From: Candidatus Magasanikiibacteriota bacterium
Lineage (GTDB): Bacteria > Patescibacteriota > Patescibacteriia > Magasanikbacterales > UBA922
Assembly: GCA_041674805.1 (NCBI GenBank)
Contig: JBAYVA010000003.1
Location: 91,029-155,028, forward strand
Length of the DNA stretch: 64,000 nt
Direction of reading: 5' to 3'
The translations under genes were made by a program, and so were the position numbers. The notes beneath the pieces are model-generated. The model worked only from the letters and a program-made list of their open reading frames with translations. It did not search any database and was not told the DNA's origin. Below are positions 1 through 64,000 of the stretch, in pieces. Within the stretch, counting starts at the first letter, position 1. Each line of letters opens with the position of its first letter.

Positions 1-1044
1 CTGATAACTACTACCCACTCTATTTTTATTCAATTCATAACTAGCCAATGTATAATTGCCAGCCCCTACTCCCAAATAACGATGTTCCTCCCAAATATTT
101 AAGGCCTCTCTATAACCAACTAACCTTTCAGAAATTGATTTTACTTCATAACTAGAATTACTTTGTATTCTATTTTGTACTAAAGTAAAAAAAATATTAA
201 ACAAAATAATAAAAAAAACAGAACTAAATATCACTGGCCACAAAATCTTTTTCTTTTTGAATATATAATAAACACTAACAAAAATAATAAAAAGTAACCA
301 CGTAATCCAAGCCGTACGACTAAACGTAAAAAATAAAGACATTGTTTGTAAAAACAAAAGAACATACAAAAATATTTTTTGTTTTTGATTATCTATTTTT
401 TGCCACAAGAAAAAAACAGCAATTATAACTAAAACCAAATAAGCTCCAAAAATATTTGGATGTACAAAAGTACCATAAGATCTAAGCCAACGACCTACTT
501 GTTCACTAGCCACAACAGAAACTCCAGAAATATCGGCTGAATAAAAACTCAAGCCAAGCAATTTGCTAGCAAATGTTTGCTGAGTCAAAAATTGCCAAAT
601 ACCCAAAATACTCGGCAATATACTAGACAAAACTAATGGCCACAAAATACTTTTTATTTGCAAAAAACCACTAGACAAAATAATAAAAAATAAAAAACCC
701 AACATCCACCAACGAGTTAACTGATAAGCTATCTCAAAATTATTTGCTACAAAAAAAGTATTAAAAAATAAATACAACAAAAATAATAAAAATGAAATAG
801 AAAAAATTTTTTCTTTATCCCAAGTTTTTTTTGCCTTTATTTCTTTATGCTTAAAAAGAATAAAAAAATCTATAACAAAAAACATGATAACAATCCACAA
901 GATAATTTCTGTTAAATAAAAAACAATTGTACCATATTGCCATTTTTGTCCATTTAAAAAACCATCTTGCACAATATAGACTGTCTGTATTGGCAAAAGA
1001 AACAAAGACAATTGAAGTAAATACTTTTTTAATTTTGAAAACAT
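1..1044 (-). CDS. Polytopic membrane protein, O-antigen ligase/polymerase-like. Start at about 1044; C-terminus lies beyond the window start.
   Basis: Open minus-strand frame from an ATG (RC at 1042-1044). Translation (MFSKLKKYLLQLSLFLLPIQTVYIVQDGFLNGQ...) shows many hydrophobic helices. Not in the ORF track because no stop falls inside the window. Confidence 0.4.
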   Translation of the reverse strand, partial: MFSKLKKYLLQLSLFLLPIQTVYIVQDGFLNGQKWQYGTIVFYLTEIILWIVIMFFVIDFFILFKHKEIKAKKTWDKEKIFSISFLLFLLYLFFNTFFVANNFEIAYQLTRWWMLGFLFFIILSSGFLQIKSILWPLVLSSILPSILGIWQFLTQQTFASKLLGLSFYSADISGVSVVASEQVGRWLRSYGTFVHPNIFGAYLVLVIIAVFFLWQKIDNQKQKIFLYVLLFLQTMSLFFTFSRTAWITWLLFIIFVSVYYIFKKKKILWPVIFSSVFFIILFNIFFTLVQNRIQSNSSYEVKSISERLVGYREALNIWEEHRYLGVGAGNYTLASYELNKNRVGSSYQ

Positions 1045-1246
1045 AATGTGATAAATTTCTAATTCACCTAATATCTAATTTCTAATAACATACCAAATGT
1101 ATAAATTAAATGATTTACCACTAATTTAAGACAAAAATTTTTAGGTATTATTTATTTGAAATTTTATTAGAAATTAGGTATTAGATATTAGGTGAATTTT
1201 AAACGCTTACGAAAATATAAAAAAAGCCCGTGATTATTATCTGTAA

Positions 1247-2194
1247 TTATAAAACTTCTTGGCACTTATTCAACCACTTATCATAATATTCTTTTCTTCT
1301 ATCATTTTCATGAAATTTCAAAAAATCTTCTGAAATTACAACTTTGCTATCTAACATATCCGCTAAAAAACCATAGTGTTCACGCACTTTTTTCCATTGT
1401 AATTTACGCAAAAAAAATTCCAGAAAATTATTTTTTTTAAGTTTTTCTTCCCAAAATTTTTTGTGTGAATTTGAATTAGTACTAGCTAAATAATCTACCA
1501 AACAATAATGTTTGTCAGAAACATAAACATAATTATCTAGCCATTTATTGGCTTTTCTAATACTCAAATACAAATTGTCAGGATCATAAACTGGCAACAA
1601 ATTCAAAATCCAATAAATCAAATAAATATCTATTACTTTTTCCAATTTTAAATTTTCTAAATTCAACTGACTATCTACTGCAAAAAAACTTAAACATATT
1701 TTGTCTTTATGCTTGTTTTTACTAGTACGTAAACCTGATGCTTTCAAAAAAATAGTAGTAAAAAAACGTACAAACCAAATATAATTTTTCTTGGCAATAA
1801 TAAACAAATCAATATCACTATTATTTTCTGCTACTCCCATAGCTACAGTATTACAAACAAACACAGCTCGCAAAAAAGGTATTTTGGATATTTTAGACAA
1901 AGCCTTTTTCATTATAGCTAATTTTTTTTCTATAACTTTTACTTTTAATTGACGTTTTTTTATATTCTCATTTTTACCTTTCAAAAAATAAAAATTATAA
2001 GCCAACTCTATTTTTTTGTTTTTTACTAAATAATCCAAATTATAAAATAAAGATTCATCTGAAATTTTATAAGGAAAAAATAAAAAATTTAATATTTCGC
2101 TTTTAGTCAAAGGCTGCGAAAAAATATCAAAATAAGCTAATGTTTTCAAAATAGCTTCTTGTACTTTTTGATTGTTGATAAATTCCGAAGACAT
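1247..2194 (-). CDS. Nucleotidyltransferase-domain protein (pol-beta-like NTase fold)
   Basis: GVAENNSDIDLFII matches the G[SG]-x(n)-DxD nucleotidyltransferase motif. Sits inside the glycosyltransferase cluster. Confidence 0.5.
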   Translation of the reverse strand: MSSEFINNQKVQEAILKTLAYFDIFSQPLTKSEILNFLFFPYKISDESLFYNLDYLVKNKKIELAYNFYFLKGKNENIKKRQLKVKVIEKKLAIMKKALSKISKIPFLRAVFVCNTVAMGVAENNSDIDLFIIAKKNYIWFVRFFTTIFLKASGLRTSKNKHKDKICLSFFAVDSQLNLENLKLEKVIDIYLIYWILNLLPVYDPDNLYLSIRKANKWLDNYVYVSDKHYCLVDYLASTNSNSHKKFWEEKLKKNNFLEFFLRKLQWKKVREHYGFLADMLDSKVVISEDFLKFHENDRRKEYYDKWLNKCQEVL

Positions 2195-2199
2195 AAATA

Positions 2200-3318
2200 T
2201 TACAAATTTTTATTATATACTTCCCAAGTTTCTCTCACAAATTTTTCCAAAGAAAAACGTTTCAAATTATTTTTAGCATTATTTCTTAATTCAAATCTAA
2301 TATTTTCATCTGTTAAAATAGTATCTAAAACATCCGCTATTTGTGAAGAATTATTAGGATCAAAATATAAAGCACTATCCAACAAAATTTCTGGCAAACA
2401 ACTAGCAGAAGACACGGCTAAAGGAACATTATACACACTAGCTTCCAAAGGCGGTAAACCAAAACCTTCATACAAACTAGGAAAAACATAAACACTAGCT
2501 GATTTATAAAGCTGAATCAATTCAGTATCAGAAACTACACCTGTAAAAATTACATTCTGAACATAAAAATATTCTTCTTGAAGCTTCTCATAAAAATAAT
2601 TATTTTTACCAACTAAAACTAACTGATAATCATTATTTTTTTCTTCATTAAAAATATGCCAAGCCTCCAATAATTTACCCAAATTTTTGTGCGGATAAGC
2701 TGAACCAACATACATCACAAATTTTTTGTTTATCACAAATTTTTCCAAAACATTTACTATTTTATCCTCTATTTTTTTTACTACTTCAAAAGGTGCTTGA
2801 TACACAACTGAAATTTTTTCTGAAGAAACTTGTAAAGTGTTAATCAAATCTTGAGCTGTAAAGTTACTAGTTGTCAAAATATGCTTACTATTTTTTGCGA
2901 TGTGCTTAATCAAAGTACGATGAGCTTGATCTTTGATCCAAAATTTTACTTTACCAAGTGTGCTAGCTTCAGGACGCGGAAAATGATACATAATAAGGTC
3001 ATGTAAAGTTACTACATAATCACCTTTATAAAAATATGGCACATTCCAATGTGGAAAATGCATAAGATCAACAGGATGTTCTGTCAAAACTTTCAAAAAG
3101 TCTTTTTGTTCTTCCAAAGTATACCAAGGTATATCTGCCAAAACTTTTTCAAAATTAGGATTAACTATTTGTACATCATCAAAATTTTCTTTACGCAAAA
3201 AAATAATATAATGATTTTTAGTATCAATATTTTGCAATTGTTTTACAAGCTGTTCAACATAACGTCCTATACCAAAAGTAGAACTAAGCATGCGAGCATC
3301 TATACCTATTTTTTTCAT
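2200..3318 (-). CDS. Glycosyltransferase family 4
   Basis: C-terminal EGFGLPPLEA motif typical of GT4/GT-B enzymes; about 370 aa. Confidence 0.8.
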   Translation of the reverse strand: MKKIGIDARMLSSTFGIGRYVEQLVKQLQNIDTKNHYIIFLRKENFDDVQIVNPNFEKVLADIPWYTLEEQKDFLKVLTEHPVDLMHFPHWNVPYFYKGDYVVTLHDLIMYHFPRPEASTLGKVKFWIKDQAHRTLIKHIAKNSKHILTTSNFTAQDLINTLQVSSEKISVVYQAPFEVVKKIEDKIVNVLEKFVINKKFVMYVGSAYPHKNLGKLLEAWHIFNEEKNNDYQLVLVGKNNYFYEKLQEEYFYVQNVIFTGVVSDTELIQLYKSASVYVFPSLYEGFGLPPLEASVYNVPLAVSSASCLPEILLDSALYFDPNNSSQIADVLDTILTDENIRFELRNNAKNNLKRFSLEKFVRETWEVYNKNL

Positions 3319-3324
3319 AAAAAT

Positions 3325-4461
3325 TTATAAATTTTGTAAAAATTCTTTTGCAGTTTTGTCCCAATCAAAATTTTCTAGTAAAAAGTTTTTATCATATTTA
3401 TTTTGTCTATGCAAATTTTTTTTCATAGCTTCTTTCAACTCTGCAACATTGTGAGGATTTACCAAAACGACATTATTATCAACAATTTCCAAAAGAGAAG
3501 AACGATTACTAGTCACTACAGAAACTCCACTAATCATAGCTTCCAAAACAGGAAAACCAAAACCTTCATACAAACTAGGATACAAAAATAATTTAGACAA
3601 TTTGTATAAAGCAGGTTTGTCTAGCGCATCAACATAACCAATATAATGAACTCCTCTAGTTTCATCTATGCTCTTAATAATTTTTTCATATTTCCAACCA
3701 CGATTACCAGCAATTACCAAATTAATTTTTTTATTTATCAAATTTGAATTAGAATAAGCTTGAATAATAGATAAAATATTTTTTCTAGGTTCCAAAGTAC
3801 CAAGAAAAAAAATAAAATTTTCCGGTAAATTATATTTGTTTTTTAAATATGAGACATCTATACTTTTGTCTAAATTATCTAAAAAATTTTTACTAATACC
3901 TGGATAAAGAACTTTTACAAAATTAGGATTACAATGATACATTTCTACCAAATCATTTTTAGTATTTAAAGAAGGAGTAAAAATCAAATGAGCTTGATGA
4001 CAATGTCTCTTTGGATTAATAAGTTTGTGCCACAATAACATTTTTTTGCTAAAACAATGTGGCAAAAATTCAAAACTCAAATCATGAATAGTCAAAATAG
4101 TTTTGACATGTTCAGATAAATTCAGAAAATTCAAATTTGGTGAAAACCAATAATCTATTTTTTCTATTTGTTTTTTGTATATTTTGTAAAAATATTTAGC
4201 AACAAACAAATCCAACTTGATAAATTTCAACAAAATAAATAAATTCAATAATTTATTAGGCCAATTTGTTTTTATCAAAAAAACATTATGGTAATTTACA
4301 AAAGAAAAATCAACTTCATTTTTTTTTAAAGAATTAAAAAACAAAATATAATTATTTGCACTATCTTGTGAAAAAATAGCATCCAAAAGTTCATAAGTAT
4401 ATTCCCCCACTCCAGTGCGTTTTTTTTCAGTCAGACTGCGGATGTCTATTACTATATTCAT
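3325..4461 (-). CDS. Glycosyltransferase family 4
   Basis: EGFGFPVLEAM motif; GT-B size. Confidence 0.8.
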   Translation of the reverse strand: MNIVIDIRSLTEKKRTGVGEYTYELLDAIFSQDSANNYILFFNSLKKNEVDFSFVNYHNVFLIKTNWPNKLLNLFILLKFIKLDLFVAKYFYKIYKKQIEKIDYWFSPNLNFLNLSEHVKTILTIHDLSFEFLPHCFSKKMLLWHKLINPKRHCHQAHLIFTPSLNTKNDLVEMYHCNPNFVKVLYPGISKNFLDNLDKSIDVSYLKNKYNLPENFIFFLGTLEPRKNILSIIQAYSNSNLINKKINLVIAGNRGWKYEKIIKSIDETRGVHYIGYVDALDKPALYKLSKLFLYPSLYEGFGFPVLEAMISGVSVVTSNRSSLLEIVDNNVVLVNPHNVAELKEAMKKNLHRQNKYDKNFLLENFDWDKTAKEFLQNL

Positions 4462-4536
4462 ATTTATATAATTTTAAATTTAGAAATTTAGAAATTTTAA
4501 AAAAATTTAAAATTCAAAATTAAAAATTCCTAAATT

Positions 4537-5658
4537 TTAAAGATTACAACTATTTATTTCTGACAAAAATGCGAAATATTTTTTTTCAACATAATTTTTG
4601 ATTTTTTTTTTGAAAATCTTTACATCAAAACTTTTAGCATGTTCTCTTATTTTTTGACTATCCCAATTATACTTTTCGAAATTCAAAACTGTTTCAAACA
4701 AACTTTCCCAATCTTGTTTATAAAAAAATAATCCAGTTGCACCATCTATCACAGTCTCAGTCACTCCACCTACTCCATAAGCGATAACAGGCCTACCAGC
4801 TGACATTGCTTCTATAGGTGTAATACCAAAATCTTCTACTTGAGGATGAATAAAAGCTTTGGCAGAACTCAAAATTTTTATTTTTTCTTCCTCACTAACA
4901 CGTCCCAAAAATTCAATATTACTTTTGGCAATTTTTTTCAAAGATTCCAAAGATGGACCATCACCAAAAATCTTTAATTTATAACCAAGACGATTGAAAG
5001 CCTGCACTACTAAATCAAAACGCTTATAATTGACAATGCGCCCACCTGTCACAAAATAATCACCTACTTTTTCACTCACAAAAAATTTATCAAAATCCAC
5101 TGGAGGAAAAATAACATCGCTATTACGACGATAATATTTTTTTATTCTTTTAAAAACAGTATGCGAATTAGCAATAAAATAATCTACTCTATCAACACTA
5201 TTTTTATCCCAAATACGTAATTTGTGTATAAGACGTGGCAAAAATAATTTAATAAAAAAATTATATTTTAAATCATGAATATATTCATGAGTGTCAGACC
5301 ATAAATAACGAGTTGGTGTGTGACAATATGAAATATGTAAACCATCTTCTTTGGTCAAAATTCCTTTAGCAAAAGCACTGGTAGAAGAAAGAACTACGTC
5401 AAAATCACCTAAATTATGTTTTTCCGTAGCAATGGGCATCAAAGGTAAATACCATTGATATTTTTTTCTTACAAAAGGCAACTTGGACAAAAATGATTCT
5501 TTAATCAAATTTTCTGGAAAATTTTTTATTTTTTTATTGTCATGAAATAAAACAAAAATTGGCGCTTCTGGCCAAATCTCATGAAACGCTTGCAAAACTC
5601 TTTCAGCTCCCCCATCTTGTGAAAGATAATCATGTACTAGTGCTATTCTCATAATCAA
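4537..5658 (-). CDS. Glycosyltransferase family 4
   Basis: EDFGITPIEAMSAGRPVIA motif. Confidence 0.8.
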   Translation of the reverse strand: MIMRIALVHDYLSQDGGAERVLQAFHEIWPEAPIFVLFHDNKKIKNFPENLIKESFLSKLPFVRKKYQWYLPLMPIATEKHNLGDFDVVLSSTSAFAKGILTKEDGLHISYCHTPTRYLWSDTHEYIHDLKYNFFIKLFLPRLIHKLRIWDKNSVDRVDYFIANSHTVFKRIKKYYRRNSDVIFPPVDFDKFFVSEKVGDYFVTGGRIVNYKRFDLVVQAFNRLGYKLKIFGDGPSLESLKKIAKSNIEFLGRVSEEEKIKILSSAKAFIHPQVEDFGITPIEAMSAGRPVIAYGVGGVTETVIDGATGLFFYKQDWESLFETVLNFEKYNWDSQKIREHAKSFDVKIFKKKIKNYVEKKYFAFLSEINSCNL

Positions 5659-5748
5659 ATGCTTGAAAGGCTTAAAATACTAGTTGCTACACAAATATTT
5701 TAAAAAGCCTTTCAAGCTTTTGGAGCTTTTCAGGCCTTTTTAGCCTTT

Positions 5749-7167
5749 TTATAAAACTTTTCTCTTTCTAAATAAAATAAAAGGAGTCTTAACAAAAACA
5801 ATAATATCCAAATACAAACTCCATTTTTCTATATAAAAAATATCCAATTTCATTTCTTCTTCAAATGACAAATCACTTCTACCAGAAATTTGAGACAAAC
5901 CTGTAATACCTGGTTTCAAAACAAAAACATCAGGATATTCATCTGAATATTTTTCTACTTCTCTTGGCTGATGTGGACGTGGACCTACAATGCTCATTTC
6001 ACCTTTCAAAACATTAAAAAATTGTGGTAGTTCATCAATACTAACACGACGAATAAATCTACCAAAAGGTGTAACACGTGGATCATTTTCAATTTTGTAA
6101 ATTGGTCCTTTTTTACTATTATTTTTATTAATCAATTCTTTTTCTTTTTTCTCAGCCTCTTCACCAGATTTAACGAATTGACTGCCTGTACAATCTTGTT
6201 GATACATCGAACGAAATTTCAAAGTAAAAAAATTTTTACCACGAATACCCACACGTTCATTTTTGTAAATAATAGGACGACCAGTTTCTAACAAAATAAT
6301 CAAACTAGCCAAAAGCATAATCGGACTAATAATAATCAAAATCATTACACTCATAATAATATCAAAAATTCTTTTGGAAATTCTACCCCACCCATCGAGA
6401 GGTGTCTTTTTTAATTCTACGATAGGTATACCTGCCAAAGTATAGATACTCATATTAGTAGAATAAGTAGCAAAAATATCAGCTGAATATTTGAAAACAA
6501 TATGATTTTTATCACAAAATTGTTTCAATTGGATAATATTATCTTCATTATTTTTTGGACTAAACAAAATAATTTCATTAATATTCATTTTTTTTAATTC
6601 ATCATTTAAATTTTTATGGTAATTTTCATAAACTTTTATAACAAAATAACCTAAACGAGAATTTTTTTCTAAAGTATTTACAAAATCCAAAACATTTTTT
6701 TCTTCTCCTATCACAACAACACGACGCAAACCAATTCCAAAACGATACAAAATTGCTTTTAGACCTCTAAGCAAAAATCTTCCTATCATTACAAAAAACA
6801 TGGCAAAAAACCAACTAGCCAAAAGTAAAAATCTTGAATCAAACAATTGACCTGAAAATACAATATATAGAGAAACTATAGATAATCCAATAAAACAAGC
6901 AAATATTATTTTCAATAAATCTTTTGCAAAACGACGGTTTTGATCAATAGAATACAAACCCAAAATAGCAAAAATTATAATCCAAATTATAGAAAAAATA
7001 CTAACTGTGTTTATAAATTGAGACAAATTGATCCCAAAAATCACCGGTTTGATAGCTACAACAAAATCACTAAAACGCAGTGAATAGGCCGTAAAACCAG
7101 CCAAAACAAGCATCAAAAAGTCAATTGGTACTTGTAATAACATAAGTAAAATTTCCGAACGTTTCAT
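5749..7167 (-). CDS. Polyprenyl-phosphate sugar phosphotransferase (bacterial sugar transferase, WbaP/WcaJ-like priming enzyme)
   Basis: N-terminal multi-TM region. C-terminal domain has KFRSM and [21 protein letters not shown] signatures. Confidence 0.85.
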
Positions 7168-7295
7168 AGTTTATTTAGATAATAATTACTCTTATGATAG
7201 CCTAATTTTTGCAATTAGTCAAACTATAAAAATTCTAAATCATGAATCCTAAATGCCAAATAAATAGAAAGAAAAAACGGTTTTTAAATAAAAAA

Positions 7296-7330
7296 AGACC
7301 ACCTTGTTTACACAAGCTGGTCTTAATTAT
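7296..7330 (-). terminator. Intrinsic terminator downstream of rnpB
   Basis: On the plus strand an A-run precedes the hairpin agaccaccttgtttacacaagctggtct, which reads as hairpin plus U-run on the minus strand. Confidence 0.45.
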
Positions 7331-7742
7331 TCATTCTACATTTATAAGCCGAATTTTGTTCCCGACTTAGTCGGGAGATGATCATTTATCTAGACCTATA
7401 ATTGCTTATAGGCTCAAACGAGCTAACTTTTCGAAACGATAAATCGCAACGCTGCTCTTTCTTCAGATAGGGTTTACCACGGCATCTCATCACTGAGAGC
7501 CGAAGCTTGTAACCATTTGTCAATTGTGCAAATGATATCAAACTACTTTTCACCTTTTGTCCGCCGAATCGGCGAGTTAGTATTGTCTCTGTGGCACTTT
7601 CCCGCTCAATACCCTTTCAGATAAAGAGGGTGGACGTTATCCACTATCTTTGTCCCAACCCTTCGAGAAGGGTATGGGGAAGTTCGGACTTTCCTATTAG
7701 TCACAATAAAGCAACCAATCGATCATCAAATGTAAAATGCTA
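7330..7742 (-). ncRNA. rnpB: RNase P RNA (bacterial type A)
   Basis: Minus strand carries AGGAAAGUCCGAAC, matching the P4 5' strand AGGAAAGUCCGGGC. It carries GUGCCACAGAGA, matching the universal GUGCAACAGAGAG. Near the 3' end it carries ACAAAAUUCGGCUUAUAA, matching ACAGAACCCGGCUUA. The P4 pairing AAG-U-CCGAA / UUCGGCUU keeps the bulged U with compensatory GG>AA and CC>UU changes. A 12-bp helix pairs the 5' and 3' ends (CAUUUUACAUUU / AAAUGUAGAAUG). The region is locally GC-richer than the flanks. Confidence 0.8.
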
Positions 7743-7822
7743 GCCCGCCTTGGGCGGGAACAGGCTAAATATAGCAGAAAAAGGCTTTTTTGTCAATATA
7801 AACAACACTCAAAAAATCAAAA

Positions 7823-8458
7823 TTATTTTTTGTCATTCATCTTTTCCAAATACTGTGGCAAAATACGTTCTATAGTATCTACAACAATACGTGTAGATTG
7901 ATCTACTTCTACATTGACTTTGTCACCAACAATTTTAAAACCAAAAGTCGTCCTAGCCAATGTCTCTGGTATAAACCAAACTTTAAAAGTGTGATCAGAA
8001 AAATTTGGTTCTACTACAGTCAAACTAGCACCATCAAGAGCAATAAAACCTTTGTTAAACACATATTTAGTTAAATTCTCTGAAATCTGAAAAGTTACAG
8101 CATGATTGTTTTCTAATTTTTCTATATGAACAATTTCAACTACACCGTGCACATGTCCTGAAATATGATGTCCTCCATTTTCATCACCTTCAATAGCTGA
8201 ACGCTCTACATTTACTTTATGACCAGTTTTCAAACTACTCAAAGTAGTCAAACTAAGCGTTTCTTGCATCACATCAAAAAATACTTCATTATCTAAAATT
8301 TTGTTAACTGTCAAACAAACACCATCTACTGACACACTAGCCCCTATTTTCAATCCAGATAACAATTCAACTGGTAACATTAAAGAAAAACTAAGAAGAC
8401 CAGGCAATATTTTTGTCTTAGCTACAGGTAAACAAGCTTGTATTATTCCAGTATACAT
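7823..8458 (-). CDS. ribE: Riboflavin synthase alpha subunit
   Basis: MYTGIIQ N-terminus and two lumazine-binding repeats (GASVSVDGVCLTV, ALDGASLTV); 211 aa. Confidence 0.85.
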   Translation of the reverse strand: MYTGIIQACLPVAKTKILPGLLSFSLMLPVELLSGLKIGASVSVDGVCLTVNKILDNEVFFDVMQETLSLTTLSSLKTGHKVNVERSAIEGDENGGHHISGHVHGVVEIVHIEKLENNHAVTFQISENLTKYVFNKGFIALDGASLTVVEPNFSDHTFKVWFIPETLARTTFGFKIVGDKVNVEVDQSTRIVVDTIERILPQYLEKMNDKK

Positions 8459-8487
8459 AAAAAATAAATTTATTATTTGATTTTTTG

Positions 8488-8569
8488 TATCGAAGGGGGG
8501 ACTCGAACCCCCACGCTCTTACGAGCCTAGCACCTCAAGCTAGTGTGTATACCATTCCACCACTCCGAC
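8488..8569 (-). tRNA. tRNA-Leu (anticodon GAG), class II with long variable arm
   Basis: Minus-strand sequence: GTCGGAG-TG-GTG/GAATGGTATA/CAC-A-CTAGC/TTGAGGT/GCTAG-long variable arm-GGGGG/TTCGAGT/CCCCC-CTTCGAT-A. Acceptor stem has two G-U pairs; discriminator is A73. Coordinates +/-2. Confidence 0.75.
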
Positions 8570-8669
8570 TTTTCACACTGATTACACTACTGCCTGCCGG
8601 CAGAGATTAAAAAAGATTACACTGATTGATATACTTCTGTGTAATCCATAAAAATCAGTGAAATCAATG

Positions 8670-9431
8670 CTAAAATTTTCTATCACGACCAACAATCATT
8701 TCAATTCTACTTTTTGCTAGTTTTATTTTTACTTTTATTTCCTTTGAAATGTTACCATCAGTCTCTACCACAAAAGGCTTTTTACTATAAACAATTATTT
8801 CTTCAAAAGGAAAAATGCTTGGTTCTTCAAACTGCTCTTTTTTGAAAAAACCAGTTTTTACAATCGGACGTAAAAATGCTTCCAACTTACCATCTTGTGG
8901 ATGCACCACAAAATCTTTGCCACCTTTTGTCCACACAAATGGTTTCAAATTACAGACTACTAATTCCATTAATTTGCCTTTACTAGCTACTTTGAAACTT
9001 TCATCATATTCAATTTGAATATCACTAGGTGGAATATGAAGTTGAGAAATAAAATATCTATTATTTAGCCAGCCAACATCTAAATATAATTTTCTTCTCT
9101 TAGCCAAAATATCGCAAGCATCAAGACCAACAGGAATACCCAAAACTTCAGCAATAGTATTTTCAGTACCAACTGGCAAAAAACCATAAGTAACACGACA
9201 AGAAGCAGCACGGGACAAAACATGACCAAATGTCACATCATTACCAACTACTACAATAGTTTTAGCACCTTTTCTTATTTCATCTTCAATCAACATTTCA
9301 CAATTAGTATAACGCTGCAAACGAATTATTTTCCCAGCAATACCATAATCTGTTAATCTAGTTTCCATTGCTTTAACCAAAGAGTCATATCTTTTGTTTT
9401 TTAAAAAATTGTCATAAAGATAGACATACAT
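8670..9431 (-). CDS. Lipid kinase, diacylglycerol-kinase catalytic-domain family (YegS/BmrU-like)
   Basis: IVVVGNDVTFGHV and GFLPVGTENTIAEVLGIP motifs of DAGK_cat. Confidence 0.6.
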   Translation of the reverse strand: MYVYLYDNFLKNKRYDSLVKAMETRLTDYGIAGKIIRLQRYTNCEMLIEDEIRKGAKTIVVVGNDVTFGHVLSRAASCRVTYGFLPVGTENTIAEVLGIPVGLDACDILAKRRKLYLDVGWLNNRYFISQLHIPPSDIQIEYDESFKVASKGKLMELVVCNLKPFVWTKGGKDFVVHPQDGKLEAFLRPIVKTGFFKKEQFEEPSIFPFEEIIVYSKKPFVVETDGNISKEIKVKIKLAKSRIEMIVGRDRKF

Positions 9432-9464
9432 AAAGAAGATTCTTAAAACTTATTTCAACAAAAA

Positions 9465-9941
9465 CTATGCCTCCATTTGAGCATCGATATCCTCTTCAAT
9501 AGTCTTTTTTACACGTTTTGCTACTTTTTTTAATGAAGAATTTTCTATACCATCCATACTTACTTTACCTTGTAACAAAGCTCCAGCTTCAATTACTAAA
9601 GTAGCACAACTAATATCCCCAAGCAAACGAGCAGAAGATGTAAGCTCAAGACGTCCCTCTACTTTGACATTACCTTGTACTTCTCCAGAAACTACAGCAT
9701 CACCTGCTTTGACATTAGCCAAAATTTTGGCACCTTCTTCTACCGTCAAAAGACGTCCAGTTTTTACATTACCAGAAACAGTACCTTTGACCAAAATATT
9801 ACCTTCAGAGACAAAATCACCCTCTACTACCACAGATGGACCCACCACAGTTTCTACTTGATCTTCTTGATTAGAATGATGAGCATGATTAGTACTAGGT
9901 GCTGAAAAATTAGCTAAATCTTCTTGATTTTGTTTGAACAT
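9465..9941 (-). CDS. Bactofilin (polymer-forming cytoskeletal protein)
   Basis: Repetitive beta-helical segment VVVEGDFVSEGNILVKGTVSGNVKTGRLLTVEEGAKILANVKAGDAVVSGEVQGNV typical of the bactofilin domain. Confidence 0.75.
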   Translation of the reverse strand: MFKQNQEDLANFSAPSTNHAHHSNQEDQVETVVGPSVVVEGDFVSEGNILVKGTVSGNVKTGRLLTVEEGAKILANVKAGDAVVSGEVQGNVKVEGRLELTSSARLLGDISCATLVIEAGALLQGKVSMDGIENSSLKKVAKRVKKTIEEDIDAQMEA

Positions 9942-10032
9942 AAATATTTAAGATTAATTTTTAAAATATATGCTATTATAGCATTAAAACAGACAAAAAG
10001 TCAAAAGTCTTCCATTCCATGTTCCACATTCC

Positions 10033-11667
10033 TCATTCCCCTTTTTCCTCTACCTTCACACCTGGTATCCAAAAACCAAACTCACTTCCTTTCCCTAGTC
10101 CCTCACTATGTGCCCAAACATGACCACCATGTTTTTCGATGAATCTCTTACAAACATAAATTCCAAGTCCAGTACCATTTACATTGGTTCCTTGTACATT
10201 TTTACCACGATAAAATTTTTGGAAAAAATTAACTTCATCTTCTTTGTTGAAACCAAAACCTTGATCTTTTATCTTCAAAACATAACCATTATCTTCTTTT
10301 TCAAGAGAAATTTTTATAGTTCCTTTGTCACTATATTTGATAGCATTATCCAAAAAGTTGAAAACTACATGACGAATCTTTTCTTCATCCATAACAATTT
10401 TATCAATATTTTTTTCAGATTTCCAAGATATTTTTAATTTTTTTTCTGCAAACTCAGGTTTCATAGATAGTTCTTTGACAACACTACTAATAGTCTCATT
10501 GAGACTATTTTCAGCAAATACAAATTTAGTACGACCTTGTTCAATACGTGTAATATCCAAGAATTCCTCTACCAAAGTCATAAGCCTATCATTACTCTCA
10601 TCCATATTTCCCAAAGTTTCTTTCAAACCTTTGCTAACTTTACCATAAGCTCCATCGCCAATAAGCTCAATATAACCACGAATAATCGTGAGAGGAGTAC
10701 GAAGTTGATGAGAAGCAATAGACAAAAACTCTGTTTTTTGTTGATCAAGTTCTTGAAGACGAAGATTGGCTTTTTCAAGATTGTGAGCAAGAATAGCTAA
10801 TTCTTCTTTTTGTTGGACTTCTTTTTTGACTGATTTTATTAAAAAAATACCAAAAATAACCACTAAAATAAATAATACTATATTTATAAATAATTCAAAT
10901 ATATTATTATAAAAAAATATAGGAAATATAAAAGACATTGTCAAAAATACTACAAATATTTGTGTAGCAAATACTTTTAATTCAAATAACTTATGTTTTA
11001 CAATAGCAAAAAAAGTAAACAAAACTAAGAAAAAAGAACTTACAGAACCTAACCTTTGTATTGAAAAATTATCATAAATAAAAGGTAAAATTATATTTGT
11101 AAGAGAACCAGTAAACAAAGATAAAAGCAACCCTGTTGAAAAATAAACCAACTGCATTCTTTTTTCATTATTATATTTTAATATTTTCAAAATTAAAATT
11201 ACCAAAGATAAAATAGAAAAAAATAAAAAATGTAAAAAAAATAAAAAATAATAATCACCAAATACAGTGCTTCTACCACTATTTTCAATAGAAAATACTT
11301 CATTAATAACGATATGATTTGAAAATAAAGTTAAACAAATTAAAAATATTAATTCTAAAAAAAATAATATAAAAAATGTTTTTTTTATCTTAAATTGTAT
11401 TTTCGGAAAATAATAAACAAATAAAAAAACAAAAAAAATTAATAATTCCGTAAAAACAAAATTAAATTTACCTATATTTAATAAATAATCTACAAAATGA
11501 TCATTATAATAAAAATACAAAGTAATCAACCAACCGGAGATAGACAAAGACATCAAAAAAAACGTTGTATTTATCTTATCTTTTAAGTTTTTATACAAAA
11601 CAAAAAAACCTAGAGACAAGGTGAATATAATATTTAACGCATAAACTACTAAATAAAAATAGTCCAT
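10033..11667 (-). CDS. Sensor histidine kinase with a large N-terminal multi-TM domain
   Basis: About 270 aa of hydrophobic helices, then a HisKA H-box (SIASHQLRTPLT) and an HATPase_c G-boxes (DQGFGF, GTGLGIY). Confidence 0.85.
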   Translation of the reverse strand: MDYFYLVVYALNIIFTLSLGFFVLYKNLKDKINTTFFLMSLSISGWLITLYFYYNDHFVDYLLNIGKFNFVFTELLIFFVFLFVYYFPKIQFKIKKTFFILFFLELIFLICLTLFSNHIVINEVFSIENSGRSTVFGDYYFLFFLHFLFFSILSLVILILKILKYNNEKRMQLVYFSTGLLLSLFTGSLTNIILPFIYDNFSIQRLGSVSSFFLVLFTFFAIVKHKLFELKVFATQIFVVFLTMSFIFPIFFYNNIFELFINIVLFILVVIFGIFLIKSVKKEVQQKEELAILAHNLEKANLRLQELDQQKTEFLSIASHQLRTPLTIIRGYIELIGDGAYGKVSKGLKETLGNMDESNDRLMTLVEEFLDITRIEQGRTKFVFAENSLNETISSVVKELSMKPEFAEKKLKISWKSEKNIDKIVMDEEKIRHVVFNFLDNAIKYSDKGTIKISLEKEDNGYVLKIKDQGFGFNKEDEVNFFQKFYRGKNVQGTNVNGTGLGIYVCKRFIEKHGGHVWAHSEGLGKGSEFGFWIPGVKVEEKGE

Positions 11668-11679
11668 GTTAATTATAAA

Positions 11680-12402
11680 TTATTTTATAAAAATATTTTT
11701 TGCTAATTTAATATATGGCAATAAAACCAAAGCACATCCTGTTTGTTTTTCTTTTACTTTTGTTTCAGAAAATGCAATAAAAGTTTCTTTATACTCAACA
11801 TTTTGATTTTCAGAAATTTTTTCTATACTCTTTATAACAGACTCAATATACTCTTGTTTATTTTTTAGTAACATTTCTCCAACATTTTCCATCAAAAGAC
11901 AAGCATTATTTTTTCTATCTTTAGGTATTGATATAGAAAAAACAGAAAATATTTTGCCTGGTTTATCTAAATAAAAATATTTAGCAGCACAAGGAACATG
12001 AGAACCTGGTTTAATAGGATATTTTTTTTTATTAACAGTACCTAAAATTTTTTTACTAGCGTTCAAAAAATCTTTACCATCATATAAACTCATTTTACCA
12101 AAGTTACCAATTTTTGTATATCCTTTTTTAGGTTTTAAAAAATCATAACCAGCAATTTTTCCATTAGGTCCACAAAATGAAGATACTGTTATCATATTAA
12201 ATTGTCCTAAATTTATACCATCAACTTCAGCTTTATCAAATGCAACAATATGATCTAAACCACGTACACCTGTTTCATTATTAACAGACACCGTTGATAA
12301 ATGTGTTAATAAAGTATAATAACCTCCGTTAGGCTCATCTAAATAACCCGTACAATAATCATTATAACTAGACGCATACAAATCTTTAGAAAAATCAAAC
12401 AT
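11680..12402 (-). CDS. Pyruvoyl-dependent histidine decarboxylase family protein (HdcA-like proenzyme)
   Basis: GQFNMITVSSFCGPNGKIAGYDFL aligns to the HdcA self-cleavage region GQINMTTASSFTGVQGRVIGYDIL, including the Ser-Ser pair (S74-S75). Further matches: YPIKPGSHVPCAAKY vs YPAPGSFIVCANKG, and FSVFSISIPKD vs WSAIAISFAKD. Confidence 0.6.
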   Translation of the reverse strand: MFDFSKDLYASSYNDYCTGYLDEPNGGYYTLLTHLSTVSVNNETGVRGLDHIVAFDKAEVDGINLGQFNMITVSSFCGPNGKIAGYDFLKPKKGYTKIGNFGKMSLYDGKDFLNASKKILGTVNKKKYPIKPGSHVPCAAKYFYLDKPGKIFSVFSISIPKDRKNNACLLMENVGEMLLKNKQEYIESVIKSIEKISENQNVEYKETFIAFSETKVKEKQTGCALVLLPYIKLAKNIFIK

Positions 12403-12413
12403 AAAAATAATTA

Positions 12414-13112
12414 TTATTTTTGAGAAAGTTCTTTTACTTTTTCAAAAAATTTATCTATACTTGAAACAAAATATAATAAATTTGATGTATTATCTTGTTC
12501 TTTTGAACCAAAATTATAAACCTCAGTAAAACCAAATAATTGAGAAATTTTATATAAATTACTATCTTTACTTGTCCAAAAACAAAAATGATTAACACCA
12601 GAAAGTTTAGCTTTTTTGAACAAAGGGACAACTAAGTTAATCAATTTTTCTAATCCTCCTCTATTATCGGCTCTCATACCAAACTCACGAACAGCTAATA
12701 CAGAATCCACATCAGGAAAAAATCTTAAAGCACTTTCAACAACATCCTTTTTAATATCATCGTCTTTAAAATTTTTAGGTAAATCTGTAATATTACCTAT
12801 ATTATCAACAAAATAAGCATGAGCAAAACCCACAACTTCTTCTTGTTCATTCAAAAACAAATTTAAATATTCATCAGAACCTTGACTGTCTATTTTCATT
12901 AACATATTCAAAACTTTTTCTTCATCCCAAACTTCATCCCACTGTGATTTATCTTCACCAAATTCTTTACTTTTATTAGCATCAAAAACAGAAATATAAC
13001 AATTTATATAACTTTTTAATAAACTATCATTTTTAAGCAATTCTGACAAAGAAACTAATTTTAAATTACCTGTTTTTTTTGGTTCTTTATCCCTTGAGAG
13101 ACCTTCTACCAT
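12414..13112 (-). CDS. Hypothetical protein, possible GNAT-fold acetyltransferase
   Basis: C-terminal segment LAVREFGMRADNRGGLEKLINLV...NHFCFWTSKDSNLYKISQLFGFTEV resembles GNAT motif A/B (R-x-x-G-x-G ... N ... GF). Weak. Confidence 0.3.
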   Translation of the reverse strand: MVEGLSRDKEPKKTGNLKLVSLSELLKNDSLLKSYINCYISVFDANKSKEFGEDKSQWDEVWDEEKVLNMLMKIDSQGSDEYLNLFLNEQEEVVGFAHAYFVDNIGNITDLPKNFKDDDIKKDVVESALRFFPDVDSVLAVREFGMRADNRGGLEKLINLVVPLFKKAKLSGVNHFCFWTSKDSNLYKISQLFGFTEVYNFGSKEQDNTSNLLYFVSSIDKFFEKVKELSQK

Positions 13113-13130
13113 ATTTTTATAAATATTAAA

Positions 13131-14192
13131 TTAATTATTCCCTCCATCCAAAATTTTTAATAAACCTTTATTAATCTTTCTAATAGTCAATGGTCCCCCA
13201 TAAATAAAACCTGTAATCATTTGCAAAGCATCAGCTCCAGCTTGTAACTTTTGATAAGCATCCTCAGCTGTAAAAATACCCCCAACACCAATGATTTTTA
13301 GTTTATCGTGAGCTCGCTCACGAATATGACTAATTATTTTGTTACTTCTATCTTGCAGATGTTTACCAGAAATTCCACCAGGATGATTCAACTGTTCAGC
13401 AGATGATTTAAATTTTTTGACCCAAGATCTATTTTTTATCAGATTAGTTGCCACAATGCCAGTAATCTCATATTTCAAACACAAATCTATCACTTTGTCC
13501 AAATCTTCATAACTCATGTCTGGTCCAATCTTGATGAAAATATCTTTATTAATTTTTCGTTCTTTAACAATATTCATAATTTTCAGCAAAAGTTCTTCTA
13601 TAAAAGAAACTTGAGCAAAGACATCACACTTAGCAACATTTGGACAACTTACATTCAAAGTAATATAATCAGCCAGCTCATACAAATCCAAAAATGAACG
13701 AACATAATCATCTGCCATTTCTTTTCCTTCCAAACCAGTAGTTACCGCAATACTAATACCATAAGGTATATCGCGTTTTTGTAATTTTTCTTTTATTCTT
13801 TTGGCAGCTTCTACACTTCCACAATTAGACAAACCGTAGTAAACAATAAGACCATTATCTTTTGGCAAACGCCATAATCTTGGCTTAGGATTACCAGGTT
13901 GAGCTGAATTAGTGATAGAACCAAGCTCCACAAAACCAAAACCAAGCATAGGATAGGCCAACGGTGCTGTAATATTTTTATCAAAACCGGCTGACAATCC
14001 AACTGGATTTTTCAATTCTAAATTGCCAATTTTTACATGAAGACGTGGATCATCTACAAATAAAAATTTTTTTATTATATTATAAAATGGTGAAAATGAA
14101 CTTACTACTTTCAACATATGTATCACTAAATGATGTATTTTTTCTGGATCAGTTTTGAATAATATTGGTCTGATGATTTTTTTATACAACAT
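13131..14192 (-). CDS. pyrD: Dihydroorotate dehydrogenase (quinone-dependent, class 2-like)
   Basis: MLYKKIIRPILFKTDPEKIHHL N-terminus, NPVGLSAGFDKN, GFGFVELGSIT and the CPN motif. Confidence 0.85.
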   Translation of the reverse strand: MLYKKIIRPILFKTDPEKIHHLVIHMLKVVSSFSPFYNIIKKFLFVDDPRLHVKIGNLELKNPVGLSAGFDKNITAPLAYPMLGFGFVELGSITNSAQPGNPKPRLWRLPKDNGLIVYYGLSNCGSVEAAKRIKEKLQKRDIPYGISIAVTTGLEGKEMADDYVRSFLDLYELADYITLNVSCPNVAKCDVFAQVSFIEELLLKIMNIVKERKINKDIFIKIGPDMSYEDLDKVIDLCLKYEITGIVATNLIKNRSWVKKFKSSAEQLNHPGGISGKHLQDRSNKIISHIRERAHDKLKIIGVGGIFTAEDAYQKLQAGADALQMITGFIYGGPLTIRKINKGLLKILDGGNN

Positions 14193-14284
14193 ATATTATT
14201 AATTCAATGTTTAGTTTTTAATTCTAGTTCTAGAATAGCACGAATATAAAACGAATACCACAAATAAATATTCCCGAAGTTCAC

Positions 14285-14318
14285 ATCCGTATCATCCGGA
14301 TTATCCGTAAATCCGTAT
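14285..14318 (+). repeat. Copy A of the 34-bp ATCCG(T/G)A periodic element
   Basis: Sequence atccgtatc atccggatt atccgtaaa tccgtat: four 9-bp-phased units. Intergenic between the argS stop and the pyrD start. Confidence 0.7.
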
Positions 14319-14322
14319 TGTT

Positions 14323-16026
14323 TTACATTTCTGATACCACATCTATTGTAAGCAATCGAAGAGCCTTTGTCAAAACTTCTGAAACTTTGATACTCAAATA
14401 TAATCTGGATTTTATTAATTCTTCACTTTCAGCATTTAATACACTATGTTTGTTATAAAAATCATTATACATTTTGGCTAAGTCAAAACAATACTTGGCA
14501 ATAACAGATGAATTATAATTTTCTAATGATTTTGTAATAATTTCTGGAAAATCAGATACTTTCATTACTAAATTTTTTACTTCATCTTCTGTAAACAACG
14601 TGAAATCAGTATCATCATTTAATTTACCAGTAAATTTTTTTTGCAAACTATTGATACGAGCAACAGTATAGAGAATATATGGCGCACTAAAACCATCAAA
14701 ACTCACCGCTTCATCAAAATCAAAAGTTACCACTTTGTCAGCTTCGTGCTTTTGCATAGTGAACTTGAGAACTGCCATCGTCAAAACATGAACCGTCTCT
14801 TTTACTTTTTCTTCGCTCCAGTCTTCATGACGAGCTTTTGTTTCTTTTTGTAAATGTTCCAAAACTCTATCACGCAAATCTTCGTAAAGTATCACTCCAC
14901 CGTTACGAGAAGACATTTTCCCCCCATTTGGAGTATTAATTAAGCCATAACCAATATGCGTCATTTTTTTGTCAAAACCATTTAGTTCCAAAACTTTGTA
15001 AAGCTGTTTGAAATAAAAATCTTGTTCACTACCAGTAATATTGATACTTTCTTCTACATCGTAGCGTTTAAACTTCTCCTCTGATAAAGCTAAATCACTA
15101 GTCATATAAACACCGGCTCCAGTACTTTTGCGAAGCAAAGCAATATCCAAATTGTATTTATTTAAATCAGCAATAATAGCACCGCCTTCCCCTACTTCAG
15201 CAATTTTCTTGTCTAATAATTCATCAACCAATTTTTGTCCTGCAGTTTTCACTTCACTTTCGTAAATAATAGAATCATGTTCTACTTTCATTTCTTGCAT
15301 CAAATCAACAAAACCATCAGTACTCCATTTTCTGGTTTCCAAAAATAATTTAGTAATTTCGGCTTCTCCACTTTCCAATTTTTGTTGCATATCATCTAAC
15401 TCAGCCTTATACTCTTCATCATGTTCTTTCAAATAATTACTAGCTTTGACATAAATCTCACCAAGCATCTTTTGTTTATTTTGAGCATTATTAATCTCCG
15501 AACTCTGAACTCCGAACTCTGAACTATGTAAAATTCCCCACAAACATTTCACCACATGACGACCAAAGTCGTTGACGTAATTCATCGGGATAATATCATA
15601 ACCACTCGCACGATAAACTTGCACAATAGTATTGCCAATACAAACATTGCGAAAATGTCCAATATGAAATTCTTTGTGAGTATTTTGAGAAGGATATTCA
15701 ATCAAAACTTTTTTACCTTGACCAATATTATTGTTACCAAAATTTTCATTCACTTCTTCCAAAATTAATTTACTAACTTCAGCAGTATCTAAAAATAAAT
15801 TAACATAAGGACCAAAAGCTTTTATTTCTTTTATAATTGAGTCTGTTGGCACAGAAAAGTTTTCTACAAAATTCTTGGCAAATTCAGCTGGATTTTGTTT
15901 TTCTTTTTTGGCTAAGTCAAAACAAGGTAGAGCAATATCACCCATTTCAGCTTTTGGTGGAGTTGAAAATATAAGATTTTCTAATCCCAAAATTTCTTGG
16001 ATTTTTGTTTGTAAAATTTTATTCAT
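14323..16026 (-). CDS. argS: Arginine--tRNA ligase
   Basis: HIGH motif (HIGHFRNVCIGN), KMSSRNGG (KMSKS-like) and a DALR-type C-terminal domain. Confidence 0.9.
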   Translation of the reverse strand: MNKILQTKIQEILGLENLIFSTPPKAEMGDIALPCFDLAKKEKQNPAEFAKNFVENFSVPTDSIIKEIKAFGPYVNLFLDTAEVSKLILEEVNENFGNNNIGQGKKVLIEYPSQNTHKEFHIGHFRNVCIGNTIVQVYRASGYDIIPMNYVNDFGRHVVKCLWGILHSSEFGVQSSEINNAQNKQKMLGEIYVKASNYLKEHDEEYKAELDDMQQKLESGEAEITKLFLETRKWSTDGFVDLMQEMKVEHDSIIYESEVKTAGQKLVDELLDKKIAEVGEGGAIIADLNKYNLDIALLRKSTGAGVYMTSDLALSEEKFKRYDVEESINITGSEQDFYFKQLYKVLELNGFDKKMTHIGYGLINTPNGGKMSSRNGGVILYEDLRDRVLEHLQKETKARHEDWSEEKVKETVHVLTMAVLKFTMQKHEADKVVTFDFDEAVSFDGFSAPYILYTVARINSLQKKFTGKLNDDTDFTLFTEDEVKNLVMKVSDFPEIITKSLENYNSSVIAKYCFDLAKMYNDFYNKHSVLNAESEELIKSRLYLSIKVSEVLTKALRLLTIDVVSEM

Positions 16027-16031
16027 AAAAT

Positions 16032-17378
16032 TTATTTCACCTTAACAAAAAACCTTTTACCTTTTTGAATCACATCTTCTGGCTTGGTATCATAATCAAA
16101 AGCTTCAATTTTTTCATCATTCACTTTGACTCCACCTTGCTCTATAGCACGACGAGCATCACTCTTACCAGTACTAAGTCCTGATTCTACCAACACTTCA
16201 ATAATATTGTAACTAACCGGTTTTAGTTCTGGGATTTCATCTGGTCTATCTTTACTTTGGATTACTTTTTCAAAATGGGATTGACCAAGCTTGGCAGATT
16301 CTTCTCCAAGAAAAGTCTTAGTAATTTCATAGGCAAGTTTGAACTTAGCATCACGAGGATTAGCACCAGCTTCTAAATCTTTTTTAATTTGTTCAACTTC
16401 TGACATTGGAATACGTGTACAAATTTCAAAACCACTGACAATCATACCATCAGTCCAGTTCATAATTTTGCCAAACATATCTTCTGGAGTGTCTGCAAAA
16501 GCAATCATATTACCTTCACTCTTACCCATTTTTTTACCACTATTGTCTGTCAGAAGTTTACCAGCAAGCACAAATTTTTCTTTGTTTTTTAAAGTTTTCA
16601 TCAAGTCACGTCCAGCCAACATGTTGAAAGTCTGATCATTACCACCAATTTCTCCATCAACATCCATAGCAACTGAATCATAACCTTGCATTACAGGATA
16701 CAAAAATTCATGTAAGTAAATTGGCTGTGAATCAAAGACCAAATCCTCTTTATCCAATCCCGTTGTTTTTTTACAATGTGGACAATTGGTTTTATTACCT
16801 TTCAATGTGACTGTCTCAAAACTTTCTTTACTAAATTGTATAGGAGATATAAATTTGTTTTCACAATGTCTACACACAACCATAGTGGACATTCTCTTTT
16901 CAAACATATCTCGCTCTAGCATTCTTTGCACAGTAAAGTGTGAAGTCAAATCAAGCACATCAGCAAAATTCATTTTGAGAAACCATTCACTATTGTAACG
17001 AACTTCCACAGGATTTTCTCCACCAAAATCTAATACACTACTAACTTGTTGTTGATACATTTTGCAATTTTCCAAAACTTGTTCACGAGTCAATTTTGTT
17101 CTAGCCGCACCTTTGTCTGTTGGATCACCAATCATCGCAGTAAAATCACCAATCAGCATAATAACTCTGTGTCCAAGTTGTTGAAATTCACGAAGTTTAA
17201 GCATAGTAATACCATGACCAATATGAAGAGTAGGTGCTGTTGGATCATAGCCACTATAAATTGTCAATCTTTCACCTGATTTTAATTTACTTTCCAAAAA
17301 ATCACGCTTTGGGTAAATATTTTCTACACCACGTGATAACAGATTTTGGATTTTTTCTTCATCAATAATTACATTCAT
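16032..17378 (-). CDS. tyrS: Tyrosine--tRNA ligase with a CxxC...CxxC insertion and a C-terminal S4 domain
   Basis: PTAPTLHIGHGI (HIGH), KMGKS, and C-terminal S4 (GLSTGKSDARRAIEQGGVKVN). The extra segment is VVCRHCENKF...NCPHCKK. Confidence 0.9.
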   Translation of the reverse strand: MNVIIDEEKIQNLLSRGVENIYPKRDFLESKLKSGERLTIYSGYDPTAPTLHIGHGITMLKLREFQQLGHRVIMLIGDFTAMIGDPTDKGAARTKLTREQVLENCKMYQQQVSSVLDFGGENPVEVRYNSEWFLKMNFADVLDLTSHFTVQRMLERDMFEKRMSTMVVCRHCENKFISPIQFSKESFETVTLKGNKTNCPHCKKTTGLDKEDLVFDSQPIYLHEFLYPVMQGYDSVAMDVDGEIGGNDQTFNMLAGRDLMKTLKNKEKFVLAGKLLTDNSGKKMGKSEGNMIAFADTPEDMFGKIMNWTDGMIVSGFEICTRIPMSEVEQIKKDLEAGANPRDAKFKLAYEITKTFLGEESAKLGQSHFEKVIQSKDRPDEIPELKPVSYNIIEVLVESGLSTGKSDARRAIEQGGVKVNDEKIEAFDYDTKPEDVIQKGKRFFVKVK

Positions 17379-17490
17379 ATATTTATTTTAAAACAAATTA
17401 AGATACTAATAATCAAATCACTTATAACTAACATTATAAAGAAAGGTACTAATTTATGCAAATAATCGTTAATTTTTCTTTCATACATTT

Positions 17491-18603
17491 TTAGGCTGCC
17501 AAAGGTAAATACAATGAAATTACAGTACCATGTCCTTTTTCTTTTACCTTCCTAGCAAAATGATTTTCACCATCTTTATTAAACATTTTTTCTACTTCGT
17601 CATGACTATGAAGAGTTATAGACTTACCAGGAATACCAATACCATTACTATAATATTCAAAGTTGTCTTGACCAACTCTCTTTGAAAGAATTACAATCTC
17701 TACTCCCATTTGTGCTAAACGTATATGTAAATCAGCCAAACCAAGACCACTACTTCCAGTACTTGAACTACCTTTTTTGAAAATACAATCTGCATCCTTT
17801 GGATCCAAATGTCTAAACTCCATTCCTTTTCCTGTATCACTAACTCTAATTACTAAGTCATTATCCTCTACAAAAATATCAACATCAATCTCAGTATTTT
17901 CTCCTGCTACTTCAATATTTTTTTTCAAAGAATTACGTAGTTCATTCAAGATAGTATTTCCTACAACAGCTATATCTCCTTTTATTTGTTTACCTTCTAA
18001 TTGTCTATATAAAACATCCCAATCAACATCTATTTGTAATCTTCTTTTTTCAATGCCCTCATAAGAATTACTACCAGAATTTTTTTGTTTTAATTTTACA
18101 ATTTCTTTTTCTACAAAAAAGTCCAAAACATTTTTTATTACCTCCAAATCAAAGTTATATTTCATTTCATATTCCTGCCCAGACATAAACAACTGCCTAA
18201 GTAATGCGTCCTTTAAAGCCACATAAAATCTAAACCAATCACTACGATATTCACTCAACAATTCTAAATCCTCGCTAACTGCTGAATAATCACCTTTTGC
18301 TAGATCACTTTTTAATAAAGCTAAAAAACCCACAAAACCAGTGCCAATATTATTCAAATCATGCAAACGATGCTTATCCAAATCTTGATTTTTTCTAATT
18401 AAGTCAATCGCACGGAAAATACTATCTATATGTCTAGATAAAGTAAATAGTTCCTCTATTGAAAAAGTAATCTCTTTTTTCAATACAAATTCATTAATAA
18501 CATCCAAAGATTCTATATATTTTTGTGCTAATAAATCTGATTCTTTTTTTTCTTTTTTTTCAACACCTATTGACGTTCCTCTTTTTAATTCTGAAAAAAC
18601 CAT
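17491..18603 (-). CDS. Soluble (no obvious TM) histidine-kinase-like protein
   Basis: H-box-like HRLHDLNN and HATPase_c motifs (DTGKGME, GSSGLGLADLH). Confidence 0.6.
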   Translation of the reverse strand: MVFSELKRGTSIGVEKKEKKESDLLAQKYIESLDVINEFVLKKEITFSIEELFTLSRHIDSIFRAIDLIRKNQDLDKHRLHDLNNIGTGFVGFLALLKSDLAKGDYSAVSEDLELLSEYRSDWFRFYVALKDALLRQLFMSGQEYEMKYNFDLEVIKNVLDFFVEKEIVKLKQKNSGSNSYEGIEKRRLQIDVDWDVLYRQLEGKQIKGDIAVVGNTILNELRNSLKKNIEVAGENTEIDVDIFVEDNDLVIRVSDTGKGMEFRHLDPKDADCIFKKGSSSTGSSGLGLADLHIRLAQMGVEIVILSKRVGQDNFEYYSNGIGIPGKSITLHSHDEVEKMFNKDGENHFARKVKEKGHGTVISLYLPLAA

Positions 18604-18606
18604 ACC

Positions 18607-21339
18607 CTAAATATTATTAAATTGTTTATTTAACTTCTCCAATTTTTCTTTTGCTTCACTCAACTTATTTGTTTCTTGTTCAATTATACTTGCTGGAGCA
18701 CTACTTACAAAACCTGAATTACTTAGTTTACCTTCAAGTCCTGCAATGTATTTAGTCAATTGTTCTATTTCTTTACCTAGTTTTTCTTTTTCTTTGGCGA
18801 AGTCAACCACGCCCGCAAGTTCAACAAAAACTTCTACACCACTTTCGACAAAAGAAACGGACTGATCAGGTTTTGCAATCTTTTCTTCAATATGCAAATT
18901 TTCTAATCTAGCCAATTTACTAATTATTGCAGAATTTTGTGACAACAAATCTTTTTTATCACCTGCTGAAATTGTGACGTTCAGTTTTTTGACTGGATCA
19001 ATTTTGTAATCACCTTTTATTGAGCGAATACCGACTATCACATTTTGAATAATTTCAAAATCTTTTATTTCTAAATTTTGTTCAGTACTTAAAGGAAATT
19101 TTTCAACCATCAAAATATTTTCTTTACCATAAAATTCTTGCCAGATAGCTTCTGTCACAAATGGCATAAAAGGATGCCAAAGTTTGAGTACTGTGCTCAA
19201 AACGTAATTCAATATTTCTGATTTATTACCTTCAATTTTGGCAATCTCTAGATACCAATCTGCCAAATCATTCCAAGTGAAGTCACGAAGTTTTTCACCA
19301 GCGTAAGATAAGTTCATACTATCCAAATTACTAACAACCACATTACTTACTTCACTCAATTTTTGCAAAATCCATTTATCTGAAAGAGTTTTAGCTTCGG
19401 GCAAACTTATATCTTTCACCAATTTCTTTTCTTCAGCTTCCAAAGTCATTTCAATAAATCTTGCCATGTTCCAAAGTTTGTTAGCAAAATTTCTAAAACC
19501 ACCAATTTTTTCTTCAGACAATTTCATATCATTGCCTGGAGTATTACCGAGCAAAAGTGAAAGACGTGTCGCATCAGTGCCATACTTCTCTATCATATCA
19601 AGTGGATTGATAATATTTCCCAAGCTCTTACTCATTTTACGACCTTGTTCATCACGTACCAAACCATGCAAATAAACAGTTTCAAAAGGAACTTGACCAA
19701 GAGTATAAGTAGTCATAAGTATCATACGAGCTACCCAAAAAAATAAAATATCATAACCAGTTTCAAGTACTGAAGTTGGATGAAAATTTTTCAAATCTTG
19801 TGAATCTAAATTTGGATAACCAAGTGTAGAAAACGTCCATAAACCAGAACTAAACCAAGTATCCAAAGTATCAGGATCTTGTGTCCAGCCTTCACCTTCA
19901 GGTGCATCGACTCCAACAAAAATTTCCTCATTCCCCATTCCACTTTCCTCGTTACTCTTCTTATACCAAACCGGGATCTGATGTCCATACCAAATCTGAC
20001 GAGAAATACACCAATCACGAAGATTATCTATCCAGTTGAAATAAACTTTGTCGAATCTTTCTGGCACGATTTTTATTTGTCCAGTAGTTACTACTTTTTG
20101 CATCAATTCTTTGAGAGAATATTCTTGGCCTTCTTCAATACCCTTCAATTCCAATTTTCCTGTGAACTCTGAACTTTGAACTTTGAACTTTTTGTTTACA
20201 TCTACAAACCATTGAGTTTTTGGTAAAGGTTCAACAACATCTTTGAATCTATCAGAAGTACCAACATTTTGAATGATGTCTTCTTCTTTTTCGAGCAGAC
20301 CTTCGGCACGTAAATAGTTTACAAATTTTTCACGAGCTTCTTCTACACCTAAGCCTGTATAATCACTACCAGCATTACCAGTCATTTTGCCATCTTCACC
20401 AATAACTTGAATCAGTCCAATATCATTGCCAAGTGCTTTTTGTTTCAAATACATTTCAAAATCCACAGGACTGTGAGCTGTGGTTACACCAAGGGCTCCT
20501 GTACCAAAACTTTCATCAACATGATCGTCGCCAATAATTTTTATTTTTAGAATATGACCTTTTTGTCCGACATCTTGTACTTCAAATTCTTGACCAATAT
20601 ATTTTTGGTATTTTCCTGTAGGATTTACAGCCACAGCAGTATCACCAAGCTTGGTTTCCGGACGTGTAGTCGCAATAGTAATCGGAAAATCTTTACTATA
20701 TTTGAAATAATACATCTTAGCAGGACGTTCAATATGAACAAGTTCATCATCACTACAAGTAGATTGACCCTTTACTGACCAATTGATTACTCGGTAGCCT
20801 CGATAAATAAGTCCATCATCATACATTTTTTTGAAAACAGTTTTGACAGCCAAATTTCTTTTGTCATCCAATGTAAAAGCTTCTCTACTCCAATCTAAAC
20901 TAGAACCCATTTTTTTGGATTGATTGACAATAGTATCGTGAGATTCTTGAGCAAACTGAGCAACTCTTTTTAAAAAATTTTCTCTACCCAATTCTTCTTT
21001 TGGTTTTTTGAATTCTCCTGATTCAATCAGCATCTTTTCAACTTTGGATTCAGTAGCAACAGCAGCATGATCAGTACCTGGCACCCAGAGCGTTTTATCG
21101 CCTTTCATACGATGATATCTGACCATTACGTCTTCTATTGCGAGCATGGCAGCATGACCCATGTGTAGTGTTCCTGTGACGTTTGGTGGAGGCAAGACGA
21201 TAGTAAAAGGTTTGGAATCTTCTGTTGTTATTTTCTCTCTAATACAAACATCAGGATCAAAAAATCCACTATCTTCCCAAGACTTATAAATATCATCTTC
21301 GTATTTTTTTGGTTCGTAAGATTTTGCTAGACTTTCCAT
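18607..21339 (-). CDS. valS: Valine--tRNA ligase
   Basis: PPPNVTGTLHMGHA (HIGH), KMSKSLGN, and a C-terminal coiled coil; 910 aa. Confidence 0.95.
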   Translation of the reverse strand: MESLAKSYEPKKYEDDIYKSWEDSGFFDPDVCIREKITTEDSKPFTIVLPPPNVTGTLHMGHAAMLAIEDVMVRYHRMKGDKTLWVPGTDHAAVATESKVEKMLIESGEFKKPKEELGRENFLKRVAQFAQESHDTIVNQSKKMGSSLDWSREAFTLDDKRNLAVKTVFKKMYDDGLIYRGYRVINWSVKGQSTCSDDELVHIERPAKMYYFKYSKDFPITIATTRPETKLGDTAVAVNPTGKYQKYIGQEFEVQDVGQKGHILKIKIIGDDHVDESFGTGALGVTTAHSPVDFEMYLKQKALGNDIGLIQVIGEDGKMTGNAGSDYTGLGVEEAREKFVNYLRAEGLLEKEEDIIQNVGTSDRFKDVVEPLPKTQWFVDVNKKFKVQSSEFTGKLELKGIEEGQEYSLKELMQKVVTTGQIKIVPERFDKVYFNWIDNLRDWCISRQIWYGHQIPVWYKKSNEESGMGNEEIFVGVDAPEGEGWTQDPDTLDTWFSSGLWTFSTLGYPNLDSQDLKNFHPTSVLETGYDILFFWVARMILMTTYTLGQVPFETVYLHGLVRDEQGRKMSKSLGNIINPLDMIEKYGTDATRLSLLLGNTPGNDMKLSEEKIGGFRNFANKLWNMARFIEMTLEAEEKKLVKDISLPEAKTLSDKWILQKLSEVSNVVVSNLDSMNLSYAGEKLRDFTWNDLADWYLEIAKIEGNKSEILNYVLSTVLKLWHPFMPFVTEAIWQEFYGKENILMVEKFPLSTEQNLEIKDFEIIQNVIVGIRSIKGDYKIDPVKKLNVTISAGDKKDLLSQNSAIISKLARLENLHIEEKIAKPDQSVSFVESGVEVFVELAGVVDFAKEKEKLGKEIEQLTKYIAGLEGKLSNSGFVSSAPASIIEQETNKLSEAKEKLEKLNKQFNNI

Positions 21340-21360
21340 ATTTTTTATTATCTTAACACT

Positions 21361-21394
21361 CCGGATATACGGATAATCCTAATTTTCCGGATAC
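21361..21394 (-). repeat. Copy B1 (reverse orientation) of the ATCCG(T/G)A periodic element
   Basis: Reverse complement reads gtATCCGGAAAattaggattATCCGTATATCCGG. Upstream of the valS start. Confidence 0.65.
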
Positions 21395-21438
21395 TACTAA
21401 TAAAGTTTTTTAAAATTTGTTGTTTATTCCTTAAAAAT

Positions 21439-21471
21439 ATCCGTATCATCCGTATTATCCGGAAATCCGAA
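21439..21471 (+). repeat. Copy B2 of the ATCCG(T/G)A periodic element
   Basis: Sequence atccgtatc atccgtatt atccggaaa tccgaat. Inverted relative to B1, about 45 bp away. Confidence 0.7.
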
Positions 21472-21572
21472 TTGTTAAAGATAGTAATAGTTTACCTCAA
21501 TATCGATATTTTGGCAAGAAAATGCCTAGAGTTAGCCAAATAATTCAAAAAAACGCATAATATTCGGCTCTA

Positions 21573-21601
21573 TTGACATAAAACCTCATTTAGTATATAA
21601 T
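21573..21601 (+). promoter_or_regulatory. Consensus sigma70-type promoter for the DHH phosphoesterase gene
   Basis: TTGACA, a 17-nt spacer, then TATAAT (ttgacataaaacctcatttagtatataat). The ATG lies about 80 nt downstream. Confidence 0.55.
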
Positions 21602-21684
21602 CTTTTATTCTTCTTTTGAACGTTTCAAAGGATGTTGATACTAGGTATTTAAGGCTTGTAGATACTTGATAGCAACAAAAAAAT

Positions 21685-22827
21685 ATGGCACTTGATAAAA
21701 TAGAACAATTCAACAAAGCTATTGAAGACAAAAAAAATATTTTAATAACTTTCAAAAAACACTTCGATGGCGATGCTATAGGAAGTTCTTTGGCTCTAAA
21801 GCTCTTTTTGGAACAACTAGGCAAACGCGTAGATATTGTCTGTGATTCTTTTGTTTTACCAAGTCAATACCAATTTTTGAAACACTCCAACAAAATAAAA
21901 GATAGTTTTGATGGATTAAATAATTTTGTTATTAGTATTGATGTAGAAAAAAATGGTCTATCTGAATTGAGTTATGACATCAAAGAAAACAAATTGAGAA
22001 TATTTATTACTCCAAAAAATGGTTATATCAACAAAGAAAATATCACTACTAGCCAAAGTGACTTCAAATATGATTTGATAATCACTGTTGATACAACTGA
22101 TTTATCTTCTCTTGGTGACATTTTTACTAATCACGAAAACTTTTTTTATAGCAAACCTCTTATCAATATTGATCACAAAGCCAACAATGAACATTTTGGA
22201 CAAATCAATATTATAGAATTACCTGCTAGTAGCAGTTCTGAAATAGTATTTGAAATTTTGCAACAAGCCAAAGAAGAATTAATCAACAGACAAGTCGCTC
22301 AATCTTTACTAACAGGTATTATTGCTGGTACAAATAGTTTCAAAAAAAATAAAGTCCGTCCACTAACTTTACAAGTTGCTAGTAAATTAGTAGATTTGGG
22401 AGCTGACAGAGCTTTTATTATCAAAAATCTTTATCAAACCAAATCTATTGCTACTTTCAAAATTTGGGGAACTATACTAAGTCATCTAAAAGAAGACAAG
22501 GATTTAAATTTAGTTTGGTCTACTATTACGCGTGACGACTTTGTCAGAAGTGGTGCTAAAAAAGAAGATTTAAACAATATTATAGATGAGTTGATCACGA
22601 CTGCACCTACTGCTCAATTTGTTTTGTTACTCAATGAAGATCCAGAAGAAAAAAACAAAATATCTGGTATATTGAGAATATTACCACAAAATCATGCGAC
22701 AGAAATGATGAAAAAATACAATGCTGATGGTGATGAAAATGAAACAAAATTTGAAATAAATGGCAAAAATTTAAATGATGTGGAAGAAGAAATTGTAGCG
22801 CATATAAAAAATGAGATAAATAAATAA
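21685..22827 (+). CDS. DHH-family phosphoesterase (NrnA-like oligoribonuclease/pAp phosphatase)
   Basis: DHH motif context HFDGDAIGS, IDHKANNEHFG, and a DHHA1-like C-terminal part. Confidence 0.7.
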   Translation: MALDKIEQFNKAIEDKKNILITFKKHFDGDAIGSSLALKLFLEQLGKRVDIVCDSFVLPSQYQFLKHSNKIKDSFDGLNNFVISIDVEKNGLSELSYDIKENKLRIFITPKNGYINKENITTSQSDFKYDLIITVDTTDLSSLGDIFTNHENFFYSKPLINIDHKANNEHFGQINIIELPASSSSEIVFEILQQAKEELINRQVAQSLLTGIIAGTNSFKKNKVRPLTLQVASKLVDLGADRAFIIKNLYQTKSIATFKIWGTILSHLKEDKDLNLVWSTITRDDFVRSGAKKEDLNNIIDELITTAPTAQFVLLLNEDPEEKNKISGILRILPQNHATEMMKKYNADGDENETKFEINGKNLNDVEEEIVAHIKNEINK

Positions 22828-22857
22828 AACACATAACACAATACATATAACAAATAA

Positions 22858-22895
22858 AAAACACGTATAGAAATATTCGTGTTTTATTTTTCTAA
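22858..22895 (+). terminator. Intrinsic terminator after the DHH gene
   Basis: Hairpin aacacgtatagaaatattcgtgtt followed by TTTTATTTTT. Confidence 0.6.
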
Positions 22896-23012
22896 ATTAT
22901 CTATTGTTGACCACAACATTTTGGCAAGTTCTTCTTTTCTATGAAACATATTTATATATTCTTTCGTAGAAAGATAGCCCAAATTACATGCTAAATAAAA
23001 AGTGATAATTGA

Positions 23013-23213
23013 TTATTGCAAAGATCCATAATATATTTTATAAAAATTAGTCATCACTTTTCTCTTCTTTCTAGCAAAACCTTCTACATAATTTAACAAT
23101 ACAGAAACCATAGATCTACGACATTGCGAGGTCAATGTATATCTTTCATCACTTGGAAATTTTCTAGAAATAATGTATCCAGACAATATATAATCTGTAA
23201 TTTTTTTCTTCAA
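23013..23213 (-). pseudogene. Truncated four-helix-bundle protein (23S rRNA intervening-sequence protein / Avd-like family) fragment
   Basis: Carries the family core FPSDERYTLTSQCRRSMVSVLLNYVEGFARK (compare FPxxEkYsLtsQlRRAavSipsNIAEGfgR). No ATG: the frame opens at a stop and only a TTG start is available. About half the expected length. Confidence 0.5.
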
Positions 23214-23280
23214 AATATCATGAAACCACTCCTTAAAACTTTTGATAAATGATATGTGTTATGTGATATGTGGCATGTGC

Positions 23281-24858
23281 TTAAATTAGTGAACGTCCCG
23301 TCATTTCCTCAGGTTTATCTATACCCAAAACTTTGAGAATTGTCGGCGCTACATCACCCAACACACCAGACTTAGGCAAAAGACTCAAATCATCATCAGG
23401 TGAATCTCCTACATTACCAGAAATACCAAATAATTTTTCTTGAATAATAATAAAAGGAACATTGTTGTTACTATTTTGTTTATCAAGAGTACCTGTCTTC
23501 ATACTAAGTACTTCTTCAGCACTACCACTGTCTCCAACAATAAATAAAACTCCGTCTTCAGCCAAAACATATTCAGCAATTTTACCAATATATTTGTCCA
23601 AAATTTCACAAGCTTTTATAGTAGCTTGAAAATCACCAGTTTTAGACACACTTTCAGCATTAGAAAAATTGGCCAAGATAAAATCATACTTTTCTGATTT
23701 TATAGCTTTGACAACATCTTTGACAATTGAATTAGCTGCCATTTCAGGAACTTCTTTATATGACAAAACTTTTTTAGAAGGAACAAGTACAAATTCTTCA
23801 TCACCAAATTTGTCTTCAAACATTCCACTAAAAAAAGAAGTAACACAACTATATTTTTCTGTTTCAGCAATTCTGATTTGTCTCATTTCTGCTTTGGACA
23901 AAACTTCTGCCAAAGAATTATGAATGATATTGCGAGGGTAAGCAACCACAACAGGAATTTCTTTTTCGTAATCAGTCATTGTCACAAAAAATAAATTACG
24001 TAAATAAATACGTTCAAATTTTGGAAAAGCTGGCAAAACAAAAGACTTAGTCAATTGTCTAGCAAGTCTAGCTCCAAAATTAGCAAAAATTACAGCATCA
24101 TTTTTTTGAATAAAATTTAATTTAGTTTTACTACCAATCAAAGTAGGTAAAACATCAGCATCGTAAATTTCTTTGTCATAAGATTTTTGAATAGCTTCAA
24201 AAGATGTCTCTTCAATATTCAAAACTTTTTCACCTGTCATGTGATAATAGGCCAAAGAAATTTTGTCCCAATTACGACCATTGTCCAAAGCATAATTTCT
24301 ACCAGAAATACTAACAATTTTACCTATACCTAATTCAGACATTTTAGCTTCTATTTTTTTTATATGATGAATACCATTGTTATAAATATCATCTTCACCA
24401 TCCAAAATAGCATGCACAAAAACTTCTTTTACCTTGTTTTGTTTTGCCACTTGCAATAAAGCAAAAAAATGTTCATCATTGGCATTGTGAATTTGATTCC
24501 CAAATAAAGTAATAATATGTAAATTAGAATTATTTTTTTCAGTATGTTCTATAGCTGACAAAAAAGCATGATTGGAAAAAAACTTACCACTCGCTATAGC
24601 AGCATTTATTCTTGGTAAAATTTTTTTATAAATTCTACCAGAACCAATATTCAAATGACCAACACGAGAATTACCAGCTTCAAAATCCAAAAGTCCCACA
24701 TCTTTACCAGACGCACCAAGACTCATCACTGGATATTGTTGAATAAATTTATCAAAATTTGGAGTATTAGCTTTAAAAATTGCATTGCCAGGTGTATTTG
24801 GTGCAATTCCCCAACCACTCAAAGTAAGTAAAACAGCAGGTTTTGGACGATTCATCAT
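23281..24858 (-). CDS. iPGM-like paralog (alkaline-phosphatase superfamily) with degenerate metal-binding sites; probable pseudoenzyme or altered function
   Basis: Full-length similarity to cofactor-independent phosphoglycerate mutase, including the catalytic Ser in GNSRVGH. Against the neighbouring paralog: the conserved DGxG aspartate is Ser (LSGWG vs ILDGFG); MVGHTGD is SVSKTGD; ADHGNAE is GDSGSAE; NHVPF is NNVPF. The likely real start is the MMNRP methionine, not the extended track start at 24912. Confidence 0.6.
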   Translation of the reverse strand: MMNRPKPAVLLTLSGWGIAPNTPGNAIFKANTPNFDKFIQQYPVMSLGASGKDVGLLDFEAGNSRVGHLNIGSGRIYKKILPRINAAIASGKFFSNHAFLSAIEHTEKNNSNLHIITLFGNQIHNANDEHFFALLQVAKQNKVKEVFVHAILDGEDDIYNNGIHHIKKIEAKMSELGIGKIVSISGRNYALDNGRNWDKISLAYYHMTGEKVLNIEETSFEAIQKSYDKEIYDADVLPTLIGSKTKLNFIQKNDAVIFANFGARLARQLTKSFVLPAFPKFERIYLRNLFFVTMTDYEKEIPVVVAYPRNIIHNSLAEVLSKAEMRQIRIAETEKYSCVTSFFSGMFEDKFGDEEFVLVPSKKVLSYKEVPEMAANSIVKDVVKAIKSEKYDFILANFSNAESVSKTGDFQATIKACEILDKYIGKIAEYVLAEDGVLFIVGDSGSAEEVLSMKTGTLDKQNSNNNVPFIIIQEKLFGISGNVGDSPDDDLSLLPKSGVLGDVAPTILKVLGIDKPEEMTGRSLI

Positions 24859-24950
24859 AATTTTAAATTTAGCAATTTTAAATTTTAATTTGTCCGCCTT
24901 GGGTGGAAACAATTTAAAAATTTTACAATTTCATCCCGATTTTATCAGGA

Positions 24951-26534
24951 CTAAATTAAAGAATGTCCCGTCATTTCATCTGGTTTTTCAATATTCAACA
25001 CTTTCAAAATAGTCGGAGCAATATCTGAAAGTCTACCTTTTTTCAATTTTGTTTTCTTATCATCACTAATCAAAATAAATGGGACATGATTATCAGTATG
25101 AGACGTCATAATCTCCCCAGTCTTTTCATCAAACATCTTTTCAGCATTACCATGATCAGCCGTAATAAATACTATACCATTTTTTGATAAAACACAATCT
25201 ACTACTCTTTTCACCTGATTATCCATATAATTTACCGCTTTTTTAGCTGCTTCAAAATCACCAGTATGCCCGACCATGTCAGCGTTAGGATAATTTACTG
25301 TAATAAAATTGTAAGTATTATTTTCTAAATAATTTATAATAATATTAGTAATTTCTTGTGCATGCATTTCTGGTTTATCAGCATATGAATAATGTGCACC
25401 AGATTTTATCATAAGTCTTTTTTCACCATTAATAGGTTCTGAATAACCACCATTCATAAAATAAGTAACATGCGCGTATTTTTCAGTTTCAGAAATATAT
25501 AATTGATTATAATTTTCACCAATTGCTTTGGCCAAACAATTTTTAAAATCTGGACTTGGAAAAGCTGTAAAAATTCCTGGTAAATCTGGACCAAAATCTG
25601 TCATAGCCACAAAACGAATATTTTTTGGTAATTTGTTTCTTTTAAACGCACCTGGATTCATCTTTTGAAAATTTTCCTGAACTAAAGACTTGGTAATTTG
25701 TCTAGCTCTATCACTTCTGGCATTGAAAAAATAAATAACATCATTATCTTCAATGTTACCCACAGGTTTTCCACCTTCAACAATAACTGTGGGTAAAATG
25801 TATTCATCAGTTTCATCTCTATTATAAGCTTGAGAAATTGCTTCTTCAGCACTTTCAGCTTGTAAACCAACACCCGAGACCATAGCATCATAAGCTTGTT
25901 TAGTTCTACTCCACATTTTGTTTCTATCCATACCATAAAATCTACCCATAATCGTCGCAATTTTTTCACCATTTTTCATATTCTTACGCAAAAGACGCAA
26001 AAAATTTACAGCACCATGAGTAGAAGAATCACGACCATCTGTAAACAAATGTAAAAAAACTTTTTTATGTCCTTGCTTACGAAAATATTCTAATAAAGAA
26101 TAAATATGTTCTGGATTAGAATGAGCACTTTGACCATCAGTCAAAAGTCCCATCAAATGAACAGAACTATTATATTTTTTGGCATGATAAAGAGCATGAC
26201 GAAATGAGTCATTTTTGAAAAAAGTTCCATCTTTGATAGCATGCGTAATTCGCACCAAATCTTGCTCAACTACTCTACCCGCGCCAATATTCAAATGTCC
26301 TGCTTCAGAATTTCCTTCTTGATTAGGAAAAAGACCAACATCCAAACCACTAGCTATAAGTTGAGTATTAGAATAATCTTTTATATAAGAAAAAATATTT
26401 GGTGCTGTCTCTGGTGTAATTGCATTACCAACATTTTTGAAATCAGCCAAACCAAAACCATCGAGGATCATGAAGACAACTGGCTTGTTTTTTTTATTGA
26501 TTTCTTCGTTTTGTAGGTTTAATTCTTTTGACAT
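24951..26534 (-). CDS. gpmI: 2,3-bisphosphoglycerate-independent phosphoglycerate mutase
   Basis: ILDGFG, GNSEAGH (catalytic Ser), NADMVGHTGD, TADHGNAE and NHVPF are all intact. Confidence 0.85.
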   Translation of the reverse strand: MSKELNLQNEEINKKNKPVVFMILDGFGLADFKNVGNAITPETAPNIFSYIKDYSNTQLIASGLDVGLFPNQEGNSEAGHLNIGAGRVVEQDLVRITHAIKDGTFFKNDSFRHALYHAKKYNSSVHLMGLLTDGQSAHSNPEHIYSLLEYFRKQGHKKVFLHLFTDGRDSSTHGAVNFLRLLRKNMKNGEKIATIMGRFYGMDRNKMWSRTKQAYDAMVSGVGLQAESAEEAISQAYNRDETDEYILPTVIVEGGKPVGNIEDNDVIYFFNARSDRARQITKSLVQENFQKMNPGAFKRNKLPKNIRFVAMTDFGPDLPGIFTAFPSPDFKNCLAKAIGENYNQLYISETEKYAHVTYFMNGGYSEPINGEKRLMIKSGAHYSYADKPEMHAQEITNIIINYLENNTYNFITVNYPNADMVGHTGDFEAAKKAVNYMDNQVKRVVDCVLSKNGIVFITADHGNAEKMFDEKTGEIMTSHTDNHVPFILISDDKKTKLKKGRLSDIAPTILKVLNIEKPDEMTGHSLI

Positions 26535-26596
26535 ATTTAAAAATTTCCAATACTAAATAAACAAATTCCAAATAATATACAAATAACAAATTAAAA

Positions 26597-26947
26597 TTAT
26601 GTAGATTTGTCTATTATAGTGGATAATATTTTTCTTAACTCAATTGATTCGTTTAGTAAGGATTTTATTCTATTTGCTAAATTTAAATTATTATCAATAA
26701 TCAGTTCTATCCAATATGTAGTTTCTTTACATTCTTTTCTCGAGATTTTGATTCTGTGTAAAAAATCTTTTTTACTCAATTTTTCATTTGCCTCTCTATA
26801 ATTTGCTCCAACTGAAGTGGAAGAACGTATTATTTGTTTTATATATACATTATTTATTTCACTTTTTTCTAAAGCTTTGCACATTTTTGCAATTCTTTTC
26901 GCAAACTCCAAAGTTCTTGTTTCCAAGTTGTAAATTTTCCCCTCCAT
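26597..26947 (-). CDS. Four-helix-bundle protein (23S rRNA-IVS / Avd-like family), full length
   Basis: 116 aa. IIRSSTSVGANYREANEKLSKKDFLHRIKISRKECKETTYWIELI fits the family pattern. Confidence 0.6.
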   Translation of the reverse strand: MEGKIYNLETRTLEFAKRIAKMCKALEKSEINNVYIKQIIRSSTSVGANYREANEKLSKKDFLHRIKISRKECKETTYWIELIIDNNLNLANRIKSLLNESIELRKILSTIIDKST

Positions 26948-27005
26948 AAATTTTTTTGTATATTGTAATTTTGATATTATTTGGAATTTGTTTATTTAAT
27001 ATTGT

Positions 27006-28262
27006 TTATTTTTCAGTTTCTTCTTCAATCTCCATCAATCTATTATACTTCTCCACTCTTTCCGATCTACTCATAGAACCTGTTTTGATAAACTCAGAAT
27101 TTACAGCGACAGCTAGGTCAGCAATGAAAGTATCAGCAGTCTCACCTGAACGATGTGACACAGAAACTTTGTAACCATTTTTCTTAGCTAAATAAATCGC
27201 ATCAATTGTTTCAGTCAAAGTTCCAATTTGATTAAGCTTGATAAGTACAGCATTAGCTACTTTTTCATCAATTCCTTTTTGTATACGTTTGACGTTGGTC
27301 ACAAACAAATCATCTCCTACAATAGTCACTTTCTTACCAAATTTTTTGGTAAGAAGAGCCCAATTTTCCCAATCATCTTCAGCCAATGGATCTTCAATAG
27401 AAAGTATAGGATATTTTCTAATCCAAGTTTCTAAAATTCTAATCATTTTGTCTGCACTAGAAGCTTGTGAAGGGCTAGAAAAATAATATTTACCCTTACG
27501 ATAAAATTCTGAAGCAGCAATATCAAAACCAAGAAAAACATTTTTGCCAGGTTCAAAACCTGATGATTGTATTGCTTTTATTACCAATTGAATTGCTCTT
27601 TCATTGTTGAGTAAGTCCGGCGCAAAACCACCTTCATCTCCTACCGAAGTAGTATAACCTTTATCATTCAAAATTGCTTTGAGAGAATGAAAAATTTGAG
27701 AACCCATTCTAACACGCTCGGCAAATTTTTTGTGAATTGGAATAATCATGAATTCCTGACAACTCAAATTGTTGTCAGCGTGTCGTCCACCATTTAAAAT
27801 GTTCATAGTCGCTACTGGCATCCTCCAAGTCTTTTCTGGCAAATTATAAGCACTGCGAATATATTTATATAAAGGCATTTTACTTGCTTTGGCACCAGCA
27901 CGAGCACAGGCAAGAGACACTGACAAAATAGCATTTGCCCCAAGTTTTTTCTTGTTTTCAGTACCATCTAAATCTAACATTAATTTATCAATATTCCTTT
28001 GGTCCAAAACATCTTTACCTATTAAAGCTTTATTAATCAGAGTATTAACATTTTTTACAGCTTTGAGAACTCCTTTACCGCCAAAACGTTGAGCATTGTC
28101 ACGAAGTTCAAGTGCTTCATGAGTACCTGTAGAAGCTCCCGATGGGACAGCAGCCTTACCAATAGCACCACCTTCCAAATAAACTTTTGTTTCTAGAGTT
28201 GGATTACCACGTGAATCCAAAATTTCTCTAGAAACAATTTTTTTTATTTCAGTGTTTTTCAT
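27006..28262 (-). CDS. eno: Enolase
   Basis: MKNTEIKKIVSREILDSRGNPTLETKV N-terminus and conserved enolase core; 418 aa. Confidence 0.95.
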   Translation of the reverse strand: MKNTEIKKIVSREILDSRGNPTLETKVYLEGGAIGKAAVPSGASTGTHEALELRDNAQRFGGKGVLKAVKNVNTLINKALIGKDVLDQRNIDKLMLDLDGTENKKKLGANAILSVSLACARAGAKASKMPLYKYIRSAYNLPEKTWRMPVATMNILNGGRHADNNLSCQEFMIIPIHKKFAERVRMGSQIFHSLKAILNDKGYTTSVGDEGGFAPDLLNNERAIQLVIKAIQSSGFEPGKNVFLGFDIAASEFYRKGKYYFSSPSQASSADKMIRILETWIRKYPILSIEDPLAEDDWENWALLTKKFGKKVTIVGDDLFVTNVKRIQKGIDEKVANAVLIKLNQIGTLTETIDAIYLAKKNGYKVSVSHRSGETADTFIADLAVAVNSEFIKTGSMSRSERVEKYNRLMEIEEETEK

Positions 28263-28330
28263 ATATATTAGTTAATTAGGTATTAGGTATTAGGTTTACT
28301 TAAATTTATAAACGTGAATTTAAAAACAAA

Positions 28331-28380
28331 AAGCCTTTCCGGCCTTTTAAGCTTTTCAAGCCTTTCCCAGCCTTTCTATA
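28331..28380. repeat. Tandem AGCCTTTY array, copy 2 (paralogous to 5704-5750)
   Basis: aagcctttccggccttttaagcttttcaagcctttcccagcctttct. About 75% identical to the array upstream of the third GT4 gene. Confidence 0.6.
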
Positions 28381-28397
28381 TTATACCAAAAAAAACA

Positions 28398-28432
28398 GCC
28401 TTTTGGAAAGGCTGTCTTTAATTCTAGCTAAT
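28398..28432 (-). terminator. Intrinsic terminator after the SIMPL gene
   Basis: aaaaaaaacagccttttggaaaggctgtc on the plus strand reads as hairpin plus U-run on the minus strand. Confidence 0.55.
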
Positions 28433-29343
28433 TATTTTATTTTGTAATTGATAGTTATATTCAATTTTACTGTCTCAGTACCAGTTTCAATAGTAGGACC
28501 AGCACCAACAGATGATTCTAACATTGCCTTATCATAATACATACCTTCATATTCACCAGGAACATATTCACTATAACTCAAGATTGTTTCTAAGTTTATA
28601 CCCAACATTTGAGACAATTGAGCTGCTTTTACTTTGGCATCCTTGATAGCTTTTTGTCTAGCTTCTGCAATATATACTTCTTTATCATCAATACTTTGAG
28701 TTACACCACCAATAGTATTTAGACCCACTTCAGAAGATAAAGCTACAACTTTACTAGCCAAACTAACATTATTACGAACTTTGACAGTTACACTTTGATT
28801 TATACTATAACCTGACAAACTACTTGTACCATCAGTAGCATAGTTATATTCAGGATACATACTTTGAGATTCTGTCTTAATATCTGCTTCTGGGATACCC
28901 AAAGCTTTTACTTTTGTTACAAAGTCAGCTATTAATTTATCATTTTTTTCCATAGCTTCTTGTGAAGTTGCTGCTTTGATAGCAGTACCCACTACTACAG
29001 TACTCACATTTGGTTTTACTTCTACACTACCTTCACCTGTAACTGAAATTTGTTTATCATACAGTTGTCTATCTGCTACACCAATATAATCATATTTTTT
29101 TATTTCATTGCGAATGAGAGTTCCAATGAAAATAATCAAATACACAATTAAAATACCAACGAAAGTCATAATCAACTTTCTACCAAAATGACAACTATGC
29201 TCTTTGCAATGTTTCATCATACCAAAATGACCACCACGACAACAATCGTGTTTTTCTGTTGGCATAGAATCCATAGCAGGCATGTCAGTCATCGAACTTA
29301 AAGTTTTACTACCAGAAGTAGTTTCTGTTTTCTTGACAGGCAT
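28432..29343 (-). CDS. SIMPL-domain (DUF541) membrane-anchored protein with a Cys/His-rich N-terminus
   Basis: N-terminal HDCCRGGHFGMMKHCKEHSCHFG, one TM helix, then a SIMPL-like domain ending TIETGTETVKLNITINYKI. Confidence 0.55.
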   Translation of the reverse strand: MPVKKTETTSGSKTLSSMTDMPAMDSMPTEKHDCCRGGHFGMMKHCKEHSCHFGRKLIMTFVGILIVYLIIFIGTLIRNEIKKYDYIGVADRQLYDKQISVTGEGSVEVKPNVSTVVVGTAIKAATSQEAMEKNDKLIADFVTKVKALGIPEADIKTESQSMYPEYNYATDGTSSLSGYSINQSVTVKVRNNVSLASKVVALSSEVGLNTIGGVTQSIDDKEVYIAEARQKAIKDAKVKAAQLSQMLGINLETILSYSEYVPGEYEGMYYDKAMLESSVGAGPTIETGTETVKLNITINYKIK

Positions 29344-29510
29344 AAATTTTAAATTAAATTATTTATATGAATTTATTATAACACAAATTTATATTTTGCA
29401 CAAAATGTAAATTGATAATTGTGTATATTTTTTTATAAACAAAAAAATAAAATAATAAACTATACATAATTACTTGCAACAAACAATCTTTTTTGTATAT
29501 AATGTAAATA

Positions 29511-30128
29511 TTGTACATAGTAAATCTAAAACTCTTTAATTTTATGCAATTTAAACATGACTTAGTCGATAAAACAGATGCTTTTGTAAAAAAAGCTTTT
29601 CAAGATAACCCTCACTACAGTTTTAATCACTGGTCAGTAATGTATAACCATAGTGTTAATGTTCAAAATTTATCTATGAAAATAGCTAATGATATTAAGT
29701 GCAATGAACTAGTAACCTCAATTGCTGCATTACTTCATGATATCGGCAAAATATATCATGCTGATCAAAAGACACTTCACAAAACCCACGAAAGTTTTAA
29801 CTTAATAGTCACTAAAGATTTTTTAGATAATCTTGGATTAACAAGTACTGAATTGAAACAAGTTCGTGATTTAATTTCATATAATAGCGATTCTACTGAA
29901 ATGAAAATAATAAAAGATGCAGATGCTTTGGCTATGTGCTTTGATAAAAAACTATATATGTTATGGATAGAGTGGGCTATCAAAAACGGATTTACTAGTG
30001 ATATACAACGTAAACTAAATAAATATAATAACTTATATTTTGATATCAGCCGACGTTTAGCAGAACCAAATTTAATCAAAATGAAAAACGATTGGGATAA
30101 ATACCAACAAAAAATAAAAAAAACTTAA
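29511..30128 (+). CDS. HD-domain phosphohydrolase
   Basis: HD motif AALLHDIGKIYH and a downstream D. Confidence 0.6.
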   Translation: MYIVNLKLFNFMQFKHDLVDKTDAFVKKAFQDNPHYSFNHWSVMYNHSVNVQNLSMKIANDIKCNELVTSIAALLHDIGKIYHADQKTLHKTHESFNLIVTKDFLDNLGLTSTELKQVRDLISYNSDSTEMKIIKDADALAMCFDKKLYMLWIEWAIKNGFTSDIQRKLNKYNNLYFDISRRLAEPNLIKMKNDWDKYQQKIKKT

Positions 30129-30175
30129 TATTTATCACAAATAATATATTTATAAGCGGTTAAATAACTTCCTAT

Positions 30176-30709
30176 ATGAAATACATTGCTCTCCTCCGTG
30201 GCATCAATGTCGGCGGTAACCACAAAGTAGAAATGAAAAAACTCAAAATCTTATTTGAATTATTAAGCTACACAAACATTTACACTTATATCAATTCTGG
30301 AAATATTATATTTGAAACAACAGACAAAAAAAATGATGTACTAAAAAAAATAGAAAAATGTCTAAAAAAAGAATTTACTTTTGAAATACCCCTTATTATC
30401 AAAACCGAAAAAGAAATAAAAAAAATAGCGCAGACAATACCAGAAAATTGGCAAAATGATAGTACCCAAAAAACTGATGTTGCTTATTTATTTCCAGAAT
30501 CTGACAACAAAAAAATAATTGATGAATTACCAATCAAAAAAGAATTCCTAGACATTCGTTATGTAAAAGGTGCTATCTTTTGGAATGTAAAGAGAGCTAA
30601 TTATAACAAAAGCCAGCTAAACAAAATAATCAACCACAAATCTTATAAGCTCATGACTATAAGAAATGTTAATACTGCTAGATATTTAGCAGGTATTAAT
30701 AAAAAATGA
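30176..30709 (+). CDS. DUF1697-family protein
   Basis: MKYIALLRGINVGGNHKV N-terminal signature. Confidence 0.6.
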   Translation: MKYIALLRGINVGGNHKVEMKKLKILFELLSYTNIYTYINSGNIIFETTDKKNDVLKKIEKCLKKEFTFEIPLIIKTEKEIKKIAQTIPENWQNDSTQKTDVAYLFPESDNKKIIDELPIKKEFLDIRYVKGAIFWNVKRANYNKSQLNKIINHKSYKLMTIRNVNTARYLAGINKK

Positions 30710-30865
30710 AAAAGTTTTACAAAATTTAGTTGTAATTTTAATTCATAAACTTAATTTATCGAAAAAATAATAAAATAATTTAACAATTATTTTAAGGAGT
30801 TCTTTATTAACAAACATTAGAAGTAATACAAAATATTTTGCAAGAACAAAAATAAAGTTAATAAA

Positions 30866-30900
30866 TAAAAAAATCGTCTTCTAGAAGACGATTTTTTATT
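30866..30900. terminator. Bidirectional intrinsic terminator between convergent genes
   Basis: Perfect palindrome aatcgtcttctagaagacgatt flanked by A-run and T-run. Confidence 0.7.
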
Positions 30901-30922
30901 TTCAAATTACTTATTCTGCTGT

Positions 30923-32797
30923 TTACACTTCAATAATCACTGGCAAAATCATTGGACGTTTTTCAGTCTTACTCAAAACAAATTGTCCTATTTTATCTCT
31001 GATATCGTTTCTAATTTGATTGGTATCAGCCCAAGTTTTTGGATCTGATTTGATAACCAATAGTTTTACTTTTGATCTAATATCTTCTATCAAATCTTTG
31101 TTATTTTTTAGGAAAACAAAACCACGAGAAATAATATCTGGATTTTGAATCAAAGTGCCTGTCTTAGAATCAATAGTAGCTATGACTACCAACATGCCGT
31201 CAGCGGCCAAAACTTGTCTGTCACGCAATACTATATGTTGACTATCACTTACTTCTAGACCATCCACAAAAACATAATCACTTGGCGCTTTTTCTTCCAA
31301 TACTACAGCTTTTTCTTTGTTTACTTCTATGATACTACCGTTGTCTGGCACAAAAACATTTTCTTTTTTGAAACCATTTTTGACAGCCAATTGTTCAGCT
31401 TCACGCAAAAAATAATAATTGGCATAAACTGGAATAAAATAAGTTGGTTTGATTTGATCAAGCATCGTCAAAATATCTTCACGTGTAGCATGACCACTAA
31501 CATGAACATCCATGATTTCACCATGAATAACATTATCACATTGACGATAAATATTATCTTTCAATTGTTGGATACTCCTTTCATTTCCAGGGATGATAGA
31601 TGAAGAAAAAACAACTGTATCATTTTTCTTTAATTGTATAAAACGATGTTGTTTGCTGACAATACGCATCAGGACAGCATTCTTTTCACCTTGAGCACCC
31701 GTACAAATAACTACGACTTTATTTTCTGGATATCTATCCACGTCTTTGACATCTATCAAAACACTTTGGGCAGATTTGATATAACCAAGTTCTTGAGCGA
31801 CTTTGACGTTCATTTTCATACTATAACCATCTAGTGCTACTTTTTTACCAAGTTTTTCAGCTGATTCAATTACCCATTTGATACGTTCTAATTGAGAAGA
31901 AAAAGTACCAATAATTACTCTACCCGGAGCTTTATCCAAAATATTTAATAAATTTTTGTATATTTCTTCATAAATACCATGTCTTTTGTCATTCAAGGCA
32001 CCCAAACTTTCTAACATCAAAACTGTAGGTTTTGGTAAGTTACTCAAATGATCATAATTGATGTGTGTAATACCATTTATATCTCTAGCCAAAGTCCAAT
32101 CACCTGGATGAATCACTGTGCCATTTGGTGTTTCAATGATTACACCAACAGCATCCATAATAGAATGTTCTACTTGAAAAAATTTGATAGTAAATTTACC
32201 AAGTTTTACAACATCTGTCAGATTGTTGATTCTAATTGTACGCAATTTATTAGCAGTACCTTTTTTGTAATCATCTTGCTTATGTTTGATAAGTGCCAAA
32301 GTCAAATCTTTGCCAACTATCACAGGATTACCCAATTGTTCCAAAAGGATTGGAGCAGCGCCAATATGATCCAAATGACCATGAGAAAATACTACACCAC
32401 GAATATTTTTTATTTTTTTCTCTAAATATCTAGCATTAGGAATAATATAATCAATACCAGGCATATCTTCTTCTGGAAATTGGATACCCATATCCAAAAT
32501 CACAATATCATCTTCATATTCAAAAATTGTCATATTACGACCTACTTCTTCACAACCACCAATAGGTATAATACGTAAATTTTTTGAATTATTTTTCAAA
32601 GCCACAATAGGACTTGGTCTTGAAGAAGGACGTCTTTGCAAATTTTTTTGTTTACTATTACTACCACTATTGAGAGAAACTGATTGTGTTTTTCCATTTT
32701 TATGAAAAAATCTTTTTGGTTTAAGTGTTTTTTGGTTACCTGTCACTTCCTCAGGAGTATTTTTTCTGTTTACAACAGAAACATTTTTTCTTATCAT
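30923..32797 (-). CDS. rnj: Ribonuclease J (metallo-beta-lactamase / beta-CASP) with a low-complexity N-terminal extension
   Basis: HGHLDHIGA motif and beta-CASP region. About 70 aa of S/N/K/P-rich N-terminus. Confidence 0.85.
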   Translation of the reverse strand: MIRKNVSVVNRKNTPEEVTGNQKTLKPKRFFHKNGKTQSVSLNSGSNSKQKNLQRRPSSRPSPIVALKNNSKNLRIIPIGGCEEVGRNMTIFEYEDDIVILDMGIQFPEEDMPGIDYIIPNARYLEKKIKNIRGVVFSHGHLDHIGAAPILLEQLGNPVIVGKDLTLALIKHKQDDYKKGTANKLRTIRINNLTDVVKLGKFTIKFFQVEHSIMDAVGVIIETPNGTVIHPGDWTLARDINGITHINYDHLSNLPKPTVLMLESLGALNDKRHGIYEEIYKNLLNILDKAPGRVIIGTFSSQLERIKWVIESAEKLGKKVALDGYSMKMNVKVAQELGYIKSAQSVLIDVKDVDRYPENKVVVICTGAQGEKNAVLMRIVSKQHRFIQLKKNDTVVFSSSIIPGNERSIQQLKDNIYRQCDNVIHGEIMDVHVSGHATREDILTMLDQIKPTYFIPVYANYYFLREAEQLAVKNGFKKENVFVPDNGSIIEVNKEKAVVLEEKAPSDYVFVDGLEVSDSQHIVLRDRQVLAADGMLVVIATIDSKTGTLIQNPDIISRGFVFLKNNKDLIEDIRSKVKLLVIKSDPKTWADTNQIRNDIRDKIGQFVLSKTEKRPMILPVIIEV

Positions 32798-33213
32798 AAC
32801 TATAATTTAATTCGCCCCCATCCAATAGACAGGTTGACGAGAGAAAATAATTTCATTCCAACTAAGTTTGAATTTATTCTCACATCCGATTTCCCAATAA
32901 ATAGGGAAAACAAGATTGTTGATTTAATAAATATATATTTCAAAATTTTGAAATATACTTAATCCACATTTTAATATAATTATTAATGTGGATTTTTTGT
33001 TGATAAAAATATCAACCCATACACTCTAAAAAACATCAATTAATTTTGTTACGTTAATATGAAGAAGACTAAAAACGTAAAATAAAAATCAATTAATAAA
33101 TTTATTTTTTAAAGAAAAAATAAATTGTTGAAACAAATTATTGTTTCAAAATAGAATACATATAAAACGAAACAAATTATTGTTTTACGTCAAATCTGTA
33201 TTCTATCAAAAAA

Positions 33214-35256
33214 TTATTTATTGAAATTCCAATTTTTTTTGGTTTTAATATACCACTCATTTACATTTGAAAATCTATCAGCTGGATGAGAAATATTACT
33301 CACATCAAAACCTTTTACAAAATTAGATAAAGCATAAGTATATGTTGGCAAAAATAAAAATGTAGCAGGAGTATCTTCCAAAATTATTTTTTGTAAATCA
33401 CTATACAAAGTATTCAATTCAGAATCTTCTTTGGTTGTTCTAATTTTTTCAAGCAATTCATCTACACTTCTTTTTTCATAATAAGACAAATTCAAACCAG
33501 GATAATCTACTTGTTTTGAATGCCAAAAAGGATATTGATCAGGATCATTGCCCACAATCACACCATACAACAAAATGTCATAATTATGTGTTTTCAAAAC
33601 AGAACGAACAAACTCTTTTGAATCTACCAAACTAACTTTTGTTTTTATACCAATATCTTGATAATAACCAGCAATAAGTTCGGCAATTTTAGTATATTCA
33701 GGAGTTGAAGCTGTGACCAAATTCAATTCCAAAATTTTTGTTTTGTCATTTTTGTCAATTGTTCTATAAAATAATTGAGCTTCATCTAAAGTATTTTCTA
33801 CTTCAATTTTTATATTATTTTTTATTTCTTCAATATTAAGAGTAGTAGTTGTACTAGTAGAAATACCATTATCAGTACTAGAAGTAGTTTCATTTTCTTT
33901 TTTTACTTGTTCTTCATACTCTTTTACTTTTTTTTCTATCAACAAATTTTTGAAATCTTCAGCTGATATCCTTTCATAATTTTTATCCAATAATTTGTTT
34001 GCTTCTTCAAAAGAAAATTTTGTGCCTTCTAAATTTGCATCAAATCCAGGGAAACCCTCTAATATCGGACCATTGATCAATTCAGCTTCATTTTGCAAAA
34101 TATCATTAACAATTCTATTTCTATCTACCGCTTGAGCCAAAGCAAAACGAAAATCTTTTTCATCCAAAAAGTCTCTTTGCATGTTATAAAAAAGAGCTGT
34201 ATATTGTGGAAGTTTCAAAGTATGCAAATCAATATTTTTACGTTTTACTTTTTCCAAATATTCAAATGGTACAAAATTTATACCATCAATTTTTTTTTCA
34301 CGTAATGCTGTGACTAGACCTTCAGGGCCATCATAATCATTGTAAAAAATAAAAGAAAATGTTTTGATATAAGCTGATTGTCCATAAAATTCTTCAAATC
34401 TTTCCAAAACTATTTTGTTGATAGTACCTGTTGAATCTTTCATTATTTTTTTGAAAACAAAAGGACCTGTACCTATTGGTTGCAAATTTTTTTGAGCAAG
34501 TTTTATTTTATCAGAGGAAATTTCTGACCAAAAATGTTTTGGCAAAATACCAACAGTTAAAGTAGACAAAAAAGAAGGAAAAGCTTCATTCAAAGTAAAT
34601 TTGAGAGTATTTTCATCTATTTTTTCTATTTTAACATTTTCAAAACTAACTTTTAGGGGTGAGTTTACCAAACTATCTTGAATAGATTCAAAAGTAAAGA
34701 TAACATCATCTATAGTGAATGGGGTTTTATCATGCCAAAAAACTCCTTGCCTAATCTTAAAAGTATAAACTTTTTTATCTTCACTCACTTCAAAACTACT
34801 AGCCAAATCAGTCACCAAATTACGATTTTTGTCATAACGCATCAGACCAGTATAAACCATACTTACCAAATCTTGATCTACTTCATTCAATCCTGAAAAC
34901 AAAGGATTGATCAATTGTGGTGAGCCTAAGACACCTTCAACATAATCTCCACCAACAGCTGATACTTCTACACGATATTTATCAAAAACTACATTTAATG
35001 ACCAAACAGAACTAAAAATAAAAACTGAAATTGCTGAAAAAAATAATATTTTTTCAAAAACAGACAAAACTTTAGTTATATTAAAAAACTGACGTAAAGA
35101 AGGAAAACTACTTTTACGCATTTTCTTCATAAGTAATATATCGTTTTGTTGTAAACGATCTGAATTTTTGCGAAACTTCAATATTTTTTTAAAAAAATTT
35201 GAAGTTTTTTGTAATAATGAAGACACAATAATAAAGATAACAAATTTAAGTGACAA
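33214..35256 (-). CDS. ABC-type substrate-binding protein, family 5 (peptide/nickel type), orphan
   Basis: ALAQAVDRNRIVNDILQNEAELINGP and overall SBP_bac_5 architecture. N-terminal hydrophobic anchor. No permease or ATPase adjacent. Confidence 0.65.
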   Translation of the reverse strand: MSLKFVIFIIVSSLLQKTSNFFKKILKFRKNSDRLQQNDILLMKKMRKSSFPSLRQFFNITKVLSVFEKILFFSAISVFIFSSVWSLNVVFDKYRVEVSAVGGDYVEGVLGSPQLINPLFSGLNEVDQDLVSMVYTGLMRYDKNRNLVTDLASSFEVSEDKKVYTFKIRQGVFWHDKTPFTIDDVIFTFESIQDSLVNSPLKVSFENVKIEKIDENTLKFTLNEAFPSFLSTLTVGILPKHFWSEISSDKIKLAQKNLQPIGTGPFVFKKIMKDSTGTINKIVLERFEEFYGQSAYIKTFSFIFYNDYDGPEGLVTALREKKIDGINFVPFEYLEKVKRKNIDLHTLKLPQYTALFYNMQRDFLDEKDFRFALAQAVDRNRIVNDILQNEAELINGPILEGFPGFDANLEGTKFSFEEANKLLDKNYERISAEDFKNLLIEKKVKEYEEQVKKENETTSSTDNGISTSTTTTLNIEEIKNNIKIEVENTLDEAQLFYRTIDKNDKTKILELNLVTASTPEYTKIAELIAGYYQDIGIKTKVSLVDSKEFVRSVLKTHNYDILLYGVIVGNDPDQYPFWHSKQVDYPGLNLSYYEKRSVDELLEKIRTTKEDSELNTLYSDLQKIILEDTPATFLFLPTYTYALSNFVKGFDVSNISHPADRFSNVNEWYIKTKKNWNFNK

Positions 35257-35297
35257 ATAATTTTGACACCACCAAACTTGAAGATAAGTATTTACCT

Positions 35298-35519
35298 TTA
35301 AACTACTATAAGATTAGCAATAGCTAAGATAAAAAACAAAATAGAGATGACAATTGTAGCTTGATATAATACTTTATCCAAACCACGTCTGGTAGTATAT
35401 ACTGTTCCAGAACCACCAAAAGCTGAACCCAAACCAGATCCTTTTTGTTGTAATAAAATGACTAGAATAAGCAATACAGCTAAAACAATTTGTACTATAT
35501 TTAGAATTTGGTTAATCAT
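35298..35519 (-). CDS. secG: Preprotein translocase subunit SecG
   Basis: 73 aa. LLQQKGSGLGSAFGGSG signature between two TM helices. Confidence 0.8.
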   Translation of the reverse strand: MINQILNIVQIVLAVLLILVILLQQKGSGLGSAFGGSGTVYTTRRGLDKVLYQATIVISILFFILAIANLIVV

Positions 35520-35678
35520 ACATTTTCTTAGATATTTTAATTATACAATAAATTTAATTAAAAGCAAGTTTAGTAGACTAAGTCTAACAAAATAAGACCT
35601 TTTTGTCAATGACCGCCAATCTACACTAATTATATAAAAAAAATTGCCGTTTGTTAGTATCAAGATTAGTTTTCTCTG

Positions 35679-35705
35679 TTGACAAAACGAAAAATATGTT
35701 ATAAT
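35679..35705 (+). promoter_or_regulatory. Promoter for the DsbA-like gene
   Basis: TTGACA, a 15-nt spacer, then TGtTATAAT (extended -10). About 28 nt upstream of the ATG. Confidence 0.45.
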
Positions 35706-35733
35706 ATGAGCACCATTTATTTAAAATTATTTT

Positions 35734-36459
35734 ATGCTACAAAAATCTAGGTTTTGGAAATACTTATTTGTTTCCATTTCAGTTTTGTTAGGTGCTATTT
35801 TGCTAATTATTTTAATATTTTTTATCTACTATTCCATCAAATTGAAATATGGTGATAATGAAGATATTCAAAATATAGCCAAACAATACGAAAATAATTT
35901 TAGTTCCGCTGTTGACAAAAATGCTCCTCAAGATATAAAAGATTACAATAAACTAATACAAGACTACAACCCAAGCGAAGGAGAAAAAAATGCCAAAGTA
36001 ACTATTTTGGCTTTTATAGATTTTGAATGCCCTTATTGTCAACAAAATTACGAAACTTTCAAATATATCAAAGAAAAATACAAACCAGTTTTAAGGGTTG
36101 TTTTCAAACATTTACCTTTGACTGACTTACACCCAAACGCAGTTTCTTCTGCTTTGGCAAGTACTTGTGCACAAGAACAAGACAAATTTTGGGAATACTA
36201 CACAGCTCTTTTTGAAAACAAAAAATTTGACAATGAATCACTATATCTTTATGCTCAAAATATTGGCTTAAATACAACAAAATTTGACGTTTGTTTCAAA
36301 TCTGAAAAATATTTAATTAATATAGAAAAAGATATAGCTGATGCTGTAAATATAGGACTAAGAGGAACTCCATCTTACGTACTAAACGGACAAATTTTAG
36401 AAGGTAGTATTGAACAAACAGATTGGGACAAATATATTATTCAACATTTAAACAAATAA
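35734..36459 (+). CDS. DsbA-family thiol:disulfide oxidoreductase
   Basis: N-terminal TM anchor. Thioredoxin-fold CPYC active site (FIDFECPYCQQ). Confidence 0.8.
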   Translation: MLQKSRFWKYLFVSISVLLGAILLIILIFFIYYSIKLKYGDNEDIQNIAKQYENNFSSAVDKNAPQDIKDYNKLIQDYNPSEGEKNAKVTILAFIDFECPYCQQNYETFKYIKEKYKPVLRVVFKHLPLTDLHPNAVSSALASTCAQEQDKFWEYYTALFENKKFDNESLYLYAQNIGLNTTKFDVCFKSEKYLINIEKDIADAVNIGLRGTPSYVLNGQILEGSIEQTDWDKYIIQHLNK

Positions 36460-36463
36460 AAAT

Positions 36464-37918
36464 ATGAAAAAACTATTTTTACTTTTAATGTTTGGTTTTT
36501 TATTTTTTCCAAACACCTCCCAAGCTTTTGACCAAAGATGTTGGGTAAAAGAAGACTGTGACAATTACCGTGCTTCTTTTGGTAACGTAGAAGCAGAAGA
36601 AGGTTTTTATAGTGCTGCCAAAAATTCTGATGCCAAAAGTATTTGTAAAACTAATGAAAATGGTAAAGATGTCTTAGGTAGAGACATTGGATTATGTCTA
36701 CCTGTTGGCAAAAGTGTTACCAATATAAGTTTTGGAGGCAGAAATGAATTCACTAATATTGGTGATTTTTTAAAATTCTTTTATCAATATGGTTTTGTAG
36801 TAGCCTCTGTCGTAGCTGTAATAATCATCATCGTATCTGGCATCATGTACATTTATTCTGGTGGCAATTCAGATACAGTCGGACAAGCTAAGAAAAAAAT
36901 TTTTGGAGCGGTCATCGGACTAGTTTTATTGGCTTTTGCCTATACTCTCTTAAATAATATCAATCCTTATTTAGTAAACTTACGTATGCCTGGTATTTGG
37001 GCTATAAATACTATGGGTATAGCTCCAGCAAGATGTGAACAATTGGACAAAAATTTAAAAGTTGGTTTAGCAACAACACCCACAACAGCTGTTCCTTATG
37101 ATCAAACAACATGGTTTTTACCAAGTAACACAACGCCTACAATTTGTGGTAATGACTACTATGTAGATAAAACAAATGGACAATTTTGTGAAGGAAATGC
37201 TTGTACACAAAAAAATTACTTATGTTTTAAAGGAATTAATGATCAATTAAGTTCATGCCAAACTGGTAAAATACTAGGACAAGTTTATTCTACTAGTATT
37301 CTAGATAATGCTTTTGGTCAAAAAGGAGGTTTAAATAGTTTAGCTATAGATGTTTTTTTTGATTATTGGGGTTGGATATGGTCAGATGATGTTGAAGTAT
37401 GGATAATGTGTGGGGAAAAACAAACTAATGGATCTGTGACAGGTGAAAAAAATGTAGAAAGAAATGGTATTGATGATGACGATGGTATTGAGATAAATAT
37501 AGATGAAGTAAAAAAAAGACAACAATTTATTTTAAACTATAACGAAACTCAATTAAATGATTTAATTAATGAATGTGACGATCAAAAATATTTAGGATTT
37601 GCTATAGGATTTAATTTAAATACAGCAGCAAATGGAACAGATGTACAACACCTAATAGGATTAGACGAAAACAAAAATCCTATTGATTTATGTGATATGC
37701 CAGATAAAGGAGTTGGTGGAAATTGGGATGAAACTTTTTGTGAAAATCTAGCACATACAATCAAACCTGGTATACCAAAAGAATACTGGATTACAAAAGA
37801 ACAAATGATGGAAGGATTTGTAATGAATCTAGATGTATCAAAAATACCTTCAATATCTACAGATGAAACAAAAAGAGAAAGAGCTTATGCTAAATGGGGA
37901 TACAAAGCACCAAAATAA
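36464..37918 (+). CDS. Secreted/membrane Cys-rich hypothetical protein with a pilin-like double-TM hairpin
   Basis: Signal peptide ([21 protein letters not shown]). Two adjacent hydrophobic helices separated by [13 protein letters not shown], which is VirB2/TrbC-like topology. Then about 300 aa with more than 15 Cys and acidic patches. Confidence 0.35.
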
Positions 37919-37932
37919 AAATTAAAACAAAT

Positions 37933-40761
37933 ATGCAAGATAAAATAAAAGTAATAAACGCTCGAGTACACAATTTAAAAAATGTCTCAGTCGAAATACC
38001 AAAAAATAAATTAACAATTATCACTGGTTTATCTGGTTCTGGTAAATCATCACTCGCTTTTGACACTATTTATGCAGAAGGTCAAAGACGCTATGCTGAA
38101 AGTCTAAATGCTTATGCCAGACAATTCATGGATATGCAAGACAAACCAGATGTAGACGAAATCCAAGGTCTCTCCCCTACTATTGCTATCAACCAAAGAA
38201 ATTTTGCCAAAAATCCCCGCTCTACTGTTGGCACAACTACCGAAATTTATGATTACTTGCGTCTGCTTTTTGCTCGCATCGGCAAGCAATGGTGTCCAAC
38301 TTGTAATATCCCTGTAGAATTTTTTAACTCAGGAAAAATCATTGAAGAAATTAGAAAATTAAAGAAAAAAAATTCTGAACTTTTTTTGTTGTCACCAATT
38401 TTACGCCAACAAAAAGTAAATCTAAAAAATTTAAAAATAAAAATAGAAAAAACTGGTTATAGTAATTTTCTGATCAATAGCGTCAACGTCTCTATCGCCA
38501 ATCTAAAAAATTTCAAATTCAATTCAGATTATTTGTACGATATAGATATTGTCATCGAAAGATTGAGTCAAATTTCTCTTAGTGATCTTACCAAACATGT
38601 AGAAAAAGCATTAGACTATTCCAATGGCTTTGTCAAAATTTATGATGAAGACAAAGATGAAACAATTACCTACTCCCAAGTACCAATGTGTAGTCAATGT
38701 TCTCGTGTATTTGAACCAGTTGAACCTCGCACTTTTAGTTTCAATAGTCCTTATGGAGCTTGTCCTCGTTGTACAGGTCTTGGCAGAACTCTAGAAGTAG
38801 ATACCGAACTTGTCATACCAAATCCAAAACTAACAATTGAAGAAGGCGCTATCCAACCTTGGACCAGACTTGTTGGTAACCAAATTTACTATCAAGAACT
38901 TATTGCCAAAGTAGCCGAAGCTCACAATTTTTCAGTAGACATACCAGTAGAACAATTACCAAAAAAAGTAATTGATATAATTTTTTATGGTACGGAAAAA
39001 CAAGAATACGAAATAAATGGTAAAAAAACAATTTATGAAGGTGTCGTACCTCATTTAACCAACAAATATCTTACTAGTAAATCAGAATACATCAAAAAAG
39101 AAATAGAAAGTTACATGCACGAAAAAGCTTGTTCTATTTGTGATAAAAAAAGATTGAAAAAAGAAAGTTTATATGTAAAAATTTCAGATTTTAGTATTGC
39201 CGATATTGTAGAAATGAGTATTGGCGAAGCTCTAACTTTTTTCAAAGATATAGAAAAAGGTAAATCAGAACTCACCAAAAAATTAGAAGAAAAACAAATA
39301 GAAGTAGCGGTATCTATTTCCAAAGAAATACGTCGTCGTCTTGATCATATAGAAAAAGTAGGTTTGTCTTATTTAACATTGGATAGATCTGTTAGTACTC
39401 TTTCTGGTGGTGAATCACAAAGAGTAAGATTGTCAACTCAATTGTCTGCAGGCTTATCTGGAATTATCTATATCTTGGACGAACCATCTATTGGTTTACA
39501 TCCAAAAGACAATGCCAAACTAATAGAAACTTTGAAATCTCTAAGAGACTCTGGTAATACTGTCATCGTCGTAGAACACGATCAAGCTATTATGGAAGCC
39601 GCTGACTATCTTATTGACATTGGTCCTGGCGCCGGTGAATACGGCGGTCAAATCATGGCTTCTGGCACAGCTGAACAAGTCAAAAAAGACAACAAATCCA
39701 TGACCGGACGTTATTTAAGTAAAAAAGAAAAAATAGATATTCCCAAAAAACCTCGCAAAGGCAATGGCAAAGATATACGTATAGAAGGTGCAACTGCCAA
39801 CAACTTAAAAAATATTGACGTGAGTATTCCACTAGGTAAATTGGTGAGTATTACTGGTGTTTCTGGTTCTGGAAAATCTACTCTTATCTTAGATATTTTG
39901 AGCAAAGAATTAGCCAAAAAATTCTACCGTGCCAAAGATGAACCAGGTGATCACAAGACTATCAAAGGATTGAATAATATAGACAAAGTCATTACTATTG
40001 ACCAAACTCCTATCGGACGTACCCCTCGCAGTAATCCTGCTACATACACTGGGATATTTACTCTCATTCGTGATTTGTTTGCTGAATTACCAGAATCAAA
40101 AATGTTAAGTTATAGTGCTGGTACTTTTAGTTTCAATGTCAAAGGTGATGGACGTTGTGAAGCTTGTGGAGGTGAAGGTTATGTAACTATTCCAATGCAT
40201 TTTTTGAATGATGTTTATGTAGAATGTAGTGAATGTCATGGTACTCGCTATACTCGTGACGTTCTTGAAATCCATCACAAAGACAAAAATATTGCTGAAA
40301 TATTAAATATGACTGTAGAAGAAAGTTACAAATTTTTTATGCATGACAAAAATATTGCTGAAAAATTACAAGTCTTACGCAATGTAGGCTTAGGTTACTT
40401 ACAACTTGGTCAACCAGCTACCACTCTCTCTGGTGGTGAGGCGCAACGTATCAAACTAGCGACTGAATTGTCTCGTCGTTCAACTGGCAAAACTCTTTAC
40501 ATTCTTGATGAACCAAGTACTGGTTTGCACTTTGAAGACATCAAAAAACTTTTACACGTTTTAAATCAACTGGTAGACAAAGGCAATACTGTGCTTATCA
40601 TCGAACACAATTTGGATATTATCAAATCAAGTGACTGGATAATAGATTTAGGTCCTGAAGGTGGCAAAGCTGGCGGTGAAGTAGTTGCTGAAGGTACAGT
40701 AGAAGACGTCATCAAAGTAAAAAAGAGTTGGACTGGAAAGTATTTGAAGGGAGTGGTGTAA
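37933..40761 (+). CDS. uvrA: Excinuclease ABC subunit A
   Basis: Two ABC ATPase modules ([22 protein letters not shown]) and zinc-finger CxxC motifs. Start reassigned to [17 protein letters not shown]. Confidence 0.95.
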
Positions 40762-40879
40762 AACTAATAAAATTAAATGAAAACAGAGTTGAAAGGCTCT
40801 GTTTTTTGTGGTTGCAAGAAAATTCCAATAATGATAGACTTAAAATACAATAAATTAAAATTGTTAAATATAAAAATTT

Positions 40880-41719
40880 ATGCCAGAAGAAAGTTTACTT
40901 AAAAAAAATGATGCAATAACCTTTTTAAATATTAATGAGGGAGAGTTCAAAAACTATAGTACTTTTAGCAATGAAATAGAAGGAGTAAAAATTAAAGGGC
41001 GATGGTATTTTGATAAGGAAAAACTTAATATATGGAAACAATTAAAAAAAGAAAGGACAATAAATTTATCAATAAAAGAATACGAAACTTGTTTTGAGTT
41101 TGCTATAAAAATGGTTTATGGCGGACTTTCTTTAAATGGAATAAGAGGACAAAGAACAGAAGTTCAAGCTGCTGATGATATAATACTTGGAATATTAGCC
41201 GAACATGCAATCAAAAAATTTCTATACAATAAGTTTTCAATTGATATAAAATTAGACGAATCTGTACATCCAAAAGAAATCACACCTCAAGATTTTGACA
41301 TGATTAAAGATGGTAAAGAATTTAGAATACCAAATCTTGGAGTAGGTATAAAAGCAAGTAAAATAAAAAATGCTTTTTTAGTTTTAGGTTCAAATGAAGT
41401 GGAATTACCTGAAAGAAAAAGTGATGTATATATATTTGCAAGAGTTGGTTTACCAAGTGATCATTTATTTAGAATATTAAGAGATCATTCATTCTTTGGA
41501 AAAGTTAGAAAATTTCTTGATGAAAATATAAATTTTAAAAAAATACTAGAATTAAACACAATTCCAGTTTGGATCTGTGGTTTTGCTTATGTAAATGAAC
41601 TTGAACGAGTAACAGAAATACCAAATCAAAAATTCACTAAGGGCCATAGATATGTAAAAGCTGTTGGTAAACTTCATAACTCTGATACAGAATGGCAAAA
41701 TTTTCTTCAAAAATTATAA
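40880..41719 (+). CDS. Hypothetical protein; candidate restriction endonuclease partner of the adjacent C5-MTase
   Basis: No recognisable family. Call rests only on convergent position immediately next to the methyltransferase gene. Confidence 0.2.
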   Translation: MPEESLLKKNDAITFLNINEGEFKNYSTFSNEIEGVKIKGRWYFDKEKLNIWKQLKKERTINLSIKEYETCFEFAIKMVYGGLSLNGIRGQRTEVQAADDIILGILAEHAIKKFLYNKFSIDIKLDESVHPKEITPQDFDMIKDGKEFRIPNLGVGIKASKIKNAFLVLGSNEVELPERKSDVYIFARVGLPSDHLFRILRDHSFFGKVRKFLDENINFKKILELNTIPVWICGFAYVNELERVTEIPNQKFTKGHRYVKAVGKLHNSDTEWQNFLQKL

Positions 41720-41721
41720 AA

Positions 41722-43290
41722 TTACTCAATCGCTCTTCTAATCTGTTTTGCGACAGCTTTGACAACAGGAACACTCACAGAATTACCAAATTGTTTATAA
41801 AGAGCTGAATCAGACATACCTTTTGGAAGTTTAAAATCCATTGGAAAACCTTGTATTCTAGCACATTCAAGAGGAGTCAGTTTTCTGATTCCTTTTTTAT
41901 CTTTAATAATTGGTACATTATGTCCACCCATTCCCATATTTGCTGTCAAAGTAGGACAAACACCTTTTTTATTTTCACGAACGTATTTTCTACGCCATTG
42001 ATATACAGTATTTGAATTTGTAACATCACCTTTTATCTTTTCATAAAGAGGTTTACCATCATAATAATATTTTTCATCCACATTATCTTCTAACAAATCT
42101 TTTATACTTTTTTTCAATTTTATTGTGGGTGGAAAATTAAATTTTTCATAATGTTTTTTGTCTCTAAAACCAACAATATAAATTCTTTCTCTATTTTGTG
42201 GCACATTACCATATTCCATACTATTCAAAACTTTTGATTTTACATGATAGCCAAGAGATTCCAAAGTATCCAATATAATTCTAAAAGTTTTTCCATTATC
42301 ATGATTTTTCAAATTTTTTACATTTTCAAGCATGAAACCCATTGGTTTTTTTTCTTTTATAATTCTTGCAACATCAAAAAATAAGTTTCCCCTACCTTTC
42401 TTATCATCAAACCCTTCTCTATATCCTGCAATAGAAAACGCCTGGCAAGGAAACCCTCCAAGCAAAAAATCAAAATCTGGTAGTTTTTTTTCATTTACTT
42501 TTTGAATGTCTTCTACAAAAAGTTGAATTCCATCAAAATTTAAGTCATAAGTGTCTTTACACTTTGGTTCAAAATCATTTGCAAACACAGTTTCAAACCC
42601 AGCTTCTTCAAAACCAAGTCTTATTCCACCAACACCTGCAAACAAATCAATAGTTTTGAAGTTTTTTGTTTTTTGTTGTAATTGACTATTGAAATCCCTA
42701 ATTATTTTTACAACAACACCACGAACTTCTACTTCTGTACGATAAAATGGAAGCAAATTTTGATTTGCTGGTTGTAATTTGAATCTATTTTTCTCTTTGT
42801 ATAACTTTTTTAAAGTTGCTTCATTTTCATCTACGATAGCAACTACTGTTTGTCCATTATCTGCATAATCTTGTTTCTTTATTACCACAATATCACCATC
42901 GAAAATACCATCTTCAATCATACTGTCACCAGAAACTTTCAAAGCATACAATTGTTCAGGATCAAAATAAGTATCTCTCGCAATAGTGATAGTATCTCCT
43001 CTAGTTTCTAATGCTTCAATTGGTTGACCAGCAGTAATTGTGCCAACAAGTGGAATTTCTAAAGTATCAATTTTACCAAGTTCTCTAATACTAAGGCCTC
43101 TTGTAGCATTTTCATCCCGCATAATATAACCTTTATCAATAAGTGCGTCTACATGTTGATATACACCAGACAGAGCATTAAGTTTAAAATTTTTTTTCAA
43201 CTCTTCAAAAGTAGGAGAATAACCTTTTTTTTCTATAAAAGATTTTATGTAATCAAAAATTTGTTTTTGTCTCTTAGTTAAACTAGGCAT
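41722..43290 (-). CDS. LexA-like repressor (wHTH + S24 peptidase) fused to a DNA (cytosine-5)-methyltransferase
   Basis: Residues 1-200 align to LexA along its length. LTKRQKQIFDYI matches LTARQQEVFDLI. IPLVGTITAGQPI carries the Ala-Gly self-cleavage site. LKVSGDSMIEDGIFDGDIVVIKK carries the catalytic Ser. VVAIVDENEATLKKL carries the catalytic Lys. The C-terminus has C5-MTase motifs: I DLFAGVGGIRLGF, IV GGFPCQAFSIAG, VI ENV, X QFGNSVSVPV. Confidence 0.8.
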   Translation of the reverse strand: MPSLTKRQKQIFDYIKSFIEKKGYSPTFEELKKNFKLNALSGVYQHVDALIDKGYIMRDENATRGLSIRELGKIDTLEIPLVGTITAGQPIEALETRGDTITIARDTYFDPEQLYALKVSGDSMIEDGIFDGDIVVIKKQDYADNGQTVVAIVDENEATLKKLYKEKNRFKLQPANQNLLPFYRTEVEVRGVVVKIIRDFNSQLQQKTKNFKTIDLFAGVGGIRLGFEEAGFETVFANDFEPKCKDTYDLNFDGIQLFVEDIQKVNEKKLPDFDFLLGGFPCQAFSIAGYREGFDDKKGRGNLFFDVARIIKEKKPMGFMLENVKNLKNHDNGKTFRIILDTLESLGYHVKSKVLNSMEYGNVPQNRERIYIVGFRDKKHYEKFNFPPTIKLKKSIKDLLEDNVDEKYYYDGKPLYEKIKGDVTNSNTVYQWRRKYVRENKKGVCPTLTANMGMGGHNVPIIKDKKGIRKLTPLECARIQGFPMDFKLPKGMSDSALYKQFGNSVSVPVVKAVAKQIRRAIE

Positions 43291-43401
43291 AAGACTATTG
43301 ACTATTTAATTAATTTAGGTATATAATATCATTATACCGAAAATTAACAGAATTTAAAAGCTATCTTTATCCACAGTTTAAATTAACAAAAGAATAGACA
43401 T

Positions 43402-44808
43402 ATGATTAAAAAAGAGGAGATAGATTTAAAAGTCAAAGAATTTAAAATTCACAGATCAAATGTAGAACGTGACTATATCTTTGGATGGTTTCTTTTTGGA
43501 TTATTCACAATAAGTGATCTAAAAGAAAATATTTTTTTAAAAGGAGGTAATGCATTACGTAAGTGCTACTTTGAAAACACACGTTTTTCTTCGGATATAG
43601 ACTTAGGAATACCTGGGGACATTAATCAAGAAATATTAATGACAGAAATAAACAAAGTATGTGACTTTATACAAAATAAAACAAAGATACTATTTTCAAA
43701 AGAAGAAAATCGTATTGATGAAAAATTTTCAGCAACTGATGCCCCAATACCTGATCTAAAAGTCTACGAAGTAAGAATATATTTCAAAGACTTTTATGGA
43801 GATGCAGATCATTTAAAAATAAAAATATCAATGGACATAACTAGATTTGACAAAGTCTTACTACCAATTCAAAACTTAGATTTAATACACCCATATTCTG
43901 ATAAAAATCAGTTAAACTGTAAAATCAGATGCATGAAGCTGGAAGAAATAATAGCAACAAAACTTAAATGTATTCTACAAAGGCAACATGCCCCTGATTT
44001 ATTTGACTATGTCTATTCAATAAAACTACCTGAGAGTACTCTCAATAGAAAAGAACTAATTCAAACTTTTATCAAAAAAACAATATTTTCTAAAAACCCA
44101 CACGTAGTTAAAGAAATACTAATTAAAACACAATTCAAATATTTTAAAGAAATGTGGACTAAAACTATTATCTGTGCAAAATCTATTATGTTTGATGTAG
44201 AAGGAGCAATAGAAACTTTTATTTCTGATATGGAAGAAATATTTAAAATTTATCCCAATAGTGGATTACGAAATTTTACTTTTTTCGAAGCTACTTTAAG
44301 ATTACCGATAATGGAAGCCGGAAGAGCACAAACTCTGTTGAAAGTAACTTACAAAAATGAAGAACGAATATTAGAACCATACTCATTAAAGTATAAAGAA
44401 AGAAAAGATGGTACAGAATGGGAATATTTATACGCTTATAAATTAAACGGTGGAAAAAGTGAACCAGGCATAAGAAGTTTTCTTGCAAAAGACTTTCAGT
44501 CCATAGAGAATACAGAAAAAAAATTTACACCACAATATCAAATTGAACTATGTAAAGCTGGTGAAATACCAGAAAAAAAATACCTTTTTGACCAAAATAA
44601 ACCAGCCAAAAGACCAAAATTAAAAAACATTTTTAATTCTTATCTAGGTAAAATCAAAAATGAAATCCGATACATTTATGAATGTAATTATTGTGGAAAA
44701 AAATTTACAAAAAATAAAAATACCCCCATTATTAGAAAGCATAAAACAAAAGGTGGATATCTTTGCAATAGTGTTTATGGATATTATATAGATACAAAAT
44801 ATTATTAA
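43402..44808 (+). CDS. AbiEii/AbiGii-family nucleotidyltransferase (type IV toxin-like) with a C-terminal Cys-cluster extension
   Basis: N-terminal VERDYIFGWFLFGLF...FLKGGNALRKCYFENTRFSSDIDL matches the DUF1814/AbiEii signature. 468 aa, versus roughly 300 typical. C-terminal CNYCGKKF...LCN. Confidence 0.65.
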   Translation: MIKKEEIDLKVKEFKIHRSNVERDYIFGWFLFGLFTISDLKENIFLKGGNALRKCYFENTRFSSDIDLGIPGDINQEILMTEINKVCDFIQNKTKILFSKEENRIDEKFSATDAPIPDLKVYEVRIYFKDFYGDADHLKIKISMDITRFDKVLLPIQNLDLIHPYSDKNQLNCKIRCMKLEEIIATKLKCILQRQHAPDLFDYVYSIKLPESTLNRKELIQTFIKKTIFSKNPHVVKEILIKTQFKYFKEMWTKTIICAKSIMFDVEGAIETFISDMEEIFKIYPNSGLRNFTFFEATLRLPIMEAGRAQTLLKVTYKNEERILEPYSLKYKERKDGTEWEYLYAYKLNGGKSEPGIRSFLAKDFQSIENTEKKFTPQYQIELCKAGEIPEKKYLFDQNKPAKRPKLKNIFNSYLGKIKNEIRYIYECNYCGKKFTKNKNTPIIRKHKTKGGYLCNSVYGYYIDTKYY

Positions 44809-44809
44809 A

Positions 44810-44838
44810 AAACCACTTTCCCAAGTGGTTTTTAATTT
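44810..44838 (+). terminator. Intrinsic terminator (left copy of a near-identical pair)
   Basis: aaaaaccactttcccaagtggtttttaattt, directly after the AbiEii stop. Confidence 0.65.
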
Positions 44839-44895
44839 GCTAGAAAATACCGATAATGCTAAACTTAGGCTATAATTTATATATCATATTTTGCT

Positions 44896-45513
44896 ATGGA
44901 AAAAAATTATTTAGAAAAAAATATAAAACATTTTAGTCGACGTGAATTTTTTTATCAATTTTTACTTGCTTTAGTTCCCTACTATTTGGGAGTAAAAATT
45001 GGAGTAAAGCAGAGTTGGGGTAATCTTATGATTGGCATTCTACTAGGTTTTATTGTGGTTATTTTTTTATATCTACGTGATCATAGTGTCAAAAATCTTA
45101 AAAATTATACAAAAGGATTGAAACTAGAAAAACAACTACAGAAAAAATTAGACACAATGAATATCACCTATGAAAAAAATCTTAAGACAAACAATGGTGA
45201 TTTAGATTTATTAATCCAAAAAAATAATAATTATTATGGTATAGAAATCAAAAATTGGTCTGGTACTGTCGAATGGAAAAATAACCTTCTTATGTCTGGG
45301 ATATATGACAAGACAGACATATTGAAAAAATTGTTGGGCAGTTGTCTTTTTATAAAAAATAGTAAATTTGGTGAAAATCCAAAAATATTTGTAAAACCTG
45401 TCCTTGTCTTTGGCTACGAAACCAACTTAAAAATACCAAACAACAAAATCATATTCCACAATATAGAAATACTCATATTTAGCATACAAGATTTACCACA
45501 AAATTTAAATTAA
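44896..45513 (+). CDS. Membrane-anchored NERD-like / PD-(D/E)xK nuclease-fold protein
   Basis: Two N-terminal TM helices. GDLDLLIQKNNNYYGIEIKNW gives D...E-I-K spacing typical of NERD/PD-(D/E)xK. Confidence 0.45.
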   Translation: MEKNYLEKNIKHFSRREFFYQFLLALVPYYLGVKIGVKQSWGNLMIGILLGFIVVIFLYLRDHSVKNLKNYTKGLKLEKQLQKKLDTMNITYEKNLKTNNGDLDLLIQKNNNYYGIEIKNWSGTVEWKNNLLMSGIYDKTDILKKLLGSCLFIKNSKFGENPKIFVKPVLVFGYETNLKIPNNKIIFHNIEILIFSIQDLPQNLN

Positions 45514-45568
45514 ATTACTAAACAAAACATGTCTAATGCTAAAATTATTATATAAATAATATTTATCT

Positions 45569-45853
45569 ATGAAAAAATCATTACCCTTTATTTTAGTCCT
45601 CCTCGTCATTATCCTCTCCGCTGCCTACTTACTCTGGCCAAAATACGTTTCTCACGATAAACAAGCCAACAACGTAGAGAAACCTGCCATCGTAGATTTC
45701 TTCGCCTGCGGGGATTATTGTCCCGGCGCACCAGAACAGTACACTGTAAAAGTATATCAAAACGTCACCGATGAAACACAGTGTAAAGATCTTGGTGGCA
45801 CACCAGCTAGCTTCCAAGGTTGGACAGAAGTACATTATTGTCTAGCAGAATAA
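45569..45853 (+). CDS. Small secreted Cys-containing hypothetical protein in a locally GC-rich segment
   Basis: Signal peptide MKKSLPFILVLLVIILSAAYL and 5 Cys. Codon usage is far more GC-rich (about 45%) than the flanks. Confidence 0.5.
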   Translation: MKKSLPFILVLLVIILSAAYLLWPKYVSHDKQANNVEKPAIVDFFACGDYCPGAPEQYTVKVYQNVTDETQCKDLGGTPASFQGWTEVHYCLAE

Positions 45854-45867
45854 AAAATAAATCAACA

Positions 45868-45903
45868 AAAAAACCACTTTCTCAAGTGGTTTTTCTATTT
45901 TTT
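45868..45903. terminator. Bidirectional intrinsic terminator (right copy of the near-identical pair)
   Basis: aaaaaaccactttctcaagtggtttttctatttttt. One loop mismatch relative to 44810-44838. Confidence 0.65.
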
Positions 45904-45909
45904 GAAATA

Positions 45910-46290
45910 TTATTTTACTTCCTCAGCTTTTACTTCTTCAACTACTTTTTCTGTTTTTTCTTCTTTTACTTCTCTCAATTTTTTCTTGTGTGTTCTCAAG
46001 TAATATGGACGAGCTTGAGAAACTTTCATTTGTCTTACTAATTCAATTTTGTCTACTACTGGGGAATGTAAAGGGAAAATTTTCTCTACACCTACGCCTT
46101 CAGAAATTTTACGAACTGTAAATGTTGCTCCAGCTTCTTGACCATGTTTTACAGCGATTACAATTCCTTCATAAAGCTGAATACGTTCTTTTTCTTCTCC
46201 TTTAGCATTGGTTTCTTTTACTTTTTGGTGAACTTTGACAATCATACCTGCCTTAATTTCACCACGAATATCTTTGATTTCTTTTGACAT
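45910..46290 (-). CDS. rplS: 50S ribosomal protein L19 with a K/E-rich C-terminal tail
   Basis: MSKEIKDIRGEIKAGMIVKVHQKV...QLYEGIVIAVKHGQEAGATFTVRKIS core. Track start at 46407 is over-extended; start reassigned to MSKE. Confidence 0.85.
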   Translation of the reverse strand: MSKEIKDIRGEIKAGMIVKVHQKVKETNAKGEEKERIQLYEGIVIAVKHGQEAGATFTVRKISEGVGVEKIFPLHSPVVDKIELVRQMKVSQARPYYLRTHKKKLREVKEEKTEKVVEEVKAEEVK

Positions 46291-46366
46291 ATATTTTTTA
46301 TTTACGAGAGGTTGGCAGTGATTACCCCAACATACAAGATTTTTAATTAAAGTTAGTGCAGACATT

Positions 46367-46957
46367 TTACACAATATTTCCCTTTTTGTCAAGAGCAAAT
46401 AATCCACGTATAATAGCCTCTGCTTGGTCTACTGATTCGTCCAACTTACCCTCTACATTCTCTATTTTATAGTCGTAAATATGACTATATTTTAGCCATT
46501 TTCTAGCATATTCCATTCTATCTTGGACATATTCTTCACTCCTACCATCCCTATTTCTCACCCTCTTTTCCAGTTGTTCTATAGGAGCAAACACAAATAT
46601 ACTAACGAAGCCCTTGTCCCCCCTCTTTTGTAAAGTTTGAATACCTTGAAGATCCAACTTCAAAACACCTACTTTTCCACTATTTCTTACTCTCTCTATC
46701 TCCTGTTTAGTCACACCGTAATAATTTTCATACTGGATAGCATGTTCAAACATTTTGTCCTCTGCTAGCAAATCTTCAAATTTTTCTTTAGTCAAAAAAT
46801 AATAAGGATGACCTTCACTCTCTTCAGGTCTTTTTTCTCTAGTGGTAGTCGTGATTACTCTCTCTATATCAAGTCTCTTCTCCAACGCACTCATGATACT
46901 ATCTTCCCCTGCTCCCGAAGGACCAGAGATAATAATAATAGGGTAAGGTTTTTCCAT
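46367..46957 (-). CDS. gmk: Guanylate kinase
   Basis: P-loop ISGPSGAGEDS and a guanylate-kinase-like fold. Confidence 0.8.
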   Translation of the reverse strand: MEKPYPIIIISGPSGAGEDSIMSALEKRLDIERVITTTTREKRPEESEGHPYYFLTKEKFEDLLAEDKMFEHAIQYENYYGVTKQEIERVRNSGKVGVLKLDLQGIQTLQKRGDKGFVSIFVFAPIEQLEKRVRNRDGRSEEYVQDRMEYARKWLKYSHIYDYKIENVEGKLDESVDQAEAIIRGLFALDKKGNIV

Positions 46958-46961
46958 AAAA

Positions 46962-47996
46962 TTATACCAAACTATCCAAATAATCTTTCAAATTTTTTGG
47001 AATATTTTTTTCAAATGAAACTCTATTTTTTTGTAAATCAGTAAATTCCAAATGTTTGGCATGCAAAAACAATCTATCTAAAACTTGATCACCTTTTTTG
47101 ACCAATTTTTTGTTTACATACAATTTGTCACCAACGACAGGGTGACCAAGAGCAAACATATGTACACGAATTTGATGAGTTCTGCCAGTATGAATCTTGA
47201 TTTTCAACAAACTAAATCTTTTGTATCTTTTTTCTACCCAATATTCAGTCAAAGCATTTTTTCCTTCTTGAATTTTGTTGACATTTTTCAATTTCATTTT
47301 ATCAATTTTTGGACGAGATACCATACGACCATTTTCTCCTCTATCTATATCAAAATCTATTATGCCATAATCTTTGACCAAATTACCATAAACTAAAACA
47401 CTATAAATTTTTTCTACTTTTCTTTGTTTGAATTGTTTTTTTATTTTTTCAAAACTATTTTGATTACGAGCAATTACCAAAAGACCTGAAGCTTCTTTGT
47501 CCAATCTATGAACAATACCAGGACGACGTTCACTATCTCCTACTTTGGCAATTTCTGGATATTTGGCAAGCAAACTAGCTACCAAGGTATTTTTTTCCAT
47601 AGCTTGAGTAGGATGTACCAAAATACCAGCCGGCTTATTTATCACAAGATAATCATCTGTTTCAGCCAATACTTCCAATTTTGCCAATTTTTTCTTTGAC
47701 AAGGCTTTGGTAGTGACAGAATTTGCATCACCTTCTACAAGAAGCTTTTCTGACAATACTTCTATAGTTTTAGCAGAAATAAGCTTTTCTCCTGTCTTTT
47801 TTGGAATCTTGTTGTCCAAGAGTACCAAACCAGCATTAATCATTTTTTGTACTTGAGAACGACTAATCCCTATAACTTTGGATAAAAAAACATCAAGACG
47901 TTCTACACGTCCTTCTTCTGTAATATTAAAAATTTGACTATTTTTAGGATTTTTCATAAGTAGAATGATTATACAGCTAAAGACTTGAAAAATCAA
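46962..47996 (-). CDS. rluD: 23S rRNA pseudouridine synthase, RluA/RluD family, with an N-terminal S4 domain
   Basis: Catalytic HRLDKEASGLLVIARN motif. Confidence 0.85.
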   Translation of the reverse strand: MIFQVFSCIIILLMKNPKNSQIFNITEEGRVERLDVFLSKVIGISRSQVQKMINAGLVLLDNKIPKKTGEKLISAKTIEVLSEKLLVEGDANSVTTKALSKKKLAKLEVLAETDDYLVINKPAGILVHPTQAMEKNTLVASLLAKYPEIAKVGDSERRPGIVHRLDKEASGLLVIARNQNSFEKIKKQFKQRKVEKIYSVLVYGNLVKDYGIIDFDIDRGENGRMVSRPKIDKMKLKNVNKIQEGKNALTEYWVEKRYKRFSLLKIKIHTGRTHQIRVHMFALGHPVVGDKLYVNKKLVKKGDQVLDRLFLHAKHLEFTDLQKNRVSFEKNIPKNLKDYLDSLV

Positions 47997-48036
47997 GAGC
48001 TATCTGCTATAATCTATTTGTTAAAAGTTTGCATTA

Positions 48037-48100
48037 GGGCCAATAGCTCAGTTGGTTAGTCCCGATAACATCGGGATATAACGTTGGGTTGATAGTTCAA
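48037..48100 (+). repeat. tRNA-like pseudo-element, copy 1
   Basis: GGGCCAATAGCTCAGTTGGTTAG + hairpin TCCCGAT-AAC-ATCGGGA + TATAACGTTGGGTTGATAGTTCAA. The tRNA 5' half and a T-arm-like 3' part are present, but D-stem closure and the anticodon stem are replaced by the hairpin. Confidence 0.55.
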
Positions 48101-48120
48101 AAGTTAGTTTTATTTTATTA

Positions 48121-48194
48121 GGGCTAGTAGCTCAGTTGGTTAGAGCACAACGCTTATAACGTTGGGGTCGATGGTTCAAGTCCATCCTAGCCTA
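48121..48194 (+). tRNA. tRNA with anticodon UAU (Ile, AUA-reading) - canonical cloverleaf
   Basis: GGGCTAG-TA-GCTC/AGTTGGTTA/GAGC-A-CAACG/CTTATAA/CGTTG-GGGTC-GATGG/TTCAAGT/CCATC-CTAGCCT-A. Anticodon-loop positions 34-36 are TAT. Confidence 0.7.
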
Positions 48195-48195
48195 C

Positions 48196-48259
48196 AACGT
48201 AGCTCAGTTAGTTATCCCCGATTAAAATCGGAATATAACGTTGGGATTGATAATTCAAT
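48196..48259 (+). repeat. tRNA-like pseudo-element, copy 2
   Basis: GTAGCTCAGTTAGTTA + TCCCCGATTAAAATCGGAA + TATAACGTTGGGATTGATAATTCAA. Abuts the 3' end of the intact tRNA. Confidence 0.5.
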
Positions 48260-48307
48260 TTCATCCTGTGTTACAAAATGTAGAAATAAAAAAATTCAAT
48301 CAATTTT

Positions 48308-48580
48308 ATGCATTATATATATTTCTTGTGGAGTGAAAAACTTCAAAAAATATATATAGGTGAAACAACAGACGTTTTGGCAAGAATTGACTACCATAAT
48401 AATGGTAGACAAAGATACACTTCTCGAGGTGTACCTTGGACACCCATTGCTTATATAGAATGTGAAAACAGAAATGAAGCACTTGCCGAAGAAAAGAGAC
48501 TGAAAAAATGTAAAAACAGAAAATACTACAAAAAGTATTTATTGGAAAAAGGAAAGAAGATAAAAAATTATAGAAAATAA
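48308..48580 (+). CDS. Small GIY-YIG nuclease-superfamily protein (YhbQ/UPF0213-like)
   Basis: IYFLWSEKLQKIYIGETTDVLARIDYHNNG...R...EALAEEKRLKK matches the GIY-YIG pattern with catalytic Arg and Glu. 90 aa. Confidence 0.65.
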   Translation: MHYIYFLWSEKLQKIYIGETTDVLARIDYHNNGRQRYTSRGVPWTPIAYIECENRNEALAEEKRLKKCKNRKYYKKYLLEKGKKIKNYRK

Positions 48581-48605
48581 TAACTAAATTACTATTTATA
48601 TTAAG

Positions 48606-48657
48606 GCCAATAGCTCAAGCAGGTTAGTCCCGATCAAAATCAGAATATAACATACCA
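48606..48657 (+). repeat. tRNA-like pseudo-element, copy 3 (more degenerate)
   Basis: GGCCAATAGCTCAAGCAGGTTAG + TCCCGATCAAAATCAGAA + TATAACATACC. Confidence 0.45.
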
Positions 48658-48725
48658 AACATCTTCATCTTCTGTTATACTAACAGTAACTAATAATAAA
48701 TCTAAAAAGATTTATTAATCACATT

Positions 48726-49466
48726 ATGCTTTTTAATAAAAGTATCAAATCACTTATTATTGAAGCTCAACAACAAATGAGTCATTCTTTTGATCCTTTA
48801 CATGATTTGCGTCATGTCGAGAGAGTTGTAAAAAATGTCAAAAAAATTTCTGCTCCAATCAAACTCACTCAAATAGAAAGAGATGCTCTTGAATTGGCAG
48901 CTTGGTGGCATGACATTAGTCGTGCTATCAACAACAAGCCATCTATGATTTGGATGGCTATGTTTGATGACAACTTATCAGCTTTGGCTTTACTTTTTTA
49001 TACCATCAAATATCGTATAAAAAACAAAGTTGCTTTGAAAACTTTTGGACTACTTATGTGCAATGGCATGATTACTGGAAAAATAATGACAAAAATTTTT
49101 GCTAACAAAAAAACAAGATTACTTTTGAACTTATTGAAAGATGCTGACATGATGGATCTGATGAATATCAATAGATTTTATGAAGCAACTCAACTAGCAC
49201 AAATGTCAAAAAAAAATTTACGAAAATTTCGTATGCTCATTTGGTACAATTTGAATAGTAATATTTTAGAAATGAAAACATTTGAAGCAAGAATATATAT
49301 TGAAGAAATAATTATAAATTTTTTAGAATGGATATCAAACAAAGAAAATTATTTGTGGCATGAAGAAAATTTTGGTAAAGATTGGATAGACAAAACTATA
49401 AATAAATTACAAGAAACACTAGGAGAAATTACAAAATTAAATAATTTGCAACAAAAGTCAACATAA
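48726..49466 (+). CDS. HD-domain hydrolase
   Basis: HDLRHVERV ... AAWWHDISR ... DADMMD is consistent with the H-HD-D metal site. Confidence 0.5.
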   Translation: MLFNKSIKSLIIEAQQQMSHSFDPLHDLRHVERVVKNVKKISAPIKLTQIERDALELAAWWHDISRAINNKPSMIWMAMFDDNLSALALLFYTIKYRIKNKVALKTFGLLMCNGMITGKIMTKIFANKKTRLLLNLLKDADMMDLMNINRFYEATQLAQMSKKNLRKFRMLIWYNLNSNILEMKTFEARIYIEEIIINFLEWISNKENYLWHEENFGKDWIDKTINKLQETLGEITKLNNLQQKST

Positions 49467-49505
49467 AAAATATTTTTAAAAAAAACTTACAAAAAAAATT
49501 TGTAA
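49466..49505 (+). terminator. Intrinsic terminator after the HD gene
   Basis: acttacaaaaaaaatttgtaagt hairpin plus T-run. Confidence 0.5.
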
Positions 49506-49783
49506 GTTTTTTATTTTCTAAATTTTTTTTTAGAAAAAATATTTTTTACAAAAGTTATACACAGCTTTTTACAAAAATCTATTTTAAAAAAAGTGAAAAG
49601 GAATTATACTTATAATAATAAAAGGTCGAAAAGATTTTTTACAAAAAAATTTTTAAGAAACTTTTACATCGATGCTTGTCATGTAAAAAATTTCTAATGA
49701 TGTCACACAAATTTTCATTTGGTGTGCACCATGGTCACGTCAAAGTGAACATCAAAAATTTAATATATTGAGGAGGTGAATTT

Positions 49784-49927
49784 ATGCCTACAAAAAAACC
49801 TGCTACTAAGAAAAAAGTAGCTAAGAAACCAGCTAAAAAAACAGTAAAAAAAGCTGTAAAAAAAGTAGCTAAGAAAAAACCAGCTGCTAAAAAGAAAGTA
49901 GCTAAAAAAACTGCTAAGAAAAAATAA
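49784..49927 (+). CDS. 48-aa lysine/alanine-rich histone H1-like DNA-binding protein
   Basis: Strong SD AGGAGGTGA sits 5 nt before the ATG. Translation is MPTKKPATKKKVAKKPAKKTVKKAVKK...AKKTAKKKK. A terminator follows. Absent from the supplied track (under 60 aa). Minus-strand track ORFs 49735..49941 and 49760..50005 are mirror artefacts. Confidence 0.6.
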   Translation: MPTKKPATKKKVAKKPAKKTVKKAVKKVAKKKPAAKKKVAKKTAKKK

Positions 49928-49949
49928 TATTTTTTCTTCACAAAAAAAA

Positions 49950-49980
49950 CACTCTCGTCTAGAGAGTGTTTTTGTTTTTT
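49950..49980 (+). terminator. Intrinsic terminator after the histone-like gene
   Basis: acactctcgtctagagagtgt hairpin followed by TTTTGTTTTTT. Confidence 0.65.
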
Positions 49981-49988
49981 TAAAAATA

Positions 49989-51284
49989 TTATTTTTTATC
50001 TGCAAAAATTTTTACAGTACCAAACACACCATCATATCCTGGTTTCACAAAAATATTCCCACTACGCACACGTGAAATTGCTTCAGCAATTTTTTCTCCA
50101 GGTACTTTTGCAATCTGCGAAAGATCAGCTTCAAGTAAAATAAAAAATTCATTATGAAAATTCTGTAATAATTTTTCGTAAGTTTCACTAACTTTTTTGG
50201 TATTTACACCGCAAGCAAAAACATCTGCCAAAATTTCTGCCAAAGGTACAATACTTTGGTAAGGAATTTTTCTTTTACCAGCATCACGGGCTTCTTCAAT
50301 ACTTCTATCCGCCAATTCATGTACTCTATTCTCTACTCCGATAATTAATTTTTTACCACACTTCGGACAAAGTCCTTTCAATTTTTTTGTTTCTTCTGGA
50401 GCACAAGAAAAATTGCAAGACATATGTCCATCATAATGATACTTTCCTTCTTCTGGAAAAAATTCTATCGTCGAAATAAATTTTTTTCTATCTTGTTCAT
50501 CAATAATTCTTTTTATTTCTGTATAAGTAATATCTTTTTCTGATTTAAAATAAAAAACATTAGCTTCCCTACCTAGTTTGGCATTACTATGCGCATCAGA
50601 ATTTGATATGAGCGTGATATTATCCAAACTTGACAACCTCCAGTTCATGAGTGGATCGCTCGACAGACCCGTCTCTATGGCCCGTACATAAGGTGTCAAT
50701 TCTTCAAACGCGTCTTGCAAAGAATCATAACCACCTTTGCTACCAAAAATACCAAACCACGGTGTCCAAGCATGCGCCGGAATCATCATCATGCGTTCAT
50801 CGGTCTCAAGCATGAGTTCCAAAATCTGTTTTGAAGTCAAACCCAAAATAGGACGACCATCAGATTTCAAATTGAAACCCATTTTATTCAATTTATTATT
50901 AAATTTTTCAGCCACTTCAATACTTGGTGCAAAAATAAGCAAATGAATTCTACGTGTTTTACCTTTGTGTTTTTTTATAGAAGCAATTTCCGTCCCAACT
51001 ATAAAGCGCGTCTTAGAGTCAACGTCATCACCTCTCCTATTAGGAGAGGTCGACTGGGACGACGCAGTCCCAGCGGGTGAGGTCTTTAATTTATAAACTC
51101 CTTCCGTATCCTCAACCAAACAATCTTTCATATGTTGGAACCACTTCGGATGCGTAAAATCTGAAGTAGATATAATATCTATTCCTTTGGTTTCACAAGT
51201 CTTTGCAATCAAAGGCAATTCTAAACTCTTCGAGCAAGCACGAGAATATTTTGAATGGATGTGCAAGTCAAGCACTTTTTTCAT
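49989..51284 (-). CDS. PHP-domain nuclease with a C-terminal zinc ribbon, endonuclease Q-like
   Basis: N-terminal [9 protein letters not shown] PHP motif. Further His/Asp motifs ([15 protein letters not shown]). CNFSCAPE...CPKCGKK zinc ribbon. About 430 aa, like EndoQ. Contains an in-frame GC-rich palindromic insertion. Confidence 0.5.
   Translation of the reverse strand: [431 protein letters not shown]
51021..51085. repeat. GC-rich palindromic element inserted in-frame in the EndoQ-like gene
   Basis: acctctcctattaggagaggt is a perfect 21-nt palindrome; tgggacgacgcagtccca is a second hairpin. Encodes a low-complexity loop [23 protein letters not shown]. Confidence 0.6.
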
Positions 51285-51303
51285 AGCAAGTTATTAATAA
51301 AAC

Positions 51304-51338
51304 AATCCTGATTTTCGGATAATACGGATGATACGGAT
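51304..51338 (-). repeat. Copy C (reverse orientation) of the ATCCG(T/G)A periodic element
   Basis: Reverse complement reads ATCCGTATC ATCCGTATT ATCCGAAAA TCAGGATT. About 25-55 nt upstream of the EndoQ-like start. Confidence 0.65.
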
Positions 51339-51415
51339 TATAAACTAAGTTAAAAAATATTTGTGAATATTCGTTTTACATTTGTGTTATCCATAACAGT
51401 GTAGTCCCAAATAAC

Positions 51416-52138
51416 TTACAAATATTCTATTTCTTCATCTGAAAGTCGCTTTATTCCGGTGTCATTTTCCACTTCTTCCAAAACCTGAGCCACAAGACCT
51501 GGTACACGAGCGATGATAAATATACCGTTTCCAATATTACTTGCCATTCCCATATCACAAAGTATAGCAGCAATAGCACCATCTGCATTGAGTGGTAATT
51601 TTTTGGATGAAATTTCATTCAAGTTTTTTTCAACCACCAAAGCCAATTCACAATGTTGACCAAAAATATCATTTTGTTTTGCTATTTCAAACAATTTCAC
51701 AGTGCGTGGATCAGCATCTTCGAAAAATTTGTGACCATATCCCAAAACATATTGTTTGTTTTCTTTCATTTGTTTTAGCAAAGTCAACCAATCTTTTTCA
51801 TCTTCATGATTATAAAAAAATTCCATAGCTTGTGAAATGACTACACCATGCCTTTCACCAAGACCAAGTAGTCCTGCTGCTACTGACGCATGAAGAGGAT
51901 TTTTAGCAGAAGCTGAAATACGAGCAGTCAGAGCAGAAGCCGTTGCAGGACCATGATCAATGACTGAACTCAAAATTGCTTCAAACATTTTTGTTTGTTT
52001 TTTGTCTGGAATTTTTCCGGTCAACAAGAAAAAAATATTTTGTGCAAAAGTATTTTCTGTCATCAATTTTTCTAATTTTTCACCACGAATTATTTCTTCT
52101 CCTTTTTCTACTTTGGTTAGTTTGGTTTGGAATTTCAT
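51416..52138 (-). CDS. Short citrate-synthase-family protein (citryl-CoA lyase-like, about 240 aa)
   Basis: Citrate-synthase signature GYGHKFFEDADPR. Only the C-terminal catalytic region of a full citrate synthase is present. Confidence 0.5.
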   Translation of the reverse strand: MKFQTKLTKVEKGEEIIRGEKLEKLMTENTFAQNIFFLLTGKIPDKKQTKMFEAILSSVIDHGPATASALTARISASAKNPLHASVAAGLLGLGERHGVVISQAMEFFYNHEDEKDWLTLLKQMKENKQYVLGYGHKFFEDADPRTVKLFEIAKQNDIFGQHCELALVVEKNLNEISSKKLPLNADGAIAAILCDMGMASNIGNGIFIIARVPGLVAQVLEEVENDTGIKRLSDEEIEYL

Positions 52139-52185
52139 ATATATCCTGAAGCGCAGCGAGGGATCTGTAGACCCTGAGCACGCTA
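52139..52185 (-). promoter_or_regulatory. Conserved GC-rich 5'-leader element (copy 1), directly abutting the start codon
   Basis: Plus strand atcctgaagcgcagcgagggatctgtagaccctgagcacgc; about 85% identical to 59147-59190. The mRNA-sense strand ends ...CGCUUCAGGAUAUAU-AUG, supplying the only SD-like AGGA. Confidence 0.5.
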
Positions 52186-52241
52186 ATTAAAATTAAAATT
52201 TTACCGAAGTTTTCTAAATATTCTGCGTAAATCCGCGTCTC

Positions 52242-53138
52242 TCAAGCAAAAGGTTTTATCAATGTAACAAGATCTTCATATCTATCCGCAATCATCACAC
52301 CCACTTCGGACAAAGCTTTGGATTTTTCTAGAGCTCCTTTGCCACGCTCCACAATCGCACCAGCATGACCAATATTCATACCTTCTGGCAAAGTGCTAGC
52401 AAATTTTCCACCGATATAAATCGCGAGCGGTTTGGAATATTCCTTATTTTTGATAAGATCTACTATTTCAAATTCATAACTACCACCATGCTCACCAAAA
52501 ATTATCACGGCTTTTGTTTCCTCATCTTTTTCAAATAATTTCAACAAATCTGCATAAGTCGTGCCCATAAGTAAGTCCCCTCCCACATGCACAGCAGTAC
52601 TTTGTCCCAATCCTGCTTTTCGCACTTGCCAAGAAACTTCATTTGTCATACCACCCGAACGAGAAATAATACCAATACTACCAGGAGTAAATATTTCGTC
52701 AGCTTGTACTTTTGGTCCACCGACTACACCAATACGTCCAAGACCTGGGGCAATATAGCCAAGCGAACTTGGTCCGATGATTTGAATATTTTTTTCTTTG
52801 GCAGCAGCTAGACAATAAGCTGTATCACGAATTGGCACACGCTCTACAATCGTATTGATTTGTGAAATACCAGACTCAATCGCTTCCAAGATTGCCGCTT
52901 TGGCCGCAAATGGTGGTACATAAATAGCAGTCGTCGTAATATCTGGAAACTGCGCCACAGCTTCAGCTACAGTATTGAAAACTGGTTTACCAAGCACTTC
53001 TTCTCCGCCTTTGCCAGGACGCACTCCACCAATAACGTTGGTACCATAATCCAGCATAGCTTTGGCAGCTTTTTCACCTTCGTTACCAGTGATACCTTGA
53101 ACGAGGACTTTAGTATTTTTGTTTATTAAGATTGACAT
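52242..53138 (-). CDS. sucD: Succinate--CoA ligase alpha subunit (or citryl-CoA synthetase small subunit)
   Basis: MSILINKNTKVLVQGITGNEG N-terminus, SRSGGMTNE, and phosphohistidine loop MNIGHAGAI. Confidence 0.85.
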   Translation of the reverse strand: MSILINKNTKVLVQGITGNEGEKAAKAMLDYGTNVIGGVRPGKGGEEVLGKPVFNTVAEAVAQFPDITTTAIYVPPFAAKAAILEAIESGISQINTIVERVPIRDTAYCLAAAKEKNIQIIGPSSLGYIAPGLGRIGVVGGPKVQADEIFTPGSIGIISRSGGMTNEVSWQVRKAGLGQSTAVHVGGDLLMGTTYADLLKLFEKDEETKAVIIFGEHGGSYEFEIVDLIKNKEYSKPLAIYIGGKFASTLPEGMNIGHAGAIVERGKGALEKSKALSEVGVMIADRYEDLVTLIKPFA

Positions 53139-53152
53139 AAATAAAATAAATT

Positions 53153-53557
53153 TTAAAGTGTCATATCAGCTAAAACTAAATTAAAAAGTATAATAAAAGA
53201 ACAAATTAACGCAAGTAAAAACCAAACTAAAAAAATTCTACTAATAATTATAAATTTTTTTGAAGAAGTATCTTTTGCTTTGAAAAGCATGAAAAAAAAT
53301 AATATATAATATACAGCACCAAACAAAAATACAATTTCATCCATGAAAAAATTTGGATTTATAAAAGAAGAAATCATTGTTATTGGTAATACAGGAAATA
53401 AATAAGCAAATAAAGGCAAAATCCTAAAATTACTAAATTCCCAAGAAGGTGTTTGAAACCCAATAAAAGCAACCATCAAGAAAAATAAATGCACAGCAAA
53501 CCAAGTCCAACCAATTCTCTTAGGTGAATTTTTGTAATATTCTTTTATTCTATTCAT
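53153..53557 (-). CDS. Hypothetical membrane protein (4 TM)
   Basis: Hydrophobic helices throughout; no recognised domain. Confidence 0.35.
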   Translation of the reverse strand: MNRIKEYYKNSPKRIGWTWFAVHLFFLMVAFIGFQTPSWEFSNFRILPLFAYLFPVLPITMISSFINPNFFMDEIVFLFGAVYYILFFFMLFKAKDTSSKKFIIISRIFLVWFLLALICSFIILFNLVLADMTL

Positions 53558-53571
53558 ATAGTTTTTGATAA

Positions 53572-54114
53572 TTATAATTTTAAATATTCTTTAGCACGTA
53601 AAATAACGGCAATAGCTGGTCCATGTACAATTGTACCATCTACAGCCCAATCTATTGCTTGTTGCATTGATACTTTTTCCAAAGATAATGTTTCTTCATC
53701 TGAATCAAGTGATATTTCTGGTATTGAATCAAGTTCTGCGAGAAAAAGATATTCTGTATGATGAATATTACTGGTAAGTCCAGAAATAGTACCAAGTGGA
53801 ATTAACTTTTTTGGTAGAACACCTATTTCCTCTTCTGTCTCACGACGAGCCGCTTGTTCGGGTGTTTCACCTTCATCTAGCTTTCCCCCAGGTGTTTCTA
53901 TTGTTATTTCTCCATAGCCATGACGATATTGTTTTATCAAATAAACATTTCCTTCCTTGTCAATTGGCAAAACAGAAGAACCAAATGGTAATTCTAAAAC
54001 TACAAAATTTAATTCTCTATTAAGCTCATCTATCACAATATCCTCGCGCAACCTTGCCCAAGGATTTTTGAAAATTTCCTTTGTAGATTCTACTTTCCAT
54101 TTTTTTGGTTCCAT
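53572..54114 (-). CDS. NUDIX hydrolase
   Basis: Nudix box GGKLDEGETPEQAARRETEEEIG. Confidence 0.8.
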   Translation of the reverse strand: MEPKKWKVESTKEIFKNPWARLREDIVIDELNRELNFVVLELPFGSSVLPIDKEGNVYLIKQYRHGYGEITIETPGGKLDEGETPEQAARRETEEEIGVLPKKLIPLGTISGLTSNIHHTEYLFLAELDSIPEISLDSDEETLSLEKVSMQQAIDWAVDGTIVHGPAIAVILRAKEYLKL

Positions 54115-54118
54115 ATTA

Positions 54119-54433
54119 TTATTTTCTATTAAACAACTTTTTAAAATTCAACAAAATCATTGGCAATAAAAAACCAATAAAACCAAATTGTATAACACCT
54201 AAAACAAAATAAAAGGATTCTGACAAATTATATACATCAAATTTGAAAATTTTGCTTAAAAAATCTACCAAAATATAAACTGGTAATTCTAAATATAAAA
54301 CTGACATCATAGCTTCACAATCACGACCATACATTTCACAAGGTGCCCAAGCAACTAAATAATAAAGAACAAATAAACCCATCAACAAAACAGACACAAA
54401 TGTATATAAATATAAATTCTTTTTTTCAAACAT
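54119..54433 (-). CDS. Small hypothetical membrane protein
   Basis: 104 aa, three hydrophobic helices. Confidence 0.3.
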   Translation of the reverse strand: MFEKKNLYLYTFVSVLLMGLFVLYYLVAWAPCEMYGRDCEAMMSVLYLELPVYILVDFLSKIFKFDVYNLSESFYFVLGVIQFGFIGFLLPMILLNFKKLFNRK

Positions 54434-54445
54434 AAAATTATTAAA

Positions 54446-55726
54446 TTATTTAATCAAATCCGCCAAAACCTGAGCAGTGTCGCTCATACTTGTTTCTTTG
54501 CCAAATAATTTCATATTAAGGTTATTTCTCTTAGCACACTCTTCCATCACACGCATACCTTCTTTGTCATCAGGCCCAGCCCGACGGACAACTATTGGAA
54601 AGGCCGGCTTGATTTCGTCGAGAGCATCCACTATTCCTTTGAAAGTTTCAGCCACATTAGTAAAGTTAGCTACTACACCACACATCCACAAGCCTTTTAG
54701 CCCTGGTTTGGACAAAACTATTTTGGTTAGCTCATAGACTTTTTCCCGAGGAGGATTGCCTGAATATTCCGTATAATTGGCAGGATCTAAGCCAACTTTT
54801 TTTAAAGCATCCATATTAGCAATACTTGCTCCTCCACCATTTAAGATAAGAGCAATGTCGCCATCTAGCTCAATGTATTTGCCAGCTGTACCTTGGTAAT
54901 ACTTTTCACCTTTATCAATTTCTTGTACATCAATTTCTCGTTCAGTCGCCGGACGACCAAGCATAGTACGAGATTCAAACAAATCCCAATCTGTAATAGT
55001 TGACTGTTCTATTCCTTTTTCTTTAGCACGCTCTTGTGCTTCTTTATTATGACGGAAAAAAGCATCATCATCAAGTGCTACTTTGGCATCGAGAGCTACT
55101 ATTTCTCCAGAAGTTGTTTTGACAAGCGGATTTATTTCTACAACTCTAGTATCCTCAGCGAGAAAACATTGCCAAAGTCTTTGAGCAACTTCTAGATACT
55201 CCTCCCCTATTAGGGGAGGTTGGGAGGGGTTAGATAACTCTGACAAACTTGCTTTTGTGTAACCCCCTCTAACTCCCCCTACAAGGGGGAGAACACTATC
55301 TCGTATATCCAAGGGAACACGTAAAATCTTTTCATCAGAGACATCCTCAATATCCATGCCACCTTCAGTACTAAAAATCAAAACAGGTTGTTTTTTGTTG
55401 GTATCATAAGTGATAGATAAATAATTTTCACTCTCAATATTTATTTTTTCAGTGAGTAAAATTGCTGAAACATATTGTCCACGAATAGACATGGCAAAAA
55501 TTTCTGTAACGGCTTTTTCGACTTCTTCTAAATTATTACAAAATTTTATACCATTATTTTTTCCACGCTTACCAGACAATACTTGAGCTTTGACCACAAC
55601 ACTAACCAAACCTAATTTTTTATAAGCCTCAGCCACATTATCACCACGATGAATAATAACTCCAACAGGAATTTTTATGTTATGTTTTTGAAATAAAGTT
55701 CTACCTTCGAACTCGTATAAGTTCAT
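54446..55726 (-). CDS. sucC: Succinate--CoA ligase beta subunit (ATP-grasp) carrying an in-frame palindromic-element insertion
   Basis: Colinear with SucC. [20 protein letters not shown] matches [44 protein letters not shown] and [20 protein letters not shown] also match. About 36 extra residues ([32 protein letters not shown]) are encoded by a GC-rich palindromic insert. Confidence 0.85.
   Translation of the reverse strand: [426 protein letters not shown]
55198..55300. repeat. GC-rich palindromic element inserted in-frame in sucC
   Basis: cctcccctattaggggagg (perfect 19-nt palindrome, ATTA loop); ctccccctacaagggggag (perfect hairpin); long-range gaggggttag...ctaacccc pairing. Shares the CCYCYCCTATTAGGRGRGG core with the EndoQ insert. 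Confidence 0.6.
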
Positions 55727-55868
55727 AAATTATTTTATTGATTTATTAGTTTATTTTTTATTGGTATCAGTTCAAATCTGTTAAATTTGTTCAATATGTG
55801 TTCTATCTAAATTTTGTAGTTTAGATAGAACACTGATCCAACTGATTAAACTGATAAAAACAGATATT

Positions 55869-56276
55869 TTAATTTATAAATTCAACTTGTGCTCGACAAC
55901 CAGCACAGCCTGCCCCGTGTGAACCTTCTTTAGCTTTTGAGGCTTTCAAATTCAAACGAAAATTCTTACCATGATCATGAAATCCTAGTTTTTCATAAAA
56001 ATGATGCATATCATCCCTACCGTATCTACTTTGCATCAAAATTTTATAACAACCTATTTCTCTAGCTTTTTCAATCATGGTTTTCAAAAGTTTGGTACCA
56101 ACACCTTGTCCACGATATTCTTCATCCACTGCAAAATATTCAAAAAGAGCATAAGGCTCATCATGAAAATCATTTTTAATAATGAATATATAACCATGAG
56201 CAATTTCTTTTTTGTCTTCATTGTTTATAAAAAAACGTATACCTTCTGATTGAAATTCTTTTGTTTGTATTTCCAT
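55869..56276 (-). CDS. GNAT-family N-acetyltransferase
   Basis: Acetyl-CoA motif EYRGQGVGTKLL. Confidence 0.75.
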   Translation of the reverse strand: MEIQTKEFQSEGIRFFINNEDKKEIAHGYIFIIKNDFHDEPYALFEYFAVDEEYRGQGVGTKLLKTMIEKAREIGCYKILMQSRYGRDDMHHFYEKLGFHDHGKNFRLNLKASKAKEGSHGAGCAGCRAQVEFIN

Positions 56277-56280
56277 AAAT

Positions 56281-57246
56281 TTATAAACCCATTATTTCTT
56301 TTAATGAATTAGCCAATTTGTCTGGACAAAGTCCACCACCAATTCTTTCATAATCACATTCAAGCACATTGTGATCTAATAAGTTTTCTTTATCATATCC
56401 TATCAGCTCCCAACCACGTTCTTTATATTTTTCTTTTTCTTCTTTATTCAAAATATGATTATTATAAATAATATAATCAAGTTTCCTACCAATATATTTT
56501 TCCAAAGTCAACACAGCTTCACTAAATTCTGTAGGTCCAGTTTCTCCAGTCAAGTGATAAGCATTACCAAAAACATAAATCAATTTTGCTTTTGATTTTT
56601 GTAAAGCCTCTTTAAATCCTTTTGGTAAAATAGTTGCGATAACACTAGTATAGAGATCTCCAGGTCCAAGAAAAATATAATCTGCTTTTCCCAAAACTTT
56701 TTTTGTATCTACATAAATAGCAGGGCTTTCTTTTTCGTTTTCTTTTTCTAACCAAACTTTTTTTATTTTGATATTATTATCATATTTTGGTTCATCAATA
56801 TCTGCCTCACCAAAAATAATATCTCCATTTTGCAATTCAGCCAACAAATTACTTTTTTCAAGAGTTGTAGGATAAACAGTCGCTACAGATTCCAAAGCTT
56901 GTTCAAAAGCTCTCACAGCTGTCATAAAATCACTATACTGTGCGGCAAAAGTTAAAAATATATTTCCAATATTATGATTAGTCAAATTGCCAGAATCAGA
57001 AAATCTGTTTTTATAAAAAATTTGTTTCAAAAAATGATAATCATACTTTGAAACAGACAAAATAGCTCTCATAATATCTCCAGGAGGCAAAACACCTAAT
57101 TCTTTTCTAAGTTTACCGGTTGAAGAACCACCTGAATCACTCATACCCACAACAACCGACAAATTTATATTATCAATAAATTTTTTTAAAGCGACGACAG
57201 TCGTTGGCATACCATTCCCTCCACCAATTGTAACAACATTTTTCAT
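56281..57246 (-). CDS. YvcK/CofD-like (UPF0052) gluconeogenesis-factor family protein
   Basis: VVTIGGGNGMPTTVVALKKF and VVGMSDSGGSSTGKLR signatures. Confidence 0.7.
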   Translation of the reverse strand: MKNVVTIGGGNGMPTTVVALKKFIDNINLSVVVGMSDSGGSSTGKLRKELGVLPPGDIMRAILSVSKYDYHFLKQIFYKNRFSDSGNLTNHNIGNIFLTFAAQYSDFMTAVRAFEQALESVATVYPTTLEKSNLLAELQNGDIIFGEADIDEPKYDNNIKIKKVWLEKENEKESPAIYVDTKKVLGKADYIFLGPGDLYTSVIATILPKGFKEALQKSKAKLIYVFGNAYHLTGETGPTEFSEAVLTLEKYIGRKLDYIIYNNHILNKEEKEKYKERGWELIGYDKENLLDHNVLECDYERIGGGLCPDKLANSLKEIMGL

Positions 57247-57298
57247 ATTTAAAATATTTTGTTTTAATGTTTTTATGTTTTCATATTTTAATGAAAAA

Positions 57299-59134
57299 CT
57301 ATTCTACTGTAACAGATTTTGCTAAGTTACGTGGTCTATCCACATCACGACCTAAAGTCACAGCAGTATGATAAGCAAACAATTGCAAAGCCACACTATT
57401 CAAAAGTGGTTCTAGCAACTCCATAGTTTCTGACACATAGATAATATCTTCAGACAAATCTTTGGCACCAACATCACCTTCAGTAGCTATCAAAATAACC
57501 GGCGCTTTACGAGCTTTTATTTCTTCCACGTTGCTTCTCATTTTATCATAAAGTTGATTTTTGGTCATAATAGCAAAAATAGGAAAGTCCGTACTAAGCA
57601 AAGCAATATGTCCATGCTTTAGTTCTCCACCAGGAAAAGCATCTGCATGCACATAAGAAATTTCTTTGAGTTTGAGAGCACCTTCCAAAGCTACTGGATA
57701 ATTGACACCACGCCCAATAAACATCATATTTTTGGTATTTTTGTATTTTTCCGCAATAACTTTTATATTATCACTTTGCTCCAAAATTTTAGTCATTTTT
57801 TCTGGTATTTCAAGCATTGCTTTCAAAATTCTTTCTCCTGTAGCTAGACTAGTTCTCTTGAGACGACCGAATTGTAAAGCATACAAGAGCAAGACTGCTA
57901 CTGTATTAGTATAAGCTTTGGTAGAAGCTACAGCTAGCTCTGGACCAGCATGAATATAAGTTCCTCCATCAGTTTCTCTGGCAATTGTAGAACCAACAAC
58001 ATTTACTACACCACGCACAAAAGCACCTTTACGTTTGGCTTCACGCAAGGCTGCCAAAGTATCGGCAGTTTCGCCAGATTGAGACAACACAAAAACCAAA
58101 GTTTTTTCGTCAACAATTGGATCACTATAACGAAATTCACTAGAAACTTCTACCGTAGTAGGAATTCCTGCCAAACGCTCAAAAGCATATTTGCCAACCA
58201 TACCAGCATACGAAGCTGTGCCACAAGCAATCAAAATTATTTTGTTGACACTATGCATTTCTTCTTCTGTCATGTTAATTCCTCCCAAAAAAGAAATACC
58301 ATTTTTCAAATCATAGCGCCCACGAATAGCATCTACAAAAACTCTTGGTTGATCAAAAATTTCTTTGAGCATGAAATGTGGAAAACCTTGTTTCTGTGCT
58401 TCAGCTTCATCCCATTCTATTTCTTCAATATTTTTTTGTACAATTTCATCTTTGATATTGAAAGTATTCATCTTACCTCCACTAATTTCCAAGACTTCAT
58501 TGTCATCCAAGAAAATTACTTTTTTGGTATAAGACAAAATTGGTGAAGCATCACTCGCAATAAAATATTCTTCCTGTCCATTGTCAGTATTTACTCCCAC
58601 AACAAGAGGACTTCCCAGACGAGCAGCTACAATAGTATCTGGATGATCACTATGCATGGCTACCAATGCGTAAGTACCACGCACCATAGTCAAAGATTTT
58701 TCTACAGCCAAACGCAAGTCTCCAGTATAATTATTTTCAATTAAGTGCGCCAAAATTTCAGTATCAGTTTCTGTTTTGAAAGTATGTTTACTTCCCAACA
58801 TTTCTTTTATTTCTCGATAGTTTTCTATAATACCATTATGAACAATGACCAGTTTTTCATCACAACCAAAATGAGGATGAGCATTTTCCTCTGTCACTCC
58901 GCCATGTGTAGCCCAACGAGTATGAGCAATTCCCACATGCCCTGTGAATTTTTCATTTTTTATTTTGTCAGCCAAATTATCTATGCGACCAACTGATCTA
59001 ATTCTTTTGATACTAGAATCTTCAATGATAGCCACACCCGCACTATCATAACCACGATATTCAAGACGTCGCAAACCTTTTATTAAAATTGGTAATGCTT
59101 CTTTATTCCCGATGTATCCAATTATTCCGCACAT
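57299..59134 (-). CDS. glmS: Glutamine--fructose-6-phosphate aminotransferase (isomerising)
   Basis: MCGIIGYIG N-terminal nucleophile and two SIS domains; 611 aa. Confidence 0.95.
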   Translation of the reverse strand: MCGIIGYIGNKEALPILIKGLRRLEYRGYDSAGVAIIEDSSIKRIRSVGRIDNLADKIKNEKFTGHVGIAHTRWATHGGVTEENAHPHFGCDEKLVIVHNGIIENYREIKEMLGSKHTFKTETDTEILAHLIENNYTGDLRLAVEKSLTMVRGTYALVAMHSDHPDTIVAARLGSPLVVGVNTDNGQEEYFIASDASPILSYTKKVIFLDDNEVLEISGGKMNTFNIKDEIVQKNIEEIEWDEAEAQKQGFPHFMLKEIFDQPRVFVDAIRGRYDLKNGISFLGGINMTEEEMHSVNKIILIACGTASYAGMVGKYAFERLAGIPTTVEVSSEFRYSDPIVDEKTLVFVLSQSGETADTLAALREAKRKGAFVRGVVNVVGSTIARETDGGTYIHAGPELAVASTKAYTNTVAVLLLYALQFGRLKRTSLATGERILKAMLEIPEKMTKILEQSDNIKVIAEKYKNTKNMMFIGRGVNYPVALEGALKLKEISYVHADAFPGGELKHGHIALLSTDFPIFAIMTKNQLYDKMRSNVEEIKARKAPVILIATEGDVGAKDLSEDIIYVSETMELLEPLLNSVALQLFAYHTAVTLGRDVDRPRNLAKSVTVE

Positions 59135-59146
59135 ATGATTTTTATT

Positions 59147-59190
59147 ATCCTGAAGCGTAGCGAAGGATCTGTAGAGTCTGAGAACTTTTG
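59147..59190 (-). promoter_or_regulatory. Conserved GC-rich 5'-leader element (copy 2), about 12 nt upstream of the glmS start
   Basis: Plus strand atcctgaagcgtagcgaaggatctgtagagtctgagaac. mRNA-sense strand ends ...CGCUUCAGGAUAAUAAAAAUCAU-AUG. Confidence 0.5.
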
Positions 59191-59232
59191 TTTTAGCTAC
59201 GTTCTTTGTTGATGAGTTAAATACTTTATTTG

Positions 59233-59856
59233 TTAATTATTTTTGAAGAAATTTACTAAATCAGAAAAATTTGCAAAAGAAATACAATCTTTTTCTGGTT
59301 TACCAAATCCATATGAAACATGTATAAACTTTGTATTAGACAAATCTGCAGCCTGTTCATCCCAAACAGTATCACCAACATATACAGTATCTTCCAGAGA
59401 ATATTTCTTTTTCATATTCTGTATCATTTCACTTTTAGGTACTTGTGACATACCATGACAATCATAATCTACCAAAACATTTTCTAATTTAGAAAATTTC
59501 AAAAATAATTTAAGGTACCAATCTTGACAATTACTTACAACAAATACAGAATAATCTTTTGATAATTCTTTTATACCTTCCAGAACCCCCTCATAAAAAT
59601 CACCACCATATTGTTTTACAGATTCTGTTTCATGAAAATTAAAAGTCTCTAACAAATCAGGATATTTATCAGACAAATTTGGCAATAAAGACGTAATACA
59701 TTCTTGATATGGTTTGCCAGCAACACTCTCTAAATCTACAGCTGTTACGCGTGCTTCCTCACCCAAAGCTTCCAAGGCTTTGTTCCAGCCTTTAGCACTA
59801 GCAGAGCTAGCTTTCCACAGAGTGCCATCCATATCAAATATTATTGATTTTTTCAT
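59233..59856 (-). CDS. HAD-superfamily hydrolase
   Basis: Motif I IIFDMDGTLW. Confidence 0.75.
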   Translation of the reverse strand: MKKSIIFDMDGTLWKASSASAKGWNKALEALGEEARVTAVDLESVAGKPYQECITSLLPNLSDKYPDLLETFNFHETESVKQYGGDFYEGVLEGIKELSKDYSVFVVSNCQDWYLKLFLKFSKLENVLVDYDCHGMSQVPKSEMIQNMKKKYSLEDTVYVGDTVWDEQAADLSNTKFIHVSYGFGKPEKDCISFANFSDLVNFFKNN

Positions 59857-59874
59857 ATATAATTTTAATTTATT

Positions 59875-60360
59875 TTATATTAAAAAACCCATCTCAAAAA
59901 CTTGTTTATTTTCTTCCCAATTTTTTTTACTAGCAAGTTTTTTTTCAAAAATCACAAAAATATCATCTTTGCTAATCAGATTTTTTTCTGACAAAAATTT
60001 GGCGATTACTCCCAAGAAAAAAATATTAAGACTACTACGTGATATTTTGTTTTGTAAAATTATTTCTTGATAATTTTTGAAATCAATAATTTCAGTATCA
60101 GCCGAAACATGTTCAGAAGTTCTCTCTCTTGCCTGCTCTGACATAAGTAACAAAAAATCTGCTTTGGCAAATTTTGGATAAAATATTTGTTTATCAGAAA
60201 CTTGGATGAAACTCAAAGAAACTCCACCGCGTTGTTCCAAACCATAATTTGGGATAGAGCTTACTTCAAAATTTTTGGCAAAAAAACATTCAGACACTAT
60301 TTTGGCAATTGTCTGCACACCTTGTCCTCCGTCTCCTGCAAGTAAAATTTTAAACTTCAT
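59875..60360 (-). CDS. 2-oxoacid:ferredoxin oxidoreductase gamma subunit
   Basis: MKFKILLAGDGGQGVQTIAKIV ... NYGLEQRGGVS. Confidence 0.75.
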   Translation of the reverse strand: MKFKILLAGDGGQGVQTIAKIVSECFFAKNFEVSSIPNYGLEQRGGVSLSFIQVSDKQIFYPKFAKADFLLLMSEQARERTSEHVSADTEIIDFKNYQEIILQNKISRSSLNIFFLGVIAKFLSEKNLISKDDIFVIFEKKLASKKNWEENKQVFEMGFLI

Positions 60361-60371
60361 ATTTTTAGAAA

Positions 60372-61037
60372 TTAATATTCACCCATTACAAAAACATTTT
60401 TCAAACCTTCCAAAAAGTTATTTGTTTCTATACCAAAAGTTTTCCATGAGGTCGGGCAATAAGACAAAACTTCGACAATAGCAAAGTTTCCTTCTTTTTG
60501 AGACTCAATAGCTTTTTGTAAATATTCTTGCAATTGTTTTGGATTGTTGACCGCTGTGCGAGCGACAAAAGCTTTTTTGTTGACGGCTCTAACCAAAGCC
60601 AAACCATCGATAGGCTCTTCACTATTACCTACTGGGGAAGTCAAAGTTATTTGATTTTTCATAGTTGTGGGTGCAGTTTGCCCACCAGTCATAGCATAGA
60701 CAGAATTATTGACCACAATCACCGTGACAGGATCATTACGTTTGGCAGACCACAACAAACTTTGCAAACCAATAGAATAAGCTCCACCATCTCCAGTGTA
60801 AGCAAAAGTCAGAGCTTCTGGTTTGGCACGTTTGAAACCAACCATTGTAGGAGTTACACGCCCATGATGTGTTTGGAAAGTATTAACTTGCAAAAAATCC
60901 CAAGCCAAAAGTGAACAGCCAATGTCCAAGCCTAAAACACTTTTTTGATCTTCCTTATTATTTTTCAAAATTTTGTATAAATTCTGTAAGATAATTGGAT
61001 GACCACAACCCATACAAAATTTGGCATCTTTGGACAT
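60372..61037 (-). CDS. 2-oxoacid:ferredoxin oxidoreductase beta subunit (TPP-binding)
   Basis: CMGCGHP cysteine motif and TPP-binding GDGGAYSIG. Confidence 0.75.
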   Translation of the reverse strand: MSKDAKFCMGCGHPIILQNLYKILKNNKEDQKSVLGLDIGCSLLAWDFLQVNTFQTHHGRVTPTMVGFKRAKPEALTFAYTGDGGAYSIGLQSLLWSAKRNDPVTVIVVNNSVYAMTGGQTAPTTMKNQITLTSPVGNSEEPIDGLALVRAVNKKAFVARTAVNNPKQLQEYLQKAIESQKEGNFAIVEVLSYCPTSWKTFGIETNNFLEGLKNVFVMGEY

Positions 61038-61038
61038 A

Positions 61039-62085
61039 TTATTTGTTACTTAAAACTAAATCAACAATTTCTTCCGCTTCAACACCAACCGCTGGTTTGA
61101 AAATTCCTGAAATTTTCACTTCATATTCCAAATTTTGTTTTACCAAATCTCGCAACTGACCAAGGCTAGATTCACAAACAAAAATATTTTTTATTTTTTT
61201 GGCAAGTTTGTTCAATTCATCTTTTGGAAAAGGGCTAAGTGAAATAGGGCGAAACAAAGCAACTTTTTTATTTTGTTTATTCAGCTCATCAACGGCTTCT
61301 TTGGCAACAGCTCCCACAATACCATGGGCAATAACTAAATTTTCCACATCATCTATAGCAACATCACCTGAATATATTTCAAACTCTACAATTTCTTTAC
61401 TCATTTCATCAAAATCTTGTTTATTTTTTTCAAGTTCAGACATCAATTCTTTTTCCAAAGTATAAATATTTCTAATATTTTTTTGACTAGTTTCATCTAC
61501 AAGCGCTAGCAATTTTTGGTTTTCAATTTTTGTTTCTGGCAAAGAAAAACTTTGTCTAGTTTTCAGCAAATAACCATCAGTCAAAAGAATACTAGGAAAA
61601 CGATATTTATAAGCATAATTAAAAACTTTGCGAGTCAGACTATACAATTCTTCAAGATTAGACGGAGATAAGACAATACGCATTCCCTCTCCATTGCCAC
61701 CATGAATACTCAAATTTACTTCTTGTTGCGAATAGATGACAGTACCTGAACTTGGTCCACCACGTTGCCCTATCAGAGCCACAAAAGGCAATCTCATACC
61801 TTCGGCCATACTAAGGGCATCTTGCATAAGTACTGTCCCCGGACCAGCTGTCGCTGTAAAAGCTTTGGCTCCCGCCATAACAGCACCACAAACAGCAAAA
61901 CCAGCCGCGACTTCATCTTCGGTTTGTAAACAATGCAAATTTTTATTTTGTAAAGATTTGTTTATCCAGCCAGACAATATTTCAGTAGTCGGTGTAATTG
62001 GGTAACCAAACATTTGGGTAGCTTCCGCATCTTCACAGGCTTCTAATACCACATCATAACCATTCAAAAATCTTTTTTCAGACAT
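61039..62085 (-). CDS. 2-oxoacid:ferredoxin oxidoreductase alpha subunit
   Basis: GYPITPTTEI pyrimidine-binding-domain motif. Track start 62145 overlaps the upstream gene, so the start was moved to MSEKRFLNGYD. Confidence 0.7.
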   Translation of the reverse strand: MSEKRFLNGYDVVLEACEDAEATQMFGYPITPTTEILSGWINKSLQNKNLHCLQTEDEVAAGFAVCGAVMAGAKAFTATAGPGTVLMQDALSMAEGMRLPFVALIGQRGGPSSGTVIYSQQEVNLSIHGGNGEGMRIVLSPSNLEELYSLTRKVFNYAYKYRFPSILLTDGYLLKTRQSFSLPETKIENQKLLALVDETSQKNIRNIYTLEKELMSELEKNKQDFDEMSKEIVEFEIYSGDVAIDDVENLVIAHGIVGAVAKEAVDELNKQNKKVALFRPISLSPFPKDELNKLAKKIKNIFVCESSLGQLRDLVKQNLEYEVKISGIFKPAVGVEAEEIVDLVLSNK

Positions 62086-62092
62086 AATATTT

Positions 62093-62860
62093 TTAAGATA
62101 ATTTTTTCTTAGCTTGTTCCAATTGTTCCAAGGTATTGATACCAACAGTTTCTTCAGCTGGAATTATTACACTCTCTACTTTTTCATTTTGTGAAATAGC
62201 AATATCTACCAAATCAGTCAAATAGTATTCATTTTGAACATTATTAGTTTTCAAACTATTTATATTTTCCCAAAGCCACTTACTTTCAAAACAATAATAC
62301 GCTGCATTTCCTTCCGATATTTTTAATTCTTCTTCTGTACAGTCTTTTTTCTCGGTAATATTTATAACCTTTCCATTTTCATCACGCACTACCCGACCAA
62401 AATCAAAAAATCTGGCGTTATCTCCTTCTAAATTTGGCCAGCTAACCGAAGCCATAGTAACTTTTGTCTTTTCTTTGATATTATTTTGTATAATATCTTC
62501 CATAGTTTTTTGACTTATAAAAGGAGAATCACCTGGCAATACAATAATTTGTTCAAACTTATTTTTCATCACACCTTCAGCCATCATAACTGCATGCCCA
62601 GTACCCAGCTGTTCTTCTTGCAAAGCATAAATGACTTTGTCTCCAAAATAATTTTCTACCACTTCATGTTTAAAACCAACCACAAGACAAATTTGCTTAT
62701 CAGAAAAACCCATCTTACGCAAAGTATCTACCACATATTCTACAATAGGCTTACCATTCAAATCCAACATTACTTTTGGTCTGTCTGTGCAATTGAGACG
62801 AGTACCTTTGCCACCCGCCAAAATTACCACGCCGATTTTATTTAAATTAGTTTGTGACAT
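62093..62860 (-). CDS. Sugar-phosphate nucleotidyltransferase (NTP_transferase family)
   Basis: VILAGGKGTRL N-terminal signature. Confidence 0.75.
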   Translation of the reverse strand: MSQTNLNKIGVVILAGGKGTRLNCTDRPKVMLDLNGKPIVEYVVDTLRKMGFSDKQICLVVGFKHEVVENYFGDKVIYALQEEQLGTGHAVMMAEGVMKNKFEQIIVLPGDSPFISQKTMEDIIQNNIKEKTKVTMASVSWPNLEGDNARFFDFGRVVRDENGKVINITEKKDCTEEELKISEGNAAYYCFESKWLWENINSLKTNNVQNEYYLTDLVDIAISQNEKVESVIIPAEETVGINTLEQLEQAKKKLS

Positions 62861-63482
62861 ATTCTTTTATTTCTGTTAAAGTTTTGAAATATTTTAAACC
62901 ACTTTTTTTATATTCTTCTTCTGTAAGAGTAACAGCTTGTTTCAAAATTACTTTTACTTCTGGAAAATCATTTTTTATTTTTTGACTTTCTTCAATTTTA
63001 TCGTTTATAAAAAATACATTACTATCTTTACTATCTTTATTTTCAGCTAAGATTTCTTTCACAACCAATTCTTTATCTTTACCACGAAAAAAAGCTTGCT
63101 TAAAATATTTAGAAATACGACACTCTTCAACTTTTAATTTCTGAAAGTTTTCATCACCCAAACTAAGTAAATACAAATCTTGCTTAGATTCTTTCAAACT
63201 TTCCAAAAAATAAATAGCATCTTCAAACAAAAAATTATTTATCTTTTCTTTAACTTTATTTAAATTATCCAAAACTTGTTTGTAATCAAATCCTTCTCTA
63301 TCCAAAATACTAGCATGCCTTTCAAAAGAATAAGAAAAATTTCCATCTGACAAAATTCTCGCCTCAGCATAAGTCTGCCAAAACAATTTTTCACCAATTC
63401 CCAAACTCAGCAAACTACTAGCTAATTCTTGTTTGAATTTTTGAGTATCAAATAGTGTGTCGTCAAAGTCGATGATGAACAT
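62847..63482 (-). CDS. HAD-superfamily hydrolase
   Basis: MFIIDFDDTLFDT motif I. Confidence 0.65.
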   Translation of the reverse strand: MFIIDFDDTLFDTQKFKQELASSLLSLGIGEKLFWQTYAEARILSDGNFSYSFERHASILDREGFDYKQVLDNLNKVKEKINNFLFEDAIYFLESLKESKQDLYLLSLGDENFQKLKVEECRISKYFKQAFFRGKDKELVVKEILAENKDSKDSNVFFINDKIEESQKIKNDFPEVKVILKQAVTLTEEEYKKSGLKYFKTLTEIKEYVTN

Positions 63483-63536
63483 AAAGTTTTTTCTACAATA
63501 TTCTGTTTAAAAAAATATTTTGCTATTTTTATATAA

Positions 63537-63603
63537 GAGATAAATAGAGATAAAATAGAGATAATAACAAAAAAATTTTATCTCTATTTTATCTCTTTAT
63601 CTC
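63537..63603. repeat. 28-bp near-perfect inverted repeat built from tandem AGAGATAAA(A)T units, with a 13-nt A-rich spacer
   Basis: Left arm gagataaatagagataaaatagagataa. Right arm reverse complement gagataaagagataaaatagagataa (26/28 match). Confidence 0.6.
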
Positions 63604-63661
63604 AGTTTATTAACGATAACAACTAATAAAACTTTTACTATACCGCGGACTTCTTAAGCTG

Positions 63662-63979
63662 TTACAACGTCCCCCAAACCTGGTCAAATATCATTTTCTG
63701 TGTTTCACAAATTCCAACATTTTCAATAATCACGCCAACTAAATTATCTTTACTATCAAAAGAAATATAAGCGGTCTTGCCTGGATAAATAAAAATATAA
63801 GTTGGTGTTTTACTATTTTGCTTGAGCCACTTGCGTTCGTCGAGTCCTCGCAACTCGCCACCAGTACCTGTAGCAATCACTTTGACTTCAATATTCTTGG
63901 CAATACGCGCGTCGCTAAAGGATGGAAAATTTTCGTACAAATGCTCTGTCACTTTCTCAGCTGAATACACCCGATACAA
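63662..63979 (-). CDS. Hypothetical protein
   Basis: 105-aa ORF with no recognised motif. Confidence 0.3.
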   Translation of the reverse strand: MYRVYSAEKVTEHLYENFPSFSDARIAKNIEVKVIATGTGGELRGLDERKWLKQNSKTPTYIFIYPGKTAYISFDSKDNLVGVIIENVGICETQKMIFDQVWGTL

Positions 63980-64000
63980 CTTTTCTTCTGAATTTTCACA

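Follow-up and report, generated by a model that had tools for sequence, protein, structure and literature searches.

ORF232, ORF240 and the adjoining sensor histidine kinase gene form one conserved three-gene cassette in the window (the whole 64-kb stretch of DNA analysed here). The evidence that carries this finding is the membership of ORF240 in the pyruvoyl-dependent histidine decarboxylase (HDC) family, the conservation of its catalytic residues, the GNAT fold predicted for ORF232 and the persistence of the three-gene linkage through rearrangements. With moderate confidence, we read the cassette as one that would decarboxylate a basic amino acid and then N-acylate the product, functionally tied to the kinase. 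The features are as follows.

10033..11667, minus strand: sensor histidine kinase with HisKA_7TM, HisKA and HATPase_c domains (Pfam); its start lies 12 nt past the ORF240 stop.
10813..11667, minus strand: 7TM sensor part of the kinase, residues 1-285, embedded in the membrane.
11680..12402, minus strand: ORF240, a pyruvoyl-dependent decarboxylase proenzyme whose clade stands apart within the HDC/PvlArgDC family.
12178..12183, minus strand: codons of Ser74-Ser75 (translation TVSSFC), the predicted self-cleavage site, with Ser75 predicted to become the pyruvoyl group.
12414..13112, minus strand: ORF232, a divergent GNAT-fold protein of an unannotated family adjoining the HDC-like gene.

Both reading frames of the original prediction (240 and 232 aa) were found in place on the minus strand, although ORF232, which had been placed downstream, is transcriptionally upstream of ORF240. 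The gaps are 11 nt between ORF232 and ORF240 and 12 nt between ORF240 and the kinase, with no terminator in between; a promoter and terminator scan at the locus gave nothing above chance. The same set of GNAT-like, HDC-like and kinase genes recurs in Patescibacteria and some Actinomycetota (type-A loci). A GNAT-like homologue adjoined the HDC-like gene at E ≤ 1e-3 in 34 of 38 evaluable type-A loci and with weaker similarity in the other 4. In the reciprocal test, in which matches to the GNAT-like gene were retrieved by a degenerate DNA pattern, an HDC-like gene was its neighbour in all evaluable matches (4/4). The proposed pairing of the two genes is therefore conserved in both directions, which supports a coupling of decarboxylation to N-acylation. 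The original prediction treated the kinase and pyrD as the flanks of this pair. The kinase turned out to be a third conserved member, found next to the HDC-like gene in 37 of the 38 loci (at locus L049 a P-type ATPase stands in its usual place), and its homologues in type-A loci include the 7TM domain (E 1e-9 to 1e-73). pyrD is an incidental neighbour, absent next to the cassette in the closest relatives. The GC content at the locus is like that of its surroundings, and vertical descent is favoured by the synteny shared with related Magasanikbacteria. In the literature we found no account of the cassette, of a pairing of HDC with an amidinotransferase (see below), or of HDC in Saccharibacteria.

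Judged by its sequence, ORF240 belongs over its full length to the pyruvoyl-dependent HDC family. A search with the Pfam HDC model, PF02329, matched it nearly end to end (residues 10-236, 108.1 bits against a cut-off of 25, E 6e-31), as expected of the HDC-family proenzyme originally described. Full-length L. reuteri HdcA was aligned to the ORF240 family profile with an hhalign probability of 99.9% at 26% identity, and the protein carries the PGAP name 'histidine decarboxylase, pyruvoyl type'. Its score with the HdcA equivalog model TIGR00541 (NCBIfam) was 101.1 bits, below the cut-off of 346.65, and its clade, marked by the motifs VSSFCGP and PGSH, is separate from canonical HdcA. The Lactobacillus 30a enzyme (PDB 1pya, 1hq6, 1ibt) and ORF240 have in common the PF02329 fold family, an alignment over the full length, the Ser-Ser cleavage site, the proton donor Glu197, Lys155, Asp63, Glu66 and Ile59. 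They differ in overall identity (~26%), in a C-terminal tail of ~45-70 residues that is missing from ORF240 and in the clade-specific changes T84C, F149H, I196M, Y62F and F195L/M. The C-terminal half of ORF240 also scored above threshold with the Pfam PvlArgDC model PF01862 (residues 128-230 only, 33.7 bits), but the PdaD equivalog cut-off of TIGR00286 was missed (43.9 against 106.95 bits). PdaD and AaxB (PDB 1n2m, 1mt1) belong to the same superfamily, with an equivalent of D35 and a catalytic Glu conserved in both, whereas they are ~165 aa long compared with 240-290 aa. The description of the family as narrow and mostly Firmicutes holds for canonical HdcA only, and hdcA of this type was also seen on Rhizobium, Methylocystis and Salipiger plasmids; the ORF240 clade is spread over Patescibacteria, Actinomycetota, Acidobacteriota and Myxococcota.

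The originally quoted motif FNMITVSSFCGPNG was confirmed in ORF240. When ORF240 was aligned to chains 1hq6/1ibt, S74-S75 fell on S81-S82 of Lactobacillus 30a (L30a) HDC, and the Ser-Ser pair is retained in 57/57 unique clade members. Cleavage at this site would give a beta chain of residues 1-74 (8.2 kDa) and an alpha chain of residues 75-240 (18.7 kDa). Invariant in these members, in L30a numbering, are S81, S82, D63, E66, N76, F83, E197 and Y262 (S74, S75, D56, E59, N69, F76, E172 and Y230 in ORF240), and K155 (K141 in ORF240) is kept in 56 of the 57. The pocket gave a mixed picture. The catalytic residues are kept, and the pocket residues I59 (I52 in ORF240), D63, S81 and E197 are conserved in the clade; F149H and T84C, on the other hand, are invariant changes throughout it, and Y62F and F195L/M differ as well (Y62 to F and F195 to L in ORF240 itself). 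Histidine, the substrate assumed originally, is thus not established: the HdcA cut-off is widely missed and these four positions have changed, so the substrate may be another amino acid. D56 of ORF240 aligns with D35 of the M. jannaschii arginine decarboxylase, and since this Asp (D63) is common to both families it does not discriminate between substrates. E66, in contrast, is HDC-specific in the alignment of structure chains. Histidine is a plausible substrate, and we tentatively name it the single most likely one, with arginine, lysine and ornithine also candidates.

The neighbouring protein could be assigned at fold level only. For ORF232 there was no Pfam, NCBIfam or PDB sequence match and no GNAT HMM (PF00583 and relatives) at threshold; sub-threshold GNAT matches (Pfam) were obtained for only 3 of 34 family members, and a profile of the family alignment A2 retrieved no GNAT from the PDB. 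PsaD and QacR, which came up in sequence-based searches, were rejected as spurious matches. ORF232 had appeared to be an orphan, an artefact of the sensitivity of the word-indexed search; an exhaustive phmmer search retrieved its family, with only 38 representatives found, which is labelled 'hypothetical protein' alone in public records and shows no conserved stretch of 7-10 columns in its alignments. An AF2 model built from A2 (34 sequences; pLDDT 90.1, pTM 0.86) replaced a poor single-sequence model (pLDDT 44) that gave weak fold hints only. In the new model the order of elements is that of a GNAT (b1-a1-a2-b2-b3-b4-a3-b5-a4-b6-b7). Foldseek returned 463 PDB matches at E ≤ 1e-3, the top 50 of which were all GNATs, so that ORF232 is predicted to have the GNAT fold. 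The best match was dopamine N-acetyltransferase 5gi5 (E 6e-8), and insect dopamine, arylalkylamine, agmatine and polyamine N-acetyltransferases (including 7ciu and 5k9n) were at the top of the list. The original suggestion of a GNAT-like neighbour is in this way borne out, with biogenic-amine N-acetyltransferases as its nearest structures.

The likeness has its limits. The best-matching insect arylalkylamine, dopamine and agmatine N-acetyltransferases (5gi5, 4fd6, 7ciu; TM 0.52-0.60), which like other GNAT amine acetyltransferases transfer acetyl to amines made by amino-acid decarboxylases, are only 10-14% identical to ORF232, and it has an extra helix (118-131) and N- and C-terminal extensions. 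Invariant or nearly so in the family are E60, E143, R151, G153, W179 and T180; in the model strand beta4 carries E143, and R151-G-G153 is at the beta4-alpha3 junction. The acetyl-CoA loop is non-canonical, R-G-G in place of Q/RxxGxG/A, with R151 invariant, G153 near-invariant and the spacing off.

A sister clade (type B), present in Acidobacteriota and Myxococcota, offers a comparison. Here the GNAT-like gene and the 7TM kinase are replaced: an arginine:glycine amidinotransferase homologue (PDB 1jdx, E 2e-82) occupies the upstream position of the GNAT-like gene, and the module consists of this amidinotransferase, the decarboxylase, a Ser/Thr kinase and an ECF sigma factor. No GNAT-like gene was present in 18 unique type-B loci. 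The amidinotransferase resembles AGAT and HsvA, with arginine as amidino donor; like the GNAT amine acetyltransferases, it takes a primary amine as acceptor. The VSSFCGP cleavage motif is invariant in type B too, and the pocket residues are nearly identical between the two types, consistent with a single amine product that each type caps in its own way.

It is possible, though on the unlikely side, that ORF240 is instead an arginine, lysine or ornithine decarboxylase making agmatine, cadaverine or putrescine, which would then be N-acetylated in type A or amidinated in type B, or that the side-chain amine is modified first, with the kinase merely regulating expression. The PvlArgDC match, the D35 equivalent, the failed HdcA cut-off, the arginine-using partner in type B and the agmatine and polyamine N-acetyltransferases among the fold matches all fit such a scheme. 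Yet ORF240 resembles HDC much more than PvlArgDC (108 bits over the full length, against 34 bits over the C-terminal half), it fails the PdaD cut-off as well, and the HDC-specific E66 is invariant in the clade.

As for catalytic activity, substrate, order of steps, acyl donor and kinase ligand, we infer the following scheme. The ORF240 proenzyme would cleave itself between Ser74 and Ser75, so that the alpha chain begins with a pyruvoyl group, and would turn a basic amino acid into a primary amine by decarboxylation. ORF232, as a divergent GNAT-fold acyltransferase, would then acylate this amine, with acyl-CoA or possibly acyl-ACP as the donor, and an N-acyl amine would result (N-acetylhistamine, for example). 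What the kinase would most likely sense, within the membrane, is the amine, the acyl-amine or their precursor.

ORF232 might alternatively be no metabolic enzyme at all and act as a maturation or regulatory factor that, bound to the ORF240 proenzyme, triggers or gates its Ser-Ser self-cleavage. A precedent is PanZ (PanM), a GNAT-fold, non-catalytic activator of the PanD zymogen (PMC3496974), which makes a pair of pyruvoyl proenzyme and GNAT-fold protein as in the cassette; HdcA maturation uses HdcB (PMC5313534), which is absent here. The non-canonical CoA loop and the apparent dedication of the GNAT-like family to the cassette also agree with this role. The PanD fold is different, however, and type B keeps VSSFCGP with an amidinotransferase in place of the GNAT-like partner, from which it follows that cleavage needs no GNAT generally. 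In addition, the top fold matches of ORF232 are amine N-acetyltransferases while PanZ lies outside the top 50, and HdcB was rejected as a homologue of the ORF232 family (hhalign probability 0.15%). A maturation factor is therefore improbable.

The adjacency of the kinase could also be inherited synteny devoid of functional meaning, with the enzyme pair alone as the unit. Patescibacterial genomes are gene-dense and co-directional, a bactofilin gene and a DAGK-like gene are syntenic too in the Magasanik/Uhrbacteria lineage, and no response regulator was found within the 64-kb window. Against this, the adjacency persists across phyla at only 35-50% decarboxylase identity, and all other neighbours vary. 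The trio is kept together across five gene orders and orientations: the kinase gene is inverted in Actinomycetota and has moved upstream in L048, and in L028 the GNAT gene sits between the other two. We consider inherited synteny alone quite improbable; the linkage speaks for a functional tie of the kinase to the enzyme pair rather than for any particular ligand.

A histidine/histamine system for acid resistance is probably not what the cassette encodes. Canonical hdcA sits in an hdcC-hdcA-hdcB-hisS cluster (PMC5313534), whereas here antiporter, HdcB and hisS are absent and other partners are conserved. A classical pathway from histidine to histamine serving acid resistance or proton-motive force, its antiporter encoded elsewhere, would suit the PGAP name and the conserved I59, D63, S81 and E197, but is very hard to credit given the score far below the HdcA equivalog cut-off, the GNAT-like protein and sensor kinase as conserved partners, and the empty tblastn searches for HdcC and HdcB in the 64-kb window and 65 related loci; this agrees with the lack of an antiporter noted originally, and Pfam scans of the genes flanking the cassette revealed no transporter.

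Decarboxylation followed by N-acylation thus remains our preferred reading: the cassette probably makes a modified amine and perhaps senses it. PF16927, the 7TM sensor domain, covers kinase residues 13-230, and residues 3 to 284 contain eight hydrophobic segments but neither a large loop nor an extracytoplasmic domain of appreciable size. A defence role was dismissed, as PADLOC gave generic HATPase matches only. To our knowledge no ligand is known for the HisKA_7TM sensor domain, and none is named in PMC5847659.

The suggestion that the product serves in signalling gains support from the adjoining kinase. CqsA/CqsS and LuxM/LuxN are pairs of an autoinducer synthase and a polytopic receptor kinase. 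As in the cassette, biosynthetic genes there adjoin a histidine kinase with a multi-pass sensor and no large periplasmic domain, but neither the enzymes nor the 7TM domain of the cassette is related to theirs, and any signal molecule of the cassette is hypothetical. A self-contained circuit, in which an N-acyl amine acts as an autoinducer-like or host-directed signal with the 7TM kinase as its receptor and a guanidino-amine as the type-B parallel, seems to us rather unlikely.

Patescibacteria have tiny genomes, and their signalling and host-directed chemistry are little known; the cassette has stayed intact in several of their lineages. If our reading is true, the cassette would add to the pyruvoyl decarboxylases a new functional clade outside the HdcA enzymes of food spoilage, and to the GNATs a new family predicted to act on an amine; it would also point to a candidate class of ligands for the HisKA_7TM sensor domain. 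The cassette proteins are small, mostly soluble and amenable to testing in E. coli. Together with the amidinotransferase module, they suggest a general pattern in which an amine is made and then capped, linked to signalling kinases.

The main result of this analysis is the gene context of ORF240, the gene for a histidine decarboxylase (HDC)-like proenzyme. ORF240 and ORF232, which encodes a GNAT-like protein, are both real open reading frames on the minus strand, and the genes around them are listed below.

Genes around ORF240 in the window, in order of transcription
14323-16026, argS
13131-14192, pyrD
12414-13112, minus strand, ORF232 (GNAT-like protein)
11680-12402, minus strand, ORF240 (HDC-like proenzyme)
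10033-11667, minus strand, histidine kinase, 544 aa
9465-9941, bactofilin
8670-9431, DAGK-like (lipid-kinase) gene

The intergenic gaps are 18 nt (pyrD/ORF232), 11 nt (ORF232/ORF240) and 12 nt (ORF240/kinase); no terminator-like sites were found between these four genes, and promoter-like matches across them were at chance level only. The GNAT-like ORF had been predicted to lie downstream; it is in fact upstream of ORF240. The public record names ORF240 'histidine decarboxylase, pyruvoyl type' and ORF232 'hypothetical protein'. The rest of the neighbourhood in the window codes, besides pyrD, for glycosyltransferases, riboflavin synthase and tRNA synthetases. A 370-aa protein (17491-18603), encoded between the genes for ValRS and TyrRS, has HATPase_c as its sole Pfam match and no HisKA; it may be an atypical kinase-like ATPase.

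When the window was compared with the related loci L001-L004, only the window was seen to have pyrD separating argS from the cassette; its closest relatives lack pyrD at this site and carry the GNAT-like gene inverted, indicating a local rearrangement. Bactofilin and DAGK-like genes follow the kinase in the window (8670-9941), in Magasanikbacteria relatives and in an Uhrbacteria MAG (L001, L002, L003, L054); this order is absent from other lineages and looks like lineage-specific synteny.

ORF240 matched the Pfam HDC model PF02329 over residues 10-236 (108 bits, E 6e-31) and, in its C-terminal half, PF01862 (PvlArgDC, 34 bits). It stayed under the cut-offs of the NCBIfam equivalogs for HdcA (101 bits, cut-off 346.65) and arginine decarboxylase (44 bits, cut-off 107). 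In a phmmer search of the PDB, S74 paired with S81, the C-terminal residue of the Lactobacillus 30a beta chain, and S75-F76 with S82-F83, the start of the alpha chain. A 16-homologue profile matched full-length L. reuteri HdcA with 99.9% probability at 26% identity. We also aligned 57 unique clade members with HdcA: S81, S82, D63, E66, N76, F83, E197 and Y262 (HdcA numbering) were invariant in 57/57 and K155 was kept in 56/57. Relative to HdcA, the clade carries the changes T84C, F149H (invariant), I196M, Y62F and F195L/M. From the Lactobacillus 30a structures we take E197 to be the proton donor, D63 and the S81 carboxylate to bind imidazole, and I59, Y62 and F195 to be pocket residues. A C-terminal tail with an L..WE motif, carried by HdcA and other clade members, is missing both from the window protein and from its nearest relatives, all 240-246 aa long; this shortening is conserved in the lineage, so ORF240 is no pseudogene. 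The predicted family and Ser-Ser cleavage context thus held up, and judged from its sequence we conclude that ORF240 probably encodes a self-processing pyruvoyl decarboxylase of a distinct clade, kept by purifying selection. D63 cannot discriminate between substrates, since arginine decarboxylase shares it (D35); E66 and the overall similarity favour a probable HDC-like pocket.

Searches with ORF232 in Pfam, NCBIfam, the PDB (phmmer) and a word-indexed homologue search found only ORF232 itself, whereas an exhaustive search of 1.84 billion representatives found 38 relatives. None matched Pfam up to any threshold, and those that are named are called 'hypothetical protein'. Their alignment (A2) has the conserved blocks VFNA.G..EWGE.WT, RE.GI....RGGL and FWTS..S.LY; R151 is invariant and F43, W58, E60, E143, G153, W179 and T180 are near-invariant. 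AlphaFold2 with A2 gave a model of ORF232 (pLDDT 90.1, pTM 0.86) with the GNAT order of elements, an extra helix (118-131) and a C-terminal helix. Foldseek found 463 PDB matches at E<=1e-3, and the top 50 were all GNATs: first Drosophila dopamine N-acetyltransferase (E 6e-8, TM 0.54/0.60), then mosquito arylalkylamine N-acetyltransferases, and after these an agmatine and a polyamine N-acetyltransferase. The name GNAT-like therefore appears correct at the level of the predicted fold, although the predicted CoA loop is non-canonical, with R-G-G at the beta4-alpha3 junction. The original observation was confirmed. Three family members (P0023, P0032, P0045) carry an insertion of ~30-40 residues with CxxC...CxC motifs after EW.E (A2 columns 130-165), a putative zinc ribbon.

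ORF240 relatives were gathered from the protein database, by contig look-ups and by searching a single representative genome of each species (54 loci among 185,579 species), and their contexts were typed by HMM, phmmer and tblastn searches. They fall into two mutually exclusive kinds. Type A (39 unique loci) occurs in Magasanik-, Uhr-, Nealson-, Dojka-, Parcu- and Saccharibacteria and one Actinomycetota clade. An ORF232-family gene adjoins the HDC-like gene at E<=1e-3 in 34 of 38 evaluable loci; the other four gave weaker matches (2e-7 to 0.08) with the N-terminal motif in common. A kinase adjoins in 37/38, so that the kinase is not the border it had been taken for. Besides the catalytic core, these kinases share a 7TM domain homologous to that of the window kinase (E 1e-9 to 1e-73), frequently with an additional GAF domain. 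In the exception, L049 (2-2910), whose upstream flank is missing, a P-type ATPase-like ORF (674 aa) replaces the kinase, its start overlapping the end of the HDC-like gene. The trio is preserved in five arrangements.

Gene order in type A loci (HK, kinase)
GNAT>HDC>HK>, majority of loci
<GNAT HDC>HK>, closest Magasanikbacteria relatives, without pyrD at this position
GNAT>HDC><HK, Actinomycetota
HDC>GNAT>HK>, L028
<HK GNAT>HDC>, L048

Response regulators, either single-domain receivers (121-160 aa) or proteins of ~224 aa, adjoin the cassette in 11 loci (L015, L017, L029, L030, L032, L033, L037, L047, L056, L058, L059); the 64-kb window itself contains none. Reciprocally, a degenerate DNA pattern of the GNAT-like motif, run on metagenome contigs, found six strong ORF232-family members; an HDC-like gene lay directly downstream in all four contigs with enough flank, and a 7TM kinase followed in all three reaching far enough. 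Some type A MAGs carry the label Gammaproteobacteria, Pseudomonadales or Rickettsiales (L005/L057, L029-L031, L033, L037, L040, L046, L064); their GC is 38-42% and they group with Patescibacteria in the tree. NCBI assigns the L005/L057 protein record to Patescibacteria, which makes these labels doubtful.

Type B comprises 18 unique loci of Acidobacteriota and Myxococcota; loci with this module are L008-L014, L016, L018-L023, L026, L027, L036, L041, L053 and L062 (e.g. L008:4847-6843). The gene directly before the HDC-like one encodes a close homologue of L-arginine:glycine amidinotransferase (1jdx, E 2e-82), which also matches SxtG, HsvA and StrB1 and is 72-90% identical between the two phyla. 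All 18 lack both a GNAT-like gene and a 7TM kinase. Fifteen of them carry a single-pass Ser/Thr kinase gene in divergent orientation, and nine an ECF sigma factor. A neighbour-joining tree, built without support values, placed type B as one clade nested inside type A, with canonical HdcA as a long-branch outgroup. The enzyme superfamilies and the HDC name of ORF240 are already known, but in the searchable literature we found no account of the GNAT-like/HDC-like/kinase cassette, the ORF232 family or the pairing of an HDC with an amidinotransferase.

GNATs and amidinotransferases both use a primary-amine acceptor and their genes take the same position beside decarboxylases with nearly identical pockets, which suggests a common amine with two caps. 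The most economical model for both types is that the decarboxylase would yield one amine, N-acylated in type A and N-amidinated in type B; capping could precede decarboxylation if the substrate were a diamino acid. PanZ offers a precedent for ORF232 as purely a maturation factor of the proenzyme (PMC3496974), but type B keeps an identical cleavage motif without any GNAT, and we consider this role improbable. Acid resistance is very unlikely, because tblastn with the antiporter HdcC and with HdcB of a canonical hdcC-hdcA-hdcB-hisS cluster (PMC5313534) gave no match in the window or in 65 related loci, as expected from the predicted lack of an antiporter. HdcB was also ruled out as a relative of the ORF232 family, the two being unrelated. 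PADLOC gave only generic HATPase matches in the window and no other defence hits. In a plasmid collection, canonical-type hdcA homologues (<60% identity to Lactobacillus 30a) occurred on Rhizobium, Methylocystis and Salipiger plasmids; pyruvoyl HDCs therefore extend beyond Gram-positive bacteria.

The original interpretation is supported in part: the pairing and its chemical logic stand, histidine is a plausible substrate, and the orientation and the kinase as a border do not hold up. Residues 1-285 of the window kinase contain seven or eight membrane segments, and large loops are lacking; HisKA_7TM is among listed sensor domains, with no ligand named there (PMC5847659). The persistent linkage of the 7TM kinase shows a functional tie to the enzyme pair: the kinase may sense the product, like an autoinducer receptor, or the precursor, or may just control expression.

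What the first reader, a model, noticed from the sequence alone, without database searches (positions are those of the whole stretch)
23013..26947. Tandem iPGM paralogs: one canonical, one with the Mn-ligand set erased. The pair is flanked by Avd-like four-helix-bundle genes, one of which is a start-less fragment.
Copy B (24951..26534) keeps every catalytic and metal-binding residue of cofactor-independent phosphoglycerate mutase. Copy A (23281..24858) is colinear and keeps the phospho-Ser motif (GNSRVGH). It has lost the DGxG Asp (now Ser), the His of MVGH (SVSK), the His of DHGN (DSGS) and the terminal His (NNVPF). That is the pattern of a pseudoenzyme or a neofunctionalised phosphatase-superfamily member. 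A full 4HB / 23S-IVS-family gene sits upstream of the pair. A truncated copy lacking any ATG, followed by a short (T)ATGTG tandem repeat, sits downstream. This suggests the duplication was mediated or marked by these elements.
Basis: seen in the sequence. Interest (0 to 1): 0.6.

Follow-up and report, generated by a model that had tools for sequence, protein, structure and literature searches.

The report
Dead phosphoglycerate mutase paralog kept by selection
A tiny-genome (Magasanikbacteria) bacterium carries two side-by-side copies of a glycolytic enzyme; one works, while the other has lost nearly all its catalytic residues yet is still conserved by natural selection, and the same loss has happened independently in related lineages.

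Summary
On the minus strand lies an operon: enolase, 4HB gene, iPGM-B, iPGM-A, 4HB pseudogene, terminator. B keeps all 16 catalytic, metal and substrate positions of Geobacillus iPGM (1EJJ). A keeps Ser62, His66, Asp154, Arg185, Lys336 and Asp444. It has D12S, D403E, H407K, H445S and H462N (5 of 7 metal/nucleophile positions), plus H123N, R153E, R191N, R261G and R264L.

A is not a decaying pseudogene. Intact orthologs with the same derived core occur in at least 7 related Magasanikbacteria genomes in identical synteny. dN/dS is about 0.10 in two unsaturated pairs. AlphaFold gives a confident iPGM fold.

The pair is not a recent duplication. B-type and A-type are about 44% identical, and both are canonical in tandem in most Magasanikbacteria. 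The A-slot copy has lost its catalytic residues in at least two, probably more, independent lineages; B never has.

The 4HB genes did not mediate the duplication. They are two dissimilar, patchily distributed elements resembling 23S-rRNA intervening sequences (IVS), each an ORF inside terminal inverted repeats. The downstream one has lost its start (ATG to AAG) and carries an in-frame TAA.

Best reading: A is a selection-maintained pseudoenzyme with an unknown non-catalytic role, and B does the catalysis.

The parts
27006..28262 (-). Enolase, first gene of the operon
   Evidence: PF03952 and PF00113, E = 1e-58 and 1e-108. Conserved upstream of the iPGM pair in L001-L015 and L020.
26539..27013 (-). 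IVS-like element 1. Terminal inverted repeats (arms 26539-26596 and 26956-27013) enclose the intact 4HB gene and fill the whole enolase-to-B spacer.
   Evidence: 58-nt arms, 83% complementary, with a 25-bp perfect core found only at these two sites in the window. The RNA fold closes the terminal stem, z = -4.4. The same element is at the same site in L012.
26597..26947 (-). Intact four-helix-bundle gene (116 aa; PF05635 / TIGR02436)
   Evidence: PF05635 at 73 bits; TIGR02436 at 89 bits. dN/dS is 0.066 against the L012 ortholog.
24951..26534 (-). iPGM copy B (B-type), canonical; presumed active 3PG/2PG mutase
   Evidence: All 16 key residues intact. 1EJJ E = 1e-126. TIGR01307 at 552 bits. 100% identical to a protein named from Candidatus Magasanikbacteria, on a 744-kb contig.
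23281..24858 (-). iPGM copy A (A-type, degenerate); pseudoenzyme
   Evidence: 10 of 16 key positions substituted. Orthologs are intact in at least 7 related genomes. dN/dS is about 0.10. AF2 pLDDT 91.4 and TM 0.81-0.87 to iPGM structures.
22830..23265 (-). IVS-like element 2. Inverted heptamer-repeat arms (22830-22854 and 23241-23265) enclose the 4HB pseudogene.
   Evidence: Inverted-repeat pair I7: 25 nt, 80% complementary. Heptamer arrays on both sides. The MFE structure pairs the ends, but z = -1.2 is not significant.
22884..23234 (-). 4HB pseudogene, a different PF05635 member. Start lost (AAG at 23232-23234); in-frame TAA at 23013-23015.
   Evidence: PF05635 at 48 bits on the 66-aa ORF. 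The intact ortholog in L011 has ATG and GAA at those codons. L007 retains only a deletion scar.
22856..22883 (-). Operon-end terminator hairpin (ACACG...CGTGT followed by T5)
   Evidence: Read directly from the sequence. Conserved in L007 and L011. Not reported by the consensus scan because it has too few G-C pairs.

Best explanation
Copy A is a catalytically dead but selection-maintained paralog (pseudoenzyme) of cofactor-independent phosphoglycerate mutase. It appears to be co-transcribed with enolase and the active paralog B.

Shown:
- Magasanikbacteria ancestrally carry a tandem pair of two old iPGM paralogs: B-type upstream, and A-type downstream carrying a lineage-specific C-terminal loop GD-P--DLSL. 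In most genomes both are canonical.
- In the window's lineage the A-type copy lost the substrate-binding residues (H123N, R153E, R191N, R261G, R264L) and D12 on the stem branch. The Mn ligands then drifted: H407 is R/H/K/I, H462 is S/P/G/N, D403 is D/E, H445 is H/S.
- The protein still has a confident iPGM fold. It keeps 71 of 103 near-invariant family positions. It evolves at dN/dS of about 0.1.
- The same A-slot copy has degenerated in other lineages with different substitutions (independence was tested for two of them); B is always canonical.

Inferred:
- B alone performs the Mn-dependent phosphoserine mutase reaction.
- A cannot bind the Mn pair or phosphoglycerate in the canonical way. 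It is kept for a non-catalytic role that the A-type protein already had or acquired. The most likely role is binding, either of a ligand or of a partner protein in lower glycolysis. This might involve the retained GNSRxGH/Lys335 pocket and the conserved A-type loop.
- Redundancy with B is what allowed the repeated loss of catalysis.
For: - Residue mapping to 1EJJ.
- 234 of 241 homologs keep the full signature; only the A clade deviates.
- Orthologs with the same derived core are intact in L001, L004, L006, L007, L011, L012, L013 and L015.
- Synteny SIMPL-eno-B-A-DHH-ValRS is conserved.
- dN/dS for A: 0.10 (window vs L007; Sd 113, Nd 55; p = 3e-38) and 0.095 (L001 vs L011). In that second pair enolase is 0.088 and B is 0.22. 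Both domains of A are constrained, at 0.078 and 0.132.
- Relative rates: the distance ratio A/B has a median of 0.84 (maximum 1.09) in 24 canonical genomes, against 1.3-2.1 in the degenerate clade. Constraint is relaxed but strong.
- Of 103 near-invariant columns, 71 are kept, 9 are fixed to a new residue and 23 are mixed.
- AF2 pLDDT 91.4, pTM 0.87; TM 0.81-0.87 to 1O98, 1EJJ and 4NWJ.
- A canonical tandem pair exists in the distant genome GCA_002787355.
- Other degenerations in the same slot beside a canonical B: P0241, P0246 and P0271 by contig look-up, P0247 by matching contig length only. In a B-partner tree the window clade is monophyletic in 100% of bootstraps and never groups with the P0241 and P0246 hosts (L016, L020), 0 of 300; the P0247 and P0271 hosts were not in that tree.
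- 18 of 20 degenerate 50%-cluster representatives carry the A-type loop, against 7 of 132 others.
Against: - No biochemical data: inactivity is inferred from residue loss.
- Ser62, His66, Lys336, Asp154, Arg185 and Asp444 are retained and 9 positions are fixed to new residues, so a different chemistry cannot be excluded.
- The non-catalytic role and any partner are entirely unknown.
- iPGMs are normally monomers, so a heterodimer or 'prozyme' model has no precedent in this family.
- dS estimates in 30%-GC genomes are rough, and distant pairs are saturated.
It was verified directly only for L008 (L009 repeats the same region).
- The trees are NJ trees on single proteins.
Confidence: 0.7

Rival explanations
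1. Neofunctionalised enzyme: A still catalyses a reaction, for example a metal-independent phosphotransfer or hydrolysis on a less anionic substrate. It would use Ser62, His66 and Lys336, with new cationic side chains (E63R, H407K/R) replacing the metal charges.
For: - Ser62, His66, Lys336, Asp154, Arg185 and Asp444 are invariant in the clade.
- Nine family-invariant positions are fixed to one new residue in all members, including E63R, R153E and H339C.
- H407 is K or R in 9 of 18 degenerate representatives that replaced it, against a background K+R frequency of 11%.
- Purifying selection is as strong as on enolase in a close pair.
Against: - Positions 403, 407, 445 and 462 vary within the clade. 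That looks like drift at a disused site, not a tuned new site.
- Other degenerate lineages have even lost Ser62, to A, C, P, T, K or R.
- No alkaline-phosphatase-superfamily member is known to me to be catalytic without its metals (from memory).
Confidence: 0.2
2. Plain pseudogene: A is a non-functional relic decaying neutrally after B made it redundant.
For: - Catalytic residues are lost and metal-ligand positions drift.
- A evolves 1.3-2.1 times faster than B in the clade, whereas the canonical A-type evolves more slowly than B.
Against: - No stop or frameshift in 9 independent assemblies spanning 67-92% amino-acid identity.
- dN/dS is about 0.1 with p < 1e-11 against neutrality in two pairs.
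- 71 of 103 near-invariant positions are retained.
- The predicted fold is confident.
- CPR (candidate phyla radiation, Patescibacteria) genomes are small and would be expected to delete 1.6 kb of junk (inference).
Confidence: 0.04
3. One reading: a recent tandem duplication mediated or marked by the flanking 4HB elements, followed by decay of one copy.
For: 4HB genes do flank the pair in the window. Orthologous 4HB elements sit at the same two spacers in some relatives, L011 and L012.
Against: - A and B are 37% identical. They belong to two old clades, each with hundreds of Magasanikbacteria members.
- The tandem pair exists without 4HB genes in L001, L004, L006, L008, L016 and L020.
- The two 4HB proteins are not detectably similar to each other.
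Confidence: 0.02

Closest known systems
Cofactor-independent phosphoglycerate mutase (GpmI/iPGM; TIGR01307; PDB 1EJJ, 1O98, 4NWJ)
   Same: Full-length homology over both the phosphatase and transferase domains. Same predicted fold (TM 0.81-0.87). Nucleophile motif GNSxxGH retained. Encoded next to enolase.
   Different: 5 of 7 metal/nucleophile positions and 5 of 9 substrate-contact positions are replaced. It still scores 478 bits against TIGR01307 (cut-off 331), so pipelines name it a genuine iPGM. It carries the CPR A-type C-terminal loop, which Geobacillus iPGM and copy B lack.
Pseudoenzyme paralogs retained beside an active paralog, e.g. the trypanosomatid AdoMetDC and deoxyhypusine synthase 'prozymes' (recalled from memory, not tested here)
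   Same: A duplicate of an active enzyme that has lost catalytic residues, remains under purifying selection and is co-encoded with the active copy.
   Different: There is no evidence here of heteromerisation or activation. iPGM is normally monomeric. The loss recurs in several lineages of one ancient paralog. No iPGM pseudoenzyme was found in the searchable literature.
Bacterial iPGM paralogs surveyed by Foster et al. 2010 (PMC2964296)
   Same: Two bacterial-type iPGM genes in one genome.
   Different: That survey found duplicates in only 4 of 702 genomes, mostly large ones. It attributed them to lateral transfer, a recent duplication or a stop-codon pseudogene. Here the pair is ancient, tandem, lineage-wide and in very small genomes, and the degenerate copy is an intact ORF.
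23S rRNA intervening sequences carrying an S23p/4HB ORF, e.g. the Coxiella burnetii IVS (PMC4990558)
   Same: Elements of about 430-475 nt. A PF05635 ORF sits in the loop of a stem formed by terminal inverted repeats. There are tandem heptamer repeats near the ORF. The ORF is prone to decay.
   Different: They sit in mRNA spacers of a glycolytic operon, not in 23S rRNA helices. RNase III excision is untested. Element 1's ORF is under purifying selection (dN/dS 0.066).

Membership tests
iPGM (functional 2,3-BPG-independent phosphoglycerate mutase) | Two-domain iPGM sequence and fold (PF06415 inserted in PF01676) | tested here: met
   Pfam E = 1e-52 and 2e-51. TIGR01307 at 478 bits against a cut-off of 331. 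AF2 plus Foldseek TM 0.81-0.87 to 1O98 and 4NWJ.
iPGM (functional 2,3-BPG-independent phosphoglycerate mutase) | Phosphoserine nucleophile (Ser62 in Geobacillus numbering) | tested here: met
   Ser64 in GNSRVGH aligns with Ser62. Invariant in the A clade.
iPGM (functional 2,3-BPG-independent phosphoglycerate mutase) | Mn1 ligands Asp403, His407 and His462 | tested here: not met
   D403E, H407K and H462N in copy A. Ligand assignment is from established knowledge of 1EJJ. All three are invariant in 234 canonical homologs.
iPGM (functional 2,3-BPG-independent phosphoglycerate mutase) | Mn2 ligands Asp12, Asp444 and His445 | tested here: not met
   D12S and H445S; only Asp444 is kept.
iPGM (functional 2,3-BPG-independent phosphoglycerate mutase) | Substrate-contact residues His123, Arg153, Arg191, Arg261 and Arg264 | tested here: not met
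   H123N, R153E, R191N, R261G and R264L. Asp154, Arg185 and Lys336 are kept.
iPGM (functional 2,3-BPG-independent phosphoglycerate mutase) | 3PG/2PG mutase activity | not testable with these tools
   Needs an enzyme assay.
Pseudoenzyme | Clear homolog of an active enzyme, with key catalytic residues missing | tested here: met
Pseudoenzyme | Maintained by purifying selection and conserved across species | tested here: met
   dN/dS 0.10 and 0.095. Intact in at least 7 related genomes.
Pseudoenzyme | Demonstrated lack of the ancestral activity and a defined non-catalytic function | not testable with these tools
   Requires biochemistry or genetics.
23S rRNA IVS element with S23p/4HB ORF | ORF belongs to PF05635 / TIGR02436 | tested here: met
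   73 bits for the intact gene; 48 bits for the pseudogene ORF, and 83 bits for its intact ortholog in L011.
23S rRNA IVS element with S23p/4HB ORF | Terminal inverted repeats forming a long stem around the ORF | tested here: met
   Element 1: 58-nt arms with a 25-bp perfect core, z = -4.4. Element 2: 25-nt arms at 80%, z = -1.2, weak.
23S rRNA IVS element with S23p/4HB ORF | Located within a 23S rRNA helix | tested here: not met
   Both lie in spacers between protein-coding genes. There is no rRNA in the window.
23S rRNA IVS element with S23p/4HB ORF | Excision by RNase III | not testable with these tools
   Needs RNA-end mapping or an in vitro cleavage assay.
DGR accessory variability determinant (Avd) | bAvd profile match above threshold, and an adjacent reverse transcriptase with TR/VR repeats | tested here: not met
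   PF22296 scores 21-25 bits against a cut-off of 40. Neighbouring genes are enolase, iPGM, DHH, SIMPL and HD; none is an RT. TR/VR repeats were not searched for specifically.

The most novel reading that the evidence does not exclude
The A-type iPGM of Magasanikbacteria has a second, non-catalytic function, and that function is what selection really maintains. It might be mediated by the lineage-specific GD-P--DLSL loop, or by a metal-free anion pocket formed by Ser62, His66, Lys336 and the new cationic residues at positions 63 and 407.

Because B supplies mutase activity, the catalytic site of A has been discarded repeatedly. This has generated a diverse, unannotated family of iPGM-derived binding or regulatory proteins ('prozyme'- or sensor-like) for lower glycolysis in CPR bacteria. 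All of them are currently mislabelled as active iPGM.
Probability: 0.25. Interest if true: 0.7.

Novelty: new variant of a known kind. Interest (0 to 1): 0.5.

Why it matters
- Lower glycolysis (3PG to 2PG to PEP) is central to ATP generation in CPR bacteria, which have very small genomes (background knowledge). A conserved second iPGM is therefore already unusual: duplicates were found in only 4 of 702 bacterial genomes in PMC2964296.
- One paralog has repeatedly lost catalysis yet stays under selection as strong as on enolase. This points to an unrecognised non-catalytic role for an alkaline-phosphatase-superfamily fold. It also offers a natural series of intermediates, from 2 to 5 metal/nucleophile positions lost, for studying how pseudoenzymes arise.
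- Practically, these proteins exceed the TIGR01307 equivalog cut-off. They are annotated as active iPGM, which inflates metabolic reconstructions.
- The side finding matters separately. 4HB ORFs framed by inverted repeats, like those of rRNA IVSs, also occupy mRNA spacers. This bears on the unresolved nature of IVS elements.

Tried and rejected
- Literature searches for an iPGM pseudoenzyme, Magasanikbacteria PGM, or papers linking 23S IVS to four-helix-bundle proteins returned nothing relevant. The CPR search returned only general metabolism papers.
- Biopython YN00 failed (NaN) for most pairs, so I wrote my own NG86 with a binomial test.
- A first bootstrap NJ with BLOSUM distances timed out. 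I redid it with Kimura distances.
- The last homology search, on the independent degenerate protein P0246, found no close family. It has only a 43% relative, P0247, which is also degenerate. Selection could therefore not be tested in that lineage.
- The first 4HB-pseudogene dN/dS was misaligned by one codon and was corrected.
- Element 2's RNA stem is not statistically supported.
- The consensus terminator scan missed the operon-end hairpin, and the promoter-like hits do not exceed the shuffled expectation, so no promoter claim is made.
The idea that E63R and R153E form a compensating interdomain charge swap could not be checked.
- The Avd/DGR reading of the 4HB genes was rejected: the profile score is below threshold and there is no RT nearby.


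Full report
**1. What is there**

The window is about 30% G+C. Copy B is 100% identical to a protein that NCBI names from a Candidatus Magasanikbacteria MAG, on a 744-kb contig. On the minus strand the region reads as follows:
- SIMPL-family gene (28432-29343)
- enolase (27006-28262)
- a 116-aa PF05635 four-helix-bundle (4HB) gene (26597-26947)
- iPGM copy B (24951-26534)
- iPGM copy A (23281-24858)
- a degraded second PF05635 gene (22884-23234)
- a hairpin followed by a T-run (22856-22883)
- convergent to these, a DHH-family gene (21685-22827, plus strand), and then ValRS

**2. Check of the observation**

A and B are colinear and 37% identical. B aligns end to end with Geobacillus stearothermophilus iPGM (1EJJ, E = 1e-126). 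I mapped 16 positions onto this structure. They are the Ser62 nucleophile, the Mn ligands D12, D403, H407, D444, H445 and H462, and the substrate contacts H66, H123, R153, D154, R185, R191, R261, R264 and K336. The assignment comes from established knowledge of the 1EJJ and 1O98 structures.
- B is DSHHRDRRRRKDHDHH, fully canonical.
- A is SSHNEDRNGLKEKDSN.

A therefore keeps S62, H66, D154, R185, K336 and D444. It has lost 5 of the 7 metal/nucleophile positions, and four of the five arginines plus H123 among the substrate contacts.

It named the wrong 'terminal His': the ligand H462 aligns with TSHT in B and KQNS in A, not with NHVPF. It missed D403E. It missed the whole substrate-binding set.

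Among 241 full-length homologs, 234 have the complete canonical signature. Only copy A and six close relatives deviate.

**3. Copy A is not a decaying pseudogene**

Proteins 92% (P0001) and 67-69% (P0002-P0006) identical to A exist. A scan of GTDB species representatives found six Magasanikbacteria genomes with such a gene.

All nine distinct gene sequences examined are uninterrupted and 525-527 codons long. All share D12S, E63R, H123N, R153E, R261G, R264L and H339C, and all have replaced R191 (mostly with N). Positions 403 (D/E), 407 (R/H/K/I), 445 (H/S) and 462 (S/P/G/N) vary. So the substrate site and D12 were lost on the stem of the clade, and the metal ligands drifted afterwards.

| Gene, genome pair | dS | dN/dS | Note |
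|---|---|---|---|
| A, window vs L007 | 0.46 | 0.10 | 113 synonymous vs 55 non-synonymous changes; p = 3e-38 against neutrality |
| A phosphatase domain, same pair | | 0.078 | |
| A transferase domain, same pair | | 0.132 | |
| DHH, same pair | | 0.029 | |
| A, L001 vs L011 | 0.09 | 0.095 | p = 2e-12 |
| enolase, L001 vs L011 | | 0.088 | |
| B, L001 vs L011 | | 0.22 | |
| DHH, L001 vs L011 | | 0.008 | |

These values come from my own NG86 implementation.

Constraint on A is nevertheless relaxed relative to its canonical state. In 24 genomes with two canonical copies, the A-type protein diverges more slowly than the B-type (distance ratio median 0.84, maximum 1.09). Within the degenerate clade the ratio is 1.3-2.1 (identities).

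Of 103 alignment columns that are at least 97% conserved in canonical sequences, 71 are fully kept in the clade, 9 are fixed to one new residue and 23 are mixed. AlphaFold2 predicts a confident two-domain fold (pLDDT 91.4, pTM 0.87). Its best PDB matches are iPGM structures (1O98, 1EJJ, 4NWJ; TM 0.81-0.87).

**4. Origin of the pair**

The pair is not a recent duplication. A's nearest canonical relatives are 50-55% identical to it and number in the hundreds, mostly named Magasanikbacteria. They share with A a C-terminal insertion of about 16 residues (G..GD.P..DLSL) that B and Geobacillus lack. B has its own large clade at 63-84% identity.

The two clades are about 44% identical to each other. 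The A-type is closer to Geobacillus than the B-type is (50% against 44%).

Many contigs appear to carry one gene of each type, judged by matching contig lengths. In GCA_002787355 I confirmed directly the order PGK-eno-...-B-type-A-type-...-DHH-ValRS, with both copies canonical. The tandem B-A pair is therefore ancestral in this group.

In the B-type NJ tree the window's clade nests normally. In the A-type tree it sits on a long stem branch.

**5. The loss is recurrent**

A search of 1.84 billion 50%-identity cluster representatives returned 152 iPGM-family representatives nearest to A.
- 19 of them (20 when P0247, whose 462 column is a gap, is included) have at least 2 of the 7 metal/nucleophile positions replaced, each with a different pattern.
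- 18 of those 20 carry the A-type loop motif, against 7 of the other 132.

Contig look-ups show three of them in the same A slot:
- P0241 (L016): downstream of a canonical B-type gene and upstream of DHH and ValRS.
- P0246 (L020): the same, downstream of a canonical B-type gene and upstream of DHH and ValRS.
- P0271 (L021): upstream of DHH and ValRS. Only the C-terminal 164 residues of the upstream iPGM gene lie on the contig, and they keep D403, H407, D444, H445 and H462.

P0247 shares a contig length (44,997 bp) with the canonical B-type protein P0198, which suggests the same arrangement, but its contig was not looked up.

I used the B partner as a host marker. In 300 bootstraps the window's clade is monophyletic every time and never groups with L016 or L020. 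P0241 retains D12, H123, R191 and R264, which the window clade lost. It has lost D154 and D444, which the window clade keeps. So at least two, and probably more, independent degenerations hit the same paralog. No degenerate B was seen.

Some replacements recur across degenerate representatives: R153 to I, V or E in 15 of 18; H407 to K or R in 9 of 18; D444 to S in 9 of 13. These counts are not phylogenetically independent.

**6. How it most likely works**

Shown: B is canonical. A lacks the residues needed to hold the two Mn ions and the phosphoglycerate, is well folded, and is under purifying selection. The A copy is the one that dies, repeatedly.

Inferred:
- B carries out the mutase step.
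- Redundancy freed A from catalytic constraint.
- A persists because it has another, non-catalytic role. That role is probably binding a ligand or a partner related to lower glycolysis, since A shares an operon with enolase and B.
- Candidate functional surfaces are the still-invariant GNSRxGH, Lys335, Asp156 and Arg187 pocket, now with extra cationic residues at 63 and 407, and the A-type-specific loop. That loop stays conserved even in the most degenerate lineages.

I cannot tell a binding or regulatory role from a new metal-free chemistry. The within-clade drift at positions 403, 407, 445 and 462, and the loss of Ser62 itself in other lineages, favour the non-catalytic reading.

**7. The 4HB genes**

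Both are PF05635/TIGR02436 members. They are not detectably similar to each other, and they fall below the bAvd threshold.

Each lies between terminal inverted repeats.
- Element 1: arms 26539-26596 and 26956-27013, 58 nt, 83% complementary, with a unique 25-bp perfect core. Its RNA fold closes this stem (z = -4.4).
- Element 2: arms 22830-22854 and 23241-23265, built from inverse heptamer repeats. The fold is not significant.

This is the architecture described for 23S-rRNA intervening sequences. The 428-nt Coxiella IVS, for example, has a 28-bp terminal stem, an S23p ORF, heptamer repeats and RNase III excision (PMC4990558). Here the elements sit in mRNA spacers.

They are patchy among relatives:
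- L012 has element 1.
- L011 has an intact element 2, with ATG and GAA where the window has AAG and TAA.
- L007, the closest relative, keeps only a deletion scar.
- L001, L004 and L006 lack both. L013 also shows neither, and instead has a 192-aa ORF inserted between B and A.

Element 1's ORF is under purifying selection (dN/dS 0.066). Element 2's ORF is 85-95% identical in DNA to L011, while the flanking A gene is 62-82% identical. Its dS is 0.19, against at least 0.7 for the flanking genes in comparably distant genome pairs. This hints at recent exchange but does not prove it.

These data exclude a role for the 4HB genes in creating the iPGM pair.

**8. Comparison with what is known, and novelty**

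By homology A belongs to the iPGM family, and it passes the TIGR01307 equivalog cut-off (478 bits against 331). It fails the defining catalytic features, so it should not be filed as a functional iPGM. It fits the general concept of a pseudoenzyme paralog.

I found no report of an iPGM pseudoenzyme or of this tandem pair. A 702-genome survey found iPGM duplicates to be rare and of other kinds (PMC2964296).

I rate it a new variant of a known kind. Interest is moderate (0.5): a clean, recurrent, selection-maintained loss of catalysis in a core glycolytic enzyme of tiny genomes, with an unknown retained function.

Noticed in passing
window 26539-27013 and 22830-23265: Both PF05635 four-helix-bundle ORFs sit between terminal inverted repeats, like 23S-rRNA intervening sequences, but in mRNA spacers of the enolase-iPGM operon. 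Element 1's stem has a 25-bp perfect core and is a plausible RNase III substrate. The elements are patchy among relatives, and element 2 is much more similar to its L011 copy than the flanking genes are.
   Followed up: partly
L001 13605-16910 (also L002): The ValRS of a related Magasanikbacteria genome is 1101 aa. It carries a PF00300 (His_Phos_1, the dPGM-family histidine phosphatase) domain inserted inside the tRNA-synthetase domain. The window's ValRS (18607-21339, 910 aa) was not scanned against Pfam here; its shorter length suggests it lacks the insertion.
   Followed up: no
L013 about 5400-5990: In one relative a 192-aa ORF with no Pfam hit is inserted between iPGM-B and iPGM-A. The spacers of this operon appear to be hot spots for insertions.
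   Followed up: partly
L004 5916-6289: The enolase-to-B spacer of another relative holds a 374-nt insert with G+C-rich inverted repeats (CGTCATCCTGTCCGTCA ... TGACGGACGGCATGACG). It looks like a MITE and is unrelated to the 4HB element.
   Followed up: no
L001 9283-12105: A 940-aa ORF with no Pfam match lies between iPGM-A and DHH in the RIFOXYD12_FULL_33_17-like genomes. It is absent from the window.
   Followed up: no
P0241-P0389 (representatives search): About one in eight of the iPGM-family 50%-cluster representatives nearest to copy A have degenerate active sites. Several have even lost the Ser62 nucleophile (to A, C, P, T, K or R). Nearly all carry the A-type C-terminal loop, and those with a source name are labelled as ordinary iPGM.
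   Followed up: partly
window 7329-7738 (-), 8488-8569 (-), 48121-48194 (+): Bacterial class A RNase P RNA and two tRNAs are the only Rfam gathering-level hits in the window. There is no rRNA, so the 4HB elements here are not near an rRNA operon.
   Followed up: no

Follow-up and report, generated by a model that had tools for sequence, protein, structure and literature searches.

Five ORFs and two near-identical hairpins lie between the core genes uvrA and rplS in the window (by which we mean the whole 64-kb stretch of DNA that was analysed), and our ORF calls reproduce the set and order of genes given in the initial annotation. The features are as follows.

37933-40761, plus strand: uvrA (Pfam UvrA domains), left core-gene boundary
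40780..40805, plus strand: terminator-like hairpin of uvrA (terminator scan match on the minus strand)
40880-41719, plus strand: ORF-A, 279 aa, N-terminal Xis/MerR-type HTH and nuclease-like alpha/beta core
41722-43290, minus strand: LexA(wHTH)-S24 peptidase-C5 cytosine methyltransferase fusion, 522 aa
~41737-42660, minus strand: methyltransferase (MTase) domain of the fusion (DNA_methylase, 3.8e-98)
~42697-43053, minus strand: S24 domain of the fusion (Peptidase_S24, 1.2e-28)
~43096-43290, minus strand: LexA DNA-binding domain of the fusion (LexA_DNA_bind, 1.2e-16)
43298..43327, plus strand: outward sigma70-like promoter TTGACT-18-TATAAT (11/12 match), inside the 5' UTR of the module; predicted AbiEii promoter
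43331-43336, minus strand: -10 box of the MTase promoter, overlapped by the operator
43336-43352, minus strand: direct-repeat predicted operator TTCTGT-N5-TTCGGT, unique in the window
43367..43375, minus strand: TGTGGATAA box, readable as a DnaA box; upstream limit of the conserved DNA of the module
43402-44808, plus strand: AbiEii-like gene, 468 aa, single-protein AbiEii/MenT-type nucleotidyltransferase
44809-44832, plus strand: left hairpin, lineage-specific terminator, AAAACCACTT-TCCC-AAGTGGTTTT
44854..44882, plus strand: diverged duplicate of the small gene's promoter segment, now upstream of the NERD gene
44896-45513, plus strand: membrane-anchored NERD / PD-(D/E)xK-like gene, 205 aa, single-gene insertion
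45569-45853, plus strand: small secreted or membrane-anchored cysteine-containing protein, 94 aa, resident anchor gene of the hotspot
45870-45893, bidirectional: right hairpin, terminator common to the small gene and rplS, AAAACCACTT-TCTC-AAGTGGTTTT
45910-46365, minus strand: rplS (Ribosomal_L19, 1.4e-30), right core-gene boundary

The DNA homology to the relative L094 (80% at the nucleotide level) extends to the uvrA stop codon and no further, the other breaks being located at the hairpins; the hairpin behind uvrA folds as plus-strand RNA at -13.9 kcal/mol (z = -4.3). On the other side, the rplS boundary is syntenic with L093, L094 and L133-L139. Since the relatives share a backbone (uvrA ... 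small secreted gene ... rplS-gmk-rluD) and differ in cargo, the uvrA-rplS interval is a real defence hotspot. Four related Magasanikbacteria genomes carry four cargo sets on this one backbone: beside the set described here, a GIY-YIG/DUF4357 gene and a Fic gene (L094), type III restriction-modification (R-M), T5orf172, WYL and NYN genes with a Panacea-antitoxin pair (L133-L138), and a Dam-like MTase, GmrSD, a MutH-like gene and an N4/N6 MTase with a Panacea pair (L139). This synteny comparison bears out the earlier idea of a variable defence island. Positions 40762-45909 of the window are thus a cargo hotspot between core genes in Candidatus Magasanikbacteria, in which defence and toxin genes are exchanged among related strains around a resident scaffold, made of the conserved small secreted-protein gene and a two-copy, lineage-specific terminator hairpin. 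Three independent cargo units are present here, namely an R-M module, the AbiEii-like gene and the NERD gene, and we are reasonably confident of the anatomy of the locus and of the identity of its parts.

The most unusual cargo is the R-M module, in which the methyltransferase carries an entire LexA repressor, apparently cleavable, as its fusion partner. The N-terminal part of the fusion scores 183.5 bits against the TIGR00498 lexA model (cutoff 111) and aligns along its full length with E. coli LexA at 33% identity; A84-G85, S119 and K156 of E. coli LexA align to A87-G88, S123 and K161, and these cleavage and catalytic residues are invariant, together with PCQ and ENV, in 22 fusions. The best PDB match is M.HhaI (224 bits). 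Such LexA-S24-Dcm fusions are common in Patescibacteria, forming at least 120 clusters at 65-95% identity, all with the same three domains.

ORF-A and the fusion lie tail-to-tail, 2 nt apart, and a convergent gene abuts the MTase stop in 29 of the 30 fusion loci from genomes, as well as in L085-L088. The partner genes fall into at least seven unrelated families, which include RE_Bsp6I, NgoFVII-like (PADLOC REase_II, 4e-110) and PDDEXK_5, and the same Bsp6I-like and NgoFVII-like restriction endonucleases (REases) also lie beside unfused homologues of the MTase (51-73% identical) in bacteria and archaea. A fusion 95% identical in protein has other genomic surroundings and another REase as its partner. 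The TGTGGATAA box and the MTase stop are the exact limits of the nucleotide homology of the module, and the homology to L082, L086 and L088 begins at this box. These are observations of conservation and mobility, and we read ORF-A with the fusion as a compact, mobile type II R-M module.

As for ORF-A itself, it is probably the type II restriction endonuclease of the module. Its family has 344 homologues, every one "hypothetical", and no Pfam match was obtained; HTH_17 is present in 17 of 24 members, and ORF-A is convergent with and abuts this MTase family in four of its five loci (the L037 copy is instead located ~1.2 kb upstream, with the same strand orientation). Defence annotation and remote-homology searches of 40880..41719 gave a mixed answer: PADLOC matched REase_II (PDLC03411, 2.1e-10), and the core of the predicted structure (AF2 pLDDT 87.7) matched phage proteins in BFVD (E = 2e-6 to 7e-4), two of them annotated "Restriction endonuclease" (E = 2e-6 to 8e-5), but the fold found no significant match in the PDB and the canonical PD-(D/E)xK triad is not recognisable. 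The PADLOC match, the known REases in the same slot of sister modules and the phage-protein core matches nevertheless make ORF-A a good REase candidate, as had been proposed for the convergent partner of the MTase. M.Bsp6I recognises GCNGC (PMC3141236) and M.NgoFVII recognises GCSGC (PMC10734518); read only from the families of its partner REases, the fusion MTase would belong to this GCNGC/GCSGC group. GCNGC is only mildly depleted in the window (observed/expected 0.77).

The fusion has a promoter of its own, which is conserved. The position of the predicted operator is conserved in ~25 loci, and 23 of its 35 matches in 455 kb (the genome scan covered ~17 kb per genome) are at the fusions' own promoters; it was not found upstream of the adjacent uvrA. 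Three variants of these 11-bp-phased direct repeats track three variants of the LexA recognition helix, a covariation that we observe directly. The TGTGGATAA box, of which the window has no other exact copy, hardly varies in 19 of the 20 promoters aligned, where its spacing is fixed. From such data we infer the DNA binding, cleavage, sequence specificity and regulatory logic of the proteins of this locus. The LexA part of the fusion would dimerise and bind two 11-bp-phased direct repeats over the -35/-10 region of its own promoter, so that methyltransferase synthesis would be self-limiting. RecA-stimulated self-cleavage (e.g. after self-restriction or other DNA damage) would then lift the repression and raise methylation, and, because there is no terminator between the convergent ORF-A and MTase genes, read-through may oppose endonuclease expression. 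We propose this damage-sensing circuit tentatively, as a possibility rather than an expectation.

One could think instead that the fusion is the chromosomal SOS master repressor joined to a solitary (epigenetic) methyltransferase, ORF-A being an unrelated neighbour. Indeed, its N-terminus is above the cutoff of the lexA equivalog, its relatives are labelled "transcriptional repressor LexA" by NCBI, every cleavage residue is intact, the family is strongly conserved across Patescibacteria, the 64-kb window has no second lexA, and the outward promoter of the module in L086 faces a RecQ-like helicase. We nevertheless consider this hypothesis unlikely, given the REase-type genes (known families included) that abut the MTase in nearly all loci, a genomic context that differs even between fusions 95% identical in protein, an operator essentially restricted to the fusions' own promoters in the 455 kb scanned, and unfused homologues that are ordinary R-M methyltransferases. 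We thus retain the mobile R-M module.

The second cargo unit had been described as an enlarged, orphan AbiEii, a claim upheld by the length of the family (constant at 460-473 aa, 59-65% identical), by its domain layout and by the lack of AbiEi nearby: the Pfam and PADLOC AbiEi models match none of the neighbouring proteins in the window, and AbiEi is likewise absent from five AbiEii-WYL homologue loci (in two distinct, unrelated contexts). The Pfam AbiEii match (2.7e-23, with a PADLOC AbiEii match too) spans aa 29-230 only. The protein comprises a nucleotidyltransferase (aa 1-285), a WYL-like beta-barrel (aa ~297-375), a disordered linker and a CxxC...H...C zinc ribbon (aa 422-467) with conserved residues C428, C431, H447 and C455. 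Its predicted structure (AF2 pLDDT 75.9) matches MenT3/TglT (3e-8), DriD (4e-4) and CapW (1e-3) in Foldseek; a profile search of PDB sequences gave no match. Pfam WYL matches 10 of 15 C-terminal fragments of the family (best 9.6e-4), the protein of the window scoring 13.8 bits, below the threshold of 21.8, and proteins of this architecture are almost the only ones to have the C-terminal module. Modelled in this way, the AbiEii-like protein represents a self-contained family, its nucleotidyltransferase being followed by the WYL-like barrel and the zinc ribbon, which probably supply in cis the sensing and restraint given by AbiEi in two-gene AbiE systems.

The initial annotation had raised the question whether the LexA wHTH replaces the missing AbiEi. 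LexA-Dcm and AbiEii would then form a functional toxin-regulator pair. The layout is suggestive: the genes are divergent with 111 bp between them, the MTase promoter is faced by the predicted AbiEii promoter (43298-43327), and LexA-Dcm bound at its predicted operator (43336-43352), which separates the AbiEii promoter from the AbiEii start, could prevent AbiEii from being transcribed. Judging by this local arrangement of promoters, transcription of the two genes could be coupled; equivalent antisense promoters in L005, L006 and L086 score 11-12/12. The two genes are however neighbours only in this genome and a near-identical strain, an AbiEii neighbour is lacking at all the other fused loci (the 30 of the genome scan and L082-L089), AbiEii-WYL homologues stand alone in Syntrophobacteraceae and Jorgensenbacteria islands, and the AbiEii-like protein has its own candidate sensor domain. 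Moreover, its nearest relative is only 65% identical, against up to 95% for LexA-Dcm, which argues that the two arrived separately. A dedicated pair therefore seems improbable to us, and we prefer to see two independent cargo units.

The two hairpins, as first reported, differ by one loop base; they share a 24-nt core that has only these two matches in 64 kb, even at 3 mismatches (0.03 expected from shuffles, and none of 100 shuffles reaches 2). The similarity extends over ~27 nt, inside a 40-nt pair at 83% identity. Both are terminator-like stems (-11 to -18 kcal/mol, z = -3.6 to -6.1), the right one folding at -11.1 kcal/mol on the plus strand and -18.1 kcal/mol on the minus strand. The left hairpin has an ortholog in L094 (12439-12460); orthologs of the right one abut rplS in L094 and L133, and more diverged copies (GACCACTT stem) do so in L139 and L093.

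The NERD assignment held up (25.0 bits, cutoff 22.1, with a weak PDDEXK_4 match; NCBI names the product "NERD domain-containing protein"), as did the GC-richness of the small gene (35-38% versus 24-30% in its neighbours). The NERD gene is absent in L094 and L133-L139. Upstream of it, 44854-44882 repeats 45534-45562 directly (79% identical), and window positions 44808-44904 align to L094 from the hairpin to the start of the small gene; the membrane-anchored, nuclease-like NERD gene would thus have been inserted along with a duplicated copy of its neighbour's promoter. The small gene is 88% (aa) and 90% (nt) identical to that of L094, is also present between uvrA and rplS in L133-L139, and its protein belongs to a 90% cluster of 12 members, of which all the named ones but one are labelled Magasanikbacteria.

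That NERD and the small gene entered as one cassette, the hairpins being the scar of a duplication, is suggested by the two 24-27 nt copies that flank exactly these two ORFs, and by the pair that brackets some cargo beside rplS in every relative examined, but is hardly probable: L094 has both hairpins without NERD, so that the pair is older than the NERD insertion, the small gene is itself conserved and resident at the locus, the duplicated promoter segment and not the hairpins bounds the insertion, and no integrase or transposase was found within ~10 kb. The paired hairpins in relatives and the L094 Fic gene, flanked on both sides by AAACAAAAAA(A)CC at the hairpin, do make it plausible that a duplication of some kind, associated with the hairpin, accompanies the gain of cargo.

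In the order of its domains, its cleavage site and its catalytic dyad, the fusion agrees with the canonical LexA/SOS repressor (TIGR00498), and its predicted operator likewise overlaps its own promoter; unlike canonical LexA, it is covalently joined to a DNA methyltransferase, moves from one genomic context to another in company with a restriction gene, and showed no regulon beyond its own promoter in the ~17 kb examined per genome. The 11-bp direct-repeat geometry of the operator is shared with the Alphaproteobacterial LexA motif GTTC-N7-GTTC (PMC8565304). C5 methyltransferases of the SsoII/EcoRII/Ecl18kI/ScrFI type (reviewed in PMC3874152) have a regulatory region at the N-terminus that binds DNA, and the fusion is similarly a type II C5 MTase with an N-terminal DNA-binding extension, which should bind the promoter of the fusion and so autoregulate R-M. 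Here, however, the extension is not a short HTH but a full 200-aa LexA with S24 autoprotease and Ala-Gly cleavage site, and the repeats of the predicted operator are direct. The R gene abuts the MTase gene and converges on it instead of diverging from it, and the REases found as partners come from at least seven unrelated families. The MTase is of the same family as those of the Bsp6I/Fnu4HI (GCNGC) and NgoFVII (GCSGC) systems, whose REases are carried by sister fused modules, whereas ORF-A comes from an uncharacterised family without Pfam model and the specificity of the pair is only putative.

With AbiE type IV toxin-antitoxin/abortive infection systems and MenT toxins, the AbiEii-like protein shares the AbiEii/MenT3 fold of its N-terminal 285 aa (Pfam 2.7e-23; Foldseek 3e-8); it differs by having no AbiEi or MenA partner and by carrying the WYL-like barrel and zinc ribbon fused in cis. 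The predicted barrel matches the structures of the WYL regulators DriD and CapW (probability 0.99-1.0), but, in contrast with CapW/BrxR and DriD, it is joined to a toxin-type enzyme and not to an HTH transcription factor, and remains sub-threshold for Pfam WYL. Finally, as in other defence islands and hotspots flanked by core genes, R-M, type IV restriction, TA and Abi-like cargo alternate at one locus; unlike these, the present hotspot lies in a roughly 0.74-Mb Patescibacteria genome, has no integrase or tRNA at its junctions, and seems to use conserved terminator hairpins and a promoter as its recombination joints.

The segment between uvrA and rplS holds five ORFs, and its most noteworthy content is a LexA-fused restriction-modification (R-M) module that swaps its restriction endonuclease (REase). 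ORF calls, domain searches and a hairpin scan confirmed the ORFs, the domain labels and both terminator-like hairpins (44809-44832 and 45870-45893) described in the initial annotation:

37933-40761, forward: uvrA, left flank of the five-ORF segment
40880-41719, forward: ORF-A, candidate REase
41722-43290, reverse: LexA-Dcm fusion, 522 aa (LexA_DNA_bind, Peptidase_S24 and DNA_methylase)
43402-44808, forward: AbiEii-like protein, 468 aa, the AbiEii domain confined to the first 230-260 residues
44896-45513, forward: NERD-like protein, 205 aa, narrowly above the NERD cutoff
45569-45853, forward: small protein, 94 aa, cysteine-containing, with a hydrophobic N-terminus
45910-46365, reverse: rplS, right flank of the five-ORF segment

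With uvrA called from 37933, the mechanical ORF start (37894) is probably too early; the T4SS-pilin-like gene at 36464-37918 ends within the longest uvrA reading frame.

The proposal that this is a variable defence island was borne out by synteny. Exact look-ups of rplS and AbiEii for close strains returned the same strain as sole match, and relatives were reached by scanning metagenomes with gmk and by way of the small gene's cluster at 90% identity. All those reached keep the backbone (T4SS-pilin-like gene, uvrA, small gene, then rplS-gmk-rluD) and differ in cargo:

Cargo of the hotspot in the window and its relatives (uvrA to small gene; small gene to rplS)
Window: ORF-A, LexA-Dcm, AbiEii, then NERD; none
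L094 (uvrA 86% identical in amino acids): one GIY-YIG/DUF4357 gene; Fic gene
L133-L138: N6_N4 MTase and ResIII/SNF2 (type III R-M), T5orf172, WYL, NYN; HTH-Panacea pair
L139: Dam-like MTase, GmrSD, MutH-like, N4/N6 MTase; Panacea pair and one more gene

DNA homology between the window and L094 ends exactly at the uvrA stop codon and restarts at the left hairpin. In the hotspot slot of another relative (L133 6753-7812) a stand-alone 85-aa WYL protein is encoded directly upstream of a 266-aa NYN-domain RNase, and the two genes look like a sensor/effector pair. Between window (45521-45875) and L094 (12078-12428) the small gene with its promoter shows 90% nucleotide identity, the figures for the housekeeping flanks being 80% (uvrA) and 71.5% (rplS-gmk); this high identity, together with a GC content of 35-38% within surroundings of 27-30%, suggests recent exchange or unusual constraint.

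The two hairpins, which differ by one loop base and both fold in the manner of intrinsic terminators, had been taken for an insertion scar. This claim is not supported: L094 carries both copies and no NERD gene, so that the hairpins predate the NERD insertion, and NERD is flanked instead by a duplicated piece of the small-gene promoter (44854-44882 and 45534-45562, 79% identical). Window 44808-44904 aligns with L094 from the hairpin to the start of the small gene. Wherever both flanks of a relative were covered (L094, L133/L136 and L139) there are two copies, and the hairpin is, given this, more than an ordinary isolated terminator. In these relatives and in the window the right copy always abuts rplS and the two copies invariably enclose some cargo, the left copy standing before the small gene in the window and L094 and after it in L133 and L139. 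In L094 a Fic gene (11105-12095) is inserted at the hairpin after the small gene, with AAACAAAAAA(A)CC on both sides, an arrangement suggestive of target duplication or of crossing-over in the hairpin's A-rich leader. In our reading, hairpins and promoter are joints of the hotspot at which recombination recurs; defence-island dynamics are at work even at a genome size of about 0.74 Mb, where terminators and promoters form the joints. An integron-like reading, with the hairpins as attC sites, was rejected, as a search of about 21 kb around the locus found no integrase and the hairpin is missing after some ORFs, NERD among them. Nor are the hairpins a dispersed repeat: the 64 kb contain two matches in all, against 0.03 expected, and in relatives copies are confined to this locus.

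The NERD-like protein itself scores 25.0 bits against PF08378 (gathering score 22.1), and a PD-(D/E)xK-type D...ExK motif (DLDLL...GIEIK) can be read in its translation, so that on both score and motif it is a NERD protein, and a candidate nuclease. Elsewhere in the window, another strong terminator hairpin (49945-49973, AAAAACACTCTC...GAGAGTGTTTTT) shares 81% similarity, across 52 nt, with the hairpin region next to rplS in L094, which hints at a wider family of related terminators. A tRNA-Ile gene with anticodon TAT (48121-48195) adjoins a small GIY-YIG gene (48308-48580), and two short segments around it (48041-48088 and 48200-48258, within 48041-48258) match several places in the relatives' loci L093 and L094, suggestive of a small family of local repeats. 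Finally, at about 51.4-53.1 kb (locus L001 153-1875), neighbouring genes with CoA_binding/Ligase_CoA and with a Citrate_synt domain of only 240 aa look like an ATP-citrate-lyase or citryl-CoA module in split form, which would be unexpected in a reduced Patescibacteria genome.

In the fusion protein, the methyltransferase (MTase) domain is clear (PF00145, 329 bits; TIGR00675, 360 bits; M.HhaI match, 224 bits), and the first 200 residues exceed the curated lexA equivalog cutoff (TIGR00498). Invariant in 22 aligned fusions are the Ala-Gly cleavage site, the GDSM serine, the catalytic lysine and the PCQ and ENV motifs of the MTase, and A87-G88, S123 and K161 correspond in the alignment to A84-G85, S119 and K156 of E. 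coli LexA. The fusion is a predicted type II R-M methyltransferase with intact catalytic motifs, preceded by a complete LexA with winged helix, S24 peptidase, Ser-Lys dyad and Ala-Gly site. At least 120 protein clusters (65-95% identity) have the three-domain architecture. Scanning one genome per species gave 32 fused loci, nearly all labelled as Patescibacteria lineages, and unfused MTase homologues (51-73% identical) in Nanosyncoccus, DPANN archaea, Streptococcus, Clostridia and others. A phage origin of the fusion was rejected: there are 188 viral relatives of the MTase, and the LexA part occurs in none of the best 80 of these 188. Public annotation names the fusion proteins either "LexA" or "methyltransferase"; the searchable literature yielded no description of LexA-Dcm, one directly relevant paper on the Patescibacteria SOS response (2017) lying outside its coverage.

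What varies is the partner. The stop codon of a convergent ORF lies within a few bases of the MTase stop in 29 of the 30 fused genome loci, and the ORFs belong to at least seven families unrelated to one another, which also flank the unfused MTase homologues:

Families of the convergent partner
RE_Bsp6I: 12 loci
About 355 aa, no assigned family: 6 loci
ORF-A: the window plus 2 loci
PDDEXK_5: 3 loci
349 aa: 2 loci
NgoFVII-like: 2 loci (PADLOC REase_II, 4e-110)
271-277 aa: 2 loci

Bsp6I-type systems recognise GCNGC (PMC3141236) and NgoFVII recognises GCSGC (PMC10734518). The variable region of the MTase is highly conserved across all aligned fusions and, therefore, with partners of these types the module is most likely a GCNGC-group R-M system, the GCNGC/GCSGC specificity being read solely from the partner families. 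Observed/expected ratios in the window are 0.77 for GCNGC, 0.61 for GCSGC and 0.99 for GCGC, from counts too small to decide specificity. The module offers several uncharacterised candidate families of GCNGC-type endonucleases, and a natural experiment in which REases are swapped on a fixed MTase.

The closest fusion (95% amino-acid identity) follows a thymidine kinase gene and is paired with a PDDEXK_5 enzyme; fusions 81-85% identical have Bsp6I-like partners and stand in further contexts again. With those loci the window shares 80-90% nucleotide homology, which extends precisely from 43375/43377 as far as the MTase stop. These differing contexts and partners, and the sharp limits of homology, are evidence that the R-M module is mobile. 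We looked beyond the REase gene for a second boundary repeat and found no conserved TGTGGATAA-like site there. Just beyond the REase gene, six loci (L009, L010, L013, L015, L026 and L027) have a small XRE-type HTH gene by the REase start, which may encode a controller (C) protein additional to the LexA moiety.

The suggestion that 40880-41719 (ORF-A) encodes the REase of the window gained support. It matches PADLOC REase_II (2.1e-10) and occupies the slot filled in sister modules by Bsp6I-like, NgoFVII-like or PDDEXK_5 REases; it has no Pfam domain, no catalytic triad was seen, and its 344 homologues are all "hypothetical". In a confident AF2 model (pLDDT 87.7) the first 55 residues form a Xis/MerR-type HTH (PDB matches TraN, RacA and BldC, probability 0.8-0.99), and 17 of 24 family members match HTH_17. 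Remote homology is divided on the core. Nothing in the PDB matches it significantly, the matches being to the N-terminal HTH and, weakly, to SwaI and Hjc; in BFVD it matches phage proteins of 160-190 aa (E = 2e-6 to 7e-4, TM 0.6-0.7), two of them annotated "Restriction endonuclease", and NOV_C, of the PD-(D/E)xK clan, is matched weakly by 6 of the 24 family members. From fold and family matches, the PADLOC match and position, we consider it quite probable that ORF-A is an REase.

Almost every fusion locus has the same upstream block, C-TGTGGATAAC followed after about 13 nt by TTTCGG-N6-TTCGG-T-TATAAT-N3-ATT(A/G)TA, in which two repeats 11 bp apart span the -35 box and spacer. In the window these elements are:

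43336-43352: operator repeats, unique in 64 kb
43367-43375, reverse: TGTGGATAA box, unique in 64 kb

The main evidence that the repeats are a putative operator of the LexA domain is that their variants co-vary with its recognition helix:

Recognition helix and repeats
STIHEH: TTCGGT / TTCGGT
SGVYQH (window group): TTC(T/A)GT / TTCGGT
STAH(Y/H)Y: TTTCTA / TTTCTA
STVHYH: TTCGA / TTCGA

Direct-repeat LexA boxes with an 11-bp period are known in Alphaproteobacteria (PMC8565304). In 455 kb of loci, 23 of 35 operator matches with at most one mismatch lie at the fusions' own promoters, the rest being one-mismatch scatter. A global SOS regulon was rejected: the TGTGGATAA box and the operator, searched across the window plus 455 kb of loci (about 17 kb per genome), were found only at the module promoter, and none stands upstream of the adjacent uvrA. 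The TGTGGATAA box (= TTATCCACA) reads as a perfect DnaA box at the exact edge of the DNA conserved between modules. About 22 nt ahead of the first operator repeat, on its upstream side, the box hardly varies (same position in the fusion loci L002-L031, L054, L082, L086 and L088); L019 and L023 instead have it on the downstream side of the -10 box. Candidate roles are a DnaA site, a third phased LexA half-site and a recombination joint.

The neighbouring AbiEii-like protein is a putative nucleotidyltransferase toxin of the AbiE (type IV toxin-antitoxin/Abi) kind, on the evidence of its first part (PF08843, 83.6 bits; PADLOC AbiEii, 5.6e-47; MenT3 fold). No AbiEi model matches any neighbour, nor is an AbiEi gene found beside the homologues in L128-L132, whose neighbourhoods are otherwise defence-island-like. 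The initial annotation had raised the possibility that the LexA winged helix substitutes for AbiEi; this fails, as LexA-Dcm and AbiEii do not co-occur across the other fusion loci. Proteins of this 468-aa form make up a separate family (460-473 aa, 59-65% identical), found chiefly in Patescibacteria and also in Syntrophobacteraceae and Omnitrophota. Its AF2 model (pLDDT 75.9) shows the nucleotidyltransferase, a five-stranded barrel (about 297-375), a disordered linker and a zinc ribbon in which C428, C431, H447 and C455 do not vary. By Foldseek, the enzyme part is matched to MenT3/TglT and the barrel to DriD (3.8e-4) and CapW (1.0e-3), both of these with probability 0.99-1.0 and a TM that is low as only one domain aligns. 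Pfam WYL (PF13280) is matched below threshold by 10 of 15 isolated C-terminal fragments (best 9.6e-4) and by the window protein at 13.8 bits (cutoff 21.8); a sequence-profile search of the PDB with the WYL-like module gave no match, and a profile of the barrel gathered 288 representative clusters, nearly all of the same architecture. We infer that a WYL-like sensor would regulate the toxin in cis, replacing AbiEi; the family suggests a one-protein route to the control of AbiE/MenT toxins.

In the 5' UTR of the module, face-to-face with the MTase promoter, lies a near-consensus outward sigma70 promoter (43298-43327, forward); its -10 box and that of the MTase are palindromic partners. AbiEii transcription from this outward promoter would pass through the operator. 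Comparable outward promoters lie upstream in three other fusion loci (L005, L006 and L086), that of L086 facing a RecQ-like helicase gene.

R-M systems must spare their host at establishment and when methylation falters, and the known safeguards are C-proteins, antisense RNAs and methyltransferases extended by a short HTH. An MTase fused to a complete, cleavable LexA would tie R-M control to the RecA damage signal. The LexA moiety may dimerise and autorepress the MTase promoter; its intact cleavage chemistry suggests RecA-dependent derepression, and the lack of a terminator between the abutting convergent genes suggests transcriptional interference on the REase. RecA filaments, formed for instance upon self-restriction of an under-methylated chromosome, would then induce self-cleavage of the fusion and more methylation, while convergent read-through would damp the endonuclease; in this genome the same operator could also place the AbiEii-WYL toxin under damage control. 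That LexA-Dcm/REase modules are R-M systems with a built-in DNA-damage sensor, here including AbiEii-WYL, is a tentative proposal that we ourselves regard as rather unlikely. If true, it would account for one conserved MTase-plus-operator unit combining with at least seven unrelated endonucleases, and for the wide spread of the module in tiny Patescibacteria genomes. The module is abundant in Patescibacteria, which are reported to mostly lack CRISPR and to rely on R-M.

Among the known systems close to the fusion are the SsoII-like autoregulatory C5 MTases. These, however, have a short N-terminal HTH and an operator in the intergenic region of divergent M and R genes, whereas the fusion has a full LexA and a convergent R gene; the resemblance is one of function, not of family membership.
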